The notes under the pieces are model-generated. The model did not search any database. It saw only the letters and a list, made by a program, of their open reading frames with translations, and was not told the DNA's origin. A stretch of DNA of 64,000 nt, taken from the sequence record OP310983.1. The stretch is one strand, 5' to 3'. How positions within the stretch are numbered: position 1 is the first letter of the stretch; each line of letters opens with the position of its first letter. This document shows positions 1-64,000 of the stretch, one piece after another. The translations under genes were made by a program, and so were the position numbers.

Positions 1-2
1 AC

Positions 3-182
3 TCAACTGCAATCGTAAGTTTAACTGCTATTGGACTATTAGCTCTTAAAGTAACATCTGATCATAATCAAGTTATTAACCAAATGAATGTTATTAAGAA
101 ATCAATTGGTAATATTGAGCTACCACCTGTTGAAGTAATCGTAAATACAGTTGGTGATGTATTAGATATCGATTTGTATTAA
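3..182 (+). CDS. 3' end of a hypothetical protein (truncated by window start)
   Basis: Open frame from base 3 (STAIVSLTAIGLLALK...DVLDIDLY) to TAA 180-182, followed by a terminator. Confidence 0.65.
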   Translation, partial: STAIVSLTAIGLLALKVTSDHNQVINQMNVIKKSIGNIELPPVEVIVNTVGDVLDIDLY

Positions 183-191
183 GTGCATAAC

Positions 192-212
192 GCCCTCCCA
201 TTACGGGAGGGC
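192..212. terminator. Bidirectional hairpin terminator between convergent genes
   Basis: GCCCTCCC-ATTAC-GGGAGGGC; identical to 4700-4720. Confidence 0.8.
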
Positions 213-227
213 TATATGTCGTTAATA

Positions 228-743
228 TCAATCGTTTTCTAATTCTTTTTCTCGTGCAGCATCCATCCGCTCCATAAATGCATTGGATTCCTCCATGATG
301 ATACCGATTTCAGTTTCACCTTCTTCAATAGTGTAATTCTCAAATTCCTCATCAGGAATATCTGGAATCTCACGTGGTGTTGCAGGGACATCATTCGGAT
401 CACGTATTAATGGATTACGGTTCATTTGCATCTTAACGAATTCAGCAAAGCCTTCAGCAAGTTCACGGTTAGAGCGTGCACCCTCAGAATCAACTTGAAT
501 ACGACGGTTAGCAATTGTTGTCTTATCCATTGAATCTGTTAATTTAAGAATCATATCAACTGATTCTTTATCAGTAGGTACTTTACCAGTTGTATTTTCT
601 AATACAGCTTTTAGTACTTTCTCTTTAACTGATTGTGTATACCGTATCTGCTGCTCATATTCTAGATCAGCATATACCTTTTCTTCTGTAGTTGATGATT
701 TCTTTTCTAAAGGCTCATCAGATAAATCTGCACCATGGAACAT
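228..743 (-). CDS. Acidic hypothetical protein (phiKZ gp169-like by position)
   Basis: 171 aa ORF, GGA(GGA) SD upstream, terminator downstream. Confidence 0.8.
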   Translation of the reverse strand: MFHGADLSDEPLEKKSSTTEEKVYADLEYEQQIRYTQSVKEKVLKAVLENTTGKVPTDKESVDMILKLTDSMDKTTIANRRIQVDSEGARSNRELAEGFAEFVKMQMNRNPLIRDPNDVPATPREIPDIPDEEFENYTIEEGETEIGIIMEESNAFMERMDAAREKELEND

Positions 744-787
744 TTTATTATCCTCTAATTAGTAATAGTAATACCTAACATACTTAC

Positions 788-793
788 CATATG
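788..793. promoter_or_regulatory. Possible bidirectional late (TATG-type) promoter
   Basis: CATATG palindrome between divergent ORFs at 743(-) and 823(+); phiKZ late promoters have a TATG core, but a 4-mer is weak evidence. Confidence 0.3.
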
Positions 794-822
794 CTAAGTA
801 TCTGAAAAATAGGTCCTATATC

Positions 823-1347
823 ATGTTTAAGAAACTTATTCAATATTTCCGGGGCTTCCAAAAGGAAGTTGGTAAAGAACAACTTCTAACTGAATTAGAA
901 CGGATAGATAAAGATATTATTTCAGGTGAAGAACGATTAAAAGCTATTAATAATTTCTGGCAATTAATTAATCTGGATGAATTAAAAACTCTGACCATCA
1001 GGAAGATGATAGGTGTTCCTGTCTATCTAAGACATTACAGTATTGGTTATTTATTAGATGCTCTAACTAGGTTAAATGATCATATTGCAAATGAAGATGA
1101 TCTAAAGATTAGTGAAATGTGTCGTACTGAGTTTATCGACAGGAAATCAATTGACCTTGATGAATATTTTATAAACAGTAATGATAGTTTTATTGATGTA
1201 TGTAAATCTATTGAAACTATGCGTGACTTAATTTGGCAACAAACTGAATATCTTGAACAGATTAACCATCAAGCATATCAGCGCCAGATGGATAGAATGT
1301 ACTATGATATTATTGAACTATCAAGAGCAATTATTAAGTTACTATGA
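823..1347 (+). CDS. Hypothetical protein (gp170-like)
   Basis: 174 aa ORF, AGGT SD. Confidence 0.8.
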   Translation: MFKKLIQYFRGFQKEVGKEQLLTELERIDKDIISGEERLKAINNFWQLINLDELKTLTIRKMIGVPVYLRHYSIGYLLDALTRLNDHIANEDDLKISEMCRTEFIDRKSIDLDEYFINSNDSFIDVCKSIETMRDLIWQQTEYLEQINHQAYQRQMDRMYYDIIELSRAIIKLL

Positions 1348-1418
1348 GGTGCAGACTATACAAGTATAAATTAATATAAAGTGTGTTTATTATCAATTCA
1401 CCGTAGGTGTAAAAAAAG

Positions 1419-2180
1419 ATGGAATCTGTAAAAGACTTATTAAGCGATCCTCAAAAAGGATTAAGGCAGGCAGAAGGGGTTTTGTGTTATGTTTTCCGGG
1501 AAGTACTACTGTGGCGTAATATGACACAGTTTGCTTGGGATAAACGTTTGAATGCATACTTTCAAAAACCACATAACAAGAATAACCCAGATAAAGGTAA
1601 TCTTAATAAAGCACTTAAAGCTGATACAATGAGTTGGGATGGCTTTAAGAAAGCTATTGATTTCTTATCACCTGTTAAAGCAACATTAGAGGTACGTCTG
1701 ATTTGGGGTACATCAAAACCTGATTCAGTTTATACGATCAATATCGATCCAACTGAAGATGAGGTAACTTGCTCTGCAAATGATTTCCCCTATGAAGAAT
1801 GTGAAATTTTTAAGAATCAAAAACCAGCTACAACTACAATGGCCCATCTGTATAGGCATATTCTCTGGAAAGAAGGAATTAACCAGGAGAAGTGGGATAA
1901 GCTATGGGAAGAGTTTTTAAATAATCCAGTCAACCTTGTAGGATTGGATAAAAAGAAACTTACCTCATTGGCTAATACACAAAGGCGTGGTTTACTATCG
2001 CCCAATATGTCTTGGAATACATTAAGACGTGGATTCCTACTACTACGGCCTAAAGAGGAGAGATACACTCTTTCTCTACAATGGACTGATGATCCTAATC
2101 TTCGAGATAAACTAGAGGACAGTGTGCATATTGTTCCTGTACCTGATCCTCATTGGGTGGAGCCTAATTCAAATGAATAA
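1419..2180 (+). CDS. Conserved hypothetical protein with internal tandem duplication (gp171-like)
   Basis: 253 aa; two related blocks, each W..K....PxN...MSW....G/A..LL.P....L.L.W. Confidence 0.8.
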   Translation: MESVKDLLSDPQKGLRQAEGVLCYVFREVLLWRNMTQFAWDKRLNAYFQKPHNKNNPDKGNLNKALKADTMSWDGFKKAIDFLSPVKATLEVRLIWGTSKPDSVYTINIDPTEDEVTCSANDFPYEECEIFKNQKPATTTMAHLYRHILWKEGINQEKWDKLWEEFLNNPVNLVGLDKKKLTSLANTQRRGLLSPNMSWNTLRRGFLLLRPKEERYTLSLQWTDDPNLRDKLEDSVHIVPVPDPHWVEPNSNE

Positions 2181-2613
2181 TCCAGAAACCCCATGGGTAC
2201 AAAATAATTATCCTGTAGATAGCATCATTGTAGATCAGAGCGGTAATACACCGCTCCCTGATCTATTTCAGTTTAATGGAAAAGAGAAGAAGACCACACT
2301 TGATAATGAGAATTTCTTTTCATTCAAAGGTCTTCGGATGTATCTCATCACTGGTAAAAAAGAAAAGGCTTTTCTTCAACCAGAGGTTAATTCCCATTAT
2401 AAATTAGACTATGGTTTAAAGTATCAATACGTAGATGGACTTACCAATATCCTTCGTGATACCCTATTATTAAATCTTAATAGTCGACCATTCGTTTTAT
2501 TTAAAGCAAAAAGTTTTGGTCCATTAGTTTTATCAGGAGCAAACCTAACCATTCAAGAAAAAGAATGGTTTGAAATTGTTTGTGATGTTATTAAATCAAT
2601 CAAACAGAGATAA
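2173..2613 (+). CDS. Hypothetical protein
   Basis: ATG 2173 overlaps the upstream stop (ATGAATAA); preferred over the track start at 2122. Confidence 0.7.
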   Translation: MNNPETPWVQNNYPVDSIIVDQSGNTPLPDLFQFNGKEKKTTLDNENFFSFKGLRMYLITGKKEKAFLQPEVNSHYKLDYGLKYQYVDGLTNILRDTLLLNLNSRPFVLFKAKSFGPLVLSGANLTIQEKEWFEIVCDVIKSIKQR

Positions 2614-2617
2614 CTTA

Positions 2618-3544
2618 ATGCATACTGAACATAGCCTTAAAATCAGTAAAAAGATTAACTTCCTTGTGCAAGTAGAAGCACGTATTAATGAACTATATCA
2701 GCAAAGACAAAATATGTCAATTGATCAATTCTCAAAAGAATTTTTCAATGAATCACCTGATGTAGTTAAACAAGCTATCACTGAGCTATATACAACATAT
2801 CCATTCCAAGATGAAACTAATCCAAAACGGCAAAACCTTCGTTTAGCTATATTTATCCACGATAATGATGTTAGTTGGATTAGTTCAATTCTAGGCGTAG
2901 ATGAATTTAATAATGTTTTAAGGCACGCAGATATTTTTTATAATTATGTTAGTAGTTGCGAGACTGTTGTTCAGCGTAATTATTATGCGTCTTTACCAGA
3001 TTACCGTGGCTACATGTATGCTATCTATGAAGAGGCATTCAACCGCGTTGCCCCACTAGTCAATAAGTATTTAGATATTGATGCACATGACAGTGTTTCA
3101 TTTTTAGAAACACCCCATGTTCTACCAAAAAAGAGTGTATCTATTAAAGATATTATTGATCCATTTGGTCCATATAAACCTAATTACTGTATTAGTGATA
3201 TTTATAGTGCACAAGCTACACAAGTAACAGAAAATACATATATCGCAGTTAATACATTTATCCGTACTGAGGTATATGAAAGACTATGTGCTGAAGGCGA
3301 TACTGTAGATAAGATTGTTATTTCAGATAAACAAAGTATTATTAATGATGAGGATTATATTAAACTAGTCCAAGATAAGATTAATGCATTCCATAAAGAA
3401 ATGGTAGATAATGATTTTATACTTTATGCGCCGTTTAATATGTCCAGGTTAATTTATGTAATGAAGGCTAAATATCCGATTAAAGTTACTATTAGTTGTA
3501 AGGGATTCAAGCATATTGGAAAATTTATTGCTTATAAAAAATAG
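2618..3544 (+). CDS. Hypothetical protein
   Basis: ATG 2618 just after the upstream stop; long ORF in the operon. Confidence 0.75.
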   Translation: MHTEHSLKISKKINFLVQVEARINELYQQRQNMSIDQFSKEFFNESPDVVKQAITELYTTYPFQDETNPKRQNLRLAIFIHDNDVSWISSILGVDEFNNVLRHADIFYNYVSSCETVVQRNYYASLPDYRGYMYAIYEEAFNRVAPLVNKYLDIDAHDSVSFLETPHVLPKKSVSIKDIIDPFGPYKPNYCISDIYSAQATQVTENTYIAVNTFIRTEVYERLCAEGDTVDKIVISDKQSIINDEDYIKLVQDKINAFHKEMVDNDFILYAPFNMSRLIYVMKAKYPIKVTISCKGFKHIGKFIAYKK

Positions 3545-3554
3545 TAGTTTTTAA

Positions 3555-4691
<1,137 letters not shown>

Positions 4692-4699
4692 CAGCATAA

Positions 4700-4720
4700 G
4701 CCCTCCCATTACGGGAGGGC
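4700..4720. terminator. Bidirectional hairpin terminator
   Basis: GCCCTCCC-ATTAC-GGGAGGGC between convergent genes, T-run follows. Confidence 0.85.
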
Positions 4721-4740
4721 ATTATGTCTTTTTTTTATTT

Positions 4741-5553
4741 TTAACGCATGAAGCCAGGGCGCCTATGTTTAACTGGTGAAATATCCCAGCCAAGACTTTT
4801 CGCTAGATCTGTCACATTGGTGATATCAGAACATTCAAAACCCATGTTAATTTGACGTTCACGTTCACGCTGTACCTGATATAGAGTATCAGGCGTGATA
4901 ACCATTAATTGATCTTCATAGTTCTCTAATGCAGGGGAATTCCATTTATTAGCACCGTAAATACCACCTTCCCCAACCATATCCCAAGTTGAAATCTCAC
5001 GGGTATATTTGATACCGCGCATAGGATCATCTTGAGTTATTGACCTTACCGAGCAATAAGTATTCTGAGAAGGATTGGTAATAGATGCTTCGAAGTACTT
5101 ACCAAAAGGACCGTATGGTTTGCATTTGCCAAGTACTAGTTTAATAGGAAGACCTTTCTCATCTGTAGAATCAACCAGAATAAGTTCCTTAATATGCGCA
5201 CACACACGATCATCATCGATTTGACGAATTCGCATTAGGTACTCATGTTCATTCATCCGTGTGCCATCTTTACGATAGGGTTCAGGGTGTTTGTATTCCA
5301 TGAATAGAACACCCTTTTTAACACGGCGCATTAAAGGTGAGTCTGGATTAAACATAGATACGCCGGATGCCATTTCATAGAACATACCAGCTGAATTTCG
5401 GGTACCATAAGCTCCTAGTGGAGTTAGATAGTAACCATCCGCATCAGGTACTAATACACCTTTTTTATTAGTACCGGCTAACATATCACTGCCGATAACT
5501 ACTTGGTTATTAGTACGCTGTTGCAAACCAGAAAAATTAGAATATGGTTGCAT
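4741..5553 (-). CDS. Prohead (head maturation) serine protease, phiKZ gp175-like
   Basis: 270 aa; T4 gp21-like motifs EYKHP, CSVRS (Ser168), TWDMV; ALE at residues 208-210 fits a self-cleavage site. Confidence 0.85.
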   Translation of the reverse strand: MQPYSNFSGLQQRTNNQVVIGSDMLAGTNKKGVLVPDADGYYLTPLGAYGTRNSAGMFYEMASGVSMFNPDSPLMRRVKKGVLFMEYKHPEPYRKDGTRMNEHEYLMRIRQIDDDRVCAHIKELILVDSTDEKGLPIKLVLGKCKPYGPFGKYFEASITNPSQNTYCSVRSITQDDPMRGIKYTREISTWDMVGEGGIYGANKWNSPALENYEDQLMVITPDTLYQVQRERERQINMGFECSDITNVTDLAKSLGWDISPVKHRRPGFMR

Positions 5554-5564
5554 AACGCAACTCC

Positions 5565-6293
5565 TTAGGTCCTGAGGAGTTCTTCAATAAGCTCTACTGA
5601 CTCAGATGGGTTAACAAGTGCTGATGTGATACCTTGATCAAAATAAGCCCCATTGAGTTTTGATGTTGTGTCTGAAGTATTCCAGATAACTGAACGGAAT
5701 GGTACGTCGACTGGTGGATTATCCACGATATCACTGTGTCTAGTTAACACATGTCGATATAGTTGTGATATATCATCCGAGGCACGCTGAGTGGTTGAAA
5801 TAATAAGTTGTAATGTAGGCCATCCACCAAGGTTAACACCAGCGTGTAAATTAGCTGTCTCAAATAATTTGGCTTTGTCATAATAGTTAATATACCAAGG
5901 GAAGTTTCCTTTGTTAATTAACTCATCATAGACATAGTAAGTTAATGTATCATTAACAACTAAGTAAGTATTCTGGAAAATCTTACTACCTTTATCAAAA
6001 TGAAATTCTAGATAAACTTCACCATTGATGTGGACGCGTTCAGTAGAGATTGGATTTATCCGCATCATTGCAATGGTATTATTTACTGCGTAATATTCAT
6101 CATTAAAAATAATAGGAAATATACCAATAGTGAATACTTCACTACCAATAACAGCTAGATGTCTTCCTGTAAATCTTTCTGGAATCTGTATTTTACATGG
6201 GGCATTAGTTACTACTGAATTATCTTCTAAATCAGTTAGATGACTGTGGACCCGTTCTGGATCCCGTCGAAGAGAACGTACGTCCATTATCAT
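5565..6293 (-). CDS. Conserved jumbo-phage protein (gp176-like)
   Basis: 242 aa, directly upstream of the protease; synteny. Confidence 0.75.
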   Translation of the reverse strand: MIMDVRSLRRDPERVHSHLTDLEDNSVVTNAPCKIQIPERFTGRHLAVIGSEVFTIGIFPIIFNDEYYAVNNTIAMMRINPISTERVHINGEVYLEFHFDKGSKIFQNTYLVVNDTLTYYVYDELINKGNFPWYINYYDKAKLFETANLHAGVNLGGWPTLQLIISTTQRASDDISQLYRHVLTRHSDIVDNPPVDVPFRSVIWNTSDTTSKLNGAYFDQGITSALVNPSESVELIEELLRT

Positions 6294-6367
6294 GTCCTAA
6301 TTGTTCATTTATGTAAAGATTAAAATACTTAATCAAAATCATGCACCTTTAAATATTCGCTGTATTA

Positions 6368-6393
6368 CTCCGGTATCCTTCCAAATACCGGAG
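6368..6393. terminator. Intergenic hairpin, probable terminator
   Basis: CTCCGGTAT-N8-ATACCGGAG downstream of the gp177-like gene. Confidence 0.55.
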
Positions 6394-6440
6394 TTTATCA
6401 TCGATTGCATGTTTTAATGATTATTAACCATTAAGATAAT

Positions 6441-8000
6441 TTAATTAGAAACTTCTTCTTCGATTTCAACATCATCTAAAGTTTCAGTGCTATCATCTTC
6501 TACAGTTTCAATAACTTCTTTTACTGGTAGTTTTGCATAAGGATCAACAACACCAGTGAACCGCTCAACTTTAATCTGTTGAGACAGCCATGCTGCCATT
6601 AGTGAAATTAGTGATTGTGTATTGAGTTCACGTAGAGTGGCCTCAGGATACATTTGACTAAATTCATCAACTGCTAGCAGATATTGCCAGTAAACATTTT
6701 CTGTAAAGAATGTTTTACAGATAAGTTTACCAAAGGTGATATAAGGATTCTTAAGATCTTCAGTCGTCATCGTACTCATTGCTTCTTTAATACGATATTC
6801 GAGTTCATTAACATGGCGATCTTTAAGTTCAGTATTAATGACACCATCCATAAATGATTCATGAATGTCATTGCGTAGTTTACGTAAACCTTTATCCATA
6901 GCCGATTGTTTAATCAGCGGATATACTGATAGCCAACGTTGAATAAACTGTTCTGAGTTATTAAGAATCTGTTCTAGGTAAATGTTATTACTACCTGCTA
7001 CAGCTGCACCAAGGATAGCTTGGATGTCACCACCGGCTAATTCAAATTGAGGTGCAACATCACCATTAATGATTACTTTGCAACGAGAATTAGCAACTAC
7101 ATTATTAGCTTCTGAGGCTAGGATGAGTAGACCTGCATCACGATCAGCTTGACGACGTTCATAAGCACGCTTGAGATAGAATCCAAACATCTCATGTAGT
7201 TTACGAATAGTTAGTGACCATGTTTCTAGGTCAACATCACTCTCGCCAATAACTTCAACCGGGTTATCGATGTAGTGACCGCAAATCATGTAAGCCAGAG
7301 CTAGTGAATCAACAGTGAATGGGAAGGACCTACCCACAACATATTCAAGTTCACCTGGAATGAGAAGACGACCATCATTGAAGATAGAATTCCACACACC
7401 TTCAATAACAGCGGCACTATTAGGAATAGATAGTAGCCATTCTTCAACTTCAGTTTGATCTAGATGCGGATTACCCATTGACACTAACCGAATAATTTCA
7501 TTAGCATCAATTGATTCTAGAATAAAGGTACGATACTCAGGTAGCGGCTGTAAATTATTGTATCGTGTACTAACGTGTGCAGTTAAGCGGGGATCACTAT
7601 GAACTGCATTATAGTGGCAGAATGTAGCGCTTACATCTGGTTGACAACTAATGCTTTGACGCTCATTAAAAACACGTACCATATATTCAATTGCAGGGCA
7701 AATAACATTCTGCGTATTGAATTGGATCTTTTGTAATGATGAGCAGACATGTGCAATCAGAGCTTCTTGCTCTTCTTCTACACTAACAGGTTGCTCTTGG
7801 TTAGCTTCCTCGAAGAACTCTTCTACAGATGCTTCCAGCTCTTCAGAGAGGGCAACTTTATTAGAGTTGCCATCTACACTGAAACCATCTGCAAAGACCG
7901 CAAGGGGATATGTTTCATTAGGGATAACTAGAACAAGGTTATCCTCAGTTAGACTACGTGCTGAGCCAACAATCGCAGCTTGGGTTTCTTTACAGAACAT
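6441..8000 (-). CDS. Conserved jumbo-phage protein (gp177-like)
   Basis: 519 aa, acidic termini, synteny with the vRNAP genes. Confidence 0.8.
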   Translation of the reverse strand: MFCKETQAAIVGSARSLTEDNLVLVIPNETYPLAVFADGFSVDGNSNKVALSEELEASVEEFFEEANQEQPVSVEEEQEALIAHVCSSLQKIQFNTQNVICPAIEYMVRVFNERQSISCQPDVSATFCHYNAVHSDPRLTAHVSTRYNNLQPLPEYRTFILESIDANEIIRLVSMGNPHLDQTEVEEWLLSIPNSAAVIEGVWNSIFNDGRLLIPGELEYVVGRSFPFTVDSLALAYMICGHYIDNPVEVIGESDVDLETWSLTIRKLHEMFGFYLKRAYERRQADRDAGLLILASEANNVVANSRCKVIINGDVAPQFELAGGDIQAILGAAVAGSNNIYLEQILNNSEQFIQRWLSVYPLIKQSAMDKGLRKLRNDIHESFMDGVINTELKDRHVNELEYRIKEAMSTMTTEDLKNPYITFGKLICKTFFTENVYWQYLLAVDEFSQMYPEATLRELNTQSLISLMAAWLSQQIKVERFTGVVDPYAKLPVKEVIETVEDDSTETLDDVEIEEEVSN

Positions 8001-8011
8001 TTTAACACTCC

Positions 8012-8209
8012 TTAGATATTGAGGTTCTTCATTAAGCGAGCGTTTAAAGCTGCTGCAATATCAGCCTCAGTTAAAAACTCCCCATTCAGAGATGGGGAGC
8101 TGGTGGTGCCACCAAGCGATTGTAGAATTGCTTGAGTACCTAGTTTAACAGCAGCATGAAGAACAGCAATGTTCTGACCATGTGCTACATTATTACTTAG
8201 CTTTTGCAT
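8012..8209 (-). CDS. Small hypothetical protein
   Basis: 65 aa; AGGA SD; overlaps the end of the RNAP beta gene and fills the gap to the gp177-like gene. Confidence 0.6.
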   Translation of the reverse strand: MQKLSNNVAHGQNIAVLHAAVKLGTQAILQSLGGTTSSPSLNGEFLTEADIAAALNARLMKNLNI

Positions 8210-11200
8210 TAGTGTTTCCTCTATATACAGCTACAAGATGTTTTCCAGCTGCCCACAAGATACCAGTTGTTGTAGCAATGATTTTAGGAGATAGAACCAT
8301 TCGTTCTTCTACCGATGTATTACCGAATAGTAGATCAATATTACGGCCATCTTCAGTTTCATTACGTCCAGTCATTACACGGGAGAATACCGTTTTCATC
8401 TGGTTAGCTACTACGCCTTTATCTCCAACACCACATGGGATATCATGATCGATATACACTCGAATAATCATGTGGTCATATTCTAAGGCTCGTCCTTTCA
8501 CTCGATAGTTAGCATCTACTTGTCCAGTGAAAGTAGGTTCTTTCAATGATTTAGCTCGTTCAGCGCGTTGTTTATCTGACGTATTAGCTAATGCTTGTAA
8601 ACTTGGTGTCATATCGTCTATTTCACCATGATAGAAGCATTCAATCTTTGATACTGTACCTACGAGCTTAGCACGTGGCGAATATGCTGATAGTTTGCGT
8701 AATGTCTCAATAGATGCCTCGTCATATAGTGAGTGAGCAGCTGTTTCAGGATCTTCAATTATACATAGAATTGAATTTAAGTCGACATGATCCCCAACTT
8801 TCACCATATCTCGAATAGTCTGATCAAACCTAACATCGATATTCTTGATTGCAGTTGTTTGAGTATTTAACCTTTTAGCTAGGTCTTCAGAAATAACTGA
8901 ACCGTCTTCTAAAGTGTCAAGGTTATCATCAAATGCTACAACAGCCATACAACCGGCTTTCCATAATACTTGCCCAGGCGTATACCTATCTTCAGAGAAA
9001 TAACGTTTGTTATATGTGATAGTATCTCCACGTTTAAACTTATCACCTTTCTTTAATGAGGTAACAAGAATGTGTGGATAGTTAACACCAGCTGCTGTGC
9101 CATGAACTGTACCTAATTGATATCCAAATACATTACCATCGGCATATTTAACTTGGATACCATATTCATCAATAGCTACAACCTCACCATCTTGTTCTGC
9201 TGCTACAGCAAAGATAGAACTAGTCCTTTGGGCTATGATTTGTTCATAGCCTGTACGAACTGGTGTAACTGTATACCCATCAGCATAAATACCTTGCTGC
9301 TGCTGAATTGAGATAAAGTTAATTCGCTTAGGGTCATCATGTTCGGTTGCAACACCAAGCAGTGCACTAGTTGAGAGTAGTCTAGCTGGCCCATCTGTCT
9401 TTGGATCAAACATACGCGTAACACCACGCATGTTTACAAAGTTAGCATCAGGTACTAAGTAAGCAATAACACCAACGTCACCTGAGTCCACAGTTGATTC
9501 ACTAACCACACCAACATCCGCTTCACCGTAAATACGTGTACGTGCAACCATTGAAGTTGGACCGCGTCCACCATCTCCACGATAAGTCATCGCTTCTTGT
9601 TCACGGATATTTGCAATGGGGTTAGAATCTTCAATAGTGGCTACTGTCGGATCTTGTACAATCTTGCGCCAGATCACGTGTGGATCTAACTCGACAGTTT
9701 GCACTGACCCACCATTACGCATATTAAATACACGTACCGCTCTATTGAGTTCATTAAAAATAGCCCCTGCCATGCGCTCATAACCACGATAGCGCATATA
9801 TGCACCATCTACTTCTGCTGGACTCCAGTCGTTCGTTAATAACTCGACAGACCGATAAAGCAATCCTTCAAAAGTAGTTGGTTCACCCATCTCCTTGAGT
9901 AGACCCTCAGTGATTGGATCGACCCATGCTGAGAAGAGTGTATCAATATCACGTGTAAATCTATTACTTAATCCAGCTTCTTCAAGAACCCTGAAGTAAA
10001 CATCTCGTTTATTGAAATCATAAACAGAATAACGCCGCAGTGATTTATGATAACGTTTGAGTCCACTTAATACAAGCATTGCTTTATAATCAGCTCGATC
10101 AAATACTAGGATCTCATCAGCGAACGCTAATGTATAATCCGTACTATTGACAACAATCCTGGTACCACGCTGATGACGCTGATAATTAACATTCAACTTC
10201 TTAAGTAGATTGTTTAAGCCATGGTGATATGCTAAAATGAAACCTAATGGTAGCTCTTTACCACCAATTGACATTAGAATAGCTTCTAACGGCGCTTTGG
10301 TTAGATCTAAGCCAAGTATATCTGTAATGGTGCCAATAGGTTCTAGCTCATTACCTGTTTTCATGTAAAAGATGGAATTCTTATCTAACAAGATAGCATC
10401 AGTGCCATTGAACCCCACCATTATCAAATCATCAGTTTCATAATCTTCGATATGTAATCCTTGTTTTGCAAAGAATTCATTACGATCTTTGAAATTAAAA
10501 TAGAACACATTACGGTGATTATGGAAGCCTTTAAAAGCTGTTCCTAAAGTAGTGTACACCCTTGGTAGAACATAGTTGGATTGATCTAATTCAGCATAGG
10601 TAACTGAATGTACAGACATATCACTTCCATCTAATGCACGGTTGGTAATCGCTCTGATTAACCAATTATCAAAGTTGTTTTCAGCACGTTCAGATCTGGT
10701 CACAAAGGTCTTATTATAATAAGAGGTCAATGCAACTTTACGTGGATTAACTTTACGAATTGGAATATCAGCACGTTGTAAACGTTGGCGATATGTTACC
10801 CCATTAGACATGAACCTACCGTCATTATCAATGACAGGGATACGGAACATTACTTGTGAACTTCTACCACGAATAGGCTTTAATGTAACTTTGTGGATTT
10901 GGTAATGGTTACCAGAATCGCGTACAGTTTCAATTTTGTAATTAGTTACTGATACGCCTTGTTTCTGAACAGATAACACACTGTTTAAAATATCTTTCTT
11001 TAATAAGACCTTGTTGTATTTGCGTTGGATGGCTTTTAACTTACTACCCAACATTGATTTATCAACAATGGTTGGCTTATCTTCAAAAGTGGTGTCTTCT
11101 GGAATCTTAAGATCATCTGGATGATATTCCATCGCCTCAGCGATCGTCATAGGTTCTACTGATTCATCATTAGGATCGGTAAATGGATCAGGTAGACGAC

Positions 11201-12548
11201 GATACATAATCGAATCTTCTTGAGCTTGCTCGAATGTATTCGCAGAAATCATATTCACGCGATACATGTCGTATGCTTTAGCTCTAATGGCATCGATTAG
11301 TTTATCTTCTTCATCAACTTCAGTATTGATGAATAACTCATCTTCTGGTACATCTGTTACAATGAGTTCCTTCTCTTCTTTAATTTGGCGAGAAGGTGAA
11401 GATTCCAGTGGATCTTTTTCAATGATAAGCTTTGTTACCTCAAGATCACTTTCTGGTGGTGGGGTATATGTTACCTCAATTGCGCCAATATCAATTAAGT
11501 TAGTTAAATTGGTTGGGTCAAATTGAACATCATCAATAACATCAACTTCAGTTACTTCTTCTTCAACGTTATTAGACTCAACATCCTCAACCTCTTCTGC
11601 TTCACCTTCTTCATAACTAACCGGAGTTTCTTCATCAACAATAATATCTTCATTAAAGATAGGCGTATCTTCTTTAATTAATGAAGTATTACCTTGGTTA
11701 TATTCAACCATCGCTGATACTAGTGAAATAAGGCGCCTAGCTATTTGCTGGGTATCATAACCTTTATCATCTTTAATTTCTGGATCACGACGCCATTGAT
11801 CAAGCATCCCTAAGTTAATAACAAAGAATGAACTTTGTACACGGAATAAAAGATTAATGTTACCGTAATACTTAGCATCGATGACATTCATGAAAGAACT
11901 TTCACGATCATCAGAAACCCAGCGAACTAAATCAAATATATTTAGAATATCAGGTGTATTGAATTGATTAGCTAGATCTTGAGTTAAACCCCCTCGTAGT
12001 TTATTAAAAGAAGAAGGAGGTGGAACTAACTCAGGTAAGTGTACATCAATGAACTGGTTCCAACCAGGAAAACGTTCACATGCAGCCGCTACGCCACTCC
12101 AGAATGTACGCATGTCATTTGACCAACGGAACCATGTAGCTTTATAAGAAGCCATATAATTCCATTGAGGGTTAATTAAATTATAATTCATTACCAGAAT
12201 GTTCTGGTTTGATAATTTAAAACCGGTATCACTGCGTAAAGGTTTAAAGAAACGGTTCTGGCGGCGAAACTCTTGAATCATTGTTGCTGGGATATTTGAA
12301 GTCCTACGTGGATTACCTTCAAATGTAAGCATATCAGTAACATGCTCAATATATACTTTACCTTGATGTTTGGAGAATAATGGGTCTGTTTGACTAGGAC
12401 CCATTACTGCATTATTACCATCGAAGAACTGATAAATGGATTCGAAAGGTAGATCAAGTTTATTTAGAGCATGCAACTTAGGTGACTGAAGTTTAGCATA
12501 TTCGCGTACACTATAATTTTTCAGAAACTGTGTAATATTTAAGCGCAT
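8193..12548 (-). CDS. rpoB: Virion RNA polymerase beta-like subunit (phiKZ gp178-like)
   Basis: 1451 aa; beta motifs DSGDVG, ISIQQQQ, LEDGSVISE, GDKGVVANQMKTV. Confidence 0.92.
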   Translation of the reverse strand: MRLNITQFLKNYSVREYAKLQSPKLHALNKLDLPFESIYQFFDGNNAVMGPSQTDPLFSKHQGKVYIEHVTDMLTFEGNPRRTSNIPATMIQEFRRQNRFFKPLRSDTGFKLSNQNILVMNYNLINPQWNYMASYKATWFRWSNDMRTFWSGVAAACERFPGWNQFIDVHLPELVPPPSSFNKLRGGLTQDLANQFNTPDILNIFDLVRWVSDDRESSFMNVIDAKYYGNINLLFRVQSSFFVINLGMLDQWRRDPEIKDDKGYDTQQIARRLISLVSAMVEYNQGNTSLIKEDTPIFNEDIIVDEETPVSYEEGEAEEVEDVESNNVEEEVTEVDVIDDVQFDPTNLTNLIDIGAIEVTYTPPPESDLEVTKLIIEKDPLESSPSRQIKEEKELIVTDVPEDELFINTEVDEEDKLIDAIRAKAYDMYRVNMISANTFEQAQEDSIMYRRLPDPFTDPNDESVEPMTIAEAMEYHPDDLKIPEDTTFEDKPTIVDKSMLGSKLKAIQRKYNKVLLKKDILNSVLSVQKQGVSVTNYKIETVRDSGNHYQIHKVTLKPIRGRSSQVMFRIPVIDNDGRFMSNGVTYRQRLQRADIPIRKVNPRKVALTSYYNKTFVTRSERAENNFDNWLIRAITNRALDGSDMSVHSVTYAELDQSNYVLPRVYTTLGTAFKGFHNHRNVFYFNFKDRNEFFAKQGLHIEDYETDDLIMVGFNGTDAILLDKNSIFYMKTGNELEPIGTITDILGLDLTKAPLEAILMSIGGKELPLGFILAYHHGLNNLLKKLNVNYQRHQRGTRIVVNSTDYTLAFADEILVFDRADYKAMLVLSGLKRYHKSLRRYSVYDFNKRDVYFRVLEEAGLSNRFTRDIDTLFSAWVDPITEGLLKEMGEPTTFEGLLYRSVELLTNDWSPAEVDGAYMRYRGYERMAGAIFNELNRAVRVFNMRNGGSVQTVELDPHVIWRKIVQDPTVATIEDSNPIANIREQEAMTYRGDGGRGPTSMVARTRIYGEADVGVVSESTVDSGDVGVIAYLVPDANFVNMRGVTRMFDPKTDGPARLLSTSALLGVATEHDDPKRINFISIQQQQGIYADGYTVTPVRTGYEQIIAQRTSSIFAVAAEQDGEVVAIDEYGIQVKYADGNVFGYQLGTVHGTAAGVNYPHILVTSLKKGDKFKRGDTITYNKRYFSEDRYTPGQVLWKAGCMAVVAFDDNLDTLEDGSVISEDLAKRLNTQTTAIKNIDVRFDQTIRDMVKVGDHVDLNSILCIIEDPETAAHSLYDEASIETLRKLSAYSPRAKLVGTVSKIECFYHGEIDDMTPSLQALANTSDKQRAERAKSLKEPTFTGQVDANYRVKGRALEYDHMIIRVYIDHDIPCGVGDKGVVANQMKTVFSRVMTGRNETEDGRNIDLLFGNTSVEERMVLSPKIIATTTGILWAAGKHLVAVYRGNTNAKAK

Positions 12549-12550
12549 GA

Positions 12551-12736
12551 TTAATCCCTTTGTTTGGGTTCCCCAGTCATGTACCGAAGAGTTAAATTGA
12601 GTGTATGGACACCAACACTAAATGCCAGTCGACCATCGGCATGTATATATGCAATACGTTTCTTAAAGAAAGCATCTGTTTCAGCGATAGCTTCCTCTGA
12701 ATAAACTGCGTTAAATGATACAGTGTCCCCGTCGAA
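12551..12736 (-). CDS. rpoC: Virion RNAP beta-prime subunit, exon 2
   Basis: Starts TTC GAC GGG GAC (FDGD) right after the intron terminal G; 61 aa to stop. Confidence 0.9.
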   Translation of the reverse strand, partial: FDGDTVSFNAVYSEEAIAETDAFFKKRIAYIHADGRLAFSVGVHTLNLTLRYMTGEPKQRD

Positions 12737-14179
12737 CGTTATGTTCAATAGAGTGCGTTAAACTCTATTCGCACCATTACGTGCAGCTCTAGCTCTCACT
12801 AGAAGACCAGACTATATCTTCACCTACAGCATCATCTGTTTAGGTGCTCTCCATTTCGGATCACTTGATCCTACGGGGCGCAACCCCCTAGTCGTTGAAC
12901 GTTCCACATATTACAGTTAAGTAATTTAGCGGCTTCGCTGCTGATTGTCTCTACCTAATCATTTTCAAACATTCGCACTTACTGTTTCCAGTTATGCTGT
13001 AGTTGATTAGTCTAACGAGAGTTTCCAGCAATTAGAAGAGTAAAACATATTCATTTCGGAATATGTGGACTTATGTACTTTACTGCATAATTTCTAAAAA
13101 TACAACCATGTTCAGATTTCCTTAGATGATAACCTAAGCAACCTGGTGTGACATTGAAAAACTCGGCGGCTTCCTTCAGTGAGTTTTTTATTAATACAGC
13201 TTCAGATTCTAATGATTCAATATGAATTCTGCGATGAGTTTCCACATACACGAGATTATCATTATTCCATGGTGTATCATCATCTTCGTATTTAAACTGT
13301 AATGATTGATTGTAAACAAGATTACTATTTTTAGTTAAACGTAATCTTAAAGTTTCACCATCTATACCAATTTCTCGGGCGCATTGTTCTATGCTGTAAT
13401 AACGAGTTATATTGGTAGTTATAAGGTCTCTGACCAAAACTGCTTTGGAATTATGAAGTCCATTGATGTGCGCATGCTCGCAATTTCTTTTACGGGTAGC
13501 CCATTCAAGGTTTGTTAAATCATTACAATCTTTAATTGCATTTAAATGATTCACATCAAGTGAATCAACATTACCTGGATATTTTAAGAAAGCTAGACTA
13601 AGAAGACGGTGCATTCCTACAATTGTACGTTTACCTACATCCGGCTGAACACCATACATCAGATAACCATCTTCATTCATGTATGGTGAGAGATGATTAC
13701 TGTTAACAGTGCTAAGTACTTGTCCAGCGCGATTAATCATGTATCTACTATATCCGGGAATATAGCAGTATTCTTTTATTAATGGATGAGTAAGTTCACC
13801 TTCAGGACACGCCCAAATAAAATTGGTTAGGCGATGATTACTTTTATTACCGTCTTTGTAAATAACGCGTAGTTTATGTAGTAACCGCATTGGTAATATG
13901 CAGTTTCTATACGTAACACCTAATACAACAGATAGTGACAAACCGTCAAACCATTCACCTGTTGTATGTTCAGGAAAAAGATGTTCGCCTTCATCACTAA
14001 CCATTGTGGTCAGTACGCGTTTACTTATACTTTCTCTAGCGATACCACTACAGCTGATTTCATACATGCCACCAGTATGTGGTATCTTTTTAAATCCTGG
14101 ATTTTCAATGAATTTTTTTAACATGGTTGTTATCCTATTTATTTCCTATAGGATAACTAGATATACAGTATTACAATTA
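12737..14179 (-). mobile_element. Group I intron (1443 nt) with HNH endonuclease in the RNAP beta-prime gene
   Basis: 5' exon ends in U (GAT), intron ends in G; core elements AATTGCTGGAAA (P), AATCAGCAG (Q), TTCAACGACTA (R), AAGATATAGTCT (S) at about 12800-13035; splicing restores GADFDGD. Confidence 0.93.
13051..14124 (-). CDS. Intron-encoded HNH homing endonuclease (gp179-like)
   Basis: NUMOD4-like segments, HRL...DVNHLNAIKDCNDLTNLEW...N HNH motif, C-terminal NUMOD1/IENR1-like HTH repeats. Confidence 0.9.
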   Translation of the reverse strand: MLKKFIENPGFKKIPHTGGMYEISCSGIARESISKRVLTTMVSDEGEHLFPEHTTGEWFDGLSLSVVLGVTYRNCILPMRLLHKLRVIYKDGNKSNHRLTNFIWACPEGELTHPLIKEYCYIPGYSRYMINRAGQVLSTVNSNHLSPYMNEDGYLMYGVQPDVGKRTIVGMHRLLSLAFLKYPGNVDSLDVNHLNAIKDCNDLTNLEWATRKRNCEHAHINGLHNSKAVLVRDLITTNITRYYSIEQCAREIGIDGETLRLRLTKNSNLVYNQSLQFKYEDDDTPWNNDNLVYVETHRRIHIESLESEAVLIKNSLKEAAEFFNVTPGCLGYHLRKSEHGCIFRNYAVKYISPHIPK

Positions 14180-15646
14180 ATCCGCCCCCAATGGCGCGAG
14201 AATAGAAGGAGAGATGGATACTGAGTCATGCCACTGGGCTGGTTTATTTAATTCAAACACAGGGAATTCTAAGGCTGGTTCCAACGTATCATCACGTTCC
14301 CATTGATCATTTAACGGATAACGTAATTCACCCACTACGGTTGTTTTAACATACATCTTACAGGGGATAGAGCTATTGTAGTTTTCTACAGGATATCGTG
14401 TAACAAACGCTGAGTTTGTTCGCCACATACTTAATCCACTAAGGTAAACTAATTCGGCATAAGTAATAGGTCTAACAAATTTCTTATTTAGATTAGTAGG
14501 TAACTCATCGATGTTGCGGAATATTTTAAAATTCTGTTTATCATCAACGTAAATAAGGGCTAGATAATGATCAGCAATTTCAATTGCACGTGAACGTTTT
14601 TCAATGACATCTAACTCATTGATGATTTGTTCTTGCCCTTCAGGAGTTCCCCATAAATCCATATCTTCGTTAGAGATATCGACCCATTCTAAACGTAGTG
14701 TTTTCTTATTGATGAGCTGTACAGTGTTAGTAACTGTATCAAACACTTCACCAACTACACCTTGCCTTAGTGCAAAGATTGTACGCGGTGCAACTGAACG
14801 AGCTGCTTGATGTAAGCCAACTACGGCATCTTTGAATGTTGGTCGATTAGGTGAATCAAGATCAGCAGCATTAGTATCTAGCGAACTAATGACGTTACGT
14901 GTACCATTGGCAATACGACGGGATGCCCATTTAGATTGAATGTATCCACGTTTACCGGATAGCAGTCGTTCATAATGTTCATAAATAGCTAATACGGTGT
15001 TTTGCATTGCTACTCGTTTGCGATCATAGATACTCAAGTCATCATTTGGTCCAAAGCTATCAGGTACACCAAACGACTGATTTAATAGATATCTATAATG
15101 TTCATTGACCTCATCCATCTCAACACGATTATTCTCATCAATCTCTGCATCACGATAAGCAGCAGGTGTTACAATCATGTCTTTAAAAATACAGTTATCT
15201 TTATATTTTTCGATTAATTGTAACCTTGATAGCCGAACCCCTGACTTAGTGGTCCCAAAGTCAATTCGTTTCCAGTTATCAAAAAAGAATGTATAACCAG
15301 TTTTACCAGTTAGTTCATCGGCGCGGATAAAATCTTTAATAGATTCGTCAAATACTGCAAATGCCTTACCAAGAATAATTTCTTCATAGAAAGCTTTTAA
15401 TTTAATTAAGTTTCGATATACAGCTGGATGGATAAGTTCTAAACCTAAATGAATATATCCAAATAAACTCTCACGATCAGTTGATCCAACTCTTCCAAAA
15501 ATGGAAACAGAGAACAAACCATCTTCATGAAAGTTACCACCTAAACCTTCAAATATCTCATGACTCTTTACTTGACCTAAGAACTTTAATTGTTCTTTAG
15601 TAGGAATAAGTAAAGAAATATTAAAAGGAACTAATGCCTTCTTCAT
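14180..15646 (-). CDS. rpoC: Virion RNAP beta-prime subunit, exon 1 (phiKZ gp180-like)
   Basis: 489 codons; GLFSVSIFG, LLSGKRGYIQ, RNVISS, VTRYP; ends LGAD; spliced product 550 aa. Confidence 0.92.
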
Positions 15647-15721
15647 TTTCTATTTTCCTATTTTGGTAATACTAAGTTAAACAACGATATGATACTTTAC
15701 TAATCGTCAATGGAGTTTAAT

Positions 15722-24482
<8,761 letters not shown>

Positions 24483-24540
24483 ATACTTGGAATAGTTATT
24501 TATTGTAACCATTCTTAAACCAATGTAATAGGTAATTAAC

Positions 24541-24846
24541 ATGTCTCTACTTAAAAAGATCGGTCTAGCTCTAATTGGATCAGAAGGACGTAAGGAAGTT
24601 TTTGAACAAGAGTTAACTAAACTATCAAATACTAATGCAGTTATTGATCAAATGGTGATTAATGTACTGGGTAGTAAGAAGAAGTTAAATGACTTCCTAA
24701 TTGAAGCTGAAGAAATTGATAATAAGAAACTAGGCTTCATTAAAAATCGAGCCGAACTTATTAAACTAGTCAAATCTAAATATTCACAAGACCCTCGGGT
24801 TGCCGATGTTGTAGTGTCACTTTACATTGGTGGTTTCATTTATTGA
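24541..24846 (+). CDS. Hypothetical protein
   Basis: 101 aa, AGGT SD. Confidence 0.75.
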   Translation: MSLLKKIGLALIGSEGRKEVFEQELTKLSNTNAVIDQMVINVLGSKKKLNDFLIEAEEIDNKKLGFIKNRAELIKLVKSKYSQDPRVADVVVSLYIGGFIY

Positions 24847-24853
24847 GGTAAGT

Positions 24854-25546
24854 ATGTCTAAACCTAATCTTGAGTGGTTAGCTTCCTTAGAAAGTAAAGA
24901 AGCTAAAAGTACAGTAGATGCTTCTGATATGGATAATGACCAAAAGGAAGGTAGTGATAAATCACAACATGACGAAGCTTCTGAAACTGAGAAGAATATA
25001 ACTGCAACTGATATACAAATTGCAATTGAAGAATATGCGCGTATCCGTGCATTAACCACTACTAAAGATCTTCCAGCTGACCCTGAACCAGGCGATACTT
25101 ATCATGTAAATGGGGTAGATTGGATTTATCAAGAAGATGGTGGATGGGTAACTATGCAAGGTATTTATGGCCATGAACATTTTGATGAAAATGGTCTAAA
25201 TATTGAAGCAAGTGGCATTGACCAGAAATCAGGTGCAACTAAACGTTATGTGGTAACTGGTTATAATGCTCAGACTAACCCAGCTGCTATGCCTGGTGAT
25301 AACCTGACTGAATGCGTTATCCTAATGCAGAATGGACTTGTTCCAGAAGTTGGTGTAAATGGCCTAACTGCTGACTGTCTAATTAAAATCGTTAAAGATT
25401 TATTTGAAGGTTACCAAGCAGGCCCATTTGCATGTGAAGAGAATCAGGTAGTGATTAATTCAATGGACCGTGCTCTTAGTGCAATTCATCAACGCTTCGT
25501 ACGACGTAAAGAACAGGGTACTGAAGGTACTTATAGTGGTAATTAA
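24854..25546 (+). CDS. tad1: Tad1-family anti-defence signal sponge with N-terminal extension
   Basis: GAGGT SD, ATG 24854; C-terminal about 125 aa has G.K.Y, MQNG...GVNG, IVKD...YQAGPFACEEN...AL...R..R...GTEGT, the Tad1 pattern as I recall it. Confidence 0.8.
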   Translation: MSKPNLEWLASLESKEAKSTVDASDMDNDQKEGSDKSQHDEASETEKNITATDIQIAIEEYARIRALTTTKDLPADPEPGDTYHVNGVDWIYQEDGGWVTMQGIYGHEHFDENGLNIEASGIDQKSGATKRYVVTGYNAQTNPAAMPGDNLTECVILMQNGLVPEVGVNGLTADCLIKIVKDLFEGYQAGPFACEENQVVINSMDRALSAIHQRFVRRKEQGTEGTYSGN

Positions 25547-25552
25547 CATATT

Positions 25553-25570
25553 GCCTCCCTTCGGGGAGGC
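25553..25570 (+). terminator. Hairpin terminator
   Basis: GCCTCCC-TTCG-GGGAGGC TTT. Confidence 0.85.
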
Positions 25571-25584
25571 TTTATATCGTAATG

Positions 25585-25608
25585 AAAAAAATTTGAGATT
25601 TATATTAC
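25585..25608 (+). promoter_or_regulatory. phiKZ-type early promoter
   Basis: AAAAAAATTTGAGATT-TATATTAC (25601-25608). Confidence 0.75.
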
Positions 25609-25653
25609 TAATACGCAATTAGGAAAATAACTATCTAGTAAAGAGGAATCATA

Positions 25654-26148
25654 ATGAACGTTGTAATCTTCACTGCCCGACCTATTGGTTATAAAGTTCC
25701 TGGTCCTAACTCCGCTGTAAATAAGTTTGAACTACATACAGCTAATGCACCTAGTGTATATAGTTCTTCACCAGGATTACCAATTACCACTCAAGAAAGT
25801 AGTTGTATCTATACACTCACTTCGAATCATGAGCTAGTCGCTGGCATCACCGATAATGATAACTCCCTCATGGTTTTTAGACTAGTACTTGCGTATAATA
25901 ATGATACAGCTAACTATCTAATTAGTACCCAGGTTATTGATAGTAGCGCTGAACTAAAAGGAGTGGAAATCATTAGTGAACTCAGTTTCAGTGTAATTGA
26001 TACTGGTGCTCATGCGATTCGTCGAGTGAATTCGATCGGTGTATGTGAGGCTGTTGCCGCTCGATGGTCGCCAGTTGCAATTGTAGCTGATACTAGTGGT
26101 GAAGACTTTGGCGATGTATGTACCTCATATATCAAATCGAGTAACTAG
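25654..26148 (+). CDS. Early hypothetical protein
   Basis: 164 aa, GAGG SD, first gene after the early promoter. Confidence 0.75.
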   Translation: MNVVIFTARPIGYKVPGPNSAVNKFELHTANAPSVYSSSPGLPITTQESSCIYTLTSNHELVAGITDNDNSLMVFRLVLAYNNDTANYLISTQVIDSSAELKGVEIISELSFSVIDTGAHAIRRVNSIGVCEAVAARWSPVAIVADTSGEDFGDVCTSYIKSSN

Positions 26149-26149
26149 C

Positions 26150-26392
26150 ATGGTAGATAAAGACAAAACAATGGTAGATTTGGTTAAGTCAGCACATGAG
26201 CTGATTTCACATCTTGACACACTAAATAAAGTAGCAGCTACCATTAATCTAATTGGTATGCCAGATGCTTTAAAAGAAGTAGTTAAACTCCCCGATGTAA
26301 AATGTGTTGTATATAAACGACCATTAACTGACAATCTAATTAAGATTGTCTTTAATGATGGTAGTTGCTTTGTAATGAAAGATGTAAATTAA
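26150..26392 (+). CDS. Hypothetical protein
   Basis: ATG 26150 directly after the upstream TAG. Confidence 0.65.
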   Translation: MVDKDKTMVDLVKSAHELISHLDTLNKVAATINLIGMPDALKEVVKLPDVKCVVYKRPLTDNLIKIVFNDGSCFVMKDVN

Positions 26393-26422
26393 ACCACCAC
26401 CCTAAATAGAGAGAGTACTAAA

Positions 26423-26827
26423 ATGTCCATCGAAACCACCAAGAAGTTTATCGAAACTCACAACCTAAATGAAAAAGTAAGCATGTCCGATGCCGGGGTA
26501 TTCGAAATCCCGGATGGTCTATTTGAAGAAGTTGTTCTACAACCGGCAGGCGTGACCGCCGAGCAGTATGCTCAGGTACATGAAGGTGCAGGGCAACTGG
26601 CAGCAGCTGTAAGTTATGTATTTGCTGAAAAAGCTGCACCGTACATGAAAGAAAATGAAAACATTGCTGAACTGGGTTATTCCTATAATGCAGGTGGTGC
26701 AACTGTTTCTGGTATTATCGATCGTAAAGGCGAGCTTGTTACGGTGGTAGATACCAAATATAAGAGCAGCGCTATGAATGATGTTGTTGAAAGTGTAGCC
26801 AGCTTCTTTGAAGATGTCAATAGCTAA
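26423..26827 (+). CDS. Acidic hypothetical protein
   Basis: 134 aa; visibly more GC-rich codon usage than neighbours. Confidence 0.8.
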   Translation: MSIETTKKFIETHNLNEKVSMSDAGVFEIPDGLFEEVVLQPAGVTAEQYAQVHEGAGQLAAAVSYVFAEKAAPYMKENENIAELGYSYNAGGATVSGIIDRKGELVTVVDTKYKSSAMNDVVESVASFFEDVNS

Positions 26828-26857
26828 TATATACTAGCTATGTCAATATAATAAGAT

Positions 26858-26878
26858 CAGTGGGTAATGTACCCACTG
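26858..26878 (+). terminator. Hairpin terminator
   Basis: CAGTGGGTA-ATG-TACCCACTG. Confidence 0.6.
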
Positions 26879-26944
26879 GTCATTTTATATTAAAAAGTTT
26901 AATGGTTAAATAATACATTTTAATAATTTAAGGAATTAGGTATC

Positions 26945-27277
26945 ATGGCGGATCAGAATTTATTTAAAGAAGTTTATGGTGATAATAAAAAATCACATTC
27001 TAACGATATCAAATCTAATCTAGTTATTGTAATTGTACAAACTGTTCGACAAAAAGCCATTTCTCAAAAAGTATTGATTGACGATGTTTTCACTAAACTA
27101 GGTATCTCTGATGAACTTAGTGAAAATATTAAAATGTGTAATTTACCAGCTCTAAGCATTGATGCATTAGTTGACGTTCTATATAGCTTAGGTTATAGGG
27201 CTTCATTAAAATTATCGCAACAAGATTTAAAAGATAACGTTGAAGCAGTAATTGAATTTAAGATGAAGGATCAGTAA
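26945..27277 (+). CDS. XRE/HTH_37-like DNA-binding protein
   Basis: LSIDALVDVLYSLGYRASL resembles the C-terminal helix-strand of HTH_37 proteins. Confidence 0.55.
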   Translation: MADQNLFKEVYGDNKKSHSNDIKSNLVIVIVQTVRQKAISQKVLIDDVFTKLGISDELSENIKMCNLPALSIDALVDVLYSLGYRASLKLSQQDLKDNVEAVIEFKMKDQ

Positions 27278-28338
27278 TGAATGGTTTATTTGTAAGTATT
27301 GAAGGGAATGAAGGTGTCGGTAAAACGACCGTTACAAAAATGGTTGTTGCGGAGCTTCTTAAACGTGGATATGATGTCGTAACACTACGTGAACCTGGCG
27401 GTACAAATACATCAGAAGAAATCCGACAAATGCTGATTTGGCCTAAACACAATGATGTTCGACCACCGGAATTTGATGTACTGATGCATAGTGCATATAG
27501 AGTGATGAATGTAGAGAATATCATCTTACCTGCTCTTAAAGAAGATAAGATTGTTATTACCGAGCGATTCATTGCATCGACATATGCTCTAAATGTGTAT
27601 CCTTTCGAAGAAACTAATCCATATCTATCAAAATTGTTTATGGATATCCTTCAAGGAACCTTACACTCTATCCCAGAGCCAGCTACCTTCTTCCTGACTG
27701 CACCTAAAGAGGTACGTGAAGAACGAATTAAGAGAAGTAATAGGCGTCTTGATTATTATGAATTTAAAGGATCTGATTACTTCGATAAGGTTGATAAAGG
27801 TTTTGAACGACTCATCAATCAACCTAGTTCTATTACGGTCGATGCTAATCGTGGTCTAGATGTCATTGTTAATGAAATTGTTGAATCGATTATCTTCTTG
27901 CGTGAAAAACAAAAGAATAAACAATCATCTTTTGATGAGCAGCTATCTGACACATCCTCAAGTAATAGTGAATATGATAGCAATAGTGAAAGTTCGGACA
28001 TCCCATGGAATGATGCACAGCAGGAAAATCCTGTAGAAGTATCTGACTGTGATTTACATTTTGATCTAGATACTGAAATCAGTAAGTATCTTGATGAAAA
28101 TATTATCCCTCAGTTATTCGAAGGTGATGAGCGTTTCCTTGCATCTGGTAAGGTTGTGGCACAGAAGTACTGCCAACGAGTTTACGATCAACTACCTGAT
28201 GGTGAGAAGCACAAGATGTTCTTAGGTTCAAATAAAGAACGACTAAATCAACAAATTCATAGTTTACTTTACTATGGACATCAATTAGATGCATTCATTG
28301 CGGAAAATGATCTAATTGGTAAAACACTCTGGAAATAA
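27277..28338 (+). CDS. tmk: Thymidylate kinase with C-terminal extension
   Basis: IEGNEGVGKTT P-loop, LREPGGT, ITERFIASTYA. Confidence 0.92.
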   Translation: MNGLFVSIEGNEGVGKTTVTKMVVAELLKRGYDVVTLREPGGTNTSEEIRQMLIWPKHNDVRPPEFDVLMHSAYRVMNVENIILPALKEDKIVITERFIASTYALNVYPFEETNPYLSKLFMDILQGTLHSIPEPATFFLTAPKEVREERIKRSNRRLDYYEFKGSDYFDKVDKGFERLINQPSSITVDANRGLDVIVNEIVESIIFLREKQKNKQSSFDEQLSDTSSSNSEYDSNSESSDIPWNDAQQENPVEVSDCDLHFDLDTEISKYLDENIIPQLFEGDERFLASGKVVAQKYCQRVYDQLPDGEKHKMFLGSNKERLNQQIHSLLYYGHQLDAFIAENDLIGKTLWK

Positions 28339-28375
28339 AATTAATTTATTACTTCGTAACTGGTGAAGAAATTAA

Positions 28376-28627
28376 ATGAGCACTACCCTGACTCTGAAAG
28401 AATCTAAATATATTCCTGCAACTGAGCTTGATAATCTAGAAGCTTATATTGGTCGCACTTTTTTAGTTGAGCGAAATGGCGTATCAACTGCACATAAGCT
28501 AATTAAACTATCTCGACGTGATGTTTATCTCGGTTATCCAGATGGTAGGGAAGATTCATTTACATTGTCTATTAATAAGTTTCGGAAGTTCTATAAGCTA
28601 GCTCCATCTAGTCGCGATAAAAAATAA
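28376..28627 (+). CDS. Hypothetical protein
   Basis: 83 aa in operon. Confidence 0.7.
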   Translation: MSTTLTLKESKYIPATELDNLEAYIGRTFLVERNGVSTAHKLIKLSRRDVYLGYPDGREDSFTLSINKFRKFYKLAPSSRDKK

Positions 28628-28640
28628 AACACGATATAAT

Positions 28641-28663
28641 AGAGTCCCCATTACGGGGACTCT
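28641..28663 (+). terminator. Hairpin terminator
   Basis: AGAGTCCCC-ATTAC-GGGGACTCT. Confidence 0.8.
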
Positions 28664-28696
28664 TCTTTATAATTTTTTTGTTAAAAGGTATATCAA

Positions 28697-29137
28697 ATGT
28701 TTAATAGAATTGTTAGGGCTTTTCATATCGTTGATAAAGACCAATCTAAACATGGTGAACTAGATTTACCACAATGGCCAGCCTATGTATCGGTTACTCC
28801 TAAAATTATCGACATTAGGGATAAAGAATTTAATTATCATGGTTTTATGTCACGTATCAATGCCCCTTTAAAAGTTATAAAACCAGATGAATATATTAAA
28901 GCTAGGTATACTTTATGTTCACACTTTATTTATCAGCATGAAGGTGATAATGACCCAGTCGATGCACCTGGCTTTAGTATTGACATTGAATACAGACTAG
29001 TTACTCAAAATACTAAAACGTGGTATTTAGATATCAACATCATCACTGATAAATCAATTAGTTACAATATTGAAAGTATTCTAAATGCGGAATTCATGTG
29101 TCAATGTCCATTTAATCTTTATATAAACGGTAAATAA
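28697..29137 (+). CDS. Hypothetical protein
   Basis: 146 aa, AAGGT SD. Confidence 0.7.
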   Translation: MFNRIVRAFHIVDKDQSKHGELDLPQWPAYVSVTPKIIDIRDKEFNYHGFMSRINAPLKVIKPDEYIKARYTLCSHFIYQHEGDNDPVDAPGFSIDIEYRLVTQNTKTWYLDINIITDKSISYNIESILNAEFMCQCPFNLYINGK

Positions 29138-29164
29138 CTAATCATTTATAATAGAGGAAAGAGT

Positions 29165-29956
29165 ATGTTTAAATCCTTGAACTTTAACTATACTACTCAA
29201 CCTTCTACAGAAGGTATCTGTTTGTATATCGGTCATGGCGATGTTGGACTACTTGAGGGTAACAAATCTTCAACTGGTATTGCTGATAAATTAGAACAAT
29301 GCCCTTATTACTTACATGTTACTGTTGGTAAATCAAACACAGCTAACCAATTGACCATCACTGGTTATACTAATAATCAACCTAACCTCCGTAGTTGGCA
29401 TGGTCAAGAAGCTATGGACATTCTTCTGAATAATATCAACATTGATAACAATGTGGTACAACGAGAACTCAACTTTAAAGTACTCATTGAATCAGTTGAG
29501 CGTAAAGATCCGCGTGTTATTATACTAATGGCGCTAGGTGCACTTCCATCTCAAGATTACCCTGGTCATTTTGATGATTTAGCATCCGATAAGCAACTAT
29601 TCAAACGGGTAGGCTCTTTCATTGATTATAATGAAAAAGAATATAGTGATACATACAATACCATTACACGCAAATTATTTAACCTGTGTGGCTGTGGTTA
29701 TCCAGAAGCGGAGTTGCGTTATATTGATGATGTATTGGATATATATCGCCAAGGTCGGAATACTTCTAAACGTAATGAATGTAATAAGAAATATGGATTT
29801 GGTCCGACTACATTCATGCTACATTATTTAGATAGTCTTGGATTTGCCGAGCATGGCACGGGTGCAGCTGGTTGGCTACTCGATGAAGGCGCATGGGTAA
29901 GTGTATTAGTAAAATTAGCAATTAAGGAAACCGAGGGTGGATGCACTGATGTTTAA
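29165..29956 (+). CDS. Hypothetical protein
   Basis: 263 aa, GAGG SD; C-terminal LDSLGFAEHGTGAAGWL motif. Confidence 0.75.
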   Translation: MFKSLNFNYTTQPSTEGICLYIGHGDVGLLEGNKSSTGIADKLEQCPYYLHVTVGKSNTANQLTITGYTNNQPNLRSWHGQEAMDILLNNINIDNNVVQRELNFKVLIESVERKDPRVIILMALGALPSQDYPGHFDDLASDKQLFKRVGSFIDYNEKEYSDTYNTITRKLFNLCGCGYPEAELRYIDDVLDIYRQGRNTSKRNECNKKYGFGPTTFMLHYLDSLGFAEHGTGAAGWLLDEGAWVSVLVKLAIKETEGGCTDV

Positions 29957-30674
29957 ATTATCGATGCGTATATTCTGTGCAGTATTTCTGATTAGTATTG
30001 GCATGTATACTAAAGCTAGTGTTAATTACGAACCACTTGCTTTTTATGGAGTACCATTATTCTACTCTAATCATACTCCGCGAATTGCTCCATGTAATTT
30101 CAATAAGCAATCCAAACTGGGTAGTTGCGGTTGGACCAGTTATCCAGAAAATTCAATAATATTGGTGGTTCACCCTAGTGATCCAACTAAACAACTACCT
30201 GTTGAATACTCGATGTACCAGGAGGTTATCTGTGAGGATGATCAGTGCTATACATCCGATTATCATGAACCATATGGACATCTATTGGGATTTAAAGGAA
30301 CTACTTATTGGTCAGTACCAACTGGATACTATTTACTAAATGGACCTAATGGGGTACATGGTGTCAAATTTGGCAATGGTCCCTTAAAAGACACTTATCC
30401 TATTCGTGATGTATACATGGTAAATAATGATAGAGTGATTGATGGTGAGTATCTTACACTACAAAATACTAGGGGCTTTTATAATGTAGTGTGTAGTCAA
30501 CTTACACAAATGTGTAAATACTTTGGTAAAGAATATACTTTACTAGAACTCATTCAAATTATCCCATTTGTAAAGACCACCACTTGCGATGAATTCCTTT
30601 GTTACATCAATAATGATAAAGGTAAGGTTGCAGGCATCAATCCAAAACGAAAGGATATTTACGAGGGGCTGTAA
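29949..30674 (+). CDS. Cys-rich protein with N-terminal signal/anchor
   Basis: ATG overlaps upstream stop; hydrophobic IFCAVFLISIG then A-x-A-like site; many Cys. Confidence 0.7.
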   Translation: MFKLSMRIFCAVFLISIGMYTKASVNYEPLAFYGVPLFYSNHTPRIAPCNFNKQSKLGSCGWTSYPENSIILVVHPSDPTKQLPVEYSMYQEVICEDDQCYTSDYHEPYGHLLGFKGTTYWSVPTGYYLLNGPNGVHGVKFGNGPLKDTYPIRDVYMVNNDRVIDGEYLTLQNTRGFYNVVCSQLTQMCKYFGKEYTLLELIQIIPFVKTTTCDEFLCYINNDKGKVAGINPKRKDIYEGL

Positions 30675-31036
30675 TGAACATCACCAATATAAAGCTCATC
30701 CAAACTATGGATGCTGTATTAGAGGAACTCACGAAATATCACGATAACCTCAAGCCTTGTGTAGGTATTAAAATAGAGGTTTCACCATGTGACGCTAAGT
30801 GTATACTCTTATCTGAGGATATGGTTCGTAAGGTAGTTATTGAGATCAATGTAGTTAAACCACTGAATATGCGTGTAACCTATCTCTTTGATGAGAAGAT
30901 GGTTACTAAGATCAACAAATATAATTCACATTACTACACTGAATTAGCCAAACAAATAAATACGTTCTTTTCGGATACAAGTATCCCAACACGCACATTC
31001 GATTACCATGGATTCTTTGATTATCTTGGATTCTAA
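30674..31036 (+). CDS. Hypothetical protein
   Basis: TAATG coupling, 120 aa. Confidence 0.7.
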   Translation: MNITNIKLIQTMDAVLEELTKYHDNLKPCVGIKIEVSPCDAKCILLSEDMVRKVVIEINVVKPLNMRVTYLFDEKMVTKINKYNSHYYTELAKQINTFFSDTSIPTRTFDYHGFFDYLGF

Positions 31037-31048
31037 AAGGAGATTATA

Positions 31049-31405
31049 ATGGGTTCTCTAACTCTTGAAACAGGGCGACAGATTGAGCATCATTTGCTGA
31101 ATGCAATTAGCATTCATATTAATGCATCCCGGATTGACGCTACATTGCGTGAAACAGTTAATGTCATCGATAACTCTGTAACAAAACGATCTATTGCATA
31201 TGTGGTTGAGAGAGGCAAGGATATCCGCATTGCAGTTTATGATACCAGCAATGATCATCTTGGCATGATATCTCATATTGAGTCTGGTGATAGTGAATTT
31301 AAAGTTCTTAATATGGCACAGGCTGTTCGGATAACCAAATTCTCATTGAATCAATTTGATGAGGCAGCAATATGTGCAGTAAGCTGGCTTGCCGGAAATC
31401 CATAA
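31049..31405 (+). CDS. Hypothetical protein
   Basis: AGGAG SD, 118 aa. Confidence 0.75.
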   Translation: MGSLTLETGRQIEHHLLNAISIHINASRIDATLRETVNVIDNSVTKRSIAYVVERGKDIRIAVYDTSNDHLGMISHIESGDSEFKVLNMAQAVRITKFSLNQFDEAAICAVSWLAGNP

Positions 31406-31560
31406 TACATCATTGATTAAAGTACCACTACAGCTTAATATTCAATCTCAGTCTAAACACTGATCCAATTAGGCTGAGATTGAAGACTACTGGGTCAGCT
31501 CATTATTGCCTACTTCTAATTTGATATAGGTAAATTATAAATACAAAGTCAGGTAATGTC

Positions 31561-31935
31561 ATGGATTCATTAAAAATACAAAATATTCTCTTATGCAATA
31601 AAGCATTCAAGGCGATTGTTGAGCATCCACTTCAGATTAAATCTAATAGATCTACTAGTATTCAAGTATTAAATAATGAGTTGAATTATGGGTTGACTTA
31701 TATCTTTCATGATACCGACTCTACTCGTACAGTTAAATTAACAGTACGTTACGGTAATGTAGTAATCTCATTAGTGGATAGTAATAATAGATTAGAAAAA
31801 GAATTTACCTTTGATAATGAAGCTAACTATCAATTAATGGGTAAAATAGTTTATTGTTATTTACGTAAAAATAAAGATGATTATTATCGTGGATTAAGTG
31901 ATAGTGGTTATCTACAATGGTTGGGAATCACTTAA
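31561..31935 (+). CDS. Hypothetical protein
   Basis: AGGT SD, 124 aa. Confidence 0.7.
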   Translation: MDSLKIQNILLCNKAFKAIVEHPLQIKSNRSTSIQVLNNELNYGLTYIFHDTDSTRTVKLTVRYGNVVISLVDSNNRLEKEFTFDNEANYQLMGKIVYCYLRKNKDDYYRGLSDSGYLQWLGIT

Positions 31936-31936
31936 T

Positions 31937-32299
31937 ATGATATTTAATAAAATCATTCGATATATAAAAAGAAGGCGATGTAATAAGTCTGAATTAATTG
32001 AAATTAATGAACTTATCTTAAAAGCAGCTCGCCGTCAAAACTATGATTTATGTCATCTGATTAGTTATCTTGGTGATGGCAATGATCCAGTAGTTATCGA
32101 TCTTTTAAAGAAAGAATATTCTGAAATATATACCTACTATAAATCTGTATTTGACCCTGCTGATTTTGGTAAGAATTATAAAAATAAATTACATTCTGAT
32201 CTATTAGAGGCTATAACCAAAATAGATAAATTTAAAGAATTATGTGAAAAACATAATATCGACTATTCACACATTGTTGAAGATGAGATACCTTTCTAG
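31937..32299 (+). CDS. Hypothetical protein
   Basis: ATG 31937 just after the upstream stop. Confidence 0.65.
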   Translation: MIFNKIIRYIKRRRCNKSELIEINELILKAARRQNYDLCHLISYLGDGNDPVVIDLLKKEYSEIYTYYKSVFDPADFGKNYKNKLHSDLLEAITKIDKFKELCEKHNIDYSHIVEDEIPF

Positions 32300-32310
32300 G
32301 CGGAAATAAA

Positions 32311-32673
32311 ATGGAATTAATCAGTGTCAGCTCAATGGCATTATTCTTTGGTTTAATTGTGGCACACTTCATCTTTGATTTTTCATTGCAAAATGATTTC
32401 ATTGCAAAGGCTAAAAATCATACTACTGAACTAGGTTCGCTATACTGGAAATGGGTATTACCCGCGCATAGTTTTATGCATGGCGGTGCAGTTTATTTCA
32501 TCACTGGTTCATTAGTTTTAGGACTTATTGAAGCAATTGCTCATTGCATTATTGATTATTTAAAATGTGATAATAAAATTACATTTAATCAAGATCAGTG
32601 GTTACACATTGGTTTTAAACTGATGTATACTTATCTAATTGTTTACGAAGTACCTTTCGTAATGTATGGATAA
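32311..32673 (+). CDS. DUF3307-like membrane protein
   Basis: AHFIFDF..Q, H..MHG, H.IID..K, DQWLH His-rich transmembrane pattern. Confidence 0.75.
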   Translation: MELISVSSMALFFGLIVAHFIFDFSLQNDFIAKAKNHTTELGSLYWKWVLPAHSFMHGGAVYFITGSLVLGLIEAIAHCIIDYLKCDNKITFNQDQWLHIGFKLMYTYLIVYEVPFVMYG

Positions 32674-32685
32674 AGTTATATATTA

Positions 32686-32705
32686 CCCTCTCCTTCGGGA
32701 GAGGG
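32686..32705 (+). terminator. Hairpin terminator
   Basis: CCCTCTCC-TTCG-GGAGAGGG TTTT. Confidence 0.85.
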
Positions 32706-32814
32706 TTTTATGTTTAATATTTTTTTTGTTAAGTTTTATTACCCAATCTGATAGGGCTATAATGGAGTTTAGTCTTGTGGAAGTTTATAAAACCCTATTG
32801 GGAAGAGAACTACA

Positions 32815-33303
32815 ATGGTTATTACACATCAAACTGTAGACCAGATAGATACACAAGTGAGTTTAGGTTTACCTATTGGTTACTATGGTGCTAATGATGA
32901 TCTATCTACATTAATTAGGATGATTGGTGATTGGAACATCAGACCCATTGAAGAGCGTAGGACACTAGGTACAGGTTATATTGTAGCTGTCCCATCGAAT
33001 ACTCGTACACGAGTGATTTACACTGCTGGTCGTAAGAAATGGCTAGAAGCATTAGATTTTAGCCCCGAATTAGCCGAGAAGTATATTCGTGCTTGTAGTG
33101 CAATAAAACGATGCTGGGACCACGATGTCGCAACCTTTGTCCTAACACATAATAAAATTAGCGACGAATTACTTAAAGAATTGATGAGTGTTGAGAATCC
33201 TAAAGCTGTACTCAATCACTATAAAATTCCTGTAAAGATTTCTAGAAATAGAATAATTGCAGCTTGTCAAATAATCTTCAATATTCGTGGACTAAAAGTC
33301 TAA
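32815..33303 (+). CDS. Hypothetical protein
   Basis: 162 aa. Confidence 0.7.
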   Translation: MVITHQTVDQIDTQVSLGLPIGYYGANDDLSTLIRMIGDWNIRPIEERRTLGTGYIVAVPSNTRTRVIYTAGRKKWLEALDFSPELAEKYIRACSAIKRCWDHDVATFVLTHNKISDELLKELMSVENPKAVLNHYKIPVKISRNRIIAACQIIFNIRGLKV

Positions 33304-33314
33304 TACTTTTATAG

Positions 33315-33337
33315 GAGAGAACCATGATGGTTCTCTC
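33315..33337 (+). terminator. Hairpin terminator
   Basis: GAGAGAACCA-TGA-TGGTTCTCTC TTTTT. Confidence 0.7.
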
Positions 33338-33393
33338 TTTTTGACGTAAGTGCATTATTGTTATGATAAGACTTTCGTACAAGGAAAACTACT

Positions 33394-33825
33394 ATGTTAC
33401 TTTTTGTTGATACAGAATTTGATACGCCTACTGGTACTCTTATTTCACTCGGTATTGTTAGTGAAGATCGACGTTGTGAATTCTACGAAGTTCTACCATA
33501 TGACAATATTGAAGATGAATGGGTTAAAGAAAACGTTATTCCTATTCTTCAAAAAGAACCAATCTCTTTAGAAGAATTCCATGATAGACTAGCCAAGTTT
33601 CTTGGTCAGTTTGCTCGATTACATTTTATAGCTAATCATGTTAACGATATGGTTTACACTGGTAAAGCTATGGATATGGGTAAAGGTAAACAAGTTGTTG
33701 AGTTACCAACTATATTTGAATTAAATCATGAGCTAAGTGGAAAAGGTTCTAAAATGCTTCACAACGCACTATTTGATGCTCGTGCAACTCTAGATGACTG
33801 GGAGCGTTTAAATGGTGTGAACTAA
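33394..33825 (+). CDS. DEDDh 3'-5' exonuclease (Rv2179c/DUF5051-like)
   Basis: FVDTEF...LISLGIV...EFY...HNALFDAR. Confidence 0.8.
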   Translation: MLLFVDTEFDTPTGTLISLGIVSEDRRCEFYEVLPYDNIEDEWVKENVIPILQKEPISLEEFHDRLAKFLGQFARLHFIANHVNDMVYTGKAMDMGKGKQVVELPTIFELNHELSGKGSKMLHNALFDARATLDDWERLNGVN

Positions 33826-33844
33826 CCTTTTTGGGATAGCCATC

Positions 33845-34504
33845 ATGACTAACACCTTTGAGAAGATGTCAGGCGACAAATATAGAAAAAGTCGTCCAGA
33901 AATCGTACTGCGTTTGCTGATCGCAACCAGTTTTCCTCAATCCGTTTTAGCCGATTTGACTTTTGATATTACTAAGCAAGTTGGTATTACTGATAACGAT
34001 GAATTAGAGAAGATTGCTAATGACATGCGTGATGTTGAACGTAAGTTTGACATGACTGATTTCGTTAGATGTATTGATCTACGTCGTAATGGTAATGACG
34101 TAAATATAACTGTTAATTGTTGGGATTTTGATCCACGTGCTAAAACTATCGAGGATCGTGCGGAGAACCATGAATTCCTGGCAAACAGTAATATTACCTT
34201 ACATTCACCAGAAGCAGATTTTAATGATCCACGTGAACTGGCTAGTAAATTAGTTGGACTATTTTTTCGTAGCAAGATAGGTCAAAAGCCATCAGCTAGT
34301 AATTTTACTAAGGGATGGAAAATTCTTAGTAAACCAATTAGTAAATCTAAAAATACAGGTGATATAGAATCAATCGATCTAGTTGATGCTATTGAACTAG
34401 TAGCTCAGAGTTTAGCTAAACGTAGGTTTAACATTAAAGTTACCACAAGCGCTATTTTATTACTTGATCAGAAAAGACGGTTATTTAATATAACGCGTGG
34501 TTAA
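33845..34504 (+). CDS. Hypothetical protein
   Basis: 219 aa. Confidence 0.75.
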   Translation: MTNTFEKMSGDKYRKSRPEIVLRLLIATSFPQSVLADLTFDITKQVGITDNDELEKIANDMRDVERKFDMTDFVRCIDLRRNGNDVNITVNCWDFDPRAKTIEDRAENHEFLANSNITLHSPEADFNDPRELASKLVGLFFRSKIGQKPSASNFTKGWKILSKPISKSKNTGDIESIDLVDAIELVAQSLAKRRFNIKVTTSAILLLDQKRRLFNITRG

Positions 34505-34510
34505 AACAAC

Positions 34511-34541
34511 ATAATGCCCTCCCATTGCGGGAGGGCATTAT
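34511..34541. terminator. Bidirectional hairpin terminator
   Basis: ATAATGCCCTCCC-ATTGC-GGGAGGGCATTAT between convergent genes. Confidence 0.85.
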
Positions 34542-34545
34542 GCCG

Positions 34546-36495
34546 TTAAACTTTTACAAGTTTATCATTTTCTATTTTCCAATTAGCATGGAAAGAAATT
34601 GGTTGACCAGTGGTCTCATCAAGAATGTCACCAGTCTTTAACCTATTTTTAATAGCTCGGTTATTTCCAAAGAATGGAACTAGTTTAGCTACTGTTACAT
34701 CGGCTAATCCTGGATCTTTCATTACATACCAGCCAGGCGTTGAAGCCAGTTCATCATACTGGACAACTTTAGAAGTATCTGCAAAGATAACAATATCACC
34801 ATGTCGTCCGTTCTGGACACGTTGTGATAGTTTACCCCATGTGGAGTTATTATCATAAACATATACATTAGCTGTATTTAATGTCTCACCAAGGAATGTA
34901 CGGCGTAATGCAGTCAATACTATTGGTTTTATATTAATGCTATTCTTATATGCATTCGCTACACGATACATATACTTGGTCATGCTAAGATTAATATATT
35001 CATAAATTTTAGCTTTACTTATCCCTTTATAATCATCCCATGCCATTGTACCTATAAGGGATGCTTCATTATAAAGAGAAGCAGGTTTTGAACTAAGTAC
35101 CACTTGATGCTGCATTGTGTAAGTATAAGGTACGCGTACGTTAATACGTATCTGATCATTATCATGGATTAAAAGAGTTGATCCATGAGTTATCAGATCC
35201 CACTGAGTAATGCCCTGACTAAATAAGAATGATCCAACTAAATAGCCATTTATTTGAATATCGCCTAGATAATCCTGATGGTCAGTACCATTTGAGTAAC
35301 CTAGATTAAGATCAAAATAACGCTTAGCTGTTAGTATCTGAGTAGTATCAATAGCTTGGCCATTATCACGTGCAACAAAGATACCATCATCTACACCAAC
35401 TTGGAATCTAAATGAAATAGCATACGGTTTATTAGGATTTTCAGATGTCGTACAAAGAAAATTGTAAATGTACTCGCCAGTATGATCGAAGGTAAATTCA
35501 GGAATATCTTCTTTGTTATACGCTGGGAAAGTAACAAGCTTAATCTCACTTTCACTTGAATCACCTTTGATAACAAAGTCAGTTACTTGACCATTACCAA
35601 TAGATTTATTCATACCTGTAAACAAACCAGATGATGCAGCTTTTGGTGACCAGCTTAGCATCTGATTTACAGTATATTGAACATCTGACCTATCAACAAC
35701 ACCAGAGAAATAAGAACCAAAATTAAAGGCTAGTCTATTAGCGGTAAATGCAAAACTACCATTATTTTCTTTAGCATCTTCAATATTAGTGTAATCTCTT
35801 GAAGCAGAATCAGTTATAACAAAGATACCATTACCCGATTTACGCCAAGTAGCTAGATTATCAATAGTCGCCTGACTCACTCTTTCAGGAGTTAATGCAC
35901 CAGTATTATGATCTTTAGTAGAGAATAGAATACATGCATAATACTCATTAAGATCTGTTAAAGTAAGGTCTACTGTGCCACCCATCATTTCTGGGTAATA
36001 AACATCATAGGTAGAATCTTGTACACGAGCAGCCGTATCTAGTATCTTTTTAAAACCATTACCTGACGTATTGAGGACTGAATAAGGTTCACTAGGATTA
36101 CTATCTGTGATTACTAAGAATTTCTTTCCAGTTGATTCGTACTTACTACCATTCCTAATAAACCCAATAGCATTATAAAAATATCTTACCCATCCCCATA
36201 GATCTTGAGGGTTTGTTGTATTAGCCGGAATTTGGTAAGTATCATAGTTTAAATTATAGAATTTTGGAAAACTACAATCATAAAGAACATTACCAGTGCC
36301 ATCTTGCACAACAGCAATAAATGGACTACCACCTGTTGCAGGGTCACCATCATAAGCAATGTATTCAGAGAGCACCGGAGGTAACTCCGGGCTCACTGTA
36401 TAATACACCTTCTGAATATCTGAACTAAAGTTAAATTTAACTTTAGAGTTTAGTGCCACAGGACCCGGCACTTGCGACGGGACAATAGAAGGCAT
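34546..36495 (-). CDS. Putative virion structural protein (gp201-like)
   Basis: 649 aa, beta/aromatic-rich, AGGAG SD; in a - strand operon with the helicase. Confidence 0.65.
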   Translation of the reverse strand: MPSIVPSQVPGPVALNSKVKFNFSSDIQKVYYTVSPELPPVLSEYIAYDGDPATGGSPFIAVVQDGTGNVLYDCSFPKFYNLNYDTYQIPANTTNPQDLWGWVRYFYNAIGFIRNGSKYESTGKKFLVITDSNPSEPYSVLNTSGNGFKKILDTAARVQDSTYDVYYPEMMGGTVDLTLTDLNEYYACILFSTKDHNTGALTPERVSQATIDNLATWRKSGNGIFVITDSASRDYTNIEDAKENNGSFAFTANRLAFNFGSYFSGVVDRSDVQYTVNQMLSWSPKAASSGLFTGMNKSIGNGQVTDFVIKGDSSESEIKLVTFPAYNKEDIPEFTFDHTGEYIYNFLCTTSENPNKPYAISFRFQVGVDDGIFVARDNGQAIDTTQILTAKRYFDLNLGYSNGTDHQDYLGDIQINGYLVGSFLFSQGITQWDLITHGSTLLIHDNDQIRINVRVPYTYTMQHQVVLSSKPASLYNEASLIGTMAWDDYKGISKAKIYEYINLSMTKYMYRVANAYKNSINIKPIVLTALRRTFLGETLNTANVYVYDNNSTWGKLSQRVQNGRHGDIVIFADTSKVVQYDELASTPGWYVMKDPGLADVTVAKLVPFFGNNRAIKNRLKTGDILDETTGQPISFHANWKIENDKLVKV

Positions 36496-36505
36496 TTCTC
36501 ACTCC

Positions 36506-36976
36506 TTACGGGGTATACACGGGAATATCAGCCGTCTTAATAGGTGAGTCAACTCGAATATAATAAGTGATTGGTACAGACAGGCTATACCCACGGATAT
36601 TTAAAATCCCTGTAGATGAATCGAGATCCCAACCAATACTAGCAGAAGCGCTAATAAGCTTACCACTAGTAGGACTAGTAGTTTCAGGGTCGATAATCTT
36701 GAGATCAACGATGGATGTAGCCAGAGTATAATCACCCATAGAAGTAATAACTTTGGAAAGATCATAAGTAACTACATCTCCTGGGTTTAATGTACCAGTT
36801 TGAAATAGAATTGGTTTTAAACCAGTACTAGGACCTGGACCAGGGCCACCACCAGATTCTAGGATGGTTGTTACTTTGTCAACCCACCTTAAAATCGCAT
36901 TATACATTTCTTCACTGGTGGCTTCAGGCCCAAGAATAAGATCTTCACCAGTATTAGATGAATGTGGATCAGACAT
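36506..36976 (-). CDS. Putative virion protein (gp202-like)
   Basis: 156 aa, AGGAG SD, GGGPGPGP linker. Confidence 0.65.
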   Translation of the reverse strand: MSDPHSSNTGEDLILGPEATSEEMYNAILRWVDKVTTILESGGGPGPGPSTGLKPILFQTGTLNPGDVVTYDLSKVITSMGDYTLATSIVDLKIIDPETTSPTSGKLISASASIGWDLDSSTGILNIRGYSLSVPITYYIRVDSPIKTADIPVYTP

Positions 36977-36987
36977 TTCTGTCTCCT

Positions 36988-39099
36988 TTAAAACCGCATA
37001 TATGCGGGCTGATATGGTTTATACATACGTGTATCAAAGTCATTAAAATCAATTGCGATATCATACTTCTCAAATGATTCTTTTAGCATCTGATAAATGA
37101 TTTTATTTTCATCAAAATTATTATTTTTATCAACATAACTTTCTAATGACTCTGTGATCTCAAATGGAGATTTAATACCCATAATAGCTTCAACCATTGC
37201 CTGACTCCATTTTAGAATGTCATCTGACCTTGTTGAGATATTCGGTTCATCTTCTGTATCGAGAGTACATTGATATACGACTGTTTGTGAATCCTGACCT
37301 TTACGGTAAATTCGAGCAATAGCTTGTTCTAGAATGTAATGCCTAAACGGTGAATTAATTGTCACCATAGTATCAGCCATCGTCATACGGACCGCTGTTG
37401 AAAGGGAAGCATATGTAGCTACCAATGGATTTAATTTAGGGTCTTTCTCAAATCTACTGATTATTTGAGGTAAATTGTCATTGGTTTTACCATACACCAC
37501 CGCCGGATGCATACCTAATTTATTGGTGTACTTATCAACAGTATCAACAACCTCAACAAACGATGTAAATGCAATCGTTTTCTTCATAGTTGATTCAGTG
37601 ATACCAACCCAGTCAATATACGGTACCATGTCCACATGGCACTGAATGCGTTTAGCACCTAAAACCCTTCCCAAACATTCACCTTGTATCTTTAGCATAA
37701 CGTATTTTATAACTGATTTAATATCTCTAAAAGCAGCTATTTCATTACGAGGTAAAGTTGGCTCTATAAACATTTTTTCATATTGGTTAGATTCTTTAAT
37801 TTCTTCACCAATGTATCGCGGGTCTTGATTCTTCTGAATTATTTTAATCAAATTCTTATAGCGAGCGAAACCATCTTTCTGCGCCTGGGTCTTAAGAGAG
37901 TTCTCGTGTATCGCCATTAGTTTAGCCCAATACTTCTCATCTTCTGGTCGGCGCGCAGCATAGAACTTTACACGTTCTCTAATAAAAGCTTCACAATCAC
38001 GTTTAATGGCATTAAGAGTATACTGTGATCCATTTGGTATCTTGATACGATACGCTTTTATCCTCGGTGGTAAAACCTCAGTATCTTTCTTTTCAATGAC
38101 GTACGCAATTAACCCAAAGCGATGTTGGACAATATCTAATCCTTTCTGTGTCTCTTTTCCAAATGCTTTCTTAAAACGTTCTTCAACCTCATTGGTGAAG
38201 AGATCGTCTAATACTCTTAATGCACTTACTAATTCAGAACCAAGTGCTTTAACAGGGGTACCTGACGCTAATAATCTGTTATTAGAGTTAGACATAAAAC
38301 ATATTTGCTGGAACTTAAGAGATTGTGCAGAATTAGGATCGTTCATATTGTGTGATTCATCCAGAATCACCGTAATGTTCTTACCTTTGAATATACCGCT
38401 TCTTAATAGATCAATTATTTTATCTTGCGCCTGGTAATGGGATATAAGTATTCTTTGACCGTTGTAGGCTTTATCATCAATGGTCGACCATACTTTTTGT
38501 CTTTCCTTATACATCTCAATAATAGATGGCTTCCATATTAGATCAATAGACTTCTTTTCACAAACAACTATAATGATATCCGACTCAACCATTTCAGCAA
38601 TAGCCATCGTCATGAATGTCTTACCAGTACCAGGTTTACCTGCAACAATATCACCACGTAAACCATACTGGTCAATTCGATAATTATAATTTTCAAAATA
38701 AGCTTTTTGAGACTCATCTGGTGTAAATGTCAATTTGTCTAACATCTTGAAATTGAGTCTACCTGGTACAGAGTTGGTATCTACAGGACGAGTATTTTTT
38801 AACCAGGTATATTGAAGCATTGCTTCACGGATGGCATTAACAGTTTTAATAGAGATGTATCTACTTCTATAATTCTTTACTGCTTCTAGCATGTAATATA
38901 TTTCAGGAGCAAAGAATTTATAAAATGAAATACTACGACGACTAACCGTGTTAAATAACTGCGTAGCTAATTTAGTGGTTCGCCAATACTTGTTAATATC
39001 TCTAATGAATGCAGCACCATCAAAACCACTGATGATAATTTCTTGATCAGTTTCAGTAATTGATAGCGAGCCCATTAGCTTCCTAAATGAGTCTATCAT
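36988..39099 (-). CDS. SF2 (SNF2-like) helicase (gp203-like)
   Basis: GKPGTGKT, ILDESH, ASGTP, QAIARIYRKGQ motifs. Confidence 0.88.
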   Translation of the reverse strand: MIDSFRKLMGSLSITETDQEIIISGFDGAAFIRDINKYWRTTKLATQLFNTVSRRSISFYKFFAPEIYYMLEAVKNYRSRYISIKTVNAIREAMLQYTWLKNTRPVDTNSVPGRLNFKMLDKLTFTPDESQKAYFENYNYRIDQYGLRGDIVAGKPGTGKTFMTMAIAEMVESDIIIVVCEKKSIDLIWKPSIIEMYKERQKVWSTIDDKAYNGQRILISHYQAQDKIIDLLRSGIFKGKNITVILDESHNMNDPNSAQSLKFQQICFMSNSNNRLLASGTPVKALGSELVSALRVLDDLFTNEVEERFKKAFGKETQKGLDIVQHRFGLIAYVIEKKDTEVLPPRIKAYRIKIPNGSQYTLNAIKRDCEAFIRERVKFYAARRPEDEKYWAKLMAIHENSLKTQAQKDGFARYKNLIKIIQKNQDPRYIGEEIKESNQYEKMFIEPTLPRNEIAAFRDIKSVIKYVMLKIQGECLGRVLGAKRIQCHVDMVPYIDWVGITESTMKKTIAFTSFVEVVDTVDKYTNKLGMHPAVVYGKTNDNLPQIISRFEKDPKLNPLVATYASLSTAVRMTMADTMVTINSPFRHYILEQAIARIYRKGQDSQTVVYQCTLDTEDEPNISTRSDDILKWSQAMVEAIMGIKSPFEITESLESYVDKNNNFDENKIIYQMLKESFEKYDIAIDFNDFDTRMYKPYQPAYMRF

Positions 39100-39169
39100 T
39101 GCATTTTTCCTTAAGGGGTATGTAAATATAACTCTAAGTCATAAGATTAGCTAACGAATAAAAATACGC

Positions 39170-39367
39170 ACAGTGCAATGATATAGAGCAAGGCAGTTTG
39201 CGTAAAACGCACTGCACTTTAAGGGGGTGATCCAGTCGTAAATAAACCGGGGTACTAAAGTATCGTCAGGAACGACACGAACCCCAACTACGGTGCCTTG
39301 CTACTCACCGACCTCTAGATAGGGGTCGGACCTATTACATTAAAGGAGCCCACCAGGGGCTCCTTTA
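39170..39367 (+). ncRNA. Candidate structured non-coding RNA
   Basis: GC-enriched ORF-free island with nested helices, ending in a terminator (see findings). Confidence 0.45.
39341..39367 (+). terminator. Hairpin terminator
   Basis: TAAAGGAGCCC-ACCAG-GGGCTCCTTTA. Confidence 0.75.
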
Positions 39368-39380
39368 TGCCATTCATTAT

Positions 39381-39403
39381 AAATTAATTTAAATCTATAT
39401 TAC
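39381..39403 (+). promoter_or_regulatory. phiKZ-type early promoter
   Basis: AAATTAATTTAAATC-TATATTAC (39396-39403). Confidence 0.75.
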
Positions 39404-39449
39404 AGGATTACCATAAAGATATTTATCCTTTTATAATGAGGAAAAGATT

Positions 39450-39845
39450 ATGTCCGATATTAATAGCACCAATGTAACAGATGAATTAGTACCTTATTTT
39501 CCATCGGCGGGTGCCATTACTAGTTCTACTATTAGGGATGAAGTAATTCCTAATATTTTGTTATTCTACAAGAATGCTTTTAGTGACTTCCAACACGTTA
39601 GTAATATCACAGGTACTAACCAGATTGCATCAGGTTATTTACCAGGTGTAGGTTATTATTTCGAGTATAGTGTTACCGGTAATGCTAATCTTATTCCACC
39701 TGAAGCAATTAAAGTATTACGTAATGTAATCACTAAAAATGGATATAAAGATGACATTACCATCACACCAAAAGGTTTTGGCCTAATCAATTGGTTCATT
39801 GTAAGAGTATACGTAGATGAGCAAATTAAGAAGACTACTCAATAA
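39450..39845 (+). CDS. Early hypothetical protein
   Basis: 131 aa, GAGG SD. Confidence 0.75.
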   Translation: MSDINSTNVTDELVPYFPSAGAITSSTIRDEVIPNILLFYKNAFSDFQHVSNITGTNQIASGYLPGVGYYFEYSVTGNANLIPPEAIKVLRNVITKNGYKDDITITPKGFGLINWFIVRVYVDEQIKKTTQ

Positions 39846-39993
39846 AGAATTAGAAAAAGAGTTAGTTAAAAAACTAGATTTTCTAGAACGTGATTTTAGA
39901 GCTATAAAAGAAGTTATCAAAACTGGAAAATATCCTGATCCTGTTAATCCGAATCGCAGACAAAGTGATTATGATTTATCTTTTAATAATTAA
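39817..39993 (+). CDS. Small basic protein (58 aa, absent from ORF track)
   Basis: MSKLRRLLNKELEKELVKKLDFLERDF...; fills the gap between neighbours. Confidence 0.55.
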   Translation: MSKLRRLLNKELEKELVKKLDFLERDFRAIKEVIKTGKYPDPVNPNRRQSDYDLSFNN

Positions 39994-40009
39994 CCTATAA
40001 GAGGATGCT

Positions 40010-40411
40010 ATGGAAATCACATTTCCATCTGTAAAAGAAGTAATGACAACTGATCCAGCATTTATTGATTTGGTTCTGAAAAGTAAATTACTTACTATCC
40101 GTAAAGCAATGATTGATGTTATTCGAAACATTGAGAATACATCACTAGCATCTAGTAGGCTTGTTAAACAGAAAAGCTATCCATATCAAACTACTTTCGA
40201 ACTTGTATTTAACCCAAAGGTTTTTAAATGGTTTGATAAAACAGATGCTATCAATATTAAAAATATTCTTCATGCTGAAGTAGTTAACCAGGATTGGGAG
40301 AGTATTGATATTTCTTATAATGGTAGGGATATACATGGTTTTGAAAAAGTGACTATTGTATTAACTCCTATGAAAGATGAAGCTATTAAATATGATCTTT
40401 CAAAAGCATGA
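40010..40411 (+). CDS. Hypothetical protein
   Basis: GAGGA SD, 133 aa. Confidence 0.75.
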   Translation: MEITFPSVKEVMTTDPAFIDLVLKSKLLTIRKAMIDVIRNIENTSLASSRLVKQKSYPYQTTFELVFNPKVFKWFDKTDAINIKNILHAEVVNQDWESIDISYNGRDIHGFEKVTIVLTPMKDEAIKYDLSKA

Positions 40412-40427
40412 ATTAAGATAACATATA

Positions 40428-40449
40428 CCCTCCCCTTTATTGGGGAGGG
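40428..40449 (+). terminator. Hairpin terminator
   Basis: CCCTCCCC-TTTATT-GGGGAGGG. Confidence 0.75.
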
Positions 40450-40653
40450 ATTATTTACTCATATGTTTAATAGAATAAGGACTCTACCTTGGAATAATGC
40501 TAATGCTCTTCACCAGAGAAAAGAGATATATAGATAGACGTATTACACATTATCAGGTTGAGTAGTAAATTAAAACAACCAATAATACGTTATTCAATAT
40601 TGAAATAGTTGTTATAAAACATTTATATTAATCTAATACAGGAAATAAAGAAA

Positions 40654-41364
40654 ATGGGTGATTATGTATATTTAGAAACTCAAGCTAAAGTAAATAATGA
40701 ATGGATTGGTATCGAAGATATTGAACTAACACAGAATTATGATCTTTATGCATATCTACTTGATATTCGCAATTATTGGGATGTAAAACCATTTGCTTAC
40801 CATAATGGTGTTCCTGATGATCTGAAAAAGAAACCAGAATGGTGGAGTAGTTATGATGATGATCCACGCTGTGATGCATGGATTAGTGGTGAAGCTATTC
40901 TAAAAGGTATGAGTGAGCTTAAACCAGTTACTAAAACAGTATATATGAGTCTATATACTTATATGTCCTGGGATCGTATGTCAGAACCAGATTGCTATTC
41001 ACGGTATAGCCCACGTCTTGTAACAGATGAACCAAAAATTAATAAAATCTCTCAAAAACAATTACAGTATTATAAGAATTTAACTGAAAGTTTTTATTCT
41101 CTAAACCTTAAAGCTAATTATGATTGGAAGGTTATCGACGGTCGGTTACAACGAGTCGGGCCTAAATGTGGTAAGAATCACCTACGTAATCTACGTCGAG
41201 TATCGCGTTATCTATCTTTCTGCAATGTTCCTAATGAACCTATCAAAGTAACTTATACACTCACGGCTGATCAACAGCGAAAAGAATTTAAACCTTTTAT
41301 TTATCAAGTCCGAAATGCCGTTCTTAAGTACGGTGATATCCGTCTTCTAATGAGGGTTAGATAA
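40654..41364 (+). CDS. Conserved phage hypothetical protein
   Basis: 236 aa; NYDLYAYLLDIRN...GVPDD pattern common in phage proteins; near-match promoter TATATTAA at 40624. Confidence 0.7.
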   Translation: MGDYVYLETQAKVNNEWIGIEDIELTQNYDLYAYLLDIRNYWDVKPFAYHNGVPDDLKKKPEWWSSYDDDPRCDAWISGEAILKGMSELKPVTKTVYMSLYTYMSWDRMSEPDCYSRYSPRLVTDEPKINKISQKQLQYYKNLTESFYSLNLKANYDWKVIDGRLQRVGPKCGKNHLRNLRRVSRYLSFCNVPNEPIKVTYTLTADQQRKEFKPFIYQVRNAVLKYGDIRLLMRVR

Positions 41365-42017
41365 TGGCAATGACAGCTATTGTCGGTAGTCGCTATGCCC
41401 CTACATGGGCCCTAGAATTGATGATACGCGCAGGAAGAACATTTGTTGATCTAGGTATAGGTATTTCATCAGGCGATGCATATGGATCAGATAGAGCTGG
41501 TTGGTATGGTGCAATTCAGTCTGATAAATGGGATACAGTAGAAAGTCGTATTTACATTATTCGAAATGGATTTCTTGGAAGACGAATTGAGAATCTAGCG
41601 TGGTTTCATGATGCCTCCGTATATACTGATACCATTCCCACAGCTATGGCAATGGCCTGTGCAGCTCGGGGAAGTTTCAATGGTTTAGGTAGAACAGGTA
41701 TTGAACTACATACTCGTAATGTATTTCAAATTCATGGCCATACTTTACGTGAACCTGTTTCAACTATTATTGCATACGGTGAACAAAAGACACCAACCTC
41801 TGTAATTAGTGGTGGTACTAATACAGCGTGGCAGTTGGCATTAGATGCAAATGTGCCAACTATGTATAACCTATACTGGTCCGATGATGTAAAGAGACTA
41901 GAAGAATGGTTAAATAAAAATGAATCTGATGAGCCATATATGCCAATTGATTGGTCTGAAATCTTAGATCCTAGAGATAGCCGTCTACCTGAATTGATGG
42001 ATGAATATAATAATTAA
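41364..42017 (+). CDS. SLOG (DprA/Smf-like) nucleotide-binding domain protein
   Basis: AIVGSR, ISSGDAYGSDRA, RN, SGGTNTAW motifs. Confidence 0.75.
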   Translation: MAMTAIVGSRYAPTWALELMIRAGRTFVDLGIGISSGDAYGSDRAGWYGAIQSDKWDTVESRIYIIRNGFLGRRIENLAWFHDASVYTDTIPTAMAMACAARGSFNGLGRTGIELHTRNVFQIHGHTLREPVSTIIAYGEQKTPTSVISGGTNTAWQLALDANVPTMYNLYWSDDVKRLEEWLNKNESDEPYMPIDWSEILDPRDSRLPELMDEYNN

Positions 42018-42050
42018 TTTTCTCAAATGAATTAGTTATAATAGCCAAAA

Positions 42051-42078
42051 TAAACCCTCCTCTTAGTAGGAGGGTTTA
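42051..42078 (+). terminator. Hairpin terminator
   Basis: TAAACCCTCCT-N6-AGGAGGGTTTA. Confidence 0.8.
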
Positions 42079-42120
42079 TATCGTCTCAAATTAGATTATC
42101 AATTAGAAAAGGAACATCAA

Positions 42121-43221
42121 ATGAATTATCGTAATAGCAAACTTACGTTAGTCCAGCAGAAGTGGATTGATCGTTTTATCTCCATTGCTATGGAGGTTGA
42201 TAATGGCCGTGCAATTTCCAATGCATATCGCTATACTCTTAATGAACAGGGAATTAGTTCAGATAGTGAAGATCTACGTATTCACTATCCTTTTGGAGTT
42301 GATAGAAAAGAATTCATCAAAGAACAAATTTACAAACTATGTGATGAAGTTATAAGCCCTTTAAATCTGAAAGCATTCAGAATTAGTGGTGGTTTTGCAT
42401 TACTAGATGATGAAGGAATCATTGGTTTCCTAATGAATGGAATGGAAGGTACCACTAGTCAGAACTTTAGATTATACTCCAATGAAGAACTGATCAAAGT
42501 ATTTAAATTACGTTTTGAAGAAGTATTTGATCAGACTCGTCCACCTAGTATTAAAAGAATTCGGGTTAACTATCAAAATAATGAACTATATAGCTTTAGT
42601 GAAGTTATTTCTGTTCGTAACTACAATCCAAATATGATGGAAATGTATCCATTCCTAGATCGATCTCCAGCTGAAATCTGGACTGAATTCGCTGCATCTG
42701 AATCTAATGTTCTACTATTGATTGGTCCTCCTGGTACTGGTAAGTCTAATTATATCAATGAGATTATTCGGGCTCGTGGTTATAATGATCGTAATGTGTA
42801 TCTAGCTGATCAAGATGATGTACTTGGCCACGCCGGTTTGACTAATTTTATTCGTGGTGTTGAGGATAATTCACTCATTATTACAGAAGACTCTGATAAA
42901 ATGGTGGCTAAACGTGTAGATGGTAATAGTAATATGTCAGGGCTATTAAATGCTACAGCTGGTCTAGTATCTACTAAGACCAAGATTATCATTTCTACTA
43001 ATCTTCCGACTCTTCGTGATGTTGATGAAGCTTTAGTTCGACCTGGCCGTGCTTTCGATATTCTTACCTTCAAAACACTTACTGCTGAACAAGCGAATGC
43101 AGCTCGTTTAGCTAATGGTCTAGATCCAGTTGAGTTTGTCGGTAATAATCTTACTTTAGCTGAAGCATTGAATACTAGTTCTTGCAGTAGCCCACGCAAA
43201 GCAAGTCGTGTAGGTTTCTAA
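42121..43221 (+). CDS. AAA+ ATPase (gp208-like)
   Basis: GPPGTGKS, IITEDSD, IISTN, DEALVRPGR. Confidence 0.88.
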   Translation: MNYRNSKLTLVQQKWIDRFISIAMEVDNGRAISNAYRYTLNEQGISSDSEDLRIHYPFGVDRKEFIKEQIYKLCDEVISPLNLKAFRISGGFALLDDEGIIGFLMNGMEGTTSQNFRLYSNEELIKVFKLRFEEVFDQTRPPSIKRIRVNYQNNELYSFSEVISVRNYNPNMMEMYPFLDRSPAEIWTEFAASESNVLLLIGPPGTGKSNYINEIIRARGYNDRNVYLADQDDVLGHAGLTNFIRGVEDNSLIITEDSDKMVAKRVDGNSNMSGLLNATAGLVSTKTKIIISTNLPTLRDVDEALVRPGRAFDILTFKTLTAEQANAARLANGLDPVEFVGNNLTLAEALNTSSCSSPRKASRVGF

Positions 43222-43328
43222 GGAAAAGTAAGCTGCTTTTAAACTAGCGAAGAAACATGAATTCCAACGTGTTGTTTATAATCCTGATGACCTTAAAGTA
43301 AAGCATTATTTCACATACGGAGATCAGC

Positions 43329-43931
43329 ATGCAGCGCAATAATGACCCGCAGCAAGTAATCATGTCGATTGAGATGTACAATAGCCTACTGGCTATGGCT
43401 AATGATTCACCTCATTACACGACAAAACTTATCCAACGTCACGTGCGAAAGATGAATCCTTTTTTACAACCTGCACATCTAAAGAATGTCAGAACTAAGG
43501 AAGCTATTCGGTCCCAACGTATTCGTGAAGCTCGGGCTTTCTTCGAAGCCAATCATAGAAAAATTCTGTACGCAAAGGTTGATATGGGTAACTGTAAAAA
43601 AGGAGATGATCCGGTTTACTTCCCATGCATATCTGAACGTATTGCCAAGAATAGACAACTAATCCAAGTTCGTCATGCCAATGAAGTTGGTTATGGACGG
43701 TGCATCCGGTTGGTAGAGGCTAAATATCTCACAACCATTATTCCTGATGGATATATCCAAGGAACTGGGCCGTATAAAAAATATCTTGTTAAAGAGAATG
43801 GTCCTTACGATATCCGTGAACAAGAAGAAAAACGTAAACAAGCTTTTTCGAGTGAGATAGCTAAGAAGTTTGAGTTCAAACATGATTCTTACGATATGGA
43901 TAATCTCAAAAAGAATTATTATACACAATGA
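43329..43931 (+). CDS. Basic hypothetical protein
   Basis: GGAG SD, 200 aa. Confidence 0.75.
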   Translation: MQRNNDPQQVIMSIEMYNSLLAMANDSPHYTTKLIQRHVRKMNPFLQPAHLKNVRTKEAIRSQRIREARAFFEANHRKILYAKVDMGNCKKGDDPVYFPCISERIAKNRQLIQVRHANEVGYGRCIRLVEAKYLTTIIPDGYIQGTGPYKKYLVKENGPYDIREQEEKRKQAFSSEIAKKFEFKHDSYDMDNLKKNYYTQ

Positions 43932-44058
43932 GATTAGTATAAATGGACATTAGTTTATCTCCAGTATGAGTATTCCAACTTCTTAAATATTACTAAAGAG
44001 CAGACTATGAATATATCAGTGTTTGCTCTTTGGAGGTAATTACTCTGGAGCATCTAAT

Positions 44059-44391
44059 ATGTGTGCAATTCCTGTAATACCTGTATCAAATGACATCACT
44101 GTTATTAAGCCAGGTGATACAGTTTGGTCAACAGGTGTTCTCGGTATGAAAGCATCCTGTGAGCATCCACCAGCGCTATTCTGTATACGGGGTGATGAAC
44201 TTGAAGTTCTAGAAATTAGCCCTCCCACGGAATATGAGAAAAAAGCAATGTATAAGTGCCGCTTAAAAAGAGGCACTGGTCATTTCTGGATCTATCGTAG
44301 TGGGTTTACTAAAATAAAGCCATTTAATCACAATATGACTGGTTATGAGTTTTGGGATGGTGAGAAAATTAGAGAATATGGTGGGCATTAG
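44059..44391 (+). CDS. Hypothetical protein
   Basis: GGAG SD before ATG 44059. Confidence 0.65.
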   Translation: MCAIPVIPVSNDITVIKPGDTVWSTGVLGMKASCEHPPALFCIRGDELEVLEISPPTEYEKKAMYKCRLKRGTGHFWIYRSGFTKIKPFNHNMTGYEFWDGEKIREYGGH

Positions 44392-44402
44392 AGTAAAAGA
44401 AA

Positions 44403-44528
44403 ATGGCTAGCGAAAATAATAAATCAGACATGCAACATGAACAAGAAGAACCACCCATATTCAAAATGCTTTTTCTAAGTGCAGTTATAGGTGGATCATT
44501 ATGGGAAATAATTAGACAGTGGTTTTAG
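44403..44528 (+). CDS. Small membrane peptide (41 aa, absent from track)
   Basis: MASENNKSDMQHEQEEPPIFKMLFLSAVIGGSLWEIIRQWF. Confidence 0.45.
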   Translation: MASENNKSDMQHEQEEPPIFKMLFLSAVIGGSLWEIIRQWF

Positions 44529-44562
44529 CCACTGTCTTTATAATGTATTTTGAGTTATAAAA

Positions 44563-44727
44563 ATGTCCATAGAAAAAGCCTATTCCAATTTAATAGCTTC
44601 AATTAAAACAGTTAGAAAACATTTTCCTAAATTAATTCAAGAGAAGAATTTAGATGAGGAATTACGACGGGAGTTTACGACTCCTATTCAATTCGACCCG
44701 ACTAAGAAATCGGGAAACTCCTTTTGA
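44563..44727 (+). CDS. Small protein (54 aa, absent from track)
   Basis: MSIEKAYSNLIASIK...KKSGNSF; GAG SD; may continue by +1 shift. Confidence 0.5.
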   Translation: MSIEKAYSNLIASIKTVRKHFPKLIQEKNLDEELRREFTTPIQFDPTKKSGNSF

Positions 44728-44911
44728 TAACGAACAGTCAGAAATGGATAAGTTAAAACCAATCGATGACTTTTGGAAAACTAAAACAATTAAACCATCA
44801 GATGCTTATTTAGAAAGAAAGAATGAGCAACTAAAGATGATTAATCCGCATAAAGTTTATAATCCATTCAATGAAAAAGATACGGTATTAAAACCTATTT
44901 CTAAATTATAA
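44654..44911 (+). CDS. Hypothetical protein (start uncertain)
   Basis: +1 frame overlap with the previous ORF; alternative ATG at 44743. Confidence 0.5.
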   Translation: MRNYDGSLRLLFNSTRLRNRETPFDNEQSEMDKLKPIDDFWKTKTIKPSDAYLERKNEQLKMINPHKVYNPFNEKDTVLKPISKL

Positions 44912-44923
44912 AAAGGATTTACT

Positions 44924-45343
44924 ATGAAACAAGATCATCAATTCTGGCATGATAAACCATTTTCAGAAAATGAAGTTAGGAAGAAACTTGGCGGATCGTC
45001 ATTATCCAAACTAAGTACAGAACAGATTTTAGAAGAGTGGCGAACAGAACATATTGAACGTAATACTCCTTTAAGTAAAAGGCTATATGACATTCGTAAT
45101 AAAGCAATCAATGATTACTCACTTACTGATAATCAACAAGTTAATAATTTGTTGCAATATGCAGTGGATCAAGTCTTAGCAGATGTGATCATTATGTTAG
45201 ATGGTTCAGTGCCACATAAGCAATTTCAAATTTCTGAATATGAAATTGAAATGGACAGTAAGGAATTATCGATTAAAGAACATACTCGTCCAATAACTGA
45301 AGATCTACTAAAAAATTATTTTGAATTGGTGAATGGCAAATGA
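44924..45343 (+). CDS. Hypothetical protein
   Basis: AAGGA SD, 139 aa. Confidence 0.75.
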   Translation: MKQDHQFWHDKPFSENEVRKKLGGSSLSKLSTEQILEEWRTEHIERNTPLSKRLYDIRNKAINDYSLTDNQQVNNLLQYAVDQVLADVIIMLDGSVPHKQFQISEYEIEMDSKELSIKEHTRPITEDLLKNYFELVNGK

Positions 45344-45684
45344 CTGAACGTATTCATTACTCAGATCGTAAGTTACCACTGTGTTTTAAAGGTGTTTATG
45401 ACATTCCAGTTGTAACCATCGAAAACTATTGTAAGTGGTATGGTCTTAATATTGTCTATCCAGATGGGCGTGTTGAATGGGTTGACACTGATTTACTTGC
45501 TGAAATAGAACGGGAAAGCAAGTTCGCAGTAATGGGTGATCACAACTATCATCCAATTCTGCTGGACAAAGTAGCTGAGAAGATTGGCGGGGCGGCATGT
45601 GATGTTGCACGTGAGTTGATGACTGGCCGTTGGGTACTAGAGGTTATGGACGGTGAAATCCCTGGTCAAGAAAAATTCTGTTAA
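45340..45684 (+). CDS. Hypothetical protein
   Basis: ATGA coupling, 114 aa. Confidence 0.75.
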   Translation: MTERIHYSDRKLPLCFKGVYDIPVVTIENYCKWYGLNIVYPDGRVEWVDTDLLAEIERESKFAVMGDHNYHPILLDKVAEKIGGAACDVARELMTGRWVLEVMDGEIPGQEKFC

Positions 45685-45697
45685 ATGGATGATTAAA

Positions 45698-46237
45698 ATG
45701 GGTATTGATGTTTTCCCTGTAGTTACCAAACGTTCCACACGTTCTTCAGATGGTGCACGTGTACTTAAATTCATTGACATGCATACATGCGAGGCTCTTA
45801 ACTTTAGCCGTTGCTATTATCTTTGGGATTGGTTAACCGATAATAATGAGTATACCAACCGATTCTGTCGACCGACTCTTAAAGGCTGTGGATTTGGTAC
45901 ACTCGTCAGTGATGACTCGCATCCAGTATGGAACAACTTTGAAGGTCGCCTTTCACAAATTGTCAATTCCAAACAGGACAATCTAACACCGTACGCCTAT
46001 TATAGTGAAGATGGTTGGTACCCACTTACAATGATCTTCAATATGGAAGACCTCTGGAACTTCGATTATGATCAGAAGCCAACGATGTTCGATCAAGATG
46101 TTAATGGTGAAGTCATTTCGGAAAAAACCTATCGCCAGCTATTTTTGAGCAATGGTGTGGATGATGGTTATTTCAAGTTCCTGGAAGAAACTAAAAAGAT
46201 GGAGTGTGTTCACTTCATCGCCCGATTCTGGGGATGA
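45698..46237 (+). CDS. Hypothetical protein
   Basis: MGIDVFPVV start; 179 aa. Confidence 0.7.
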   Translation: MGIDVFPVVTKRSTRSSDGARVLKFIDMHTCEALNFSRCYYLWDWLTDNNEYTNRFCRPTLKGCGFGTLVSDDSHPVWNNFEGRLSQIVNSKQDNLTPYAYYSEDGWYPLTMIFNMEDLWNFDYDQKPTMFDQDVNGEVISEKTYRQLFLSNGVDDGYFKFLEETKKMECVHFIARFWG

Positions 46238-46260
46238 TTACTTAACAGGAAAAGTTAAAA

Positions 46261-46830
46261 ATGGCTATTCTATCTGATAAAACAATCACTGACTTATCTA
46301 AAGGTCGTGAACCAATGATTACGGATTTCATTGGTCACCAGGTCCGTGAAAAAGATGGTAAAAAGATTATTAGTTATGGGCTTAGTTCATATGGGTACGA
46401 TGTAAGGCTAGCCCGTAATTTTAAGATCTTTTCTAATGTAACAAGTGCAGTTATTGACCCATTAGACCCTAGTGATGGATTCTTAGTAGATTGGACTGGT
46501 GATTATTGTATTATTCCACCTAACAGTTATATTCTTGGTCATACTGTAGAATCGTTTAATATTCCAGATGATGTCCTAGCTATTTGCACAGGTAAATCAA
46601 CCTATGCACGACTAGGTGCAATTGTTAATGTCACTCCTATTGAACCAGGTTTCAAAGGACAAGTCGTTATTGAGATTGCAAACTGCACTACACTACCTCT
46701 AAAAATTTATGCTGATATGGGTATTGCTCAGTTTATGTTCTTTAGAGGTGATGCCCCATGTGAAGTTAGTTATGCAAAACGTAATGGTAAATATCAAAAT
46801 CAAATTGGTATCACAACAGCGAGACTTTAA
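46261..46830 (+). CDS. dcd: dCTP deaminase
   Basis: ISYGLSSYGYDVRL, GKSTYARLG, TPIEPGFKG, YQNQ. Confidence 0.95.
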   Translation: MAILSDKTITDLSKGREPMITDFIGHQVREKDGKKIISYGLSSYGYDVRLARNFKIFSNVTSAVIDPLDPSDGFLVDWTGDYCIIPPNSYILGHTVESFNIPDDVLAICTGKSTYARLGAIVNVTPIEPGFKGQVVIEIANCTTLPLKIYADMGIAQFMFFRGDAPCEVSYAKRNGKYQNQIGITTARL

Positions 46831-46832
46831 TA

Positions 46833-47069
46833 ATGCTTAGTCCTAACCAAGAAAAGTTTGTCAGTCGGCTAACTGAAATTACAAAGGCATCTGATTCAGA
46901 ACTTTGTGCAGTTAATGATACAATCTCATTTGATATTTCAACTGATAACATGCATGCTGAATTCTTTAATTTGGTTGCTGAACTGCATTTTAAGATTGTT
47001 CATATGTTTCCAATTAACCAATATAACACTCGTTATCGGGTTGTTATTCATGAACCATTCTATCTATGA
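46833..47069 (+). CDS. Hypothetical protein
   Basis: 78 aa coupled to dcd. Confidence 0.65.
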   Translation: MLSPNQEKFVSRLTEITKASDSELCAVNDTISFDISTDNMHAEFFNLVAELHFKIVHMFPINQYNTRYRVVIHEPFYL

Positions 47070-47101
47070 TTGACCAACATAGTGGTTTATACATTTAAAG
47101 C

Positions 47102-47132
47102 ATTTTAAACAGTATATCACAAATGTGATATA
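47102..47132 (+). promoter_or_regulatory. Early-type promoter overlapped by an inverted repeat
   Basis: ATTTTAAACAG-TATATCAC; TATATCACA-AA-TGTGATATA palindrome at 47113-47132. Confidence 0.6.
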
Positions 47133-47159
47133 ATCAACATATATAGGAGATTCTAATAC

Positions 47160-47636
47160 ATGTCACGCAATACTATTTCTTCCTGGAGTGAACTTGGTTC
47201 AATGCTGGGTGTACAGCCGAAGCCGGTTCAGAAGAAACAGAAAAATCGAGCTAAAAAGAATCATGAAGCTGCGGTTCGTAAAAATTCTAGGGAAACCTTT
47301 ATGGACATTGCTGCAAAACAAACTAAATCAAGTCCTAACTTCCGTAAGAACAAACAAAAAGATGTTCGTCATTGCAGTGTATGTGATAATATTAAACTAA
47401 AAGAAAATGGTATCGAAGAAGGGCGGGCCAAACCAATTGGTATGACCGAATTAGCTAAGTTCAAAGTTGAGCTAGCAAAAAATGGTCTTGAGCTATTCGG
47501 TTGTGAAGTACGTAAGCAAGAATCTTTTGCAGATGCATTTTATGGTAATAATACCATTTGTGAAGAAACTGCAAAGCTGATTAAAGCATACCAGGAAGAG
47601 TTTGATTCAGTCTTCCGCCGCGCTATTACTGCCTAA
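47160..47636 (+). CDS. Basic early protein with CxxC
   Basis: AGGAG SD, 158 aa, Lys/Arg-rich N-half. Confidence 0.8.
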   Translation: MSRNTISSWSELGSMLGVQPKPVQKKQKNRAKKNHEAAVRKNSRETFMDIAAKQTKSSPNFRKNKQKDVRHCSVCDNIKLKENGIEEGRAKPIGMTELAKFKVELAKNGLELFGCEVRKQESFADAFYGNNTICEETAKLIKAYQEEFDSVFRRAITA

Positions 47637-47642
47637 CGATAT

Positions 47643-47662
47643 AGGGGACCTTCTGGTCCCCT
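47643..47662 (+). terminator. Hairpin terminator
   Basis: AGGGGACC-TTCT-GGTCCCCT. Confidence 0.75.
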
Positions 47663-47693
47663 TAGTCATTATTATTTTTTTTGGATTTTAGCT

Positions 47694-47885
47694 ATGGATG
47701 ATATTGAAAAGAAAATAGCCAAAATGGAAGCTCTATTTAGGTACCATGGTATTACCGTTGATATTAACCATAAGTTGAAACCTAATGCTAAGACAAAATT
47801 AACTCGTGCGGAAATTAACCGATTACAAATACAATATGATAAGCTTTTAGCTGAACGCGAAGAAGCTTTAAAAGCAATTCCTTAA
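47694..47885 (+). CDS. Small hypothetical protein
   Basis: 63 aa. Confidence 0.65.
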   Translation: MDDIEKKIAKMEALFRYHGITVDINHKLKPNAKTKLTRAEINRLQIQYDKLLAEREEALKAIP

Positions 47886-47904
47886 ATTATTGAGGATTTA
47901 TAAA

Positions 47905-48120
47905 ATGTTCAAGCGCGTTATGAGATATATTCGTGTTTTGAAATTAATTGTTATTTTCTATGTTAGGCGACAACTGGGTTTACACGATTATTGTACACGA
48001 AAAAATACAATTGCATTAGATCGTGAAAATAATAAACGTGTTCAAATAAATGCTATTTCTCGTAAAGTCGAAGAAGCATTATTTAAAGTTGAACTAGCTG
48101 CGATAATGAGTAAGCGGTAA
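47905..48120 (+). CDS. Small basic protein
   Basis: GAGGA SD before ATG 47905. Confidence 0.65.
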   Translation: MFKRVMRYIRVLKLIVIFYVRRQLGLHDYCTRKNTIALDRENNKRVQINAISRKVEEALFKVELAAIMSKR

Positions 48121-48132
48121 TGTTGTCATAAA

Positions 48133-48177
48133 GCCCTCCCTTCGGGGAGGGCTATTGCACTAAATTTTATTTGAGAT
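48133..48177 (+). repeat. 45-bp terminator-plus-promoter cassette, copy 1
   Basis: GCCCTCCCTTCGGGGAGGGCTATTGCACTAAATTTTATTTGAGAT, identical to 63885-63929. Confidence 0.9.
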
Positions 48178-48230
48178 CTACATTATAGATTAGCATATAC
48201 TAATGGAAACATCTACATGAGGTAATTATC

Positions 48231-48530
48231 GTGAACGAAGCTATTATTTCACTGGACCGCAGAGGAGCCCATCATTTAGGATCTCGCGGTTATCCAATTA
48301 GATCAATTGGAGATGTTACAGTATTTGATTTGAATCATAATCAACTATATCCCAAAATCCATTCTCTTAAAGATCAAAATCATGATGGATGGCACTCCAT
48401 TAGTGTTGATGATGAAAATGGAGTAACAGCATATACGTTTGTTTTGAATATGGATCTTAATCTAGGATGGCTAAGACCTAAGCAGCCTAATGTTGGTGGT
48501 GGATATATCAAAATCAAATTTGAACAATAA
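48231..48530 (+). CDS. Hypothetical protein
   Basis: GAGGT SD, GTG start, 99 aa. Confidence 0.75.
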   Translation: MNEAIISLDRRGAHHLGSRGYPIRSIGDVTVFDLNHNQLYPKIHSLKDQNHDGWHSISVDDENGVTAYTFVLNMDLNLGWLRPKQPNVGGGYIKIKFEQ

Positions 48531-48548
48531 GCGGTGTGTACACCGCTT
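48529..48548 (+). terminator. Hairpin terminator
   Basis: AAGCGGTGT-GT-ACACCGCTT TTA. Confidence 0.6.
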
Positions 48549-48579
48549 TTATTCCGTGTTTATACTCAAAAGGTAATTT

Positions 48580-49713
48580 ATGATTATGTTTAAGTACTTA
48601 AAAAATGTTATTGATATTTTTAACAAACCAAAAAAGGTAGATACATTAGAACAAAAGATAGCTAATCTAAATGATAAATACATCAGAGAAAATGTAGATG
48701 TTGATCAAATTGATATTCTGTCAGGTTATTTCACAGGAATGCTATCTGGGAAATTACATGATCGAAGTTTAGTATGGGGTTATTATACCAAAGAAACTAA
48801 GACATGGATGATTTATTTTGTTGAACAAAATTTTGATTCATTCATGTATAAAGTAACTAATAATTCATTAGATATTATTAATCTAACTGATATAGAAGAT
48901 CTTAAATTATTCTATTTCTCTAATGAACAATACATACCTGTAAATACACCAATCAATAGTGATCTAAATGTGGCTGTAATTTTCACATCAAAACCACTCA
49001 CTAAGGATTTCATTGATCCATCTTTAATAGATCAAGTTAAATCAGTTAATAGTAATTACAAGATTGTGATGGGTGGGTTATCTAATAATTCCAAATTTGA
49101 TAGTAACCCAATAACTCTAATTGTAGAGTCTTATGAAGCAGATGGTGATATCGTCGTAGTTGAACTAACTAATGGTACAACTGTGGCCATCAATAGAAAA
49201 CTACTTAATATGTTTATGTATCAGTCAAGAATAGTTGATACATGTAATAACTCAAAAGTGCTTATAGATTTCAATGGACGGCTAAAGTTCACACCTATGG
49301 AGAATCATTTAGGTGGTATAAATAGTGCAATGCATTATTGGTCAAGTAATGGAATTATCAAAATTAGGTGTGACTATAGTATCATATTAGATCTAGATAA
49401 GTTTCCAGAGATTGCTAATCATATTGGAAACTGGATACATATTGAAGCTAAGACAATTGCAAAAGTAATTGACTCGGTTGTTGTACCATACTTAACAAAT
49501 GGGGAGCTTAGTACGCTCATTGTTGATTTAGATAATATCGATATTCAGTATCGTGGTTTAACATTATCTGGTAATATCAGCTTGCGTGATCGTTTAGATA
49601 AATGCAAAATCAAACTGATAAATCCATCAACTGATCCATATGAGATACCTAGTCTAAATGGTAAACGTGATGTCCATGGTTTTTATAGAGTAGATGGAAG
49701 TTTATTAAAATGA
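48580..49713 (+). CDS. Hypothetical protein
   Basis: 377 aa, very AT-rich. Confidence 0.75.
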   Translation: MIMFKYLKNVIDIFNKPKKVDTLEQKIANLNDKYIRENVDVDQIDILSGYFTGMLSGKLHDRSLVWGYYTKETKTWMIYFVEQNFDSFMYKVTNNSLDIINLTDIEDLKLFYFSNEQYIPVNTPINSDLNVAVIFTSKPLTKDFIDPSLIDQVKSVNSNYKIVMGGLSNNSKFDSNPITLIVESYEADGDIVVVELTNGTTVAINRKLLNMFMYQSRIVDTCNNSKVLIDFNGRLKFTPMENHLGGINSAMHYWSSNGIIKIRCDYSIILDLDKFPEIANHIGNWIHIEAKTIAKVIDSVVVPYLTNGELSTLIVDLDNIDIQYRGLTLSGNISLRDRLDKCKIKLINPSTDPYEIPSLNGKRDVHGFYRVDGSLLK

Positions 49714-50180
49714 TTAAATTAGTGATTAGTCTTTTTTATAAAATAGTTAATGAAAAGATGTCTCCCACATATAAGAAATTAGTTACATTAGATAGAAATG
49801 GATACATTTTCAATAATAAACAAGATCTGTATTCGATTAATCTTTCACTCTATCTTGAACTCATTCATTCAGTGACGAATGACTATATTGTTCAAGAAAT
49901 TATAATGTGTCTAAGTTCTAAGCCACAAGCAGTGAAAGAACTATTCCTTGAAGACCTAAGTACTAATAATCAACTACATTATTCATTGTTAGCTTGTAAA
50001 ATAATGAATGAGAGGAAAATCATTAATAAGAATATTAATAAAGCGTGTGCTAAAAATATGGCTACTTTTTTAAAGGGTTATTTCCCAAGAGACTACTTCA
50101 CTTGGTATAGTTGTCTCTATTTAGCCCTATCGGCTAAAAATAAAGCTGAGAATAACAAAGTATCTGTTATTAATGAGTAA
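49710..50180 (+). CDS. Hypothetical protein
   Basis: ATGA coupling, 156 aa. Confidence 0.7.
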   Translation: MIKLVISLFYKIVNEKMSPTYKKLVTLDRNGYIFNNKQDLYSINLSLYLELIHSVTNDYIVQEIIMCLSSKPQAVKELFLEDLSTNNQLHYSLLACKIMNERKIINKNINKACAKNMATFLKGYFPRDYFTWYSCLYLALSAKNKAENNKVSVINE

Positions 50181-50282
50181 ATACAATACTATGTAGTAGT
50201 ATTTCTATTACGTACCTTTCGAGGCATATACTCCATGACTTATGTTGTGGGGTATATGTGTTATAATGTTTAAGAGGTTAAA

Positions 50283-50630
50283 ATGCAAAAGCAACTAAAT
50301 TCTGATGATCTAGATGTTCTTGACTCCTTTAATGCAGCATGGGAAATTGTTAAGGAAGAACATACTGATCTATTCTCACGTATAGCAATGATGGCTATTA
50401 ATAAGTTAACTGATGATGATATCTCAGTCAATGATACTAAAGTAAGTATTCAGCAAGTAGTTAATTTCCATGAGAGAATTCGAGATATCATTCCTAGCTC
50501 TGAGATTGTTAATCTTACGATTGTTAAAACTATCTTAGGTGAAATGAATGGTTGGTTAGAATTTGATGAACTTAATGAAGAACTATTTACAGCATTAGGT
50601 AAAGCTTATAGCACTGTTAACTTTAATTGA
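50283..50630 (+). CDS. Hypothetical protein
   Basis: GAGGT SD, 115 aa. Confidence 0.75.
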   Translation: MQKQLNSDDLDVLDSFNAAWEIVKEEHTDLFSRIAMMAINKLTDDDISVNDTKVSIQQVVNFHERIRDIIPSSEIVNLTIVKTILGEMNGWLEFDELNEELFTALGKAYSTVNFN

Positions 50631-50698
50631 TCATTAATATGAAAATTAAAACAATATAAGTGAGGCATGTGCCTCACTACATAGTAGAGGACTAACAC

Positions 50699-51031
50699 AT
50701 GCAGATTCAATTAGATCCATTAATGGTTTACCATGGTAGCACTAGATCTTTATTTAATGAAGATTCTAGTTTAAATGTTGTTGATGTAAGGGGCATTCAA
50801 TTAAATGCTGAAGGGATAGCTGATAACAAAAATTACTATTTTGATTATGGACGTAAGAAAGATGATGATGGTGAAATACTCACTATTTACGTACATGATC
50901 GAAATGTAGCTAAAGATTTTATTGTACTGTACGTTGAATTCCATTTAGGCACACATAAATTTCATACGTATGTACATCCACAATATCGGCATAAATTTCC
51001 AGTATTAGTACTGGAGTTATTATTCGTTTAA
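50699..51031 (+). CDS. Hypothetical protein
   Basis: GAGGA SD, 110 aa. Confidence 0.75.
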   Translation: MQIQLDPLMVYHGSTRSLFNEDSSLNVVDVRGIQLNAEGIADNKNYYFDYGRKKDDDGEILTIYVHDRNVAKDFIVLYVEFHLGTHKFHTYVHPQYRHKFPVLVLELLFV

Positions 51032-51036
51032 TATTA

Positions 51037-51059
51037 AGGGACTCTTAATGAGAGTCCCT
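51037..51059 (+). terminator. Hairpin terminator
   Basis: AGGGACTCT-TAATG-AGAGTCCCT ATTT. Confidence 0.8.
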
Positions 51060-51219
51060 ATTTATTTTGCGTAAGTGTATATATGAAAAAGAAAGCATTT
51101 ATTGAAACTAGTCTAAAATATTCAAACACCAAATATAACAAAGCGATCATCTGTAATGAAATAAAATTCAAACGGTACTAAACATACTAACCCTATGAAT
51201 TAAAACGCACGGTGGTTGT

Positions 51220-51618
51220 ATGAAAATCTATGGTTCTTCTTTTCATGAGGTCACACTAGAATATGGAAAACCCTTTATACGCAATGGGGTTTTAAAACAT
51301 TTACCTGATCTAGGTACACCAGACTTAGGATGGACTGATTTTAATATCCTTGAAATTATTCCAGGACCAGGTTATATCGATAAGAATACTCTAAACTTTT
51401 ATAAAGAAAGAGATTGCTTATTTCCAGCAATCGTCAGGTTTACTGTATTTGAAGAAGAGCGTAATCGTATTATATCAACAATTAATGTTGATCTGGCGAA
51501 AAAGGAATTAGAGTGGAATAAGACTGATCGTTTTTGGGAAATCGAAAACTTTGCAATTAGATTCCAATTAACTCAAAATCCTTATTCAGTTTTATGGGCA
51601 TCCAATGGATCACTATAG
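51220..51618 (+). CDS. Hypothetical protein
   Basis: 132 aa. Confidence 0.7.
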   Translation: MKIYGSSFHEVTLEYGKPFIRNGVLKHLPDLGTPDLGWTDFNILEIIPGPGYIDKNTLNFYKERDCLFPAIVRFTVFEEERNRIISTINVDLAKKELEWNKTDRFWEIENFAIRFQLTQNPYSVLWASNGSL

Positions 51619-52039
51619 GTGTCATATGCTTACAATGGTTCCGTTATACCCTGGTGTGAGAGGATATCTTGAAGACTCGGTATTTTCAAAGAATGGGATT
51701 AATGATATTGGTTATCATAAATGGCTATCCCCTAAACGAGTGGTAGGTCCAGATGGGCTAATCATTAGTGAGGTAAAGATAACTCCACGTATAGCCAGAA
51801 TGGAAGGCGAAGTAATTCTTAAAGTATGGGATAAATGGCGAAGAGCCCAGCCTAAGCTAGTTGCTACTGTGTATATTGATCCTAAAGATAATTCATACAG
51901 GGTAGAAGTAGAGCCTTTTTATGCATGTCGTCGGATATTACTTGAAGTGGATTTATGGGCTCAAGTAATACCTGGTGACCGTGCACCATTTGTAAATGAC
52001 TCTGTAGATGGTACATGGGCATCAAGAGATATTATTTAA
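51605..52039 (+). CDS. Hypothetical protein
   Basis: 144 aa, overlapping start. Confidence 0.7.
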   Translation: MDHYRCHMLTMVPLYPGVRGYLEDSVFSKNGINDIGYHKWLSPKRVVGPDGLIISEVKITPRIARMEGEVILKVWDKWRRAQPKLVATVYIDPKDNSYRVEVEPFYACRRILLEVDLWAQVIPGDRAPFVNDSVDGTWASRDII

Positions 52040-52332
52040 TGCTTATACCAATTAAACTTCGTAAGACATTTAAAAGACTGGGCAAAAGACATTCTAAAAG
52101 AGTGTTGGCTGCCCAGTCATCTTTTCTGCCGTTTGGTGAATTAACGTTGAGGAAGCAAAGAATGCCTAAGAAAAATAAAGAATATATTCTTGATGTTATT
52201 GATACTAATACTAAAGAACTACAGGCACAGATTAATACGTTAAGTGAACTTGTATGTGAACAACAGAAACAAATTAGTTTATTAAACAGAACACTAGTTG
52301 AGTTACAAGATAATTTGAAAAAAAAAAGATAG
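52015..52332 (+). CDS. Hypothetical coiled-coil protein (start may be 52162)
   Basis: GAGGA SD before internal ATG 52162; heptad C-terminus. Confidence 0.55.
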   Translation: MGIKRYYLMLIPIKLRKTFKRLGKRHSKRVLAAQSSFLPFGELTLRKQRMPKKNKEYILDVIDTNTKELQAQINTLSELVCEQQKQISLLNRTLVELQDNLKKKR

Positions 52333-52341
52333 GGATTAAAA

Positions 52342-52671
52342 ATGAATGTAGTTGATGAGTACCTACTTTTGACCTTATTCTGGATAGTTGTTTTATTTTC
52401 ATTTATCCATGTATCGCAACGTTATAAACGAATTAAAGAAAAACGAAGAGTTGATTTTCTAGTTAAAAGAGAATTAGTATATAATTATTTCAAAGTAACA
52501 GATCCTTCTGAATTAACTAATGATTCTATAGAAAGTATTATACTTAAATTAATTGGTGATAATTATAGAAAATTAACAGATATGCAGAAATTAGTAATTA
52601 GGGCAGCAGCAGGTCGTGGTTATATGTATAACCCTAACAGACCAATTGGCAAACATTTGAAATATATGTGA
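52342..52671 (+). CDS. N-terminally anchored membrane protein
   Basis: YLLLTLFWIVVLFSFIHV followed by a basic stretch. Confidence 0.7.
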   Translation: MNVVDEYLLLTLFWIVVLFSFIHVSQRYKRIKEKRRVDFLVKRELVYNYFKVTDPSELTNDSIESIILKLIGDNYRKLTDMQKLVIRAAAGRGYMYNPNRPIGKHLKYM

Positions 52672-52680
52672 GTTATAAAA

Positions 52681-53196
52681 ATGTCAGAAAACCGCCCGTT
52701 ATATATAGCTGCTATTAAAAAAGATCTTTTAAAAACAACAGGTTTGTATAAACCTTATAATGATTCACCAATAGCTGTGGTTAGTAATGAAACCAGTAAG
52801 TGGCATGTAATGCTAAATATATTACGACATGGTTGGGAATGGATTGAAATACCTGAAGGTGAGATTAAACAACCGGAAAGTTACCATGACTATGTTATTC
52901 TAGCATTAACCACTGTATTAACTGATACTTTAGATTATAAAAATGATCCAAACTCTGATAAATATATCAAGCAAATAATCTGTACTGATATAGCACTAAA
53001 AGTTGAATATGATAAATTAATCAATGTGCTAGAGACAAGTAACGAGTTAGATTTAGCTGATGAATACACCTTTACTAAACAAGGTAATCTCAGAGGATAT
53101 TTCCATTATGATGAGTATTATGGTTTAGATGTACTGGCATGTGCATCTTATGTGATCTGTTCACATATCGAACTAACACCTAGAAATGTTAAATAA
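52681..53196 (+). CDS. Hypothetical protein
   Basis: 171 aa. Confidence 0.75.
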   Translation: MSENRPLYIAAIKKDLLKTTGLYKPYNDSPIAVVSNETSKWHVMLNILRHGWEWIEIPEGEIKQPESYHDYVILALTTVLTDTLDYKNDPNSDKYIKQIICTDIALKVEYDKLINVLETSNELDLADEYTFTKQGNLRGYFHYDEYYGLDVLACASYVICSHIELTPRNVK

Positions 53197-53208
53197 TAGG
53201 AACTACTG

Positions 53209-53808
53209 ATGAAAAAACGTACCGCTTATATCGATCGTGCTAAATTCCGAGATTTTCTAGCCGAGAAAAAAATTAGCGTAAGTAGCCGACAGTGGATTGA
53301 AAAGAGCCACCCAGATCATAAAGAATATTACAAGGCAATCCTAGATTACGTCGTATCTAATGTAAAATTCAAAGAAGAACGTTATATTGAAAAGGCAAAT
53401 GAGGTTATTATTAATGGGTGTATTCGATATCATCTACCCATTCACGCTCAACGTGCACTAACTGTAGTTGAAGAAGAATTCATTAATAATGCTAGTCTTC
53501 AATTTACTTATCTGAATGATAATGATACTAATATTGCCAATATTAACTTTGAAGAAGTTCTTGATGCACAAGTAACTGAGAATGAAACTGAACTAAGACA
53601 AAGTTGGGAATATGTCAATTGTGATATCAACCCATCAGAATACTTTATTGATGTTGTTGATGTACCAGAAGAACTAATTCTTCGTCTATCTGTATTCCGT
53701 TTTGTACACAGTATCAAGAAACTGGAAGTAAAAGATAAGTTAGATCTTGCCGATGTTGTAGGTAAAGATCTAGTTATTGAAGATGGTAACGTTAAGGTTG
53801 TAGAATGA
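53209..53808 (+). CDS. Hypothetical protein
   Basis: AGGA SD, 199 aa. Confidence 0.75.
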   Translation: MKKRTAYIDRAKFRDFLAEKKISVSSRQWIEKSHPDHKEYYKAILDYVVSNVKFKEERYIEKANEVIINGCIRYHLPIHAQRALTVVEEEFINNASLQFTYLNDNDTNIANINFEEVLDAQVTENETELRQSWEYVNCDINPSEYFIDVVDVPEELILRLSVFRFVHSIKKLEVKDKLDLADVVGKDLVIEDGNVKVVE

Positions 53809-53861
53809 TTTAAGGCTATTTTAGTAGCTTTATATTCTGATCTTAGCAACCTAGGTACAAC

Positions 53862-54230
53862 GTGATGCAATGTTTAACACACGTAATGAAGTTAGTGGCC
53901 GTATTAAGTACGTTGTTATACGTATCAAACCCACTAGCTGCATCGTTGGTAGTTGACGAGAATTACTGTAATGGTGTTGCACTTATAGCACATGCCACAG
54001 CAGAAGCACGTCAGCGTAAAACACCCATTTTACAATGGGAAGAAAACCTACGATCCCTAAAAGGGTACGGCGTGAAGAACAAAGATAACGTTCTTTACAA
54101 TGTTCTCCCAGCAGCAATTAAAGAGGTGCACGTTGTGTATTCACGTAGACAAAGCCCACGTGATGCATACGTTACATCATTTAAAACCTGTATGGATAAC
54201 AACTACGGTAAAGCTGTGGTTGTAAAATAA
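53862..54230 (+). CDS. Putative exported protein
   Basis: Signal-like MKLVAVLSTLLYVSNPLAA; two Cys. Confidence 0.65.
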   Translation: MMQCLTHVMKLVAVLSTLLYVSNPLAASLVVDENYCNGVALIAHATAEARQRKTPILQWEENLRSLKGYGVKNKDNVLYNVLPAAIKEVHVVYSRRQSPRDAYVTSFKTCMDNNYGKAVVVK

Positions 54231-54232
54231 AT

Positions 54233-54252
54233 ACCAGCCCTTCGGGGCTGGT
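54233..54252 (+). terminator. Hairpin terminator
   Basis: ACCAGCCC-TTCG-GGGCTGGT TTATTT. Confidence 0.85.
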
Positions 54253-54265
54253 TTATTTCATCTAG

Positions 54266-54583
54266 ATGAGAATCTGTGGGTTGCAAATGTATAAAGTATT
54301 TGTTATATCAATGATAACACTAACGGCTATATCAACATGTGTAACTTTCATTATTAATATAAAAAATCATTATATTCACTGGATGGGTGTTTATAAGGTT
54401 AGATATGTATTAGATAAAATGCCCAATGGCATAAGTTATTTTTTCTATCAAAATGCTGTCCAAGACATTATAGATAAAGAATCATCTAAAATAACAAATC
54501 AACATATTTTTACATCTTTTATTTACGATATCAACTCATTGATTATATTAAAATGTAATAATAGGGAAACAGCAAATGAATGA
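54266..54583 (+). CDS. N-terminally anchored membrane protein
   Basis: VFVISMITLTAISTCVTFII transmembrane segment. Confidence 0.65.
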   Translation: MRICGLQMYKVFVISMITLTAISTCVTFIINIKNHYIHWMGVYKVRYVLDKMPNGISYFFYQNAVQDIIDKESSKITNQHIFTSFIYDINSLIILKCNNRETANE

Positions 54584-54866
54584 TATCATGACAGTAATTA
54601 TAGGTATTTTGTTTCTGATTATAATGATGGCTTTAATTAACTGGGGTTATTATGCCATCAAACACACGATAAAGTGTAACAGGCTTTATAAAGAAGCACT
54701 ATCAATTATTGACAATATGAGTGATGGTTTATCTGAATACCAGTATACAGTAGCTATTGGACGTTTACGTAAAAAGGCATACTCTATCGACCATTTAACT
54801 GCTGTTAAAATGTTTGAAGCATTAGACTTAGTTATTAAAGATAAGTCAAGAAAGAAAAATAAATAA
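54576..54866 (+). CDS. N-terminally anchored membrane protein
   Basis: IMTVIIGILFLIIMMALINWGYY transmembrane segment. Confidence 0.7.
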   Translation: MNDIMTVIIGILFLIIMMALINWGYYAIKHTIKCNRLYKEALSIIDNMSDGLSEYQYTVAIGRLRKKAYSIDHLTAVKMFEALDLVIKDKSRKKNK

Positions 54867-54874
54867 GCATAAAT

Positions 54875-54896
54875 AGGAGAGCTATTTAGCTCTCCT
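54875..54896 (+). terminator. Hairpin terminator
   Basis: AGGAGAGCTA-TT-TAGCTCTCCT TT. Confidence 0.75.
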
Positions 54897-54900
54897 TTAT

Positions 54901-54931
54901 TGCATTAAATTTTTTTTGAAATCTATATTAC
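54901..54931 (+). promoter_or_regulatory. phiKZ-type early promoter
   Basis: TGCATTAAATTTTTTTTGAAATC-TATATTAC (54924-54931). Confidence 0.8.
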
Positions 54932-54967
54932 ATATTTGGTCAAGTCATATCAAAATAGGTAGTTATA

Positions 54968-55141
54968 ATGCTAGCATTACATTCACTACTATTATTAGTT
55001 ATAGTGATTTGTTATATAATTCATAAGTGGTTGTGGTATACTTTCAATATGTTTAAACTAAAAGACATTATTAAAAATAAAGACAATTTAACTAATGATG
55101 AACTATTAAAATTACTCATTGATAAAATAAAGGCAACCTAA
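54968..55141 (+). CDS. Small early membrane protein (57 aa, absent from track)
   Basis: MLALHSLLLLVIVICYIIHKWLWY...; AGGT SD; TAATG coupling to the next gene. Confidence 0.65.
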   Translation: MLALHSLLLLVIVICYIIHKWLWYTFNMFKLKDIIKNKDNLTNDELLKLLIDKIKAT

Positions 55142-55608
55142 TGTATCCATTCTTTACAGGTAATGAGAAAGTTACTGTAGATGTTCTTGATGATAAACAT
55201 AATCTACATAGAAGTTGGACTGATTATAAACATCCCATCACGACGCGTGTGGACGGTAAACTAACCAATGTGTGGTATAAAGTTGAACCACCGATGAGTG
55301 CTAAGGATATTGAAAATAACTTTACAATTGACAAAGATAAAGTTAAATTATCTAATCGTTTGCACCAAGCTTTAGATGCAACGTTGATTAAAAATGAATT
55401 AGAAGAGTTTAACAAATTAATTGATCTATGCGTAAAACATGTTAATTCAGTTAGTATTCATCTAGGTCTTACTATTTGGAAATTAGCAGATACTGTAAAA
55501 TATGAAAAAGCAGATTTAAAGAAACTATTTAATGCACATTATACCAAATCTACTGAACTTGTAAAAGAAAAGAATATAGTGCCCTCAGTAGAAGATATCT
55601 TCCTATAA
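55141..55608 (+). CDS. Hypothetical protein
   Basis: 155 aa. Confidence 0.75.
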   Translation: MYPFFTGNEKVTVDVLDDKHNLHRSWTDYKHPITTRVDGKLTNVWYKVEPPMSAKDIENNFTIDKDKVKLSNRLHQALDATLIKNELEEFNKLIDLCVKHVNSVSIHLGLTIWKLADTVKYEKADLKKLFNAHYTKSTELVKEKNIVPSVEDIFL

Positions 55609-55630
55609 TTTATTTAAAGGTAATACAAAT

Positions 55631-56539
55631 ATGCTAAAGGTAAAATCATTACTCACTGGCCATATTCTTCGAGCTACCTATGATTGGTTTCTTGAGAATA
55701 ACTTCAGAGATATTCTAATTGTAGCACATACTCAATTAGTACCTGATTTATCTGAGGTAGCTCTAAAGCATGCGAAAGAAGATCACACTATCACTTTCAA
55801 TATCCATCCACGCTGTGCAAAGAATTTTTATATCAGTGACGAATATATCTCTTTCAATGTAACAGTAAATGGAGTTGGGGTCAGTATTAAACTTCCTCTT
55901 TATGCAGTATTGGGTGTAGTTACACCTATTGATGATAATTCTAACGCATTCTTTGAAATGCCACTAGTAGATAGATATCTCAATGCAGATACTATTCGTG
56001 CAACATTAGAAGGAACTGTTAATAATGTAGTTGACAAAAACCCAGTATTAACTACCGTAGGTAATGTCACTGAGGTTAATTTTAAAAATAAAGCCGATAC
56101 CACTAATGGTAAGTTAGTTGTAAGGAATACATCTGAGAATGAGCATGATCAGATGATTGAAAGCGCCATTAACAGAGTAACTGAATTTAGTAATCCAGAA
56201 TTAGATGCACATATTAGAGTAGCGGTAACTGTAATTAAACAGAATGCACCAGAATTAATTATGGATTGGTGTGAGCGGGTTATTAATTGTACACGTAATG
56301 AAAACTATCAGGATAACATCAATGTACTTATGATGGAACTCCTCAGTTACCCTATTTCAAATGTGGTTAGTGAATCAACTGTGGACTCGGGTGATAATAC
56401 ATCTAATTCATTTGACAATGATGTAAATAAGATGGTTGAGGATTTCAATAATTCTTCCAATTCGCAGGTTATTATTAATAAACCTTCTCGTCCTACCGGT
56501 ACACCAAAACTCACTGTTATTAAAGGTGGTAAGAAATGA
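55631..56539 (+). CDS. sspB: SspB-like ClpXP adaptor homologue
   Basis: LRATYDW, ITFNIH, ISFN, LPLYAVLGV match the SspB fold; C-terminal RPTGTPKLTVIK resembles the ClpX-binding tail. Confidence 0.8.
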   Translation: MLKVKSLLTGHILRATYDWFLENNFRDILIVAHTQLVPDLSEVALKHAKEDHTITFNIHPRCAKNFYISDEYISFNVTVNGVGVSIKLPLYAVLGVVTPIDDNSNAFFEMPLVDRYLNADTIRATLEGTVNNVVDKNPVLTTVGNVTEVNFKNKADTTNGKLVVRNTSENEHDQMIESAINRVTEFSNPELDAHIRVAVTVIKQNAPELIMDWCERVINCTRNENYQDNINVLMMELLSYPISNVVSESTVDSGDNTSNSFDNDVNKMVEDFNNSSNSQVIINKPSRPTGTPKLTVIKGGKK

Positions 56540-56793
56540 ATGCAACTTTAGCAATTCTTTTTAGTAGTATCAGTATCGCTGGTTATCAAGCCAATGGTGC
56601 ATCGCAGTCAACCGCTGAGTTCTCTGACATGGCTACTTGTTTTAGCGCGATTGAGCGCATTCAAAAACTAGCTAAAGCAAGTGCTATTCGTAATAATGTA
56701 GAGACTGTAAAAATCAGTGATGGTGTTCTATTACGTTATTTTTCTTCTAGTACTAGTAAAGTAGAACATACTCTAATCTGTGTAAATAAATAG
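56536..56793 (+). CDS. Small exported or membrane protein
   Basis: Hydrophobic N-terminus, two Cys, ATGA coupling. Confidence 0.65.
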   Translation: MNATLAILFSSISIAGYQANGASQSTAEFSDMATCFSAIERIQKLAKASAIRNNVETVKISDGVLLRYFSSSTSKVEHTLICVNK

Positions 56794-56801
56794 GTACGGA
56801 T

Positions 56802-57509
56802 ATGTCTGAGAAAATGTATTTATCTTTTTCTGGAATTGGACACAATGACGTAATCAAACAAGATCTTAATGGATTCGTTCCAATGGATGTATCAACTATT
56901 GATAATGAAGTGGCTGATCGATTATTTTATACTCCATTCAATAGTTCTGAACCAGGTACCTCATTACCTAATGTTGCTAATGTGGTATTCAAGGTATTAC
57001 CTATCCATATCGAGGATAACACTATCTGTGTTTTAGATAGTTGTTCTAGTACCGAATACTCATTGAATGACTTAGTTGATACCAGTGTCTCATCATTAGA
57101 AACACATGGTCCATTAATAGATTTACGTAGTAGTGATCCAATTGAGACATATGCTAATCAGGCAGTGTATACTTGGTTAAATAAGAATATCTGTGATATC
57201 GAATTTGAAGTACATGGCGGGCTGCAAGTGCAACTAACTGCTGACCAAGTGCGTTCCAATGTTAATGCATTTGTAGCAGGTATTGATCTTGACATCGACG
57301 ATAAATTGATGGTATATGTGGTGATTAAAATCAATGATCGTTTATACGATGCTTGGTCTAGTCAACATGTGGTGGAACCATTAACAATGTATCATGTGCA
57401 AGGTGGTCATGAGCCTATTGTCTATAGTGAGACCCATATTGAAAATAGCCTATTGCGATATGCTAAAGAGAAAGGTTGGGCTGAAATTTTGACTCGTATT
57501 GGTCTGTAA
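56802..57509 (+). CDS. Hypothetical protein
   Basis: AGGT SD, 235 aa. Confidence 0.75.
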   Translation: MSEKMYLSFSGIGHNDVIKQDLNGFVPMDVSTIDNEVADRLFYTPFNSSEPGTSLPNVANVVFKVLPIHIEDNTICVLDSCSSTEYSLNDLVDTSVSSLETHGPLIDLRSSDPIETYANQAVYTWLNKNICDIEFEVHGGLQVQLTADQVRSNVNAFVAGIDLDIDDKLMVYVVIKINDRLYDAWSSQHVVEPLTMYHVQGGHEPIVYSETHIENSLLRYAKEKGWAEILTRIGL

Positions 57510-57573
57510 TAAAAATACTTCTTATAGACTAATAATATAGGTAAGATACTAGCCGATTGGTTAGTTGCGCTTA

Positions 57574-57593
57574 GGGAGTCCTTCGGGACTCCC
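57574..57593 (+). terminator. Hairpin terminator
   Basis: GGGAGTCC-TTCG-GGACTCCC. Confidence 0.7.
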
Positions 57594-57614
57594 GTATATC
57601 GTCTAGGAGGTTTT

Positions 57615-57908
57615 ATGTATACAGTTACACTTGAACAAGTAGGACACCGTATACCGTCTAGTTTAAGTGCTTTTGTAATTAGACCGTTTGAAAATACCAT
57701 TACGCATAATGATACGTCTTATTACTTGATCATGGGTAAAGATGATTTCGATAACATGCACATGGAATGGCGAGATGTAGCTGTAGTTGATAGTCAAGCC
57801 GTTATAGTTGCTACATACACTCCATCGAAAAACTCATTTAATCTTGTAAAAAATGAATTAGGTATTCCAGTTAATATCAAATACAAACGGATAGAGGTTG
57901 ATCTATGA
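57615..57908 (+). CDS. Hypothetical protein
   Basis: AGGAGG SD, 97 aa. Confidence 0.75.
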   Translation: MYTVTLEQVGHRIPSSLSAFVIRPFENTITHNDTSYYLIMGKDDFDNMHMEWRDVAVVDSQAVIVATYTPSKNSFNLVKNELGIPVNIKYKRIEVDL

Positions 57909-57935
57909 TTACCAGTAAGGTTAGAGGAATGAAGT

Positions 57936-58136
57936 ATGGATCGTCTTGATGAAAGAATCGCATTCAGTGTAAAGTCGTACAAAATTTTCAATGCTCTCTC
58001 CCATGGCCGAGTTCGGGCATTGATTATTAACTTTAAAGATGGTAAGGGTACGATCGTATCTATTAGTGATGATCGCCGCCATGATAAACATCTCTGGTTC
58101 AACTGTGGACTAGTAGACAATCCGAGGATCAAGTAA
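57936..58136 (+). CDS. Small hypothetical protein
   Basis: 66 aa, TAATG coupling to thyA. Confidence 0.65.
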   Translation: MDRLDERIAFSVKSYKIFNALSHGRVRALIINFKDGKGTIVSISDDRRHDKHLWFNCGLVDNPRIK

Positions 58137-59299
58137 TGGAACAATATCTTAATTCAATCCGTTTAGTTAAAGAACACGGTGTACATAAAGGTGACCGTAC
58201 TGGTACTGGTACTCAGAGCATGTTTGGTCAACAAGAACGTTATAGTCTGCGTAATAATCGGCTACCAGTTGTAACCACCAAGAAGATTCATCTAGCTTCT
58301 GTAATTCATGAATTGTTCTGGATGCTGTCAGGTGATACTAAGGTGGATTACCTGATCGCTAATGGTGTACGCATCTGGAACGAGTGGGTTAAACCTGAAA
58401 CCGCAGTATATGAGCCGATGACCGATGAGGCCGTTCTTAAAGCAGTAACTGCCCTCATTGGTGCCCCATTCGTAATGTACTTACATTGTATGAACGATGA
58501 CTCTACTCCATTCATTGAGACTGTAGCGGAATTCGAGTCGGGTATGACTCCAGAGACTATTCAGGCCTTCTGGGATGAATATCCAGTTAACCGTGAGGAA
58601 ATCCAATACATCATTGGAGTTAGCGTAACGTCGTGGAATAGGTTCGCTACTGAAGGGTTCGATGAAGCCAAAAATCCTGAAGGTATTCGTGCTGAATATA
58701 ACAAGCGACTGTATCGTGCTTTGATGCATAAAGAACCAGAGCGTCTGGTCGGCGGCGATCTAGGTGCTGTTTACGGTAAGACATGGCGTAATCTTGAAGA
58801 CACTCGTGTAATCCCTAAATATGAGTGGTTTGATTATGAGAAGCGTGGTTTTGACTTCGTGGCGGATATCCCAGGTACAACCATGGAAACCGATCGATGC
58901 GTGGTTACTCGACGTATCGACCAAATCCAAGACATCATCGATCAACTTCGCACCAACCCGGATTCTCGTCGGATCATTGTTTGTGCATGGGCGCCACATC
59001 TTATTGATGAGCAGGCACTCCCACCTTGCCACGCATTTATTCAGTTCTGGACCCGTGAACTGACCGTAGATGAACGAGTGCAAGCTCTAGACCAAACCCA
59101 GTTCGAAGCTGATGCTTATCATGATAAGATTAGTGGTGAGATTACTCGTGGTCAACCTCCATTCGATAGTGCTGAGCAGGTTAAAGCACTTCTGCGTGTC
59201 TGTCGTGGTTATGAAAAGGCTACAGATGAAGCAGTAGTAGAATGGCTGGATCAACATGGTGTTCCTAAACGTGCATTGAGTTGCCAACTCTACCAGCGT
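58136..59299 (+). CDS. thyA: Thymidylate synthase, exon 1
   Basis: DRTGTGT, LPVVTTKKIH, GDLGAVYG, ALPPCHAFIQF, LSCQLYQR then in-frame TAA. Confidence 0.95.
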
Positions 59300-60389
59300 T
59301 AAATACTAGCGCCTTCTAGGAGCAATCCTAGTCGAATAACCTATCTAAACGGGGAAACTCTCTATGAGACAATCCCGTGCTAAATTGACTACGGTCATAA
59401 ATGCCTAACGACTATCGAAACCACTCTGAGAAGAGGAAGGGAGTAGAGTAGGACCAAGTGGTCCGAAAAGGTAGGGGTCTCTTTTTAAGAGATCGTGATA
59501 TAGTCTGTCCTGCATGGAGACATGCAGCGGTTTACTTAATGACTCCGCCAGATAAGGAGGGTGTTATTAATGACGTAGCTTATGTGTATTGCCTATTCAC
59601 CAAAGAAGGAAAGGTATATGTCGGAAGTGCGCGAGATTTAGTTAAGCGCGTTCAACGACATTTCAGAGACCTTAGTAATTCCAAGCACCATAACTACCCA
59701 TTACAACAAGAATACGATAACGGTGAAAGATTCTCGTTAAAGTACTATCGTTGTGAAAGTCGGGAATCAGCATTTACACTCGAACAGATGTGGATAACCA
59801 AGCATGAAGAAGAAGGTAACCTTCTTAATATTGGTAGACACTCCAAGGGTGGTGATAACTTAACCAGGCATAACCTCAAAGAACAAATCATCGAGAAGCG
59901 GAGTGATACAATACGTATCAGACTTGATGAGATTGGAGCCGAGGCTCGTCAGGAAAAGTATGGTCGACCAGGTGAGCAGAATGGGATGTATGGTCGTACT
60001 CACACAGAAGAAGTTAAGGTAGCTCTATCCGAGTTACACACGGGTAACACTTACCGTCTTGGCATTAAAGCTAGTGATGAGACAAGAGCCAGGATGTCGG
60101 AGATAGCTTCTCAGAGAACAGGCGAACGTAATCCATTCTACGGTAAAACACATTCCGAAGAAACCAGAAAAAAGTTGGCGGATAACAAACGCGGTATAAA
60201 GCCAACTAACTCAAACAAACTTGAAGTGGACGGTGTTGTTTATTTATCCCAGGCCGATGCAGCTAAGGCTCTCGGAGTATCACAGGGTACAATAACATAC
60301 CGAATTAACAGCAAGAATCCAAAGTATTCTGGTTATAAAGTCATTTAAGTAAACGGCTCAGGATTAACGACCCTGGGTGAACATAAGAG
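59300..60389 (+). mobile_element. T4 td-like group I intron (1090 nt) with GIY-YIG endonuclease
   Basis: CTATCTAAACGGGGAA..CTCTCTA..AGACAATCCCGTGCTAAATTG, AAATGCCTAACGACTATC, GATATAGTCTG..CTGCATGG.GACATGCAG, GATTAACGACC...TGAACATAA..G; exon ends in U, intron ends in G. Confidence 0.93.
59539..60348 (+). CDS. Intron-encoded GIY-YIG homing endonuclease (start uncertain)
   Basis: AYVY...VYVGS...R...H...E...LN; NUMOD3 repeats GEQNGMYGRTHTEE and GERNPFYGKTHSEET; C-terminal HTH. Confidence 0.88.
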   Translation: MTPPDKEGVINDVAYVYCLFTKEGKVYVGSARDLVKRVQRHFRDLSNSKHHNYPLQQEYDNGERFSLKYYRCESRESAFTLEQMWITKHEEEGNLLNIGRHSKGGDNLTRHNLKEQIIEKRSDTIRIRLDEIGAEARQEKYGRPGEQNGMYGRTHTEEVKVALSELHTGNTYRLGIKASDETRARMSEIASQRTGERNPFYGKTHSEETRKKLADNKRGIKPTNSNKLEVDGVVYLSQADAAKALGVSQGTITYRINSKNPKYSGYKVI

Positions 60390-60692
60390 AGCGTCGATAC
60401 TTTCTTAGGAAAACCCTTTAACATCACGTTCTATAGTCTGCTGACTCATATGTTAGCTAACCAAATGAATATGATTGCTGAAGAGTTTATCTGGACTGGT
60501 GGTGATGTACATATTTACTCTAACCACCAAGAACAAACTGATCTTCAATTAACTCGTGAACCGAAGGTTCTACCTACCATCCGTTTTAAAGAAGAAGCTA
60601 TTGGTAAAGATATTCGGGAAATTGGTGTAGATGATTTTGTTATCGAGAACTATGAATATCATCCACACATTGCTGGTAAAGTTGCTGTTTAA
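60390..60692 (+). CDS. thyA: Thymidylate synthase, exon 2
   Basis: AGC GTC GAT ACT TTC TTA GGA = SVDTFLGKPFNITFYSLL...GDVHIYSNH...KVAV; spliced product 488 aa. Confidence 0.95.
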   Translation, partial: SVDTFLGKPFNITFYSLLTHMLANQMNMIAEEFIWTGGDVHIYSNHQEQTDLQLTREPKVLPTIRFKEEAIGKDIREIGVDDFVIENYEYHPHIAGKVAV

Positions 60693-60699
60693 CATAAAC

Positions 60700-60717
60700 G
60701 CCTCCCTTCGGGGAGGC
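60700..60717 (+). terminator. Hairpin terminator
   Basis: GCCTCCC-TTCG-GGGAGGC TTTATTTT. Confidence 0.85.
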
Positions 60718-60774
60718 TTTATTTTCCCTTGGTGGAATAATGAACTTCTTGCTTTTTGAAAAGGTAGGCGAATA

Positions 60775-61596
60775 ATGGATCCACGTCATCCGGTTAGTGA
60801 TGAGATGCGTTCAGTCATTGATACAGAACTAACTAGAATTGAACAGAAGTATGGTGTAAAGGTTATTTATGCCTGTGAGTCCGGTAGTCGTGGTTGGGGT
60901 TTCGCTTCTACTAATAGTGATTATGATGTTCGCTTCATTTATGTTAACCATCCGAGACATTACGTTCGTGTGGATAATAAAGCACGTGATACTATTGAAG
61001 AGATGGTGTCTAAAGAACTAGACCTTGCTGGTTGGAACATCACTAAGACTCTTCAACTTGCTTACAAATCTAATCCCACTCTCTTGGAATGGCTAAACTC
61101 CCCAATCGTTTACCGTAAGGTTGATTGTGACTACAAGTTAATCCGTGATGCTGCACTAAAGCACTTCATTCCTGAATCGAGTTATATGCATTATATCTCG
61201 ATGGCCAAACAAACCAAAATGCGTTGGTTGTCAGATGAGAAGACCCGGATGAAGAAGTACTTCTATTCTCTTCGTCCTCTGTTGGCTGCAATGTGGGTCC
61301 GTGAAAGTCTGGAACATCCACCTATGGTATTCCATGACCTACTACCTATTCTATCAGATCCTATCCTTTATAAACGTATCCAAGAACTGGTTAATGATAA
61401 GGTTGAGTCTACTGAACAGGATCTGATAGATCGTTGTCCTATTTTAGATCAGTTCATAGATTTCCAATTGGGTCGTGAGAAACCAGACTTTGGTAAATAT
61501 AAACGTCCGGACATCTATGCACTTACCGACCTAGCCTGGCATTTTGTTGACCAGTACAAGCTAGATACATTCGTAAAACTACCTGGTACCGAATGA
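60775..61596 (+). CDS. Pol-beta-superfamily nucleotidyltransferase (YcgL/RlaP-like)
   Basis: YACESGSRGWGFASTNSDYDVRFIY, DLAGW, SNPTLLEWLNSPIVY, KKYFYSLRPLLA. Confidence 0.88.
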   Translation: MDPRHPVSDEMRSVIDTELTRIEQKYGVKVIYACESGSRGWGFASTNSDYDVRFIYVNHPRHYVRVDNKARDTIEEMVSKELDLAGWNITKTLQLAYKSNPTLLEWLNSPIVYRKVDCDYKLIRDAALKHFIPESSYMHYISMAKQTKMRWLSDEKTRMKKYFYSLRPLLAAMWVRESLEHPPMVFHDLLPILSDPILYKRIQELVNDKVESTEQDLIDRCPILDQFIDFQLGREKPDFGKYKRPDIYALTDLAWHFVDQYKLDTFVKLPGTE

Positions 61597-61656
61597 AGAA
61601 AATATTAGTCAATAAAGAAAAAGTTTAATACTATCTTATTAAAAGGAAAATATTTT

Positions 61657-62157
61657 ATGTTATTTAAAGATGAACTATGCATCGAAAATATCTTAGTAAA
61701 AGAAAAACTATATCTAGTTAAAAATATTGGTCGGAATCGTGAGGTATATCCTAATCCAGAAGTAATATATAAGGATATTAAGGAATTCACTAAAATGTAT
61801 GGTGTGATTCCAATGCAGTTCTTAGGACCACTGCTTCATGAAATAGTTGAACGAGAAGATTTCGCTTTAAAAGGAAAAGAAGCACAGAAATTCATTGATG
61901 ATAATCCTTATACTTTAATTGGATATAGTAACAGTTTCCTTACTTACTACATTATTCGTAATTATATTATCCCAACTACTACTGATCCAGATTGTAATAA
62001 ATTCACTATTAATCTTTATACATATAAAGAATTTCAAGAAGAGGTTACTAATAGGTTAAACATGTCAGCTTTTTTGACCACCAGTGAACCTTATCGTGAT
62101 TTCTTACTAGCGATGCAAGAACGTCTACTTGCCATCCAGGATATTGTGGAAAATTAA
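61657..62157 (+). CDS. Hypothetical protein
   Basis: AAGGA SD, 166 aa. Confidence 0.7.
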   Translation: MLFKDELCIENILVKEKLYLVKNIGRNREVYPNPEVIYKDIKEFTKMYGVIPMQFLGPLLHEIVEREDFALKGKEAQKFIDDNPYTLIGYSNSFLTYYIIRNYIIPTTTDPDCNKFTINLYTYKEFQEEVTNRLNMSAFLTTSEPYRDFLLAMQERLLAIQDIVEN

Positions 62158-62256
62158 TGAAGTTTAGAATGTTAAAAGTTAATGTATTAAATTTACTCTA
62201 CTACATACTTTACCCTACTCCATATTGGGGTAGGGGTATTAAGGTGGGGTATAAAT

Positions 62257-62550
62257 ATGTCAAGCAACAAACTATCTGCACAACTTAATCGTCATCACAA
62301 TACTCGAATAGTTAATTATTATGTTTCACTAGCTGCAAGTTGTTATGGAGACACCAATCCTTCAGCAAAGGCTAAAGGTAAATGGCGTAAACATAATCCG
62401 TTTAACTGCGGTAGGTCTCGTTGTATGCTATGTGGTAATCCGCGTAAACATTGGAATAGGATTACTCTTAATGAATTAAAAATAAATATTTCATTAAAAG
62501 AGCAACTCAATGATCTTTATGTAGATTATGCTACGCTGACTGAGGATTAA
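62257..62550 (+). CDS. Small basic protein with C-x4-C-x2-CGNPR motif
   Basis: HNPFNCGRSRCMLCGNPRK. Confidence 0.7.
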   Translation: MSSNKLSAQLNRHHNTRIVNYYVSLAASCYGDTNPSAKAKGKWRKHNPFNCGRSRCMLCGNPRKHWNRITLNELKINISLKEQLNDLYVDYATLTED

Positions 62551-62621
62551 ATTATGCATGAAGAATATGAAGCAATTTAATAGTTTAAATTAACCATTCG
62601 AAATAAATTTGGAATTAGCAA

Positions 62622-62744
62622 ATGAAAGTTAAAAATAAGCAACAGCCTAAGTTTGTCAATCTAGCTACCATGCAAGCTGCTTGGCGGCTTAATAATGCAG
62701 AACTCAAAGCTAAACGTGAAGCTAAAGAAAAGCAAAAAGAATAA
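62622..62744 (+). CDS. Small basic peptide (40 aa, absent from track)
   Basis: MKVKNKQQPKFVNLATMQAAWRLNNAELKAKREAKEKQKE, ends just before a terminator. Confidence 0.5.
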   Translation: MKVKNKQQPKFVNLATMQAAWRLNNAELKAKREAKEKQKE

Positions 62745-62760
62745 AACTATTTAGTTGCAT

Positions 62761-62789
62761 AAAGAGAGAGGAATTTATCCTCTCTCTTT
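62761..62789 (+). terminator. Hairpin terminator
   Basis: AAAGAGAGAGGA-N5-TCCTCTCTCTTT. Confidence 0.8.
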
Positions 62790-62930
62790 TTATGTTGTTT
62801 TATAATTTGTATACTACAGGTATATTTCAATATGGAATCTTACTTACACGTACCATTCTAGATAGAAATATCCTAACTGATATGTTTGTTCTTTATTCTC
62901 GGATCACTGAACCTAAAGAGGATTTTTAAG

Positions 62931-63413
62931 ATGGTTGAGCATTTAAATAAAGATAACTTCTTTTCATGGGGTGCTGTAGTAGGTGGTGCGCTATTACAGT
63001 ATTTTGAAAATGGTAAACTTGAAGGTGGGTATGATATATTTAAATTCAGTGATGATGTCAACGGCCTAGTTATTACAGGTGGTATAACGCATCGAAAAAA
63101 TATCGGGATCCTGAATGGTCAAGGTGATGATGAAGATCTGTTTTTAGTATTTGTCATAAGTAATACCAATAGTCCATATGTCGTATGGTATTATGATATT
63201 TATAAAGATAATGAAGGTATTAGTTTTACAAATGCTTCACCTACCAGTGGTCGTATTTTTAAATCAGATACCGATGAAAATAATGACCTGTCAATAAGTC
63301 AATTACTTAAAGTAGTTAAACACTTAGTAGATGAACGAGTTCGTTTAAATAAAAATATAGTTAATTCACCAGGTTATGAAATCATTGAAGAAGATAAAGA
63401 CTTTCAACTATAA
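62931..63413 (+). CDS. Acidic hypothetical protein
   Basis: GAGGA SD before ATG 62931. Confidence 0.7.
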   Translation: MVEHLNKDNFFSWGAVVGGALLQYFENGKLEGGYDIFKFSDDVNGLVITGGITHRKNIGILNGQGDDEDLFLVFVISNTNSPYVVWYYDIYKDNEGISFTNASPTSGRIFKSDTDENNDLSISQLLKVVKHLVDERVRLNKNIVNSPGYEIIEEDKDFQL

Positions 63414-63440
63414 TAAGTCTTTTACAAAGTTACCATAAAT

Positions 63441-63458
63441 ACCTCCCTTCGGGGAGGT
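63441..63458 (+). terminator. Hairpin terminator
   Basis: ACCTCCC-TTCG-GGGAGGT TTT. Confidence 0.85.
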
Positions 63459-63483
63459 TTTATATTGTATTTTTTTGTATTCA

Positions 63484-63506
63484 AACATATTTAAACAGTA
63501 TATTAC
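63484..63506 (+). promoter_or_regulatory. phiKZ-type early promoter
   Basis: AACATATTTAAACAG-TATATTAC (63499-63506). Confidence 0.8.
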
Positions 63507-63542
63507 ACATATGAATTCAATCTTGAAAAAAGGAGATATGTC

Positions 63543-63872
63543 ATGAATATGTCATCTATTTCCACTGGTGTTCTGGTGCTTGGTGGTATTGCATTTGGTT
63601 ACCATCTCTTTGATGGGGCGCGCTCCATTTACAAAGAATGGTCTATGGAATACATTTACAAAAAGCAAATGGCTAAGGTAAAGGAGCAGCTTACCGAATA
63701 TGAAAATAAGTATGTTGAGATTCCATCAATAGCTGAAATAAATATCTATATCGAACCAGTTCTAACTGAAGCTTTAAATAAACTTGATCGGTATAGCTAC
63801 AGCTGCTTCTTACATGATGTCGAACAGTACATCGAGTTTATTATTGATAATTATCGTGTAGTTAATCGATAA
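63543..63872 (+). CDS. Monocistronic early protein with N-terminal membrane anchor (possibly gp241-like)
   Basis: AGGAG SD; ISTGVLVLGGIAFGYHLF hydrophobic segment; own promoter and terminator. Confidence 0.75.
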   Translation: MNMSSISTGVLVLGGIAFGYHLFDGARSIYKEWSMEYIYKKQMAKVKEQLTEYENKYVEIPSIAEINIYIEPVLTEALNKLDRYSYSCFLHDVEQYIEFIIDNYRVVNR

Positions 63873-63884
63873 TAAGAGCATATG

Positions 63885-63938
63885 GCCCTCCCTTCGGGGA
63901 GGGCTATTGCACTAAATTTTATTTGAGATATATATTAC
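63885..63938 (+). repeat. 45-bp terminator-plus-promoter cassette, copy 2, with intact TATATTAC
   Basis: Identical to 48133-48177, then A-TATATTAC (63931-63938). Confidence 0.9.
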
Positions 63939-64000
63939 ATGTGTGTATTACAAAATCAAATTAATGTGTCGAGGTTTTAATAGATGGACGTAGTTACTAA

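What the first reader, a model, noticed from the sequence alone, without database searches (positions are those of the whole stretch)
24854..25546. Tad1-like immune-signal sponge fused to an acidic N-terminal extension
Seen: the last about 125 aa (25160-25546) read HEHFDENGLNIEASGIDQKSGATKRY...MQNG...GVNG...IVKD...YQAGPFACEEN...AL...RFVRRKEQGTEGT. Established: Tad1 proteins share FQ.G...G, IV.DRL..FQAGPF...EN..A...EEAL...R...R...V.GT and sequester Thoeris gcADPR and some CBASS cyclic oligonucleotides. Nucleus shielding does not block signalling-based abortive defence, so a sponge would fill that gap. Unusual: about 100 extra N-terminal aa, with an acidic disordered tract and a DLPADPEPGDTYHVNGVDWIY..GGW module. 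Inference: the extension may localise or package the sponge, since the gene lies at the end of the virion block. I recall the phiKZ orthologue (orf184) being reported as Tad1; the role of the extension is the open question.
Basis: partly seen in the sequence, partly recalled or inferred. Interest (0 to 1): 0.82.

Follow-up and report, generated by a model that had tools for sequence, protein, structure and literature searches.

The report
Capsid-packaged Tad1 sponge of phiKZ-like phage
This gene is the already described gp184/Tad1 of a phiKZ-type jumbo phage: a small protein predicted to soak up bacterial alarm molecules, joined to an N-terminal piece that anchors it inside the phage head so it is delivered with the DNA.

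Summary
The ORF is real (24854-25546, +, 230 aa). It has its own RBS, a hairpin terminator, and dN/dS of 0.05-0.15 in every segment. The window is a Pseudomonas phiKZ-like phage, and the protein is 96% identical to phiKZ gp184 (PDB 8Y6V chain I).

Residues about 109-230 form a Tad1 domain. They match solved Tad1 chains by sequence (E about 1e-6). An AlphaFold model (pLDDT 94-98) has Tad1 structures as its 20 best PDB matches. The gcADPR/dinucleotide pocket residues are conserved. The cyclic-trinucleotide arginine is Glu195 and the hexamer contacts are not conserved.

The N-terminal 108 residues comprise a conserved W-containing N-motif, an acidic tract, a helix and a small beta module. The beta module superposes at 1.5 A on the 34 residues of gp184 seen in the phiKZ capsid.

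Published work already reports gp184 as a vertex-binding minor capsid protein, cut by the head protease, injected into the next host, non-essential, and called Tad1.

What I add:
- a likely cleavage junction at GHE108|H109;
- anchor-only orthologues (Psa21, RVTF4) that stop exactly there;
- other architectures at the same locus;
- a predicted loss of trinucleotide binding.

Verdict: correct, already known, modest interest.

The parts
15710..22432 (+). Upstream co-oriented gene, orthologue of phiKZ gp181 (2240 aa; tail-associated endolysin / cell-puncturing protein)
   Evidence: ORF list. The same gene order occurs in phiKZ, where PHIKZ181 is annotated 'tail-associated endolysin'.
22488..24482 (+). 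gp182 orthologue (664 aa), virion structural protein
   Evidence: phrog_3181 and phrog_20401 'virion structural protein'. Syntenic with PHIKZ182, 201phi2-1 gp277 and phiPA3 gp214.
24541..24846 (+). gp183 orthologue (101 aa), unknown function
   Evidence: phrog_27341. Its position matches PHIKZ183.
24843..24846 (+). Shine-Dalgarno GAGG, 5 nt before the ATG
   Evidence: Read directly from the sequence.
24854..25546 (+). CDS of the gp184/Tad1 orthologue (230 aa plus stop)
   Evidence: 96% identical to PDB 8y6v_I 'gp184' and to PHIKZ184. 100% identical in phages PA02, kmuB and others. dN/dS is 0.09 against an 83%-identical homologue.
24854..24892 (+). N-motif, residues 1-13 (MSKPNLEWLASLE): short helix with a conserved Trp, ending in SLE, which fits the head-protease motif. 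Proposed capsid-targeting propeptide.
   Evidence: Helix 7-13 in the model. The W plus [SG]-x-E pattern is conserved in all architectures, including the anchor-only and minimal forms. The function is inferred by analogy to the T4 CTS (PMC9026906).
24893..25003 (+). Acidic, predicted disordered tract, residues 14-50 (11 D/E, 5 K/R), containing further S/A-x-E sites (SKE16, ASE44)
   Evidence: Composition. pLDDT is below 50 for residues 20-41.
25004..25042 (+). Short helix, residues 51-63, containing AIE59 (S/A-x-E)
   Evidence: Helix 51-61 in the model. Motif position.
25043..25168 (+). Beta module / capsid anchor, residues 64-105 (…DLPADPEPGDTYHVNGVDWIYQEDGGWVTMQGIY)
   Evidence: Strands 65-67, 82-85, 88-92 and 98-100, with pLDDT 80-88. 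It superposes on the 34 modelled residues of 8y6v_I at rmsd 1.5 A with 97% identity. The paper places these residues between gp86 and hexamer 1 under the vertex. It exists as a stand-alone 91-92-aa protein in Psa21 and RVTF4.
25169..25177 (+). Junction G106-H107-E108: proposed head-protease (gp175-type) cleavage site that frees the Tad1 domain
   Evidence: pLDDT trough at 105-110. An [SAG]-x-E lies 10-40 residues upstream of the K130 equivalent in 25 of 25 clade members, against 14±2.5 in shuffles. The Psa21 and RVTF4 orthologues end at ...GLYGH(V)* exactly here. Cleavage at this exact site is an inference.
25178..25543 (+). Tad1 (Acb2/Tad1 hairpin, PF24729) domain, residues 109-230: beta sheet plus two long helices. 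Pocket residues are Y187, N197, R214, R218; the lid is GTEGT 222-226.
   Evidence: phmmer against Tad1 PDB chains. Foldseek TMt 0.70-0.76 against 8smd, 8kbf, 8kbb and 7uaw. pLDDT 94-98. Residue mapping.
25553..25580 (+). Intrinsic-terminator-like hairpin (GCCTCCC-TTCG-GGGAGGC) plus T-rich tail, closing the gp181-gp184 gene string
   Evidence: One such site was found in the 1.5-kb scan, about the number expected by chance, so its placement rather than its count is the argument.

Best explanation
The gene encodes the gp184/Tad1 protein of a phiKZ-type jumbo phage. It is a cyclic-nucleotide 'sponge' built as cargo on a capsid-delivery handle.

Proposed sequence of events:
1. The protein is made together with the virion genes gp181-gp183.
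2. Its N-terminal 108 residues take it into the prohead. The conserved N-motif and acidic tract probably act as a targeting propeptide.
3. The 34-40-residue beta module wedges between gp86 and the first hexamer under each vertex. With five vertex-binding complexes per vertex, I infer about 55-60 copies per head.
4. The head protease (the gp175 orthologue, which cuts after S/A(/G)-x-E) trims the propeptide. Most likely it also cuts after G106-H107-E108.
5. That cut releases a 122-residue Tad1 domain into the capsid interior.
6. The Tad1 domain is ejected with the DNA into the next host. There it is present before any phage gene is expressed and before the phage nucleus exists.
7. It binds Thoeris gcADPR, and probably some CBASS cyclic dinucleotides, in the conserved dimer-interface pocket (Y187/N197/R214/R218).

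It probably does not bind cyclic trinucleotides, because the phosphate-binding Arg is Glu195 and the hexamer contacts are not conserved.

Shown by others: capsid location, proteolytic processing, injection, non-essentiality. Shown here: domain identity, fold, boundaries, residue conservation, comparative architectures. Inferred: the exact cleavage site, the role of the N-motif, copy number, ligand range.
For: Identity: 96% to PDB 8y6v_I gp184 and to PHIKZ184, with the same gp181-184 order.

Tad1 domain:
- phmmer E 4e-7 to 4e-6 against 8kbb, 8kbh and 7uav.
- AF2 model with pLDDT 94-98.
- The 20 best PDB fold matches are all Tad1.
- PF24729 Acb2_Tad1_hairpin on homologues.
- Pocket residues CbTad1 F82/N92/R109/R113 correspond to Y187/N197/R214/R218. 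N and the first R are invariant, and the second R is present in 145 of 150 relatives.

Anchor:
- The model's beta module matches the 34 residues modelled in the capsid at rmsd 1.5 A.
- The capsid paper describes gp184 in the inner vertex-binding complex and states that it is cleaved by gp175.

Delivery:
- gp184 was validated as an injected protein.
- The TnSeq preprint says the N-terminus is wedged, the C-terminus is liberated and injected, and the gene is non-essential.

Junction:
- pLDDT trough at 105-110.
- [SAG]xE conserved upstream of the domain in 25 of 25 clade members against 14±2.5 in shuffles.
- The Psa21 and RVTF4 orthologues stop exactly at GLYGH.
- The liberated piece would have the length of free-standing Tad1.

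Selection: dN/dS is 0.05-0.15 in all three segments.

CTN site:
- CbTad1 R90/T97 (CmTad1 R88/T95) correspond to E195/N202.
- A phiKZ nlp1 deletion, made by replacing nlp1 only (so tad1 is presumed intact), is sensitive to a cA3/NucC CBASS. It is rescued by the cA3 sponge Acb2.
Against: - I could not read any direct binding or plating data for phiKZ gp184. Li et al. 2024 (Nature) is not held, its preprint does not mention phiKZ, and one paper presents the assignment as an AntiDefenseFinder hit.
- The exact experimentally determined cleavage site (Thomas et al. 2012) is not held.
- A review gives the phiKZ motif as S/A-x-E, under which GHE would be non-canonical. AIE59 or ASE44 could be the mapped sites.
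- About 60 sponge subunits per infecting virion is a small buffering capacity.
- Tad1-family homologues are reported to have diversified ligand specificities, so the ligand is not fixed by the fold.
- The oligomeric state could not be modelled here.
Confidence: 0.85

Rival explanations
1. gp184 is essentially a structural cement protein of the capsid vertex. The Tad1-like domain is a vestige, or it serves a structural or inner-body role and has no immune-signal binding.
For: It is resolved as part of the vertex-binding complex. It was picked up as an inner-body interactor. GenBank calls it 'structural protein'. No direct ligand data were accessible.
Against: Only 34 N-terminal residues are ordered in the shell, and the gene is dispensable at 37 °C. 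The ligand-pocket residues N197 and R214 are invariant, and R218 is nearly so, across 150 relatives including free-standing sponges. The Tad1 segment has dN/dS of 0.07-0.10. Psa21 and RVTF4 keep the anchor without the domain, so the domain is not needed for the anchor's capsid role.
Confidence: 0.05
2. The sponge works mainly after de novo synthesis in the cytoplasm of the infected cell. Packaging is a minor or secondary route. The extension then mainly serves capsid stability, and the full-length uncleaved protein is the active cytoplasmic form.
For: About 55-60 copies per virion (inferred from five complexes per vertex) is little sponge. Free-standing Tad1 proteins in other phages work by expression. 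The gene has its own RBS, and the protein would be abundant late in infection.
Against: It sits in a virion-gene string ending in a terminator, so it is probably expressed late, whereas Thoeris/CBASS signalling must be blocked early. Injection has been demonstrated. Three different delivery-type N-extensions are conserved on Tad1 at this locus.
Confidence: 0.15
3. The domain is a genuine sponge, but its ligand is not gcADPR. It could be, for example, only CBASS dinucleotides or another nucleotide signal. In that case 'anti-Thoeris' would be the wrong label for this clade.
For: Tad1/Tad2/Acb2 homologues have been reported with diverse specificities, including Pycsar signals. CDN spectra differ among Tad1 homologues. 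The loop and lid residues that differ between CbTad1 and CmTad1 also differ here: R57 is L162 and L119 is E224.
Against: The four residues whose mutation abolishes gcADPR binding in CbTad1 are conserved.
Confidence: 0.2

Closest known systems
phiKZ gp184 (PHIKZ184; PDB 8Y6V chain I; called Tad1 in recent phiKZ literature)
   Same: 96% identical over all 230 residues, with the same gp181-184 gene order and the same length. This is the orthologue in a sister phage; the window is 100% identical to PA02/kmuB-type isolates.
   Different: Nine substitutions. Seven are in the N-terminal 75 residues and two are in the Tad1 domain (I177L, F215L). None is at a pocket residue.
Free-standing Tad1 sponges (CbTad1 7UAV/7UAW/8SMD, CmTad1 8KBB-D, SBS Tad1)
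   Same: Same fold: an antiparallel sheet plus two helices, TMt 0.70-0.76. The gcADPR/CDN pocket residues and the GxEGT lid are conserved.
   Different: - Only 21-26% identity.
- Carries a 108-residue N-terminal delivery handle.
- The CTN-binding Arg/Thr are replaced by Glu/Asn.
- The CmTad1 hexamer-interface residues are not conserved.
- Delivered as a virion protein rather than only expressed.
201phi2-1 gp280 / phiPA3 gp217 (phrog_23843)
   Same: Syntenic (after the gp182 homologue). The Tad1 domain is 53-58% identical. They have the same N-motif, an acidic tract and an [SAG]xE site before the domain. gp280 was found in virions by mass spectrometry.
   Different: They lack the beta anchor module, so they are probably packaged as soluble or inner-body cargo rather than wedged into the shell.
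Psa21 gp249 / RVTF4 XDJ14874 (91-92 aa 'virion structural protein')
   Same: Syntenic. They have the N-motif, a linker and the beta module (41-45% identical over residues 64-107).
   Different: They have no Tad1 domain at all. The protein stops exactly at the phiKZ junction (…GLYGH*).
T4 internal proteins with capsid-targeting sequence (IPI/IPII/IPIII; IPI* is an injected anti-restriction protein)
   Same: The logic is the same: a short N-terminal propeptide ends at the prohead-protease motif, the mature cargo is released inside the head, and it is injected to counter host defence before gene expression.
   Different: There is no sequence relationship. Here there is an additional shell-anchoring module and a long acidic tract. 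The targeting function of the N-motif is untested.

Membership tests
Tad1 (Acb2/Tad1 hairpin, PF24729) | Significant sequence similarity to experimentally characterised Tad1 proteins | tested here: met
   phmmer E 4.2e-7 (8kbb CmTad1) and 3e-6 (7uav/8kbh CbTad1), covering residues 117-226. PF24729 is precomputed on homologues. The local Pfam copy gave no hit.
Tad1 (Acb2/Tad1 hairpin, PF24729) | Fold: N-terminal antiparallel beta sheet followed by two long C-terminal helices | tested here: met
   The AF2 model has strands 116-122, 129-135 and 153-158 and helices 173-189 and 195-220, with pLDDT 94-98. The top 20 Foldseek hits are all Tad1, prob 1.0, TMt 0.70-0.76.
Tad1 (Acb2/Tad1 hairpin, PF24729) | gcADPR/CDN pocket residues (CbTad1 F82, N92, R109, R113) and C-terminal lid | tested here: met
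   The corresponding residues are Y187, N197, R214 and R218. N197 and R214 are invariant and R218 is present in 145 of 150 relatives. Position 187 is F or Y in 145 of 150. The GTEGT lid motif is conserved.
Tad1 (Acb2/Tad1 hairpin, PF24729) | Cyclic-trinucleotide site (CbTad1 R90/T97 = CmTad1 R88/T95) and hexamer interface | tested here: not met
   The site residues are E195 and N202. The interface positions K96/Q98/E99/M102/W103/K106 correspond to S203/D205/R206/S209/A210/Q213. In the phiKZ clade, position 195 is E or D in 21 of 24 sequences. This is a feature of some Tad1 proteins and does not define the family.
Tad1 (Acb2/Tad1 hairpin, PF24729) | Binds and sequesters gcADPR; rescues phage from Thoeris | not testable with these tools
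   This needs biochemistry or plating.
phiKZ minor capsid protein gp184 (vertex-binding complex) | Orthology: sequence identity and synteny with PHIKZ184 | tested here: met
   96.1% identity over 230 aa. Same order: gp181 (2240 aa), gp182 (664), gp183 (101), gp184, then small genes and thymidylate kinase.
phiKZ minor capsid protein gp184 (vertex-binding complex) | Beta-strand segment that inserts between gp86 and hexamer 1 | tested here: met
   The predicted beta module superposes on the 34 modelled residues of 8y6v_I at rmsd 1.5 A with 97% identity, consistent with including the single A75T difference. Location is as described.
phiKZ minor capsid protein gp184 (vertex-binding complex) | Processing by the gp175-type prohead protease after S/A(/G)-x-E | tested here: inconclusive
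   Motifs are present at SLE13, SKE16, ASE44, AIE59 and GHE108 and are conserved in position. The review gives S/A-x-E. The G variant is from my memory of Thomas et al. 2012.
T4-type capsid-targeting-sequence cargo | Short N-terminal propeptide, sufficient for head targeting, ending at a protease site | tested here: inconclusive
   A conserved N-motif (a Trp at residues 6-13, then [SG]-x-E) is shared by all four architectures. It is not found on other ORFs of the window. Sufficiency for targeting is untested.

The most novel reading that the evidence does not exclude
The locus records how a jumbo phage turned an expressed anti-defence protein into a pre-loaded one. Under this reading, a pre-existing small vertex protein (N-motif plus beta anchor, as still seen alone in Psa21 and RVTF4) captured a Tad1 gene by fusion at a protease-cleavable junction. 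Relatives use only the about 14-residue N-motif (Noxifer) or the N-motif plus acidic tract (201phi2-1, phiPA3) to package the same cargo. The N-motif would then be a Chimalliviridae capsid-targeting sequence usable for any cargo. This Tad1 clade would be a dimeric sponge restricted to gcADPR and dinucleotides, having lost the trinucleotide site.
Probability: 0.4. Interest if true: 0.5.

Novelty: already known. Interest (0 to 1): 0.28.

Why it matters
Nucleus-forming jumbo phages are protected from DNA-targeting defences, but only once the nucleus exists. They are not protected from signalling systems such as Thoeris and CBASS. A sponge carried in the virion and released at ejection covers the earliest and most vulnerable minutes.

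This has already been recognised for phiKZ gp184/Tad1. The value of this window is therefore confirmatory. It shows the gene is conserved in circulating P. aeruginosa phiKZ-like phages, several of which are candidate therapeutic phages.

The comparative details found here give concrete, cheap experiments on how proteins are addressed to jumbo-phage heads and on which host systems this sponge can and cannot blunt. Those details are the exact junction, the anchor-only and minimal orthologues, and the loss of the cA3 site.

Tried and rejected
- The local Pfam scan of the full protein and of each half gave no Tad1 family hit, although the precomputed tables list PF24729. I relied on PDB sequence and fold matches instead.
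- The first AlphaFold run, with a 20-sequence alignment, was too poor (pLDDT 57.6) and was not used for fold search. The 150-sequence alignment fixed this.
- I tried to read Li et al. 2024 (PMC12159963), Thomas et al. 2012 (PMC3323674) and Thomas & Black 2013 (PMC3719823). None is held. The capsid paper's supplements are not held either. The mapped cleavage site and any direct phiKZ Tad1 assays therefore remain unverified.
- I looked for the N-motif on other ORFs of the window as a general targeting signal. Only this gene has it.
- I looked for paralogues of the three segments in the window. There are none.
- I considered NOXIFER_199 as a split-off anchor gene. Its sequence is unrelated.
- I considered the longer TTG start at 24827 (239 aa). 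I rejected it because it overlaps the upstream gene, lacks an RBS, and disagrees with the deposited gp184.

Full report
**1. What is in the sequence**

An ORF runs from the ATG at 24854 to the TAA at 25544-25546 on the + strand, giving 230 aa.
- A GAGG lies 5 nt upstream of the ATG and overlaps the stop codon of the preceding 101-aa gene.
- A GC-rich hairpin (GCCTCCC-TTCG-GGGAGGC) with a T-rich tail follows at 25553-25580.
- The N-terminal 108 residues carry 24 acidic and 9 basic residues.
- Against an 83%-identical homologue from a metagenomic contig, dN/dS is 0.11 for residues 1-63, 0.05 for 64-108 and 0.10 for 109-230.

All three parts are therefore under purifying selection, and this is a real gene.

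**2. Where the window comes from**

The region is 100% identical in DNA to Pseudomonas phages PA02, kmuB and others. It is 96-99% identical to about 49 phiKZ-like genomes.
- The protein is 96.1% identical to PHIKZ184 and to PDB 8Y6V chain I 'gp184'.
- Gene order matches phiKZ: a 2240-aa gp181 orthologue, a 664-aa gp182 orthologue (PHROG 'virion structural protein'), a 101-aa gp183 orthologue, this gene, a terminator, then small genes and thymidylate kinase.

**3. The C-terminal domain is Tad1**

- phmmer of residues 108-230 against all PDB sequences finds only gp184 itself and Tad1 chains: CmTad1 8KBB at E 4e-7 and CbTad1 7UAV/8KBH at about 3e-6.
- A whole-library HMMER search finds 2037 representative relatives at E ≤ 1e-3.
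- With 150 of these relatives as the alignment, AlphaFold2 gives pLDDT 94-98 for residues 121-230.
- The 20 best Foldseek matches in the PDB are all Tad1 structures, with prob 1.0 and TMt 0.70-0.76.
- Precomputed Pfam hits on homologues are PF24729, Acb2_Tad1_hairpin. The local Pfam copy returned nothing.

I mapped the residues that Li et al. (preprint) showed to be required in CbTad1:

| CbTad1 feature | CbTad1 / CmTad1 residues | This protein | Conservation |
|---|---|---|---|
| gcADPR/dinucleotide pocket | F82, N92, R109, R113 | Y187, N197, R214, R218 | N197 and R214 invariant; R218 in 145 of 150 relatives |
| Cyclic-trinucleotide site | R90/T97 (CmTad1 R88/T95) | E195, N202 | Position 195 is E or D in 21 of 24 sequences of the phiKZ clade |
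| CmTad1 hexamer contacts | K96/Q98/E99/M102/W103/K106 | S203/D205/R206/S209/A210/Q213 | Not conserved |

I therefore predict a gcADPR (and possibly CDN) sponge that does not bind cA3 and may not form a hexamer. One published observation fits this. A phiKZ nlp1 deletion was made by replacing nlp1 only, so tad1 is presumed intact. It is sensitive to a cA3/NucC CBASS and is rescued by the cA3 sponge Acb2.

**4. The extension**

The model and the alignments divide residues 1-108 into five parts:

| Residues | Feature |
|---|---|
| 1-13 | Short helix with a conserved Trp, ending in SLE |
| 14-50 | Acidic tract, pLDDT below 50 |
| 51-61 | Helix |
| 64-105 | Small beta module, pLDDT 80-88 |
| 105-110 | Low-confidence linker containing G106-H107-E108 |

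- The deposited capsid chain 8y6v_I has only 34 modelled residues. They superpose on my model at rmsd 1.5 A with 97% identity.
- A single mismatch in that segment fits the A75T difference. The ordered piece in the capsid is therefore the beta module.
- The capsid paper describes gp184 as the only beta-rich member of the inner 'vertex-binding complex'. It sits between gp86 and the centre of hexamer 1. The paper says gp184 is cleaved by the head protease gp175 and that most of it is unresolved.

**5. What the literature already says**

- gp184 was validated as an injected protein using tagged virions and translation-blocked cells (PMC10449902).
- The phiKZ TnSeq preprint lists 'Thoeris anti-defense protein 1 (Tad1, gp184)' as non-essential. 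[quoted passage not shown]
- A 2026 review says the same.
- AntiDefenseFinder reports Tad1 as the only known anti-defence gene of phiKZ.

Both the identification and the role of the extension are therefore already in print.

Caveat: the primary citation for the Tad1 label is Li et al., Nature 2024. It is not held, and its 2023 preprint does not mention phiKZ. I could not confirm that phiKZ gp184 itself was assayed for binding or plating.

**6. What I can add**

(a) *The junction.* An [SAG]-x-E motif lies 10-40 residues upstream of the invariant K130 equivalent in 25 of 25 members of the jumbo-phage clade. Composition-preserving shuffles give 14±2.5. The sequences are related, so this is supportive rather than a p-value.
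- In the window protein this motif is GHE108, sitting in the pLDDT trough.
- Cutting there would free 122 residues, the size of free-standing Tad1.
- A review gives the phiKZ protease motif as S/A-x-E. My memory of the original paper is S/A/G-x-E. Under the narrow motif, AIE59 or ASE44 would be the sites.

(b) *Natural dissection of the protein.* tblastn against cultured phages, followed by inspection of the syntenic locus, shows four architectures:

| Phage | Protein | Architecture |
|---|---|---|
| phiKZ type | 230 aa | N-motif + acidic tract + beta anchor + Tad1 |
| 201phi2-1 gp280 / phiPA3 gp217 | 199 / 189 aa | N-motif + acidic tract + Tad1, no anchor. gp280 was found in virions by mass spectrometry. 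|
| Noxifer_200 | 134 aa | MTEAMKWLEQNGPE followed directly by Tad1 |
| Psa21 gp249 / RVTF4 | 91-92 aa | N-motif + linker + beta anchor. The protein ends …GLYGH* exactly at the phiKZ junction, and no Tad1 was detected elsewhere in those genomes. UniProt names the Psa21 protein 'virion structural protein'. |

This supports three points: a domain boundary at 107/108, a modular handle-plus-cargo design, and the N-motif as the common packaging determinant. The last point is an inference by analogy to the T4 capsid-targeting sequence.

(c) *Loss of the trinucleotide site*, as described in section 3.

**7. Mechanism and confidence**

I am confident (about 0.85) that this is a virion-delivered Tad1-type sponge. 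The steps I regard as shown, with sources:
- capsid location;
- processing;
- injection;
- dispensability;
- domain identity, pocket conservation and boundaries (this work).

Inferred steps:
- Cleavage occurs exactly after E108 (about 0.6).
- The N-motif is a targeting propeptide (about 0.5).
- There are about 55-60 copies per head. This comes from five complexes per vertex, assuming one gp184 per complex.
- The ligand range is gcADPR, with or without CDNs but not CTNs (about 0.6).

Rival readings are listed separately with their refutations: a purely structural protein, action mainly after de novo synthesis, and a different ligand.

**8. Verdict**

The finding rediscovers a described protein, so its novelty is 'already known'. 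Interest is modest and comes from the comparative details, which are cheap to test.

Noticed in passing
L007:2805-3821 (Burkholderia phage FLC9 gp131, LC667451): A 338-aa protein fuses an N-terminal cyclophilin-type peptidyl-prolyl isomerase (PF00160, E 2.5e-44) to a C-terminal Tad1 domain. It is not at the gp182-syntenic locus. The purpose of joining a PPIase to a sponge is unexplained.
   Followed up: partly
L001:2357-2632 (Psa21) and L002:2357-2635 (RVTF4): These are anchor-only orthologues of gp184 (91-92 aa) at the syntenic position. They end exactly at the GLYGH junction. No Tad1 domain was detected elsewhere in those genomes at E ≤ 1e-3.
   Followed up: yes
L006:3468-3872 (Noxifer_200): This is a minimal architecture at the syntenic locus: a 14-residue W-containing N-motif ending in GPE, followed directly by a Tad1 domain (134 aa). 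It could be a natural 'CTS-cargo' form.
   Followed up: partly
phiPA3-like genomes (NC_028999, PP968062, OU343167): tblastn reports two matching places per genome in phiPA3-type phages. Only the syntenic one (gp217) was inspected. The second may be another Tad1-like or beta-module-containing gene.
   Followed up: no
46 hit list (P0022-P0167): About a third of the 150 best Tad1-domain representatives carry unrelated N-terminal extensions of 50-360 aa, and others carry C-terminal ones. Outside the jumbo-phage clade these extensions lack the N-motif and the acidic tract. Fusion of Tad1 to other modules is therefore common and largely unexplored.
   Followed up: partly
window 13051-14124 (-): A 357-aa HNH endonuclease ORF (phrog_59, E 6e-30) sits next to the virion RNA polymerase beta-subunit gene (14177-15646, -). 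On its other side is a 1451-aa minus-strand ORF (8193-12548) that I did not identify. The HNH ORF looks like a homing-endonuclease insertion.
   Followed up: no
window 25043-25168 (beta module); The beta module (PxPGDxYxV…W.Y…GxW) gives weak Foldseek hits to virion structural, tail-fibre and collagen-repeat proteins of other phages. From memory, a similar short motif recurs in many phage fibre proteins. It may be a widespread small adaptor module.
   Followed up: no
The local Pfam-A copy returns no hit for this protein or its homologues, whereas the precomputed tables list PF24729 (Acb2_Tad1_hairpin, 'weak'). A Pfam-only annotation pipeline would miss this gene.
   Followed up: partly

Follow-up and report, generated by a model that had tools for sequence, protein, structure and literature searches.

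A family of predicted structured RNAs in phiKZ-like jumbo phages with an invariant stretch that complements the 16S rRNA 3' end

The locus and its relatives

What is encoded in the gap between the genes PHIKZ203 and PHIKZ204 of Pseudomonas phage phiKZ? The window, by which we mean the whole 64-kb stretch of DNA that was analysed, is from this phage: the 351 bases around the element are 100% identical to NC_004629 212768-213118, and a position in the window is converted to a phiKZ position by adding 173668. The gap spans 39100-39449 (350 nt), separates PHIKZ203 on the - strand from PHIKZ204 on the + strand, and contains no ORF of at least 30 aa. Its GC content reaches 0.50-0.51 over 39200-39349, as against 0.27-0.37 in the flanks. 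The ORF list and the GC profile uphold the original prediction, made from the sequence alone, of about 200 nt of ORF-free DNA that is richer in GC than its surroundings. Some database records carry spurious tiny CDSs over the locus. The features of the gap and the genes on either side of it are:

36988-39099, - strand: PHIKZ203, helicase of the SF2/SNF2 type with the Pfam domains ResIII, SNF2-rel_dom and Helicase_C; its annotation is that of a virion protein
39157-39186, + strand: promoter-like region, consisting of an A-rich run with TAC (39160-39167), 14 nt, and TATAG (39182-39186)
39186-39369, + strand: predicted RNA of ~180 nt, with the promoter-like motif and the putative terminator as its limits
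39342-39369, + strand: putative terminator hairpin AAAGGAGCCC-ACCAG-GGGCUCCUUU, then AUG; GC-rich, 10 bp, with the tail UUUAUG
39450-39845, + strand: PHIKZ204, a protein without a Pfam family

We compared the locus with known RNAs, as the original prediction had proposed. Using gathering thresholds, Rfam 15 detects only two group I introns in the window, both of them away from the element. At E values up to 10, the region 39050-39480 gives only chance-level matches of at most 18 bits, and the homologous loci of six other phages have no Rfam match. ARAGORN, run on the whole window, predicts neither tRNA nor tmRNA genes. The element lies outside every Rfam 15 family, and the RNA family described here is new to Rfam. 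The idea that the transcript might be a ribozyme found no backing: nothing favours it, and Rfam at E up to 10 yields no match beyond the chance level.

The stretch is present unchanged in about 45 phiKZ-type isolates, as detected by blastn. Part of it is recovered at 70-85% identity in the PA1C group, PhiPA3, Phabio and 201phi2-1, where the gap that holds it, free of ORFs and 260-320 nt long, is close to the gene for the gp203 helicase homologue. More distant members were sought with a covariance model built from eight sequences and with pattern scans of viral and metagenome collections. The initial pattern (CTGC followed by the D block, the conserved stretch described below) was unspecific, giving more than 120 matches that were mostly ordinary strong ribosome-binding sites, and was refined three times. 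The model and the refined scans brought in Psa21 together with 14 uncultured contigs: eight large phage contigs of 73-317 kb and six that measure 1.7-28 kb. Because the contigs with enough flanking DNA encode homologues of phiKZ gp199, gp201, gp203, gp207 or gp208, we assign them to the chimalliviruses.

In total, the family comprises 25 distinct sequences. Every one of them is located in an ORF-free gap, most beside a helicase gene, and the corresponding unit in the relatives is 137-188 nt long. Bacterial genomes gave 26 pattern matches, none of which scored with the covariance model, and a search with filters off near the helicase genes of six more distant chimalliviruses (Goslar, RTH11, RP12, pEa_SNUABM_54, OBP and EL) gave nothing above chance. 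A search with the helicase as a single protein recovered only phiKZ-type contigs. As far as can be seen from these collections, the family is found in the phiKZ/PhiPA3/201phi2-1/Phabio/Psa21 lineage and in a sister clade of uncultured phages with higher GC content.

Fold and genomic independence of the predicted RNA

The + strand of the element folds with a predicted energy of -75.3 kcal/mol, compared with -55.0 ± 4.5 kcal/mol for dinucleotide shuffles (z = -4.5; none of 200 shuffles was as good). The fold predicted for the family has a three-way core, in which the helix P1 closes a P2 hairpin and a P3-P5 arm, and which is followed by a hairpin, P6, and the terminator. Its elements in phiKZ are:

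39187-39194, + strand: 5' strand of P1, pairing with 39295-39302 and closing the core; 96% of cells paired, 5/6 pairs changed on both sides
39195-39213, + strand: P2 hairpin, with an outer AG...CU and an inner UGCGU/ACGCA; 4/5 pairs compensatory
39220-39237, + strand: D block, UAAGGGGGUGAUCCAGUC, in the P2-P3 junction; complementary to 16S rRNA 1542-1525, with an invariant core at 39222-39234
39249-39285, + strand: P3-P5 arm; all 12 pairs compensatory, 89-98% of cells paired
39286-39294, + strand: junction J3/1, AACUACGGU; its ACGG is nearly invariant and is a candidate for pairing with the D block at its 3' edge
39295-39302, + strand: 3' strand of P1, partner of 39187-39194
39307-39330, + strand: P6 hairpin, in the same place in every Pseudomonas-clade member with differing stem sequences, and absent from the distant clade

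Within the P3-P5 arm, P3 (GGGGU/ACCCC) is followed by an internal loop, ACUAAA opposite GA, which reads NNUAAA opposite GA in the Pseudomonas clade. Beyond it, P5 (GU-A-UCGU/ACGA-C-AC) carries the loop CAGGA, which is of a G-N-G-A-like type and has an invariant GA.

Covariation among related phages, a check named in the original prediction, supports this fold. In the 25-sequence alignment, which was fitted to the covariance model and to that extent favours structure, 93.6% of helix cells pair, compared with 70.8 ± 1.2% in shuffles (0/500 as high) and 25-45% in controls with slid partners. Changes on both sides of the helix were found for 21 of the 23 pairs in these sequences. The compensatory changes can also be seen in the raw sequences of P3 and P2. 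The GGGGU/ACCCC of P3 in phiKZ is replaced by GAUAC/GUAUC in PA1C and by GGUAC/GUACC in 201phi2-1, with GGAACG/CGUUCC and GGAGUG/CACUCC in the sister clade; in P2, GCAGU/ACUGC alternates with GUACU/AGUAC, the latter in the contigs L229 and L230. Outside the D block, the parts of the RNA keep their shape and not their sequence.

Several of these helices had been picked out beforehand from the phiKZ sequence. The long-range helix AGCAAGGCA (39187-95) / TGCCTTGCT (39294-302) is in place and corresponds to P1; together with TGCGT-AAA-ACGCA at 39199-39211 and its GCAG/CTGC, GGGGT (39249-53) / ACCCC (39281-85), and the TCGT/ACGA stem of TCGT-CAGGA-ACGA (39263-75), it is backed by covariation. The CCGACC..GGTCGG hairpin and the terminator hairpin are also present, at 39308-29 and 39342-66. 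A further helix, GTCGTA (39235-40) / TACGGT (39289-94), exists in phiKZ and is pairable in most relatives, with zero covariation, and the same is true of a 3-bp helix that the ACGG of J3/1 could form with the D block at its 3' edge: it is pairable and has zero covariation. The alternative pairing CAGTGC/GCACTG was not borne out, as it needs bases that lie before the likely start of transcription and is not conserved in relatives. The switch or pseudoknot that had been proposed is not supported, since the pairings underlying it are not conserved. We also discarded two computed candidates: a GGGGG/ACCCC pairing of the minimum free energy structure, which is not conserved, and a weak alternative CUGC/GGGG hairpin from RNAalifold, which involves near-invariant columns, a single variable column that changes one-sidedly, and a G-G mismatch.

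The ends of the predicted RNA are marked by conserved candidate signals. All members of the Pseudomonas clade have, upstream of the element, an A-rich run and TAC(T), followed after ~13-15 nt by TATAG. The published middle promoter of phiKZ is described as an A-rich repeat and, after it, TACT at ~22 nt before the start (PMC8244752). The promoter-like motif of the element would fit this description: AAAAATACG is located 19-20 nt upstream of the putative start at G39186 and is conserved in the relatives. The combined motif is rare, with 3 sites in the window. In the distant (sister) clade the motif is TATG, right where P1 starts, and TATG is the initiator of the phage non-virion RNA polymerase (nvRNAP), with G as +1 (PMC4666361). 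By analogy, transcription in phiKZ is likely to start at G39186. At the other end, a GC-rich hairpin followed by (U)UUAUG was found in all members, with differing, covarying stems. A consensus terminator scan did not call the hairpin at 39342-66, because the UUUAUG tail is too U-poor for its rule. The only site reported by a consensus promoter scan, which does not cover the phiKZ polymerases, is sigma-70-like and lies just before PHIKZ204.

The genomic surroundings of the element vary. It is divergent from the helicase gene and abuts its start in phiKZ, PA1C, Psa21 and the contigs L020 and L171, and it lies 0.7-1.6 kb away from the helicase in 201phi2-1, Phabio and the contigs L107 and L176. 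In the annotated genomes of 201phi2-1 and Phabio, small ORFs are found between the two. PhiPA3 has the unit in inverted orientation, so that it runs in the same direction as the helicase. Downstream, phiKZ has PHIKZ204, PA1C a virion gene that is convergent with the element, and PhiPA3 the helicase; in Phabio and 201phi2-1 this place is taken by unrelated small ORFs. The neighbour thus differs in nearly every genus.

The contact with the helicase start raises the question of whether the active molecule could be the 5' leader of the helicase mRNA on the - strand, or whether the DNA itself is conserved as a shared promoter or protein-binding site. The - strand does fold well (z = -3.6). The helices of the 25 sequences, however, contain 33 G-U cells, which on the other strand would be A-C mismatches, and because of these cells and of the orientation of the U-tail and the promoter-like motif we favour the + strand. 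The compensatory changes indicate a folded single strand, and the inversion in PhiPA3 and the separation from the helicase by 0.7-1.6 kb in four members argue against this explanation, which we regard as highly improbable.

Alternatively, the element could act in cis, as an attenuator or riboswitch-like leader governing read-through into the downstream gene, PHIKZ204 in phiKZ. Many 5'-UTR transcripts of phiKZ end at conditional terminators (Putzeys et al., PMC10914365), and a terminator does lie between the element and PHIKZ204. A leader of this kind is at odds with a downstream neighbour that is not conserved among the phages. In addition, six members have a separate promoter-like motif, CTATATTAC, after the terminator, and no anti-terminator pairing is conserved. 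These observations make the cis-acting leader very unlikely.

The evidence supports reading the element as an independent unit and not as the leader of a neighbouring gene. Its conservation, its compensatory changes, its own promoter-like motif and putative terminator, and its varying neighbours agree with the original prediction of a stand-alone transcript and point to a structured unit that is non-coding and uses the + strand. We are highly confident that the locus is a real structured non-coding RNA gene, and in view of the spurious tiny CDSs in some records it deserves annotation.

Complementarity to the 16S rRNA 3' end

The sole invariant stretch among the 25 sequences is AGGNGGUGAUCCA, located in the junction between P2 and P3. 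It forms part of the D block, in which 17-18 contiguous Watson-Crick or wobble pairs can be made with the 3' end of 16S rRNA. The bases opposite 16S positions 1528-1541 are pairable in 25/25 sequences and those opposite 1525-1527 in 24/25, and pairability drops to 9-11/25 at 1523-1524 and to 17/25 at 1542. The edges of the complementarity are thus sharp, at 16S 1525 and 1541. Three positions of the D block vary, with A or G opposite U1537 and U1541 and C or U opposite G1526, and in each case pairing is kept. The predicted duplex with 16S rRNA has an energy of -33 to -37 kcal/mol across the members (-33.5 in phiKZ; Phabio, at -26.6, is weaker), compared with -9 to -13 kcal/mol for ordinary Shine-Dalgarno sites of the GGAGG type. 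On both strands of the 64-kb window (128 kb), the run of complementarity at the element is 20 nt long and the next-best run is 12 nt. The D block of phiKZ is one base off the universal 16S reverse primer rD1, AAGGAGGTGATCCAGCC. The 16S 3' end of E. coli was confirmed in 5426 of 5426 genomes; in Pseudomonas, we take it that C replaces U at 1527, as in rD1. A second block antisense to 16S rRNA (CUACGG..CCUUG..ACGACU) was rejected: its significance is confined to the PA1C and phiKZ types and does not hold family-wide.

The D block is predicted to be unpaired in the family fold, and it has no conserved intramolecular partner among the 25 sequences. Single-sequence thermodynamic folding makes it only moderately open, with a mean unpaired probability of 0.46, compared with 0.39 for the whole RNA. 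The stretch, missed by the original prediction, gives a concrete form to the decoy or regulatory RNA proposed there.

A perfect Shine-Dalgarno sequence could simply belong to a small mRNA, with the D block as the ribosome-binding site of a micro-ORF. In 15 of the 19 members compared, however, ATG, GTG and TTG are absent from the 4-15 nt downstream of the D block, and no small ORF or start codon is conserved among the 19. The substitutions track base pairing and not codons. We find a coding role scarcely credible.

We propose instead that the D block acts on the ribosome in trans. The RNA would probably be transcribed by a phage-encoded RNA polymerase from a middle-type promoter near G39186, and the transcript would probably end at the hairpin at 39342-66. 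The D block would then pair with 16S 1525-1541, that is, with the anti-Shine-Dalgarno tail and the base of helix 45, and the RNA would take the mRNA-docking site of host 30S subunits while itself remaining untranslated. Most likely, 30S subunits would thereby be titrated or re-targeted in middle and late infection, altering which mRNAs initiate. The analysis establishes the conservation of the element, its fold, its lack of coding capacity and its complementarity to 16S rRNA; from these we infer transcription of the RNA, its export to the cytoplasm, its binding to ribosomes and its effect on translation. The export step would be needed because the RNA would be made in the phage nucleus, from which ribosomes are excluded. 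Judged from sequence and predicted pairing, the chances that 16S pairing is the working mechanism of the RNA stand at about even.

Besides the need for export and the moderate openness of the D block, two features of the system count against this proposal. Pairing with mature 30S subunits is complicated by the position of the target: the free tail comprises only ~13 nt (1530-1542), and reaching 1525-1529 requires the base of helix 45 to be opened. The subunits bound could be mature, or immature with helix 45 still open, and the need for opening might point to the immature ones. Phage mRNAs also use Shine-Dalgarno sites, for example GAGGA before PHIKZ204, and for this reason an indiscriminate block of 30S subunits would harm the phage as well. 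All known hosts have an identical 16S end, which therefore rules out a natural test by co-variation of the RNA with its target.

Contact with the 30S subunit could also serve another end. The D block might be a protective landing pad for 30S subunits that shields the RNA from ribonucleases, with the real function elsewhere, for example in protein binding by the P3-P5 arm, the G-N-G-A loop or P6. A precedent is STAB-SD, an SD-like sequence that pairs with the 16S 3' end without initiating translation and that stabilises RNA (PMC4113751). The rest of the phiKZ RNA is elaborately folded, and its conserved loop type and internal loop suggest a protein or tertiary contact. The pattern of conservation points the other way: the D block is by far the best-conserved part, and elsewhere the shape is kept and the sequence is not. 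Its 17 nt go far beyond what a stabiliser needs. STAB-SD, moreover, counters the 5'-to-3' exonuclease RNase J1, and to our knowledge Pseudomonas does not have RNase J1. A purely protective D block is, in our estimate, unlikely.

Nor does the partner have to be the ribosome. The D block could be a seed for pairing with a phage or host mRNA, or a decoy for a protein that binds ribosome-binding sites, of the Rsm/CsrA type or encoded by the phage, and the match to 16S rRNA would then be a by-product of ribosome-binding-site mimicry. GGA-containing motifs are typical targets of such regulators, the D block is in effect an idealised ribosome-binding site, and the ribosome contact is deduced from complementarity. 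Conservation nevertheless extends beyond the GGAGG core through UGAUCCAGYC (the UGAUCCAG part, as opposed to GGNGG), with edges that match 16S rRNA exactly, and proteins that bind ribosome-binding sites would not require such extended, 16S-edged conservation. A seed for an mRNA receives no help from the 64-kb window, which holds no second site complementary to the D block. We consider a partner other than 16S rRNA improbable.

Returning to the pairing of the D block with 16S rRNA, we put forward only tentatively, at somewhat under an even chance, that a virus-encoded RNA could act as a natural 'anti-anti-Shine-Dalgarno' RNA, forming 14-20 bp in trans at the 16S 3' end and occupying or re-programming host 30S subunits. 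PhiKZ is a model nucleus-forming jumbo phage, and the route by which it takes over host ribosomes is of interest. The factors implicated so far in the redirection of host ribosomes by phiKZ are all proteins, PHIKZ014 among them (PMC10914614). If the 16S pairing is true, it would be the first example known to us of a phage targeting the ribosome by RNA, and would constitute a previously unknown RNA-based route to translation takeover. Even if the ribosome idea fails, the locus defines a new RNA family with a covariation-supported fold, known to date from five named groups of Pseudomonas jumbo phages and their uncultured relatives.

Comparison with known systems

We looked for earlier descriptions of this RNA. 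Neither the locus nor a 16S-complementary RNA is mentioned in the main texts of the phiKZ dRNA-seq, Grad-seq and ONT-cappable-seq papers and the 201phi2-1 transcriptome paper, or in those of a 2025 jumbo-phage review, a ribosome-targeting paper and an ASO paper; the Grad-seq supplements do not mention the locus. It appears that no phage RNA built round 17 nt complementary to the 16S end has been reported so far.

Grad-seq and ONT-cappable-seq have yielded sRNA candidates of phiKZ and 201phi2-1 that are short, structured, terminator-bounded and intergenic, one of which, upstream of gp182/gp277, is conserved between genera (PMC8545117, PMC10914365, PMC11512511). These candidates have no reported function, 16S complementarity or covariation-tested fold, and none in the main texts is at this locus. 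The locus may be among the 17 unnamed 5'-UTR candidates of phiKZ in a supplementary table.

The closest functional likeness is to STAB-SD of the Bacillus thuringiensis cry3A gene, where an SD-like sequence that is not translated binds the 16S end, keeps a 30S subunit on the mRNA and stabilises it (PMC4113751). Both have an SD-like stretch that complements the 16S 3' end and is not used to initiate translation, as judged here from the lack of a start codon at a working distance in 15/19 members. STAB-SD, however, is a short motif that acts in cis in the leader of a protein-coding mRNA. The phiKZ RNA is phage-encoded and ORF-free, presents a 17-nt stretch within a three-way junction, and has its own promoter-like motif and putative terminator. 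It does not qualify as an mRNA leader of the STAB-SD kind, as the terminator comes before any ORF and the downstream genes vary.

RsmY, RsmZ and the CsrB-type sponges resemble the phiKZ RNA in being non-coding RNAs that offer unpaired, RBS-like purine motifs to trap a factor. They present many short GGA loops and bind a protein, whereas the phiKZ RNA has one long site whose length and edges match rRNA, and Rfam finds no match between it and the RsmY, RsmZ or CsrB families.

A likeness in sequence exists with man-made oligonucleotides. Primers of the rD1 type have the same sequence as the D block except for one A-to-G change, which still pairs as a G-U wobble. Antisense oligomers directed at the anti-Shine-Dalgarno sequence bind the same tail that the D block is predicted to pair with. 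If the proposed pairing is true, the phiKZ RNA would be the natural counterpart of these oligomers: the primers and the oligomers are synthetic, and the D block would be a natural, genetically encoded equivalent held within a folded RNA.

Loops and a second antisense-16S likeness

The loop of the P6 hairpin carries a CUAU(U)CUAA-like motif that recurs in the P6 loops of relatives across the Pseudomonas clade (window 39314-39322 in phiKZ), and the P5 loops are of the G-N-G-A type in all. A tertiary contact may join the P6 loop motif to the P5 G-N-G-A loop.

In phiKZ- and PA1C-type members, J3/1 together with the 3' strand of P1 (CUACGG-UGCCUUG..ACGACU) resembles antisense 16S rRNA near the 1492R primer site:

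window 39289-39308, second antisense-16S-like stretch in phiKZ
L002 2684-2703, second antisense-16S-like stretch in PA1C

An equal or better score was reached in 1-5 of 500 shuffles for members of these two types, and the likeness does not extend across the RNA family. It might be a remnant of an origin from antisense rDNA, or it might be due to chance.

Gene calls and the equivalent gap in Goslar

Three tiny minus-strand CDSs are annotated at the RNA locus of HPP-Temi (PP968062, L159:440-858): those of 96 and 90 nt cover the RNA gene, while the third, of 147 nt, overlaps the terminator and extends past it. All three are probably spurious gene calls. In the E. coli phage Goslar, the gap upstream of the helicase gene (L164:19793-20000) is syntenic, contains a TAC..ATATAG motif and has an annotated plus-strand terminator. 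This gap has no 16S-complementary block and no match to the covariance model of the RNA, and may hold an unrelated small transcript at the same place.

Interrupted helicase homologues and group I introns

The homologues of the gp203 helicase in PhiPA3, PA1C and SL2 matched in two pieces by tblastn, with an interruption of ~0.8-1.0 kb:

PhiPA3, L003 about 3221-4246, interrupted helicase homologue
PA1C, L002 about 985-2015, interrupted helicase homologue
SL2, record 74235-77165, interrupted helicase homologue

The break falls after residue 158-160 in PhiPA3 and PA1C, and the PA1C homologue is annotated as two CDSs. Because an Rfam scan of the PhiPA3 and PA1C loci showed no intron there, the extra DNA may encode an intein or be a mobile insertion. 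In the window, the Rfam whole-window scan recovered two group I catalytic introns (RF00028):

12787-13109, minus strand, 90 bits
59290-59527, plus strand, 69 bits

Sequences 3' of the terminator

A short motif lies between the terminator of the RNA and the next gene:

window 39395-39403, CTATATTAC motif

It is conserved 3' of the terminator also in Phabio (L004), Psa21 (L163) and the family members L020, L228 and L235, and is probably the downstream gene's own promoter, of the early type. Directly 3' of the terminator, all relatives carry (U)UAUG(C/U)C (window 39364-39369), and in several members its UAUG pairs with CAUA or GUAU just 5' of the terminator stem. Late promoters of the phage polymerase likewise have TATG as their initiator (PMC4666361).

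Follow-up and report, generated by a model that had tools for sequence, protein, structure and literature searches.

A GIY-YIG endonuclease-encoding group I intron in thyA of Pseudomonas phage Wadjak 1: a probably mobile element at the I-BmoI-type insertion site

The window analyzed here is a stretch of 64,000 nt from record OP310983.1, whose source is Pseudomonas phage Wadjak 1 (Phikzvirus). The thymidylate synthase gene of this phage, thyA, is split by a 1090-nt group I intron that contains an open reading frame (ORF) of its own. The locus is laid out as follows.

58136..59299, + strand: thyA exon 1, an ORF of 388 codons with the 3′ end TAC CAG CGT (Y Q R).
59300..60389, + strand: group I intron of 1090 nt, placed by the Rfam RF00028 match and by presence/absence boundaries.
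59539..60348, + strand: homing endonuclease ORF of 269 aa, within the P9.1 loop.
60390..60692, + strand: thyA exon 2, in frame, 100 codons plus stop, beginning AGC GTC GAT (S V D).

Exon 1 matches positions 1-154 of the Pfam Thymidylat_synt profile, and exon 2 positions 169-266. The intron interrupts the catalytic Arg-Ser-x-Asp motif between its Arg (CGT) and Ser (AGC) codons, and its terminal base is a guanosine (G60389). Removing it in silico leaves the host reading frame intact; the joined exons give a ThyA of 488 aa, which departs from the protein of the intron-less phage fnug at a single residue (C390V). Indeed, intron-less Phikzvirus thyA alleles are exactly 1467 nt long, the sum of the two exons (1164 + 303). 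The GenBank records of the 11 Phikzvirus phages found to carry the intron all lack an intron annotation and give two thymidylate synthase fragments with a homing endonuclease or a hypothetical protein. At this locus the annotated second CDS opens at an internal Met, 20 codons downstream of the exon-2 start. The thyA annotation could therefore be corrected, for example in OMKO1, a phage of therapy work. Our literature searches found nothing specific on a thyA intron in the phiKZ group, and no paper describing the Wadjak 1 intron.

A td-like group I core had been predicted at this locus, and both the profile search and a direct comparison bear this out. RF00028 matched positions 59290-59527 of the + strand over the full model (model positions 1-253) with 69.4 bits (E 1.6e-15), above the gathering score of 50 of this covariance model. 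With the ORFs removed, the ribozyme is identical to that of T4 td at 193 of 258 aligned columns (75%), in long identical blocks. The fold was derived from the Rfam alignment and an RNAalifold consensus of five introns of the same architecture (ORF in P9.1), and comprises these elements.

59296..59312, + strand: P1, in which exon GCGU and intron UA pair with the internal guide UAGCGC (consensus fold).
59313..59529, + strand: ribozyme core with P2, P3, P4, P5, P6a, P7.1, P7.2, P8, the P7 strands and P9.
59386-59397, + strand: P6a, a closed short hairpin of 3-4 bp, without an ORF.
59424-59435 and 59451-59464, + strand: P7.1 and P7.2 hairpins, between P7 and P3.
59510-59527, + strand: P9 (Rfam alignment and consensus fold).
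59530..59538, + strand: P9.1 5′ arm, GTTTACTTA, a perfect 9-bp complement of 60346-60354.
60346..60354, + strand: P9.1 3′ arm, TAAGTAAAC, whose first three bases are the ORF stop codon.
60356..60378, + strand: P9.2 hairpin of 7 bp, with compensatory changes among relatives at 4/7 pairs.

In P1, U59299 forms the wobble with G at the 5′ splice site. The GCGC guide is also found in the introns of phages RisingSun, Bobb, phiKT1028, JA29 and LY2, while SPbetaL1 has exon CCCGU with the guide GCGG, a compensatory change in P1. In the consensus fold, compensatory pairs among the relatives were found in P6a, P7.1, P7.2, P8, P9.1 and P9.2. The P7.1/P7.2 extension between P7 and P3, together with P9.1 and P9.2, is the mark of subgroup IA2 (the td, nrdD and Bacillus phage type). 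With P7.1, P7.2, P9.1 and P9.2 all present, the Wadjak 1 sequence fits this subgroup.

The endonuclease gene had been predicted to be closed by a 9-bp stem and to sit in the P9 region and not in P6a. The two arms are perfectly complementary, and the closed P6a and the consensus fold place the ORF in P9.1, as expected. The pairing lengthens to 14-nt arms (59526-59539 / 60345-60358, 93%). A 9-bp inverted repeat is not significant by itself, since by simple arithmetic about 2 are expected in 1.1 kb, and a second perfect 10-nt inverted pair is present within the intron. What makes the stem credible is its position flush with the ORF and its conservation in the relatives SL2, L023, L025 and L027, with one compensatory change from C-G to U-A. 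We also considered whether an ORF in P9.1 is a novel arrangement, and rejected this: T4 nrdD has the same, and three metagenomic jumbo-phage contigs (L023, L025 and L027) share the full architecture.

The insertion site was predicted to lie 21 nt upstream of the td position, between CAG CGT and AGC, and the T4 td sequence agrees. The T4 junction reads CAA CGC TCA GTA GAT GTT TTC TTG GGT / intron; aligned with this exon, the Wadjak 1 site precedes the td site by 7 codons (21 nt). It was likewise correct that the site lies in the Gln-Arg codons cut by I-TevI, CAACG being positions -27..-23 of the td site (PMC5009752). The I-BmoI site was placed from published substrate numbering and from the SPbetaL1 sequence. 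In the I-BmoI substrate, G-2 is critical, G+7 is the purine anchor, and A+4/A+5, A+8 and the cleavage motif GCCCG, which ends in G-2, also figure (PMC2853131, PMC3664794, PMC5009752). The thy junction of Bacillus phage SPbetaL1, GCCCGT/AGTAATGAT, agrees with this numbering, which puts an I-BmoI-type site directly after the Arg codon, as in Wadjak 1. At the Wadjak 1 junction, CGT/AGC GTC GAT, the G of the Arg codon is -2 and the G of the Asp codon is +7. The same codon-exact Arg/Ser site is occupied in six cultured phages (RisingSun, JA29, Bobb, phiKT1028, LY2 and SPbetaL1) and in the three metagenomic contigs.

By these alignments the insertion site is not new: it is the site of the I-BmoI intron of Bacillus mojavensis thyA, and it is distinct from the td site. 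The original prediction had taken it for an uncatalogued site, which the related introns contradict. It had also treated the td and I-BmoI sites as one, although the T4 td and SPbetaL1 junctions set them 21 nt apart; its reservation that realignment might reveal the usual td/I-BmoI site was thus wrong for td and right for I-BmoI. Bechhofer is said to have reported a thy intron in Bacillus phage beta22 in 1994, which we presume to occupy the same Arg/Ser site, 21 bp from the td site.

The ORF encodes a protein with a GIY-YIG nuclease domain (36.9 bits against a cut-off of 22.6, E 4.6e-9), two NUMOD3 repeats (60.7 against 20.4, E 1.3e-16) and an I-TevI-type helix-turn-helix DNA-binding domain (I-TevI_DNA-bd, 49.4 against 27, E 4.2e-13). 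In the PDB it matches the I-TevI structure 1I3J (E 1.9e-13) and 1MK0 (E 3.7e-6), and it is 33% identical to I-TevI (E 2e-42). The catalytic Tyr, Tyr, Arg, His, Glu and Asn of I-TevI have aligned counterparts in the motifs YVY, VYVG, KRVQRH, LEQMW and LLNIG, the position of the Glu being set by eye. No zinc finger was found in the ORF, which has no Cys pairs where I-TevI has CSKC. Compared with the SL2 gene there are 10 synonymous and 4 non-synonymous differences, a ratio that indicates purifying selection on the endonuclease.

The stop codon TAA (60346-60348) makes up the first three bases of the P9.1 3′ arm. Three candidate starts were considered: ATG 59539, ATT 59566 and GTG 59584. The ATG begins on the final base of the 14-nt 5′ arm, directly after the 9-bp stem, and no Shine-Dalgarno sequence was found at it; a Shine-Dalgarno-like sequence in the leader is sequestered. 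In L023 and L025 the equivalent ATG is not in frame with the ORF. Given these features, and the place of the ATG within the P9.1 stem, the start codon is uncertain. In the endonuclease phylogeny, the P9.1-type enzymes form a separate, well supported clade (97/97), which is consistent with the predicted independent pairing of intron and endonuclease. The deep nodes give no support for any sister group, and the tree does not put this enzyme nearer to any other endonuclease of the same site than to I-TevI. An I-BmoI-like geometry for this enzyme is therefore argued from analogy and not from inheritance.

The survey of Phikzvirus thyA genes proposed with the original prediction was carried out: the intron is present in 11 phages and absent from about 34, with exact boundaries. 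The introns of Wadjak 1 (Australia), T2P (India), NK1 (Japan), OMKO1 (USA) and KEN51 show 0-2 differences in 1090 nt, that of Wadjak 1 being identical to those of T2P and NK1, whereas the thyA exons of the five phages are different at as many as 441 of the 1467 positions (up to 30%). To the left of the site, positions 53136-59292 of the window are 99.98% identical to intron-less fnug, with 1 mismatch in 6157 nt, and the match ends at -8. From -7 to +6 around the site, 10 of the 13 bases differ from fnug.

59293..59299, + strand: exon-1 side of the patch, where -7, -4, -3 and -1 differ from intron-less alleles.
60390..60395, + strand: exon-2 side of the patch, where 6/6 bases differ from intron-less alleles (Cys390 to Val).

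This 13-nt flanking patch always accompanies the intron, and the left junction with fnug-like sequence lies somewhere in -44..-8, all intron-bearing alleles having donor-type sequence from -44 to -1. Positions +7 to +31 of exon 2 are invariant across the Phikzvirus alleles compared, whether or not they carry the intron. A P10 pairing was considered as the reason that +1 to +6 of exon 2 travel with the intron and was rejected, as only about 2 bp are possible (by eye). SL2 is the closest match to exon 2 and the 300 nt that follow, and over 3.6 kb the best match of the right flank, to intron-less phages, is only 97%. The right flank is a mosaic across the genus, so that a single donor or conversion tract cannot be reconstructed. 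A sharp right-hand break relative to fnug was likewise dropped as a sign of co-transfer with the intron: fnug carries a different downstream gene, which leaves this reading unproven. The near-identical introns in diverged exons, the intron-less relatives and the match to fnug almost up to the site bear the signature of recent homing, or horizontal spread, of the intron, and this is the new result here. The anatomy of the intron, its boundaries, the family of the endonuclease, the presence/absence polymorphism and this signature are established.

Splicing, an active enzyme, the location of the cut and the sparing of self are what we infer. The most probable overall explanation, which we hold with good confidence, is a mobile group I intron of the td / Bacillus thy family that splices, homes in the manner of I-BmoI and spares its own allele. 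The RNA would fold from P1 to P9.2 and splice at U59299 and G60389, giving a full-length thymidylate synthase, and the P9.1 loop would code for a homing endonuclease of the I-TevI/I-BmoI GIY-YIG type. By analogy with I-BmoI, its C-terminal domain would bind the invariant exon-2 DNA from about +7 (the D-T-F-L-G-K-P-F-N codons), and its N-terminal nuclease would cut both strands at CAAAG (Gln-Arg codons, -6..-2) in the intron-less allele of a co-infecting phage. Repair off the intron-bearing genome would then copy the intron and a short exon flank, including the CGU needed for P1. The intron-less Phikzvirus target indeed has G-2, G+7 and A+8. The intron ends in ...AAGAG, so that -2 is A at the junction with exon 2; this base is never G at that junction in the introns compared. 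In the intron-bearing allele the critical G-2 is thus missing beside an intact exon-2 binding sequence, and with A at -2 next to the binding site this allele would be expected to escape cutting, as far as this sequence condition goes. It counts against the proposed homing that in nucleus-forming phages such an enzyme has to get into the phage nucleus; that of PhiPA3 is kept out of the phiKZ nucleus (PMC11620839).

Three other readings of the locus were weighed. An enzyme with the geometry of I-TevI would bind across the insertion site and cut about 23-25 nt upstream in exon 1, and the intron would shield its own allele by splitting the binding site. The DNA-binding domain matches that of 1I3J, as noted above, and fnug-type alleles carry CATTG, a CNNNG motif, at -26..-22 (manual count). 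Moreover, the donor-type sequence that every intron-bearing allele has as far as -44 would be compatible with far co-conversion. We consider this geometry unlikely, however. The supposed binding site differs between target and donor exon junction at 10 of 13 positions, phiKZ-type alleles are without CNNNG at -27..-22, and I-BmoI, the characterized enzyme of the same site, cuts beside it (PMC2853131).

The intron could also be a passenger, with an endonuclease that is inactive or unexpressed and with spread by homologous recombination during co-infection. The ambiguous start codon and the sequestered Shine-Dalgarno-like sequence would fit this, as would the mosaic character of the entire region, and the phage nucleus may shut the enzyme out (PMC11620839). 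Three observations make it rather improbable: the catalytic motifs are intact in an ORF under purifying selection, the intron is near-identical across alleles that are 30% diverged, and the recombination junction falls within 8-44 nt of the site, in a genome that is otherwise a 99.98% match to fnug, the pattern expected of a site-specific break. Finally, a literal reading of the GenBank entries, with two thymidylate synthase CDS, a homing endonuclease and no intron, would make this a free-standing endonuclease gene that divides thyA into two separately translated pieces. We give that hardly any credence, in view of the full-length group I match, P1 pairing with the exon end, the terminal G, the in-frame junction inside the catalytic motif, the covariation of the helices, and the internal Met at which the annotated second CDS starts.

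Work on mobile group I introns that encode GIY-YIG endonucleases and lie in thymidylate synthase genes goes back to the 1980s. The element itself is an ordinary one, of modest value. What it adds is a clear illustration of how introns and endonuclease genes pair up independently, since at a single site one ribozyme family carries the endonuclease gene in any of three loops (P6a, P8 and P9.1). In addition, an intron nearly identical across isolates of four continents and a near-matching intron-less phage make a ready test system, which could address whether homing endonucleases act across or inside the phage nucleus, a question opened by PhiPA3 gp210 (PMC11620839). Intron-driven competition between phages is plausible, and a precedent for it has been published for that enzyme, from the same group of phages (PMC11620839). 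That the Wadjak 1 intron is an active agent of competition among nucleus-forming phiKZ-like phages as well as a passenger is a possibility that we hold tentatively. If so, the GIY-YIG enzyme, made in the cytoplasm, would have to pass into the nucleus formed by an intron-less phage in the same cell and cut that phage's genome at thyA; the intron-less phage would then either take up the intron or be put at a disadvantage. On this reading Wadjak 1 and fnug would make a natural intron-plus/intron-minus pair, matched at least over the 6 kb left of the site, in which competition and nuclear import could be tested inside a single phage species.

Several known systems share part of this organization. 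The T4 td intron has the same host gene, and its P9.2 loop region (AUUAACGAC in Wadjak 1) and 3′ end are the same. It is inserted after FLG, 21 nt downstream, its ORF is in the P6 loop (PMC3073962), whereas the Wadjak 1 P6a has none, and the linker of I-TevI contains a zinc finger. None of these features of I-TevI proper (the td insertion site, an ORF in P6, the zinc finger) is present in the Wadjak 1 element. T4 nrdD (sunY) has a contiguous core followed by an ORF in a stem after P9, as in Wadjak 1, with a similar base of the ORF stem (GTTTA...TAAAC, then GG). It is also the best contiguous blastn match outside Phikzvirus (69.5%), in a different host gene. The shared loop position suggested an I-TevII-like endonuclease, which was rejected (22% identity, E 0.011); with I-TevII so distant, the two ORFs were acquired separately.

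The introns at the same site in Erwinia phage RisingSun, Dickeya phage JA29, Vibrio phage phiKT1028 and the Bacillus phages Bobb, LY2 and SPbetaL1 have the P2 and P7.1/P7.2 sequence blocks in common with that of Wadjak 1, and all encode GIY-YIG endonucleases. These enzymes are 37-41% identical to that of Wadjak 1 and branch outside the clade of P9.1-type enzymes; five of the six introns carry the ORF in the P6a loop, and SPbetaL1 has it in P8. The ribozymes of the Bacillus phages are slightly closer than T4 td (Bobb, 216/283 columns identical). Rfam does not detect the cores split by an ORF in P6a (T4 td, RisingSun, Bobb, LY2 and phiKT1028), and in such introns the loop was assigned by eye from conserved blocks. 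The full architecture, with the same site and the ORF in P9.1, is found in the contigs L023 (310 kb), L025 and L027, with ribozymes 79-84% and endonucleases 56-69% identical and a ThyA whose exon 1 is likewise the long one. These contigs come from uncultivated phages and do not represent direct donors.

PhiPA3 gp210 is an HNH nickase encoded in an intron of a virion RNA polymerase gene, in contrast to the GIY-YIG enzyme of Wadjak 1 (Birkholz 2024, PMC11620839), and the paper on it describes no thyA intron. The window itself holds another polymorphic intron, which comes with an HNH endonuclease and lies in a virion RNA polymerase gene.

The B. mojavensis thyA intron with I-BmoI (Edgell and Shub 2001, described in PMC2853131, PMC3664794 and PMC5009752) shares the host gene and, by published numbering, the insertion point after the Arg codon. 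Its host is a Bacillus chromosome, whereas Wadjak 1 is a jumbo phage of a Gram-negative host. The I-BmoI ORF sits elsewhere in its intron than that of I-TevI (PMC5009752). In SPbetaL1, the nearest proxy for the B. mojavensis intron among the sequences compared, the ORF is in P8 (arms ATCCTA / TAGGAT), as opposed to P9.1, and the Wadjak 1 enzyme is 38.7% identical to that of SPbetaL1. I-BmoI (266 aa) and the Wadjak 1 enzyme (269 aa) are both GIY-YIG proteins with NUMOD3 repeats and without a zinc finger (PMC5009752, PMC2853131), and of the I-BmoI target features G-2, G+7 and A+8 are found in intron-less Phikzvirus thyA.

The window is part of the 278.8-kb genome of Pseudomonas phage Koomba boorn-mokiny kep-wari Wadjak 1 (OP310983.1, genus Phikzvirus), record position 182136 corresponding to window position 58136. 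The record annotates a "homing endonuclease" flanked by two "thymidylate synthase" CDS and gives no intron. An Rfam scan of the entire window returned a full-length group I intron match at 59290-59527 on the plus strand (69.4 bits, E 1.6e-15; threshold for group I introns, 50 bits), and the locus divides as follows.

Layout of the thyA locus (window positions)
58136-59299: thyA exon 1, 3′ end CAG CGT
59300-60389: group I intron in thyA, 1090 nt, delimited by the exon frame and the intron-less allele length
60390-60692: thyA exon 2, starting AGC GTC GAT ACT TTC TTA GGA, in frame to the stop

Exons 1 and 2 match profile positions 1-154 and 169-266 of Pfam Thymidylat_synt, respectively. The uninterrupted thyA of phiKZ and about 34 other Phikzvirus phages measures exactly 1467 nt, which equals exon 1 plus exon 2, and the predicted joined-exon ThyA of 488 aa differs from the ThyA of the intron-less phage fnug only by C390V. 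The intron extent given in the original prediction, 59300-60389, is therefore confirmed. At 488 aa, the ThyA of these phages is unusually long. Exon 1 carries hypervariable inserted segments (58400-59255) that end 44 nt before the intron site; its length defines three classes (1164, 1077, and 1071 nt) that have very little identity to one another, and the flanking catalytic blocks are conserved.

The T4 td exon ends in CAA CGC TCA GTA GAT GTT TTC TTG GGT, and the window intron, inserted after the Arg codon, precedes the td position by seven codons (21 nt). The I-TevI nick site is within CAACG (PMC5009752), which by our count occupies positions -27 to -23 of the td site (minus and plus denoting exon 1 and exon 2 bases counted from the insertion site). 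The window insertion site is therefore 2 nt downstream of the I-TevI top-strand nick. This geometry relative to td and to the I-TevI cut codons is as originally predicted, but the supposed novelty of the site did not hold. When phage genomes were searched in translation with the endonuclease and the loci were inspected, six cultured phages were seen to carry related introns in thyA at precisely this Arg|Ser position.

Phages with a related intron at the same Arg|Ser site of thyA
RisingSun: Erwinia jumbo phage
JA29: Dickeya jumbo phage
phiKT1028: Vibrio jumbo phage
Bobb, LY2, SPbetaL1: Bacillus phages

An internal guide GCGC facing the exon end GCGU is common to the same-site introns except that of SPbetaL1, where the guide GCGG matches exon CCCGU. 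Numbered from the insertion site, the I-BmoI substrate has a critical G-2 at which the motif GCCCG ends, A+4/A+5, a purine anchor G+7, and A+8; I-BmoI and I-TevI cleave homologous DNA at the same positions, although their introns occupy different positions in the gene (PMC2853131, PMC3664794, PMC5009752). The SPbetaL1 junction, GCCCGT|AGTAATGAT, agrees with this numbering base for base as far as +8, and the G residues (-23 for I-TevI, -2 for I-BmoI) place the two sites 21 nt apart. Because of this agreement and this offset, we assign the window intron, on sequence grounds, to the I-BmoI site, the position of the Bacillus mojavensis thyA intron. The original I-BmoI and beta22 studies reportedly both give a 21-nt offset from td.

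With the ORFs removed, the window ribozyme is identical to T4 td in 193/258 aligned columns (75%), and the likeness is slightly higher to introns of Bacillus phages (Bobb, 216/283; also LY2). Helices were taken from a consensus fold of five introns with the same architecture.

Helices of the window intron in the consensus fold
P1: exon GCGU + UA pairs with UAGCGC, U59299 opposite G
P2, P3, P4, P5: present
59386-59397: P6a, short and closed
P7.1, P7.2, P8: present
59510-59527: P9
59530-59538 / 60346-60354: P9.1 stem, 7-9 bp
60356-60378: P9.2, final hairpin

Compensatory double changes are found in P6a, P7.1, P7.2, and P8, as well as at one pair of the 59530/60354 stem (C-G to U-A) and at 4/7 pairs of the 60356-60378 hairpin; by position, this stem and this hairpin correspond to P9.1 and P9.2 of td. 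The P9.1 stem pairs exactly and can be lengthened to arms of 14 nt. The A of the ATG is the final base of the 5′ arm in this extended form, and the stop codon of the ORF is formed by the first three bases of the 3′ arm. A 9-bp inverted repeat alone is not beyond chance in 1.1 kb, and the stem is credible because it is conserved and flush with the ORF. A perfect 10-nt inverted repeat (59424-59433 / 60107-60116), between the P7.1 hairpin and the middle of the endonuclease ORF, is most likely due to chance and provides a yardstick for judging the 9-bp stem.

Three different loops hold the ORF across the same-site introns: P6a, as in td, in RisingSun, JA29, Bobb, phiKT1028, and LY2; the region between the P8 arms in SPbetaL1; and P9.1 in the window. 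A search of 5.8 billion proteins yielded closer endonuclease relatives (56-69% identity) on metagenomic contigs, one of them of 310 kb, where the introns match that of the window in insertion site, contiguous core, and ORF location in P9.1, and their ribozymes are 79-84% identical to its ribozyme. The five P9.1-type enzymes group together in a maximum-likelihood tree (one clade, support 97/97), apart from both the I-TevI clade and the same-site enzymes of the P6a type; the deeper nodes are unresolved. The predicted independent pairing of intron and endonuclease is supported by this separation. Since the metagenomic relatives share site, core, P9.1 placement, and enzyme clade, their sequences show that the pairing belongs to a jumbo-phage intron lineage and is not unique to the window.

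The endonuclease matches the solved DNA-binding (1I3J, E 1.9e-13) and catalytic (1MK0) domains of I-TevI, with 33% identity to I-TevI (E 2e-42) and only 22% to I-TevII (E 0.011). It has the motifs that contain the catalytic residues (Tyr, Arg, His, Glu, and Asn). None of the I-TevI zinc-finger cysteines is found in the linker, and I-BmoI likewise has no zinc finger (PMC5009752). The 10 synonymous and 4 non-synonymous differences from the SL2 copy indicate purifying selection on the ORF. Its start codon is uncertain. ATG 59539 has no Shine-Dalgarno sequence and is in frame only in Phikzvirus and in one metagenomic contig (L027), the upstream ATG being out of frame in two relatives. An AAGGAGG resembling a strong Shine-Dalgarno sequence (59554-59560) is base-paired within a hairpin that is conserved in the metagenomic relatives, and after it comes a two-codon ATG-NNN-TAG read in a different frame; ATT 59566, 5 nt past the AAGGAGG, and GTG 59584 are conserved in-frame alternatives. 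The leader (59539-59590) suggests restrained translation, which is known for I-TevI.

Eleven Phikzvirus phages carry the intron (Wadjak 1, OMKO1, fMGyn-Pae01, SL2, KEN51, PA02, NK1, T2P, U1B, U5, and phi9_PA9), and about 34 lack it. Relative to Wadjak 1, its 1090 nt are unchanged in T2P and NK1, carry 1-2 differences in KEN51 and OMKO1, and carry 23 in SL2; in these phages, 272-441 of 1467 aligned thyA exon positions differ, and the exons fall into the three length classes. Window positions 53136-59292 have one mismatch in 6157 nt against intron-less fnug, the identity ending 8 nt before the site. From -7 to +6, 10/13 bases differ between every intron-bearing allele (CTACCAGCGT|AGCGTC) and every intron-less allele (CTATCAAAGA|TCTTGT), the changes being synonymous apart from Cys to Val. 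Because the Ser codons AGC and TCT are not interconvertible by single silent steps, this 13-nt patch is a block replacement travelling with the intron; it supplies the CGU required by P1. The Cys to Val change (60393-60395, codon 390 of spliced ThyA) falls in the Arg-Ser-Cys/Val-Asp active-site segment and is presumably tolerated, since T4 and 201phi2-1 also have Val there.

From -44 to -8, intron-less fnug, Wadjak 2, and relatives share the sequence of intron-bearing alleles, but their bases from -7 to +6 are those of intron-less alleles; in phiKZ and Churi, both stretches are different. The fnug-type sequence from -44 to -8 could represent the allele of the first intron landing, or later recombination. 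On the right side of the intron, SL2 is the nearest match for exon 2 and the 300 nt that follow, and over 3.6 kb the identity to any genome does not rise above 97%; because this flank is mosaic, we claim no defined conversion tract or single donor. The window shares a nucleotidyltransferase gene downstream of thyA (60740-61172, 60775-61596) with SL2, T2P, Churi, and others; fnug has unrelated sequence in its place (a PHIKZ236-like gene). Identity to fnug in the region beyond is only 83%, so that a genus-level mosaic boundary lies immediately beside thyA.

The RNA would splice at U59299/G60389. By analogy with I-BmoI, the endonuclease would bind exon-2 DNA, where positions +7 to +31 are the same in every allele compared, and would cut intron-less alleles at CAAAG of the Gln and Arg codons (-6 to -2). 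The intron-bearing allele has A at -2, and the -2 base at the intron/exon-2 junction is never G in the relatives examined; this fits the single-base discrimination described for I-BmoI (PMC3664794). The main alternative is an I-TevI-type geometry, with binding across the site and cleavage 23-25 nt upstream. It is less likely than the I-BmoI-type arrangement, because its binding site would be the most variable stretch and phiKZ-type targets have no suitably spaced CNNNG.

A second polymorphic group I intron is found at 12737-14178 on the minus strand (1442 nt; Rfam RF00028, 90 bits over 13109-12787). It encodes an HNH endonuclease (ORF 13051-14124, a phiKZ gp179 homologue) and interrupts the upstream virion RNA polymerase beta-subunit gene (phiKZ gp180 homologue) 185 nt before the stop. 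Carriers of this second intron are phiKZ, LC, PhiPizzaParty, U1B, and U5; fnug, SL2, KTN4, and many other phages lack it. In the same phage group, a virion RNA polymerase gene of PhiPA3 holds the HNH nickase gp210 (PMC11620839); the gp210 intron differs from this second intron in gene and site. For the thyA intron, the idea of competition with intron-less phages has a direct precedent in PhiPA3 gp210.

No prior description of the window thyA intron was found in the searchable literature. Its kind is already known, and its main value lies in a tractable natural intron-plus/intron-minus system in nucleus-forming phages and in a corrected thyA annotation for these genomes. The T4 nrdD intron also has its ORF after P9, with a similar stem base (GTTTA / TAAAC), but its enzyme, I-TevII, is unrelated at this level. 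The td intron proper differs in site, ORF loop, and zinc finger; its P9.2 loop and 3′ end are almost the same. The Bacillus representative of the I-BmoI site differs in ORF loop. The window intron is a td/thy-family group I intron at the I-BmoI site with an I-TevI/I-BmoI-type endonuclease.
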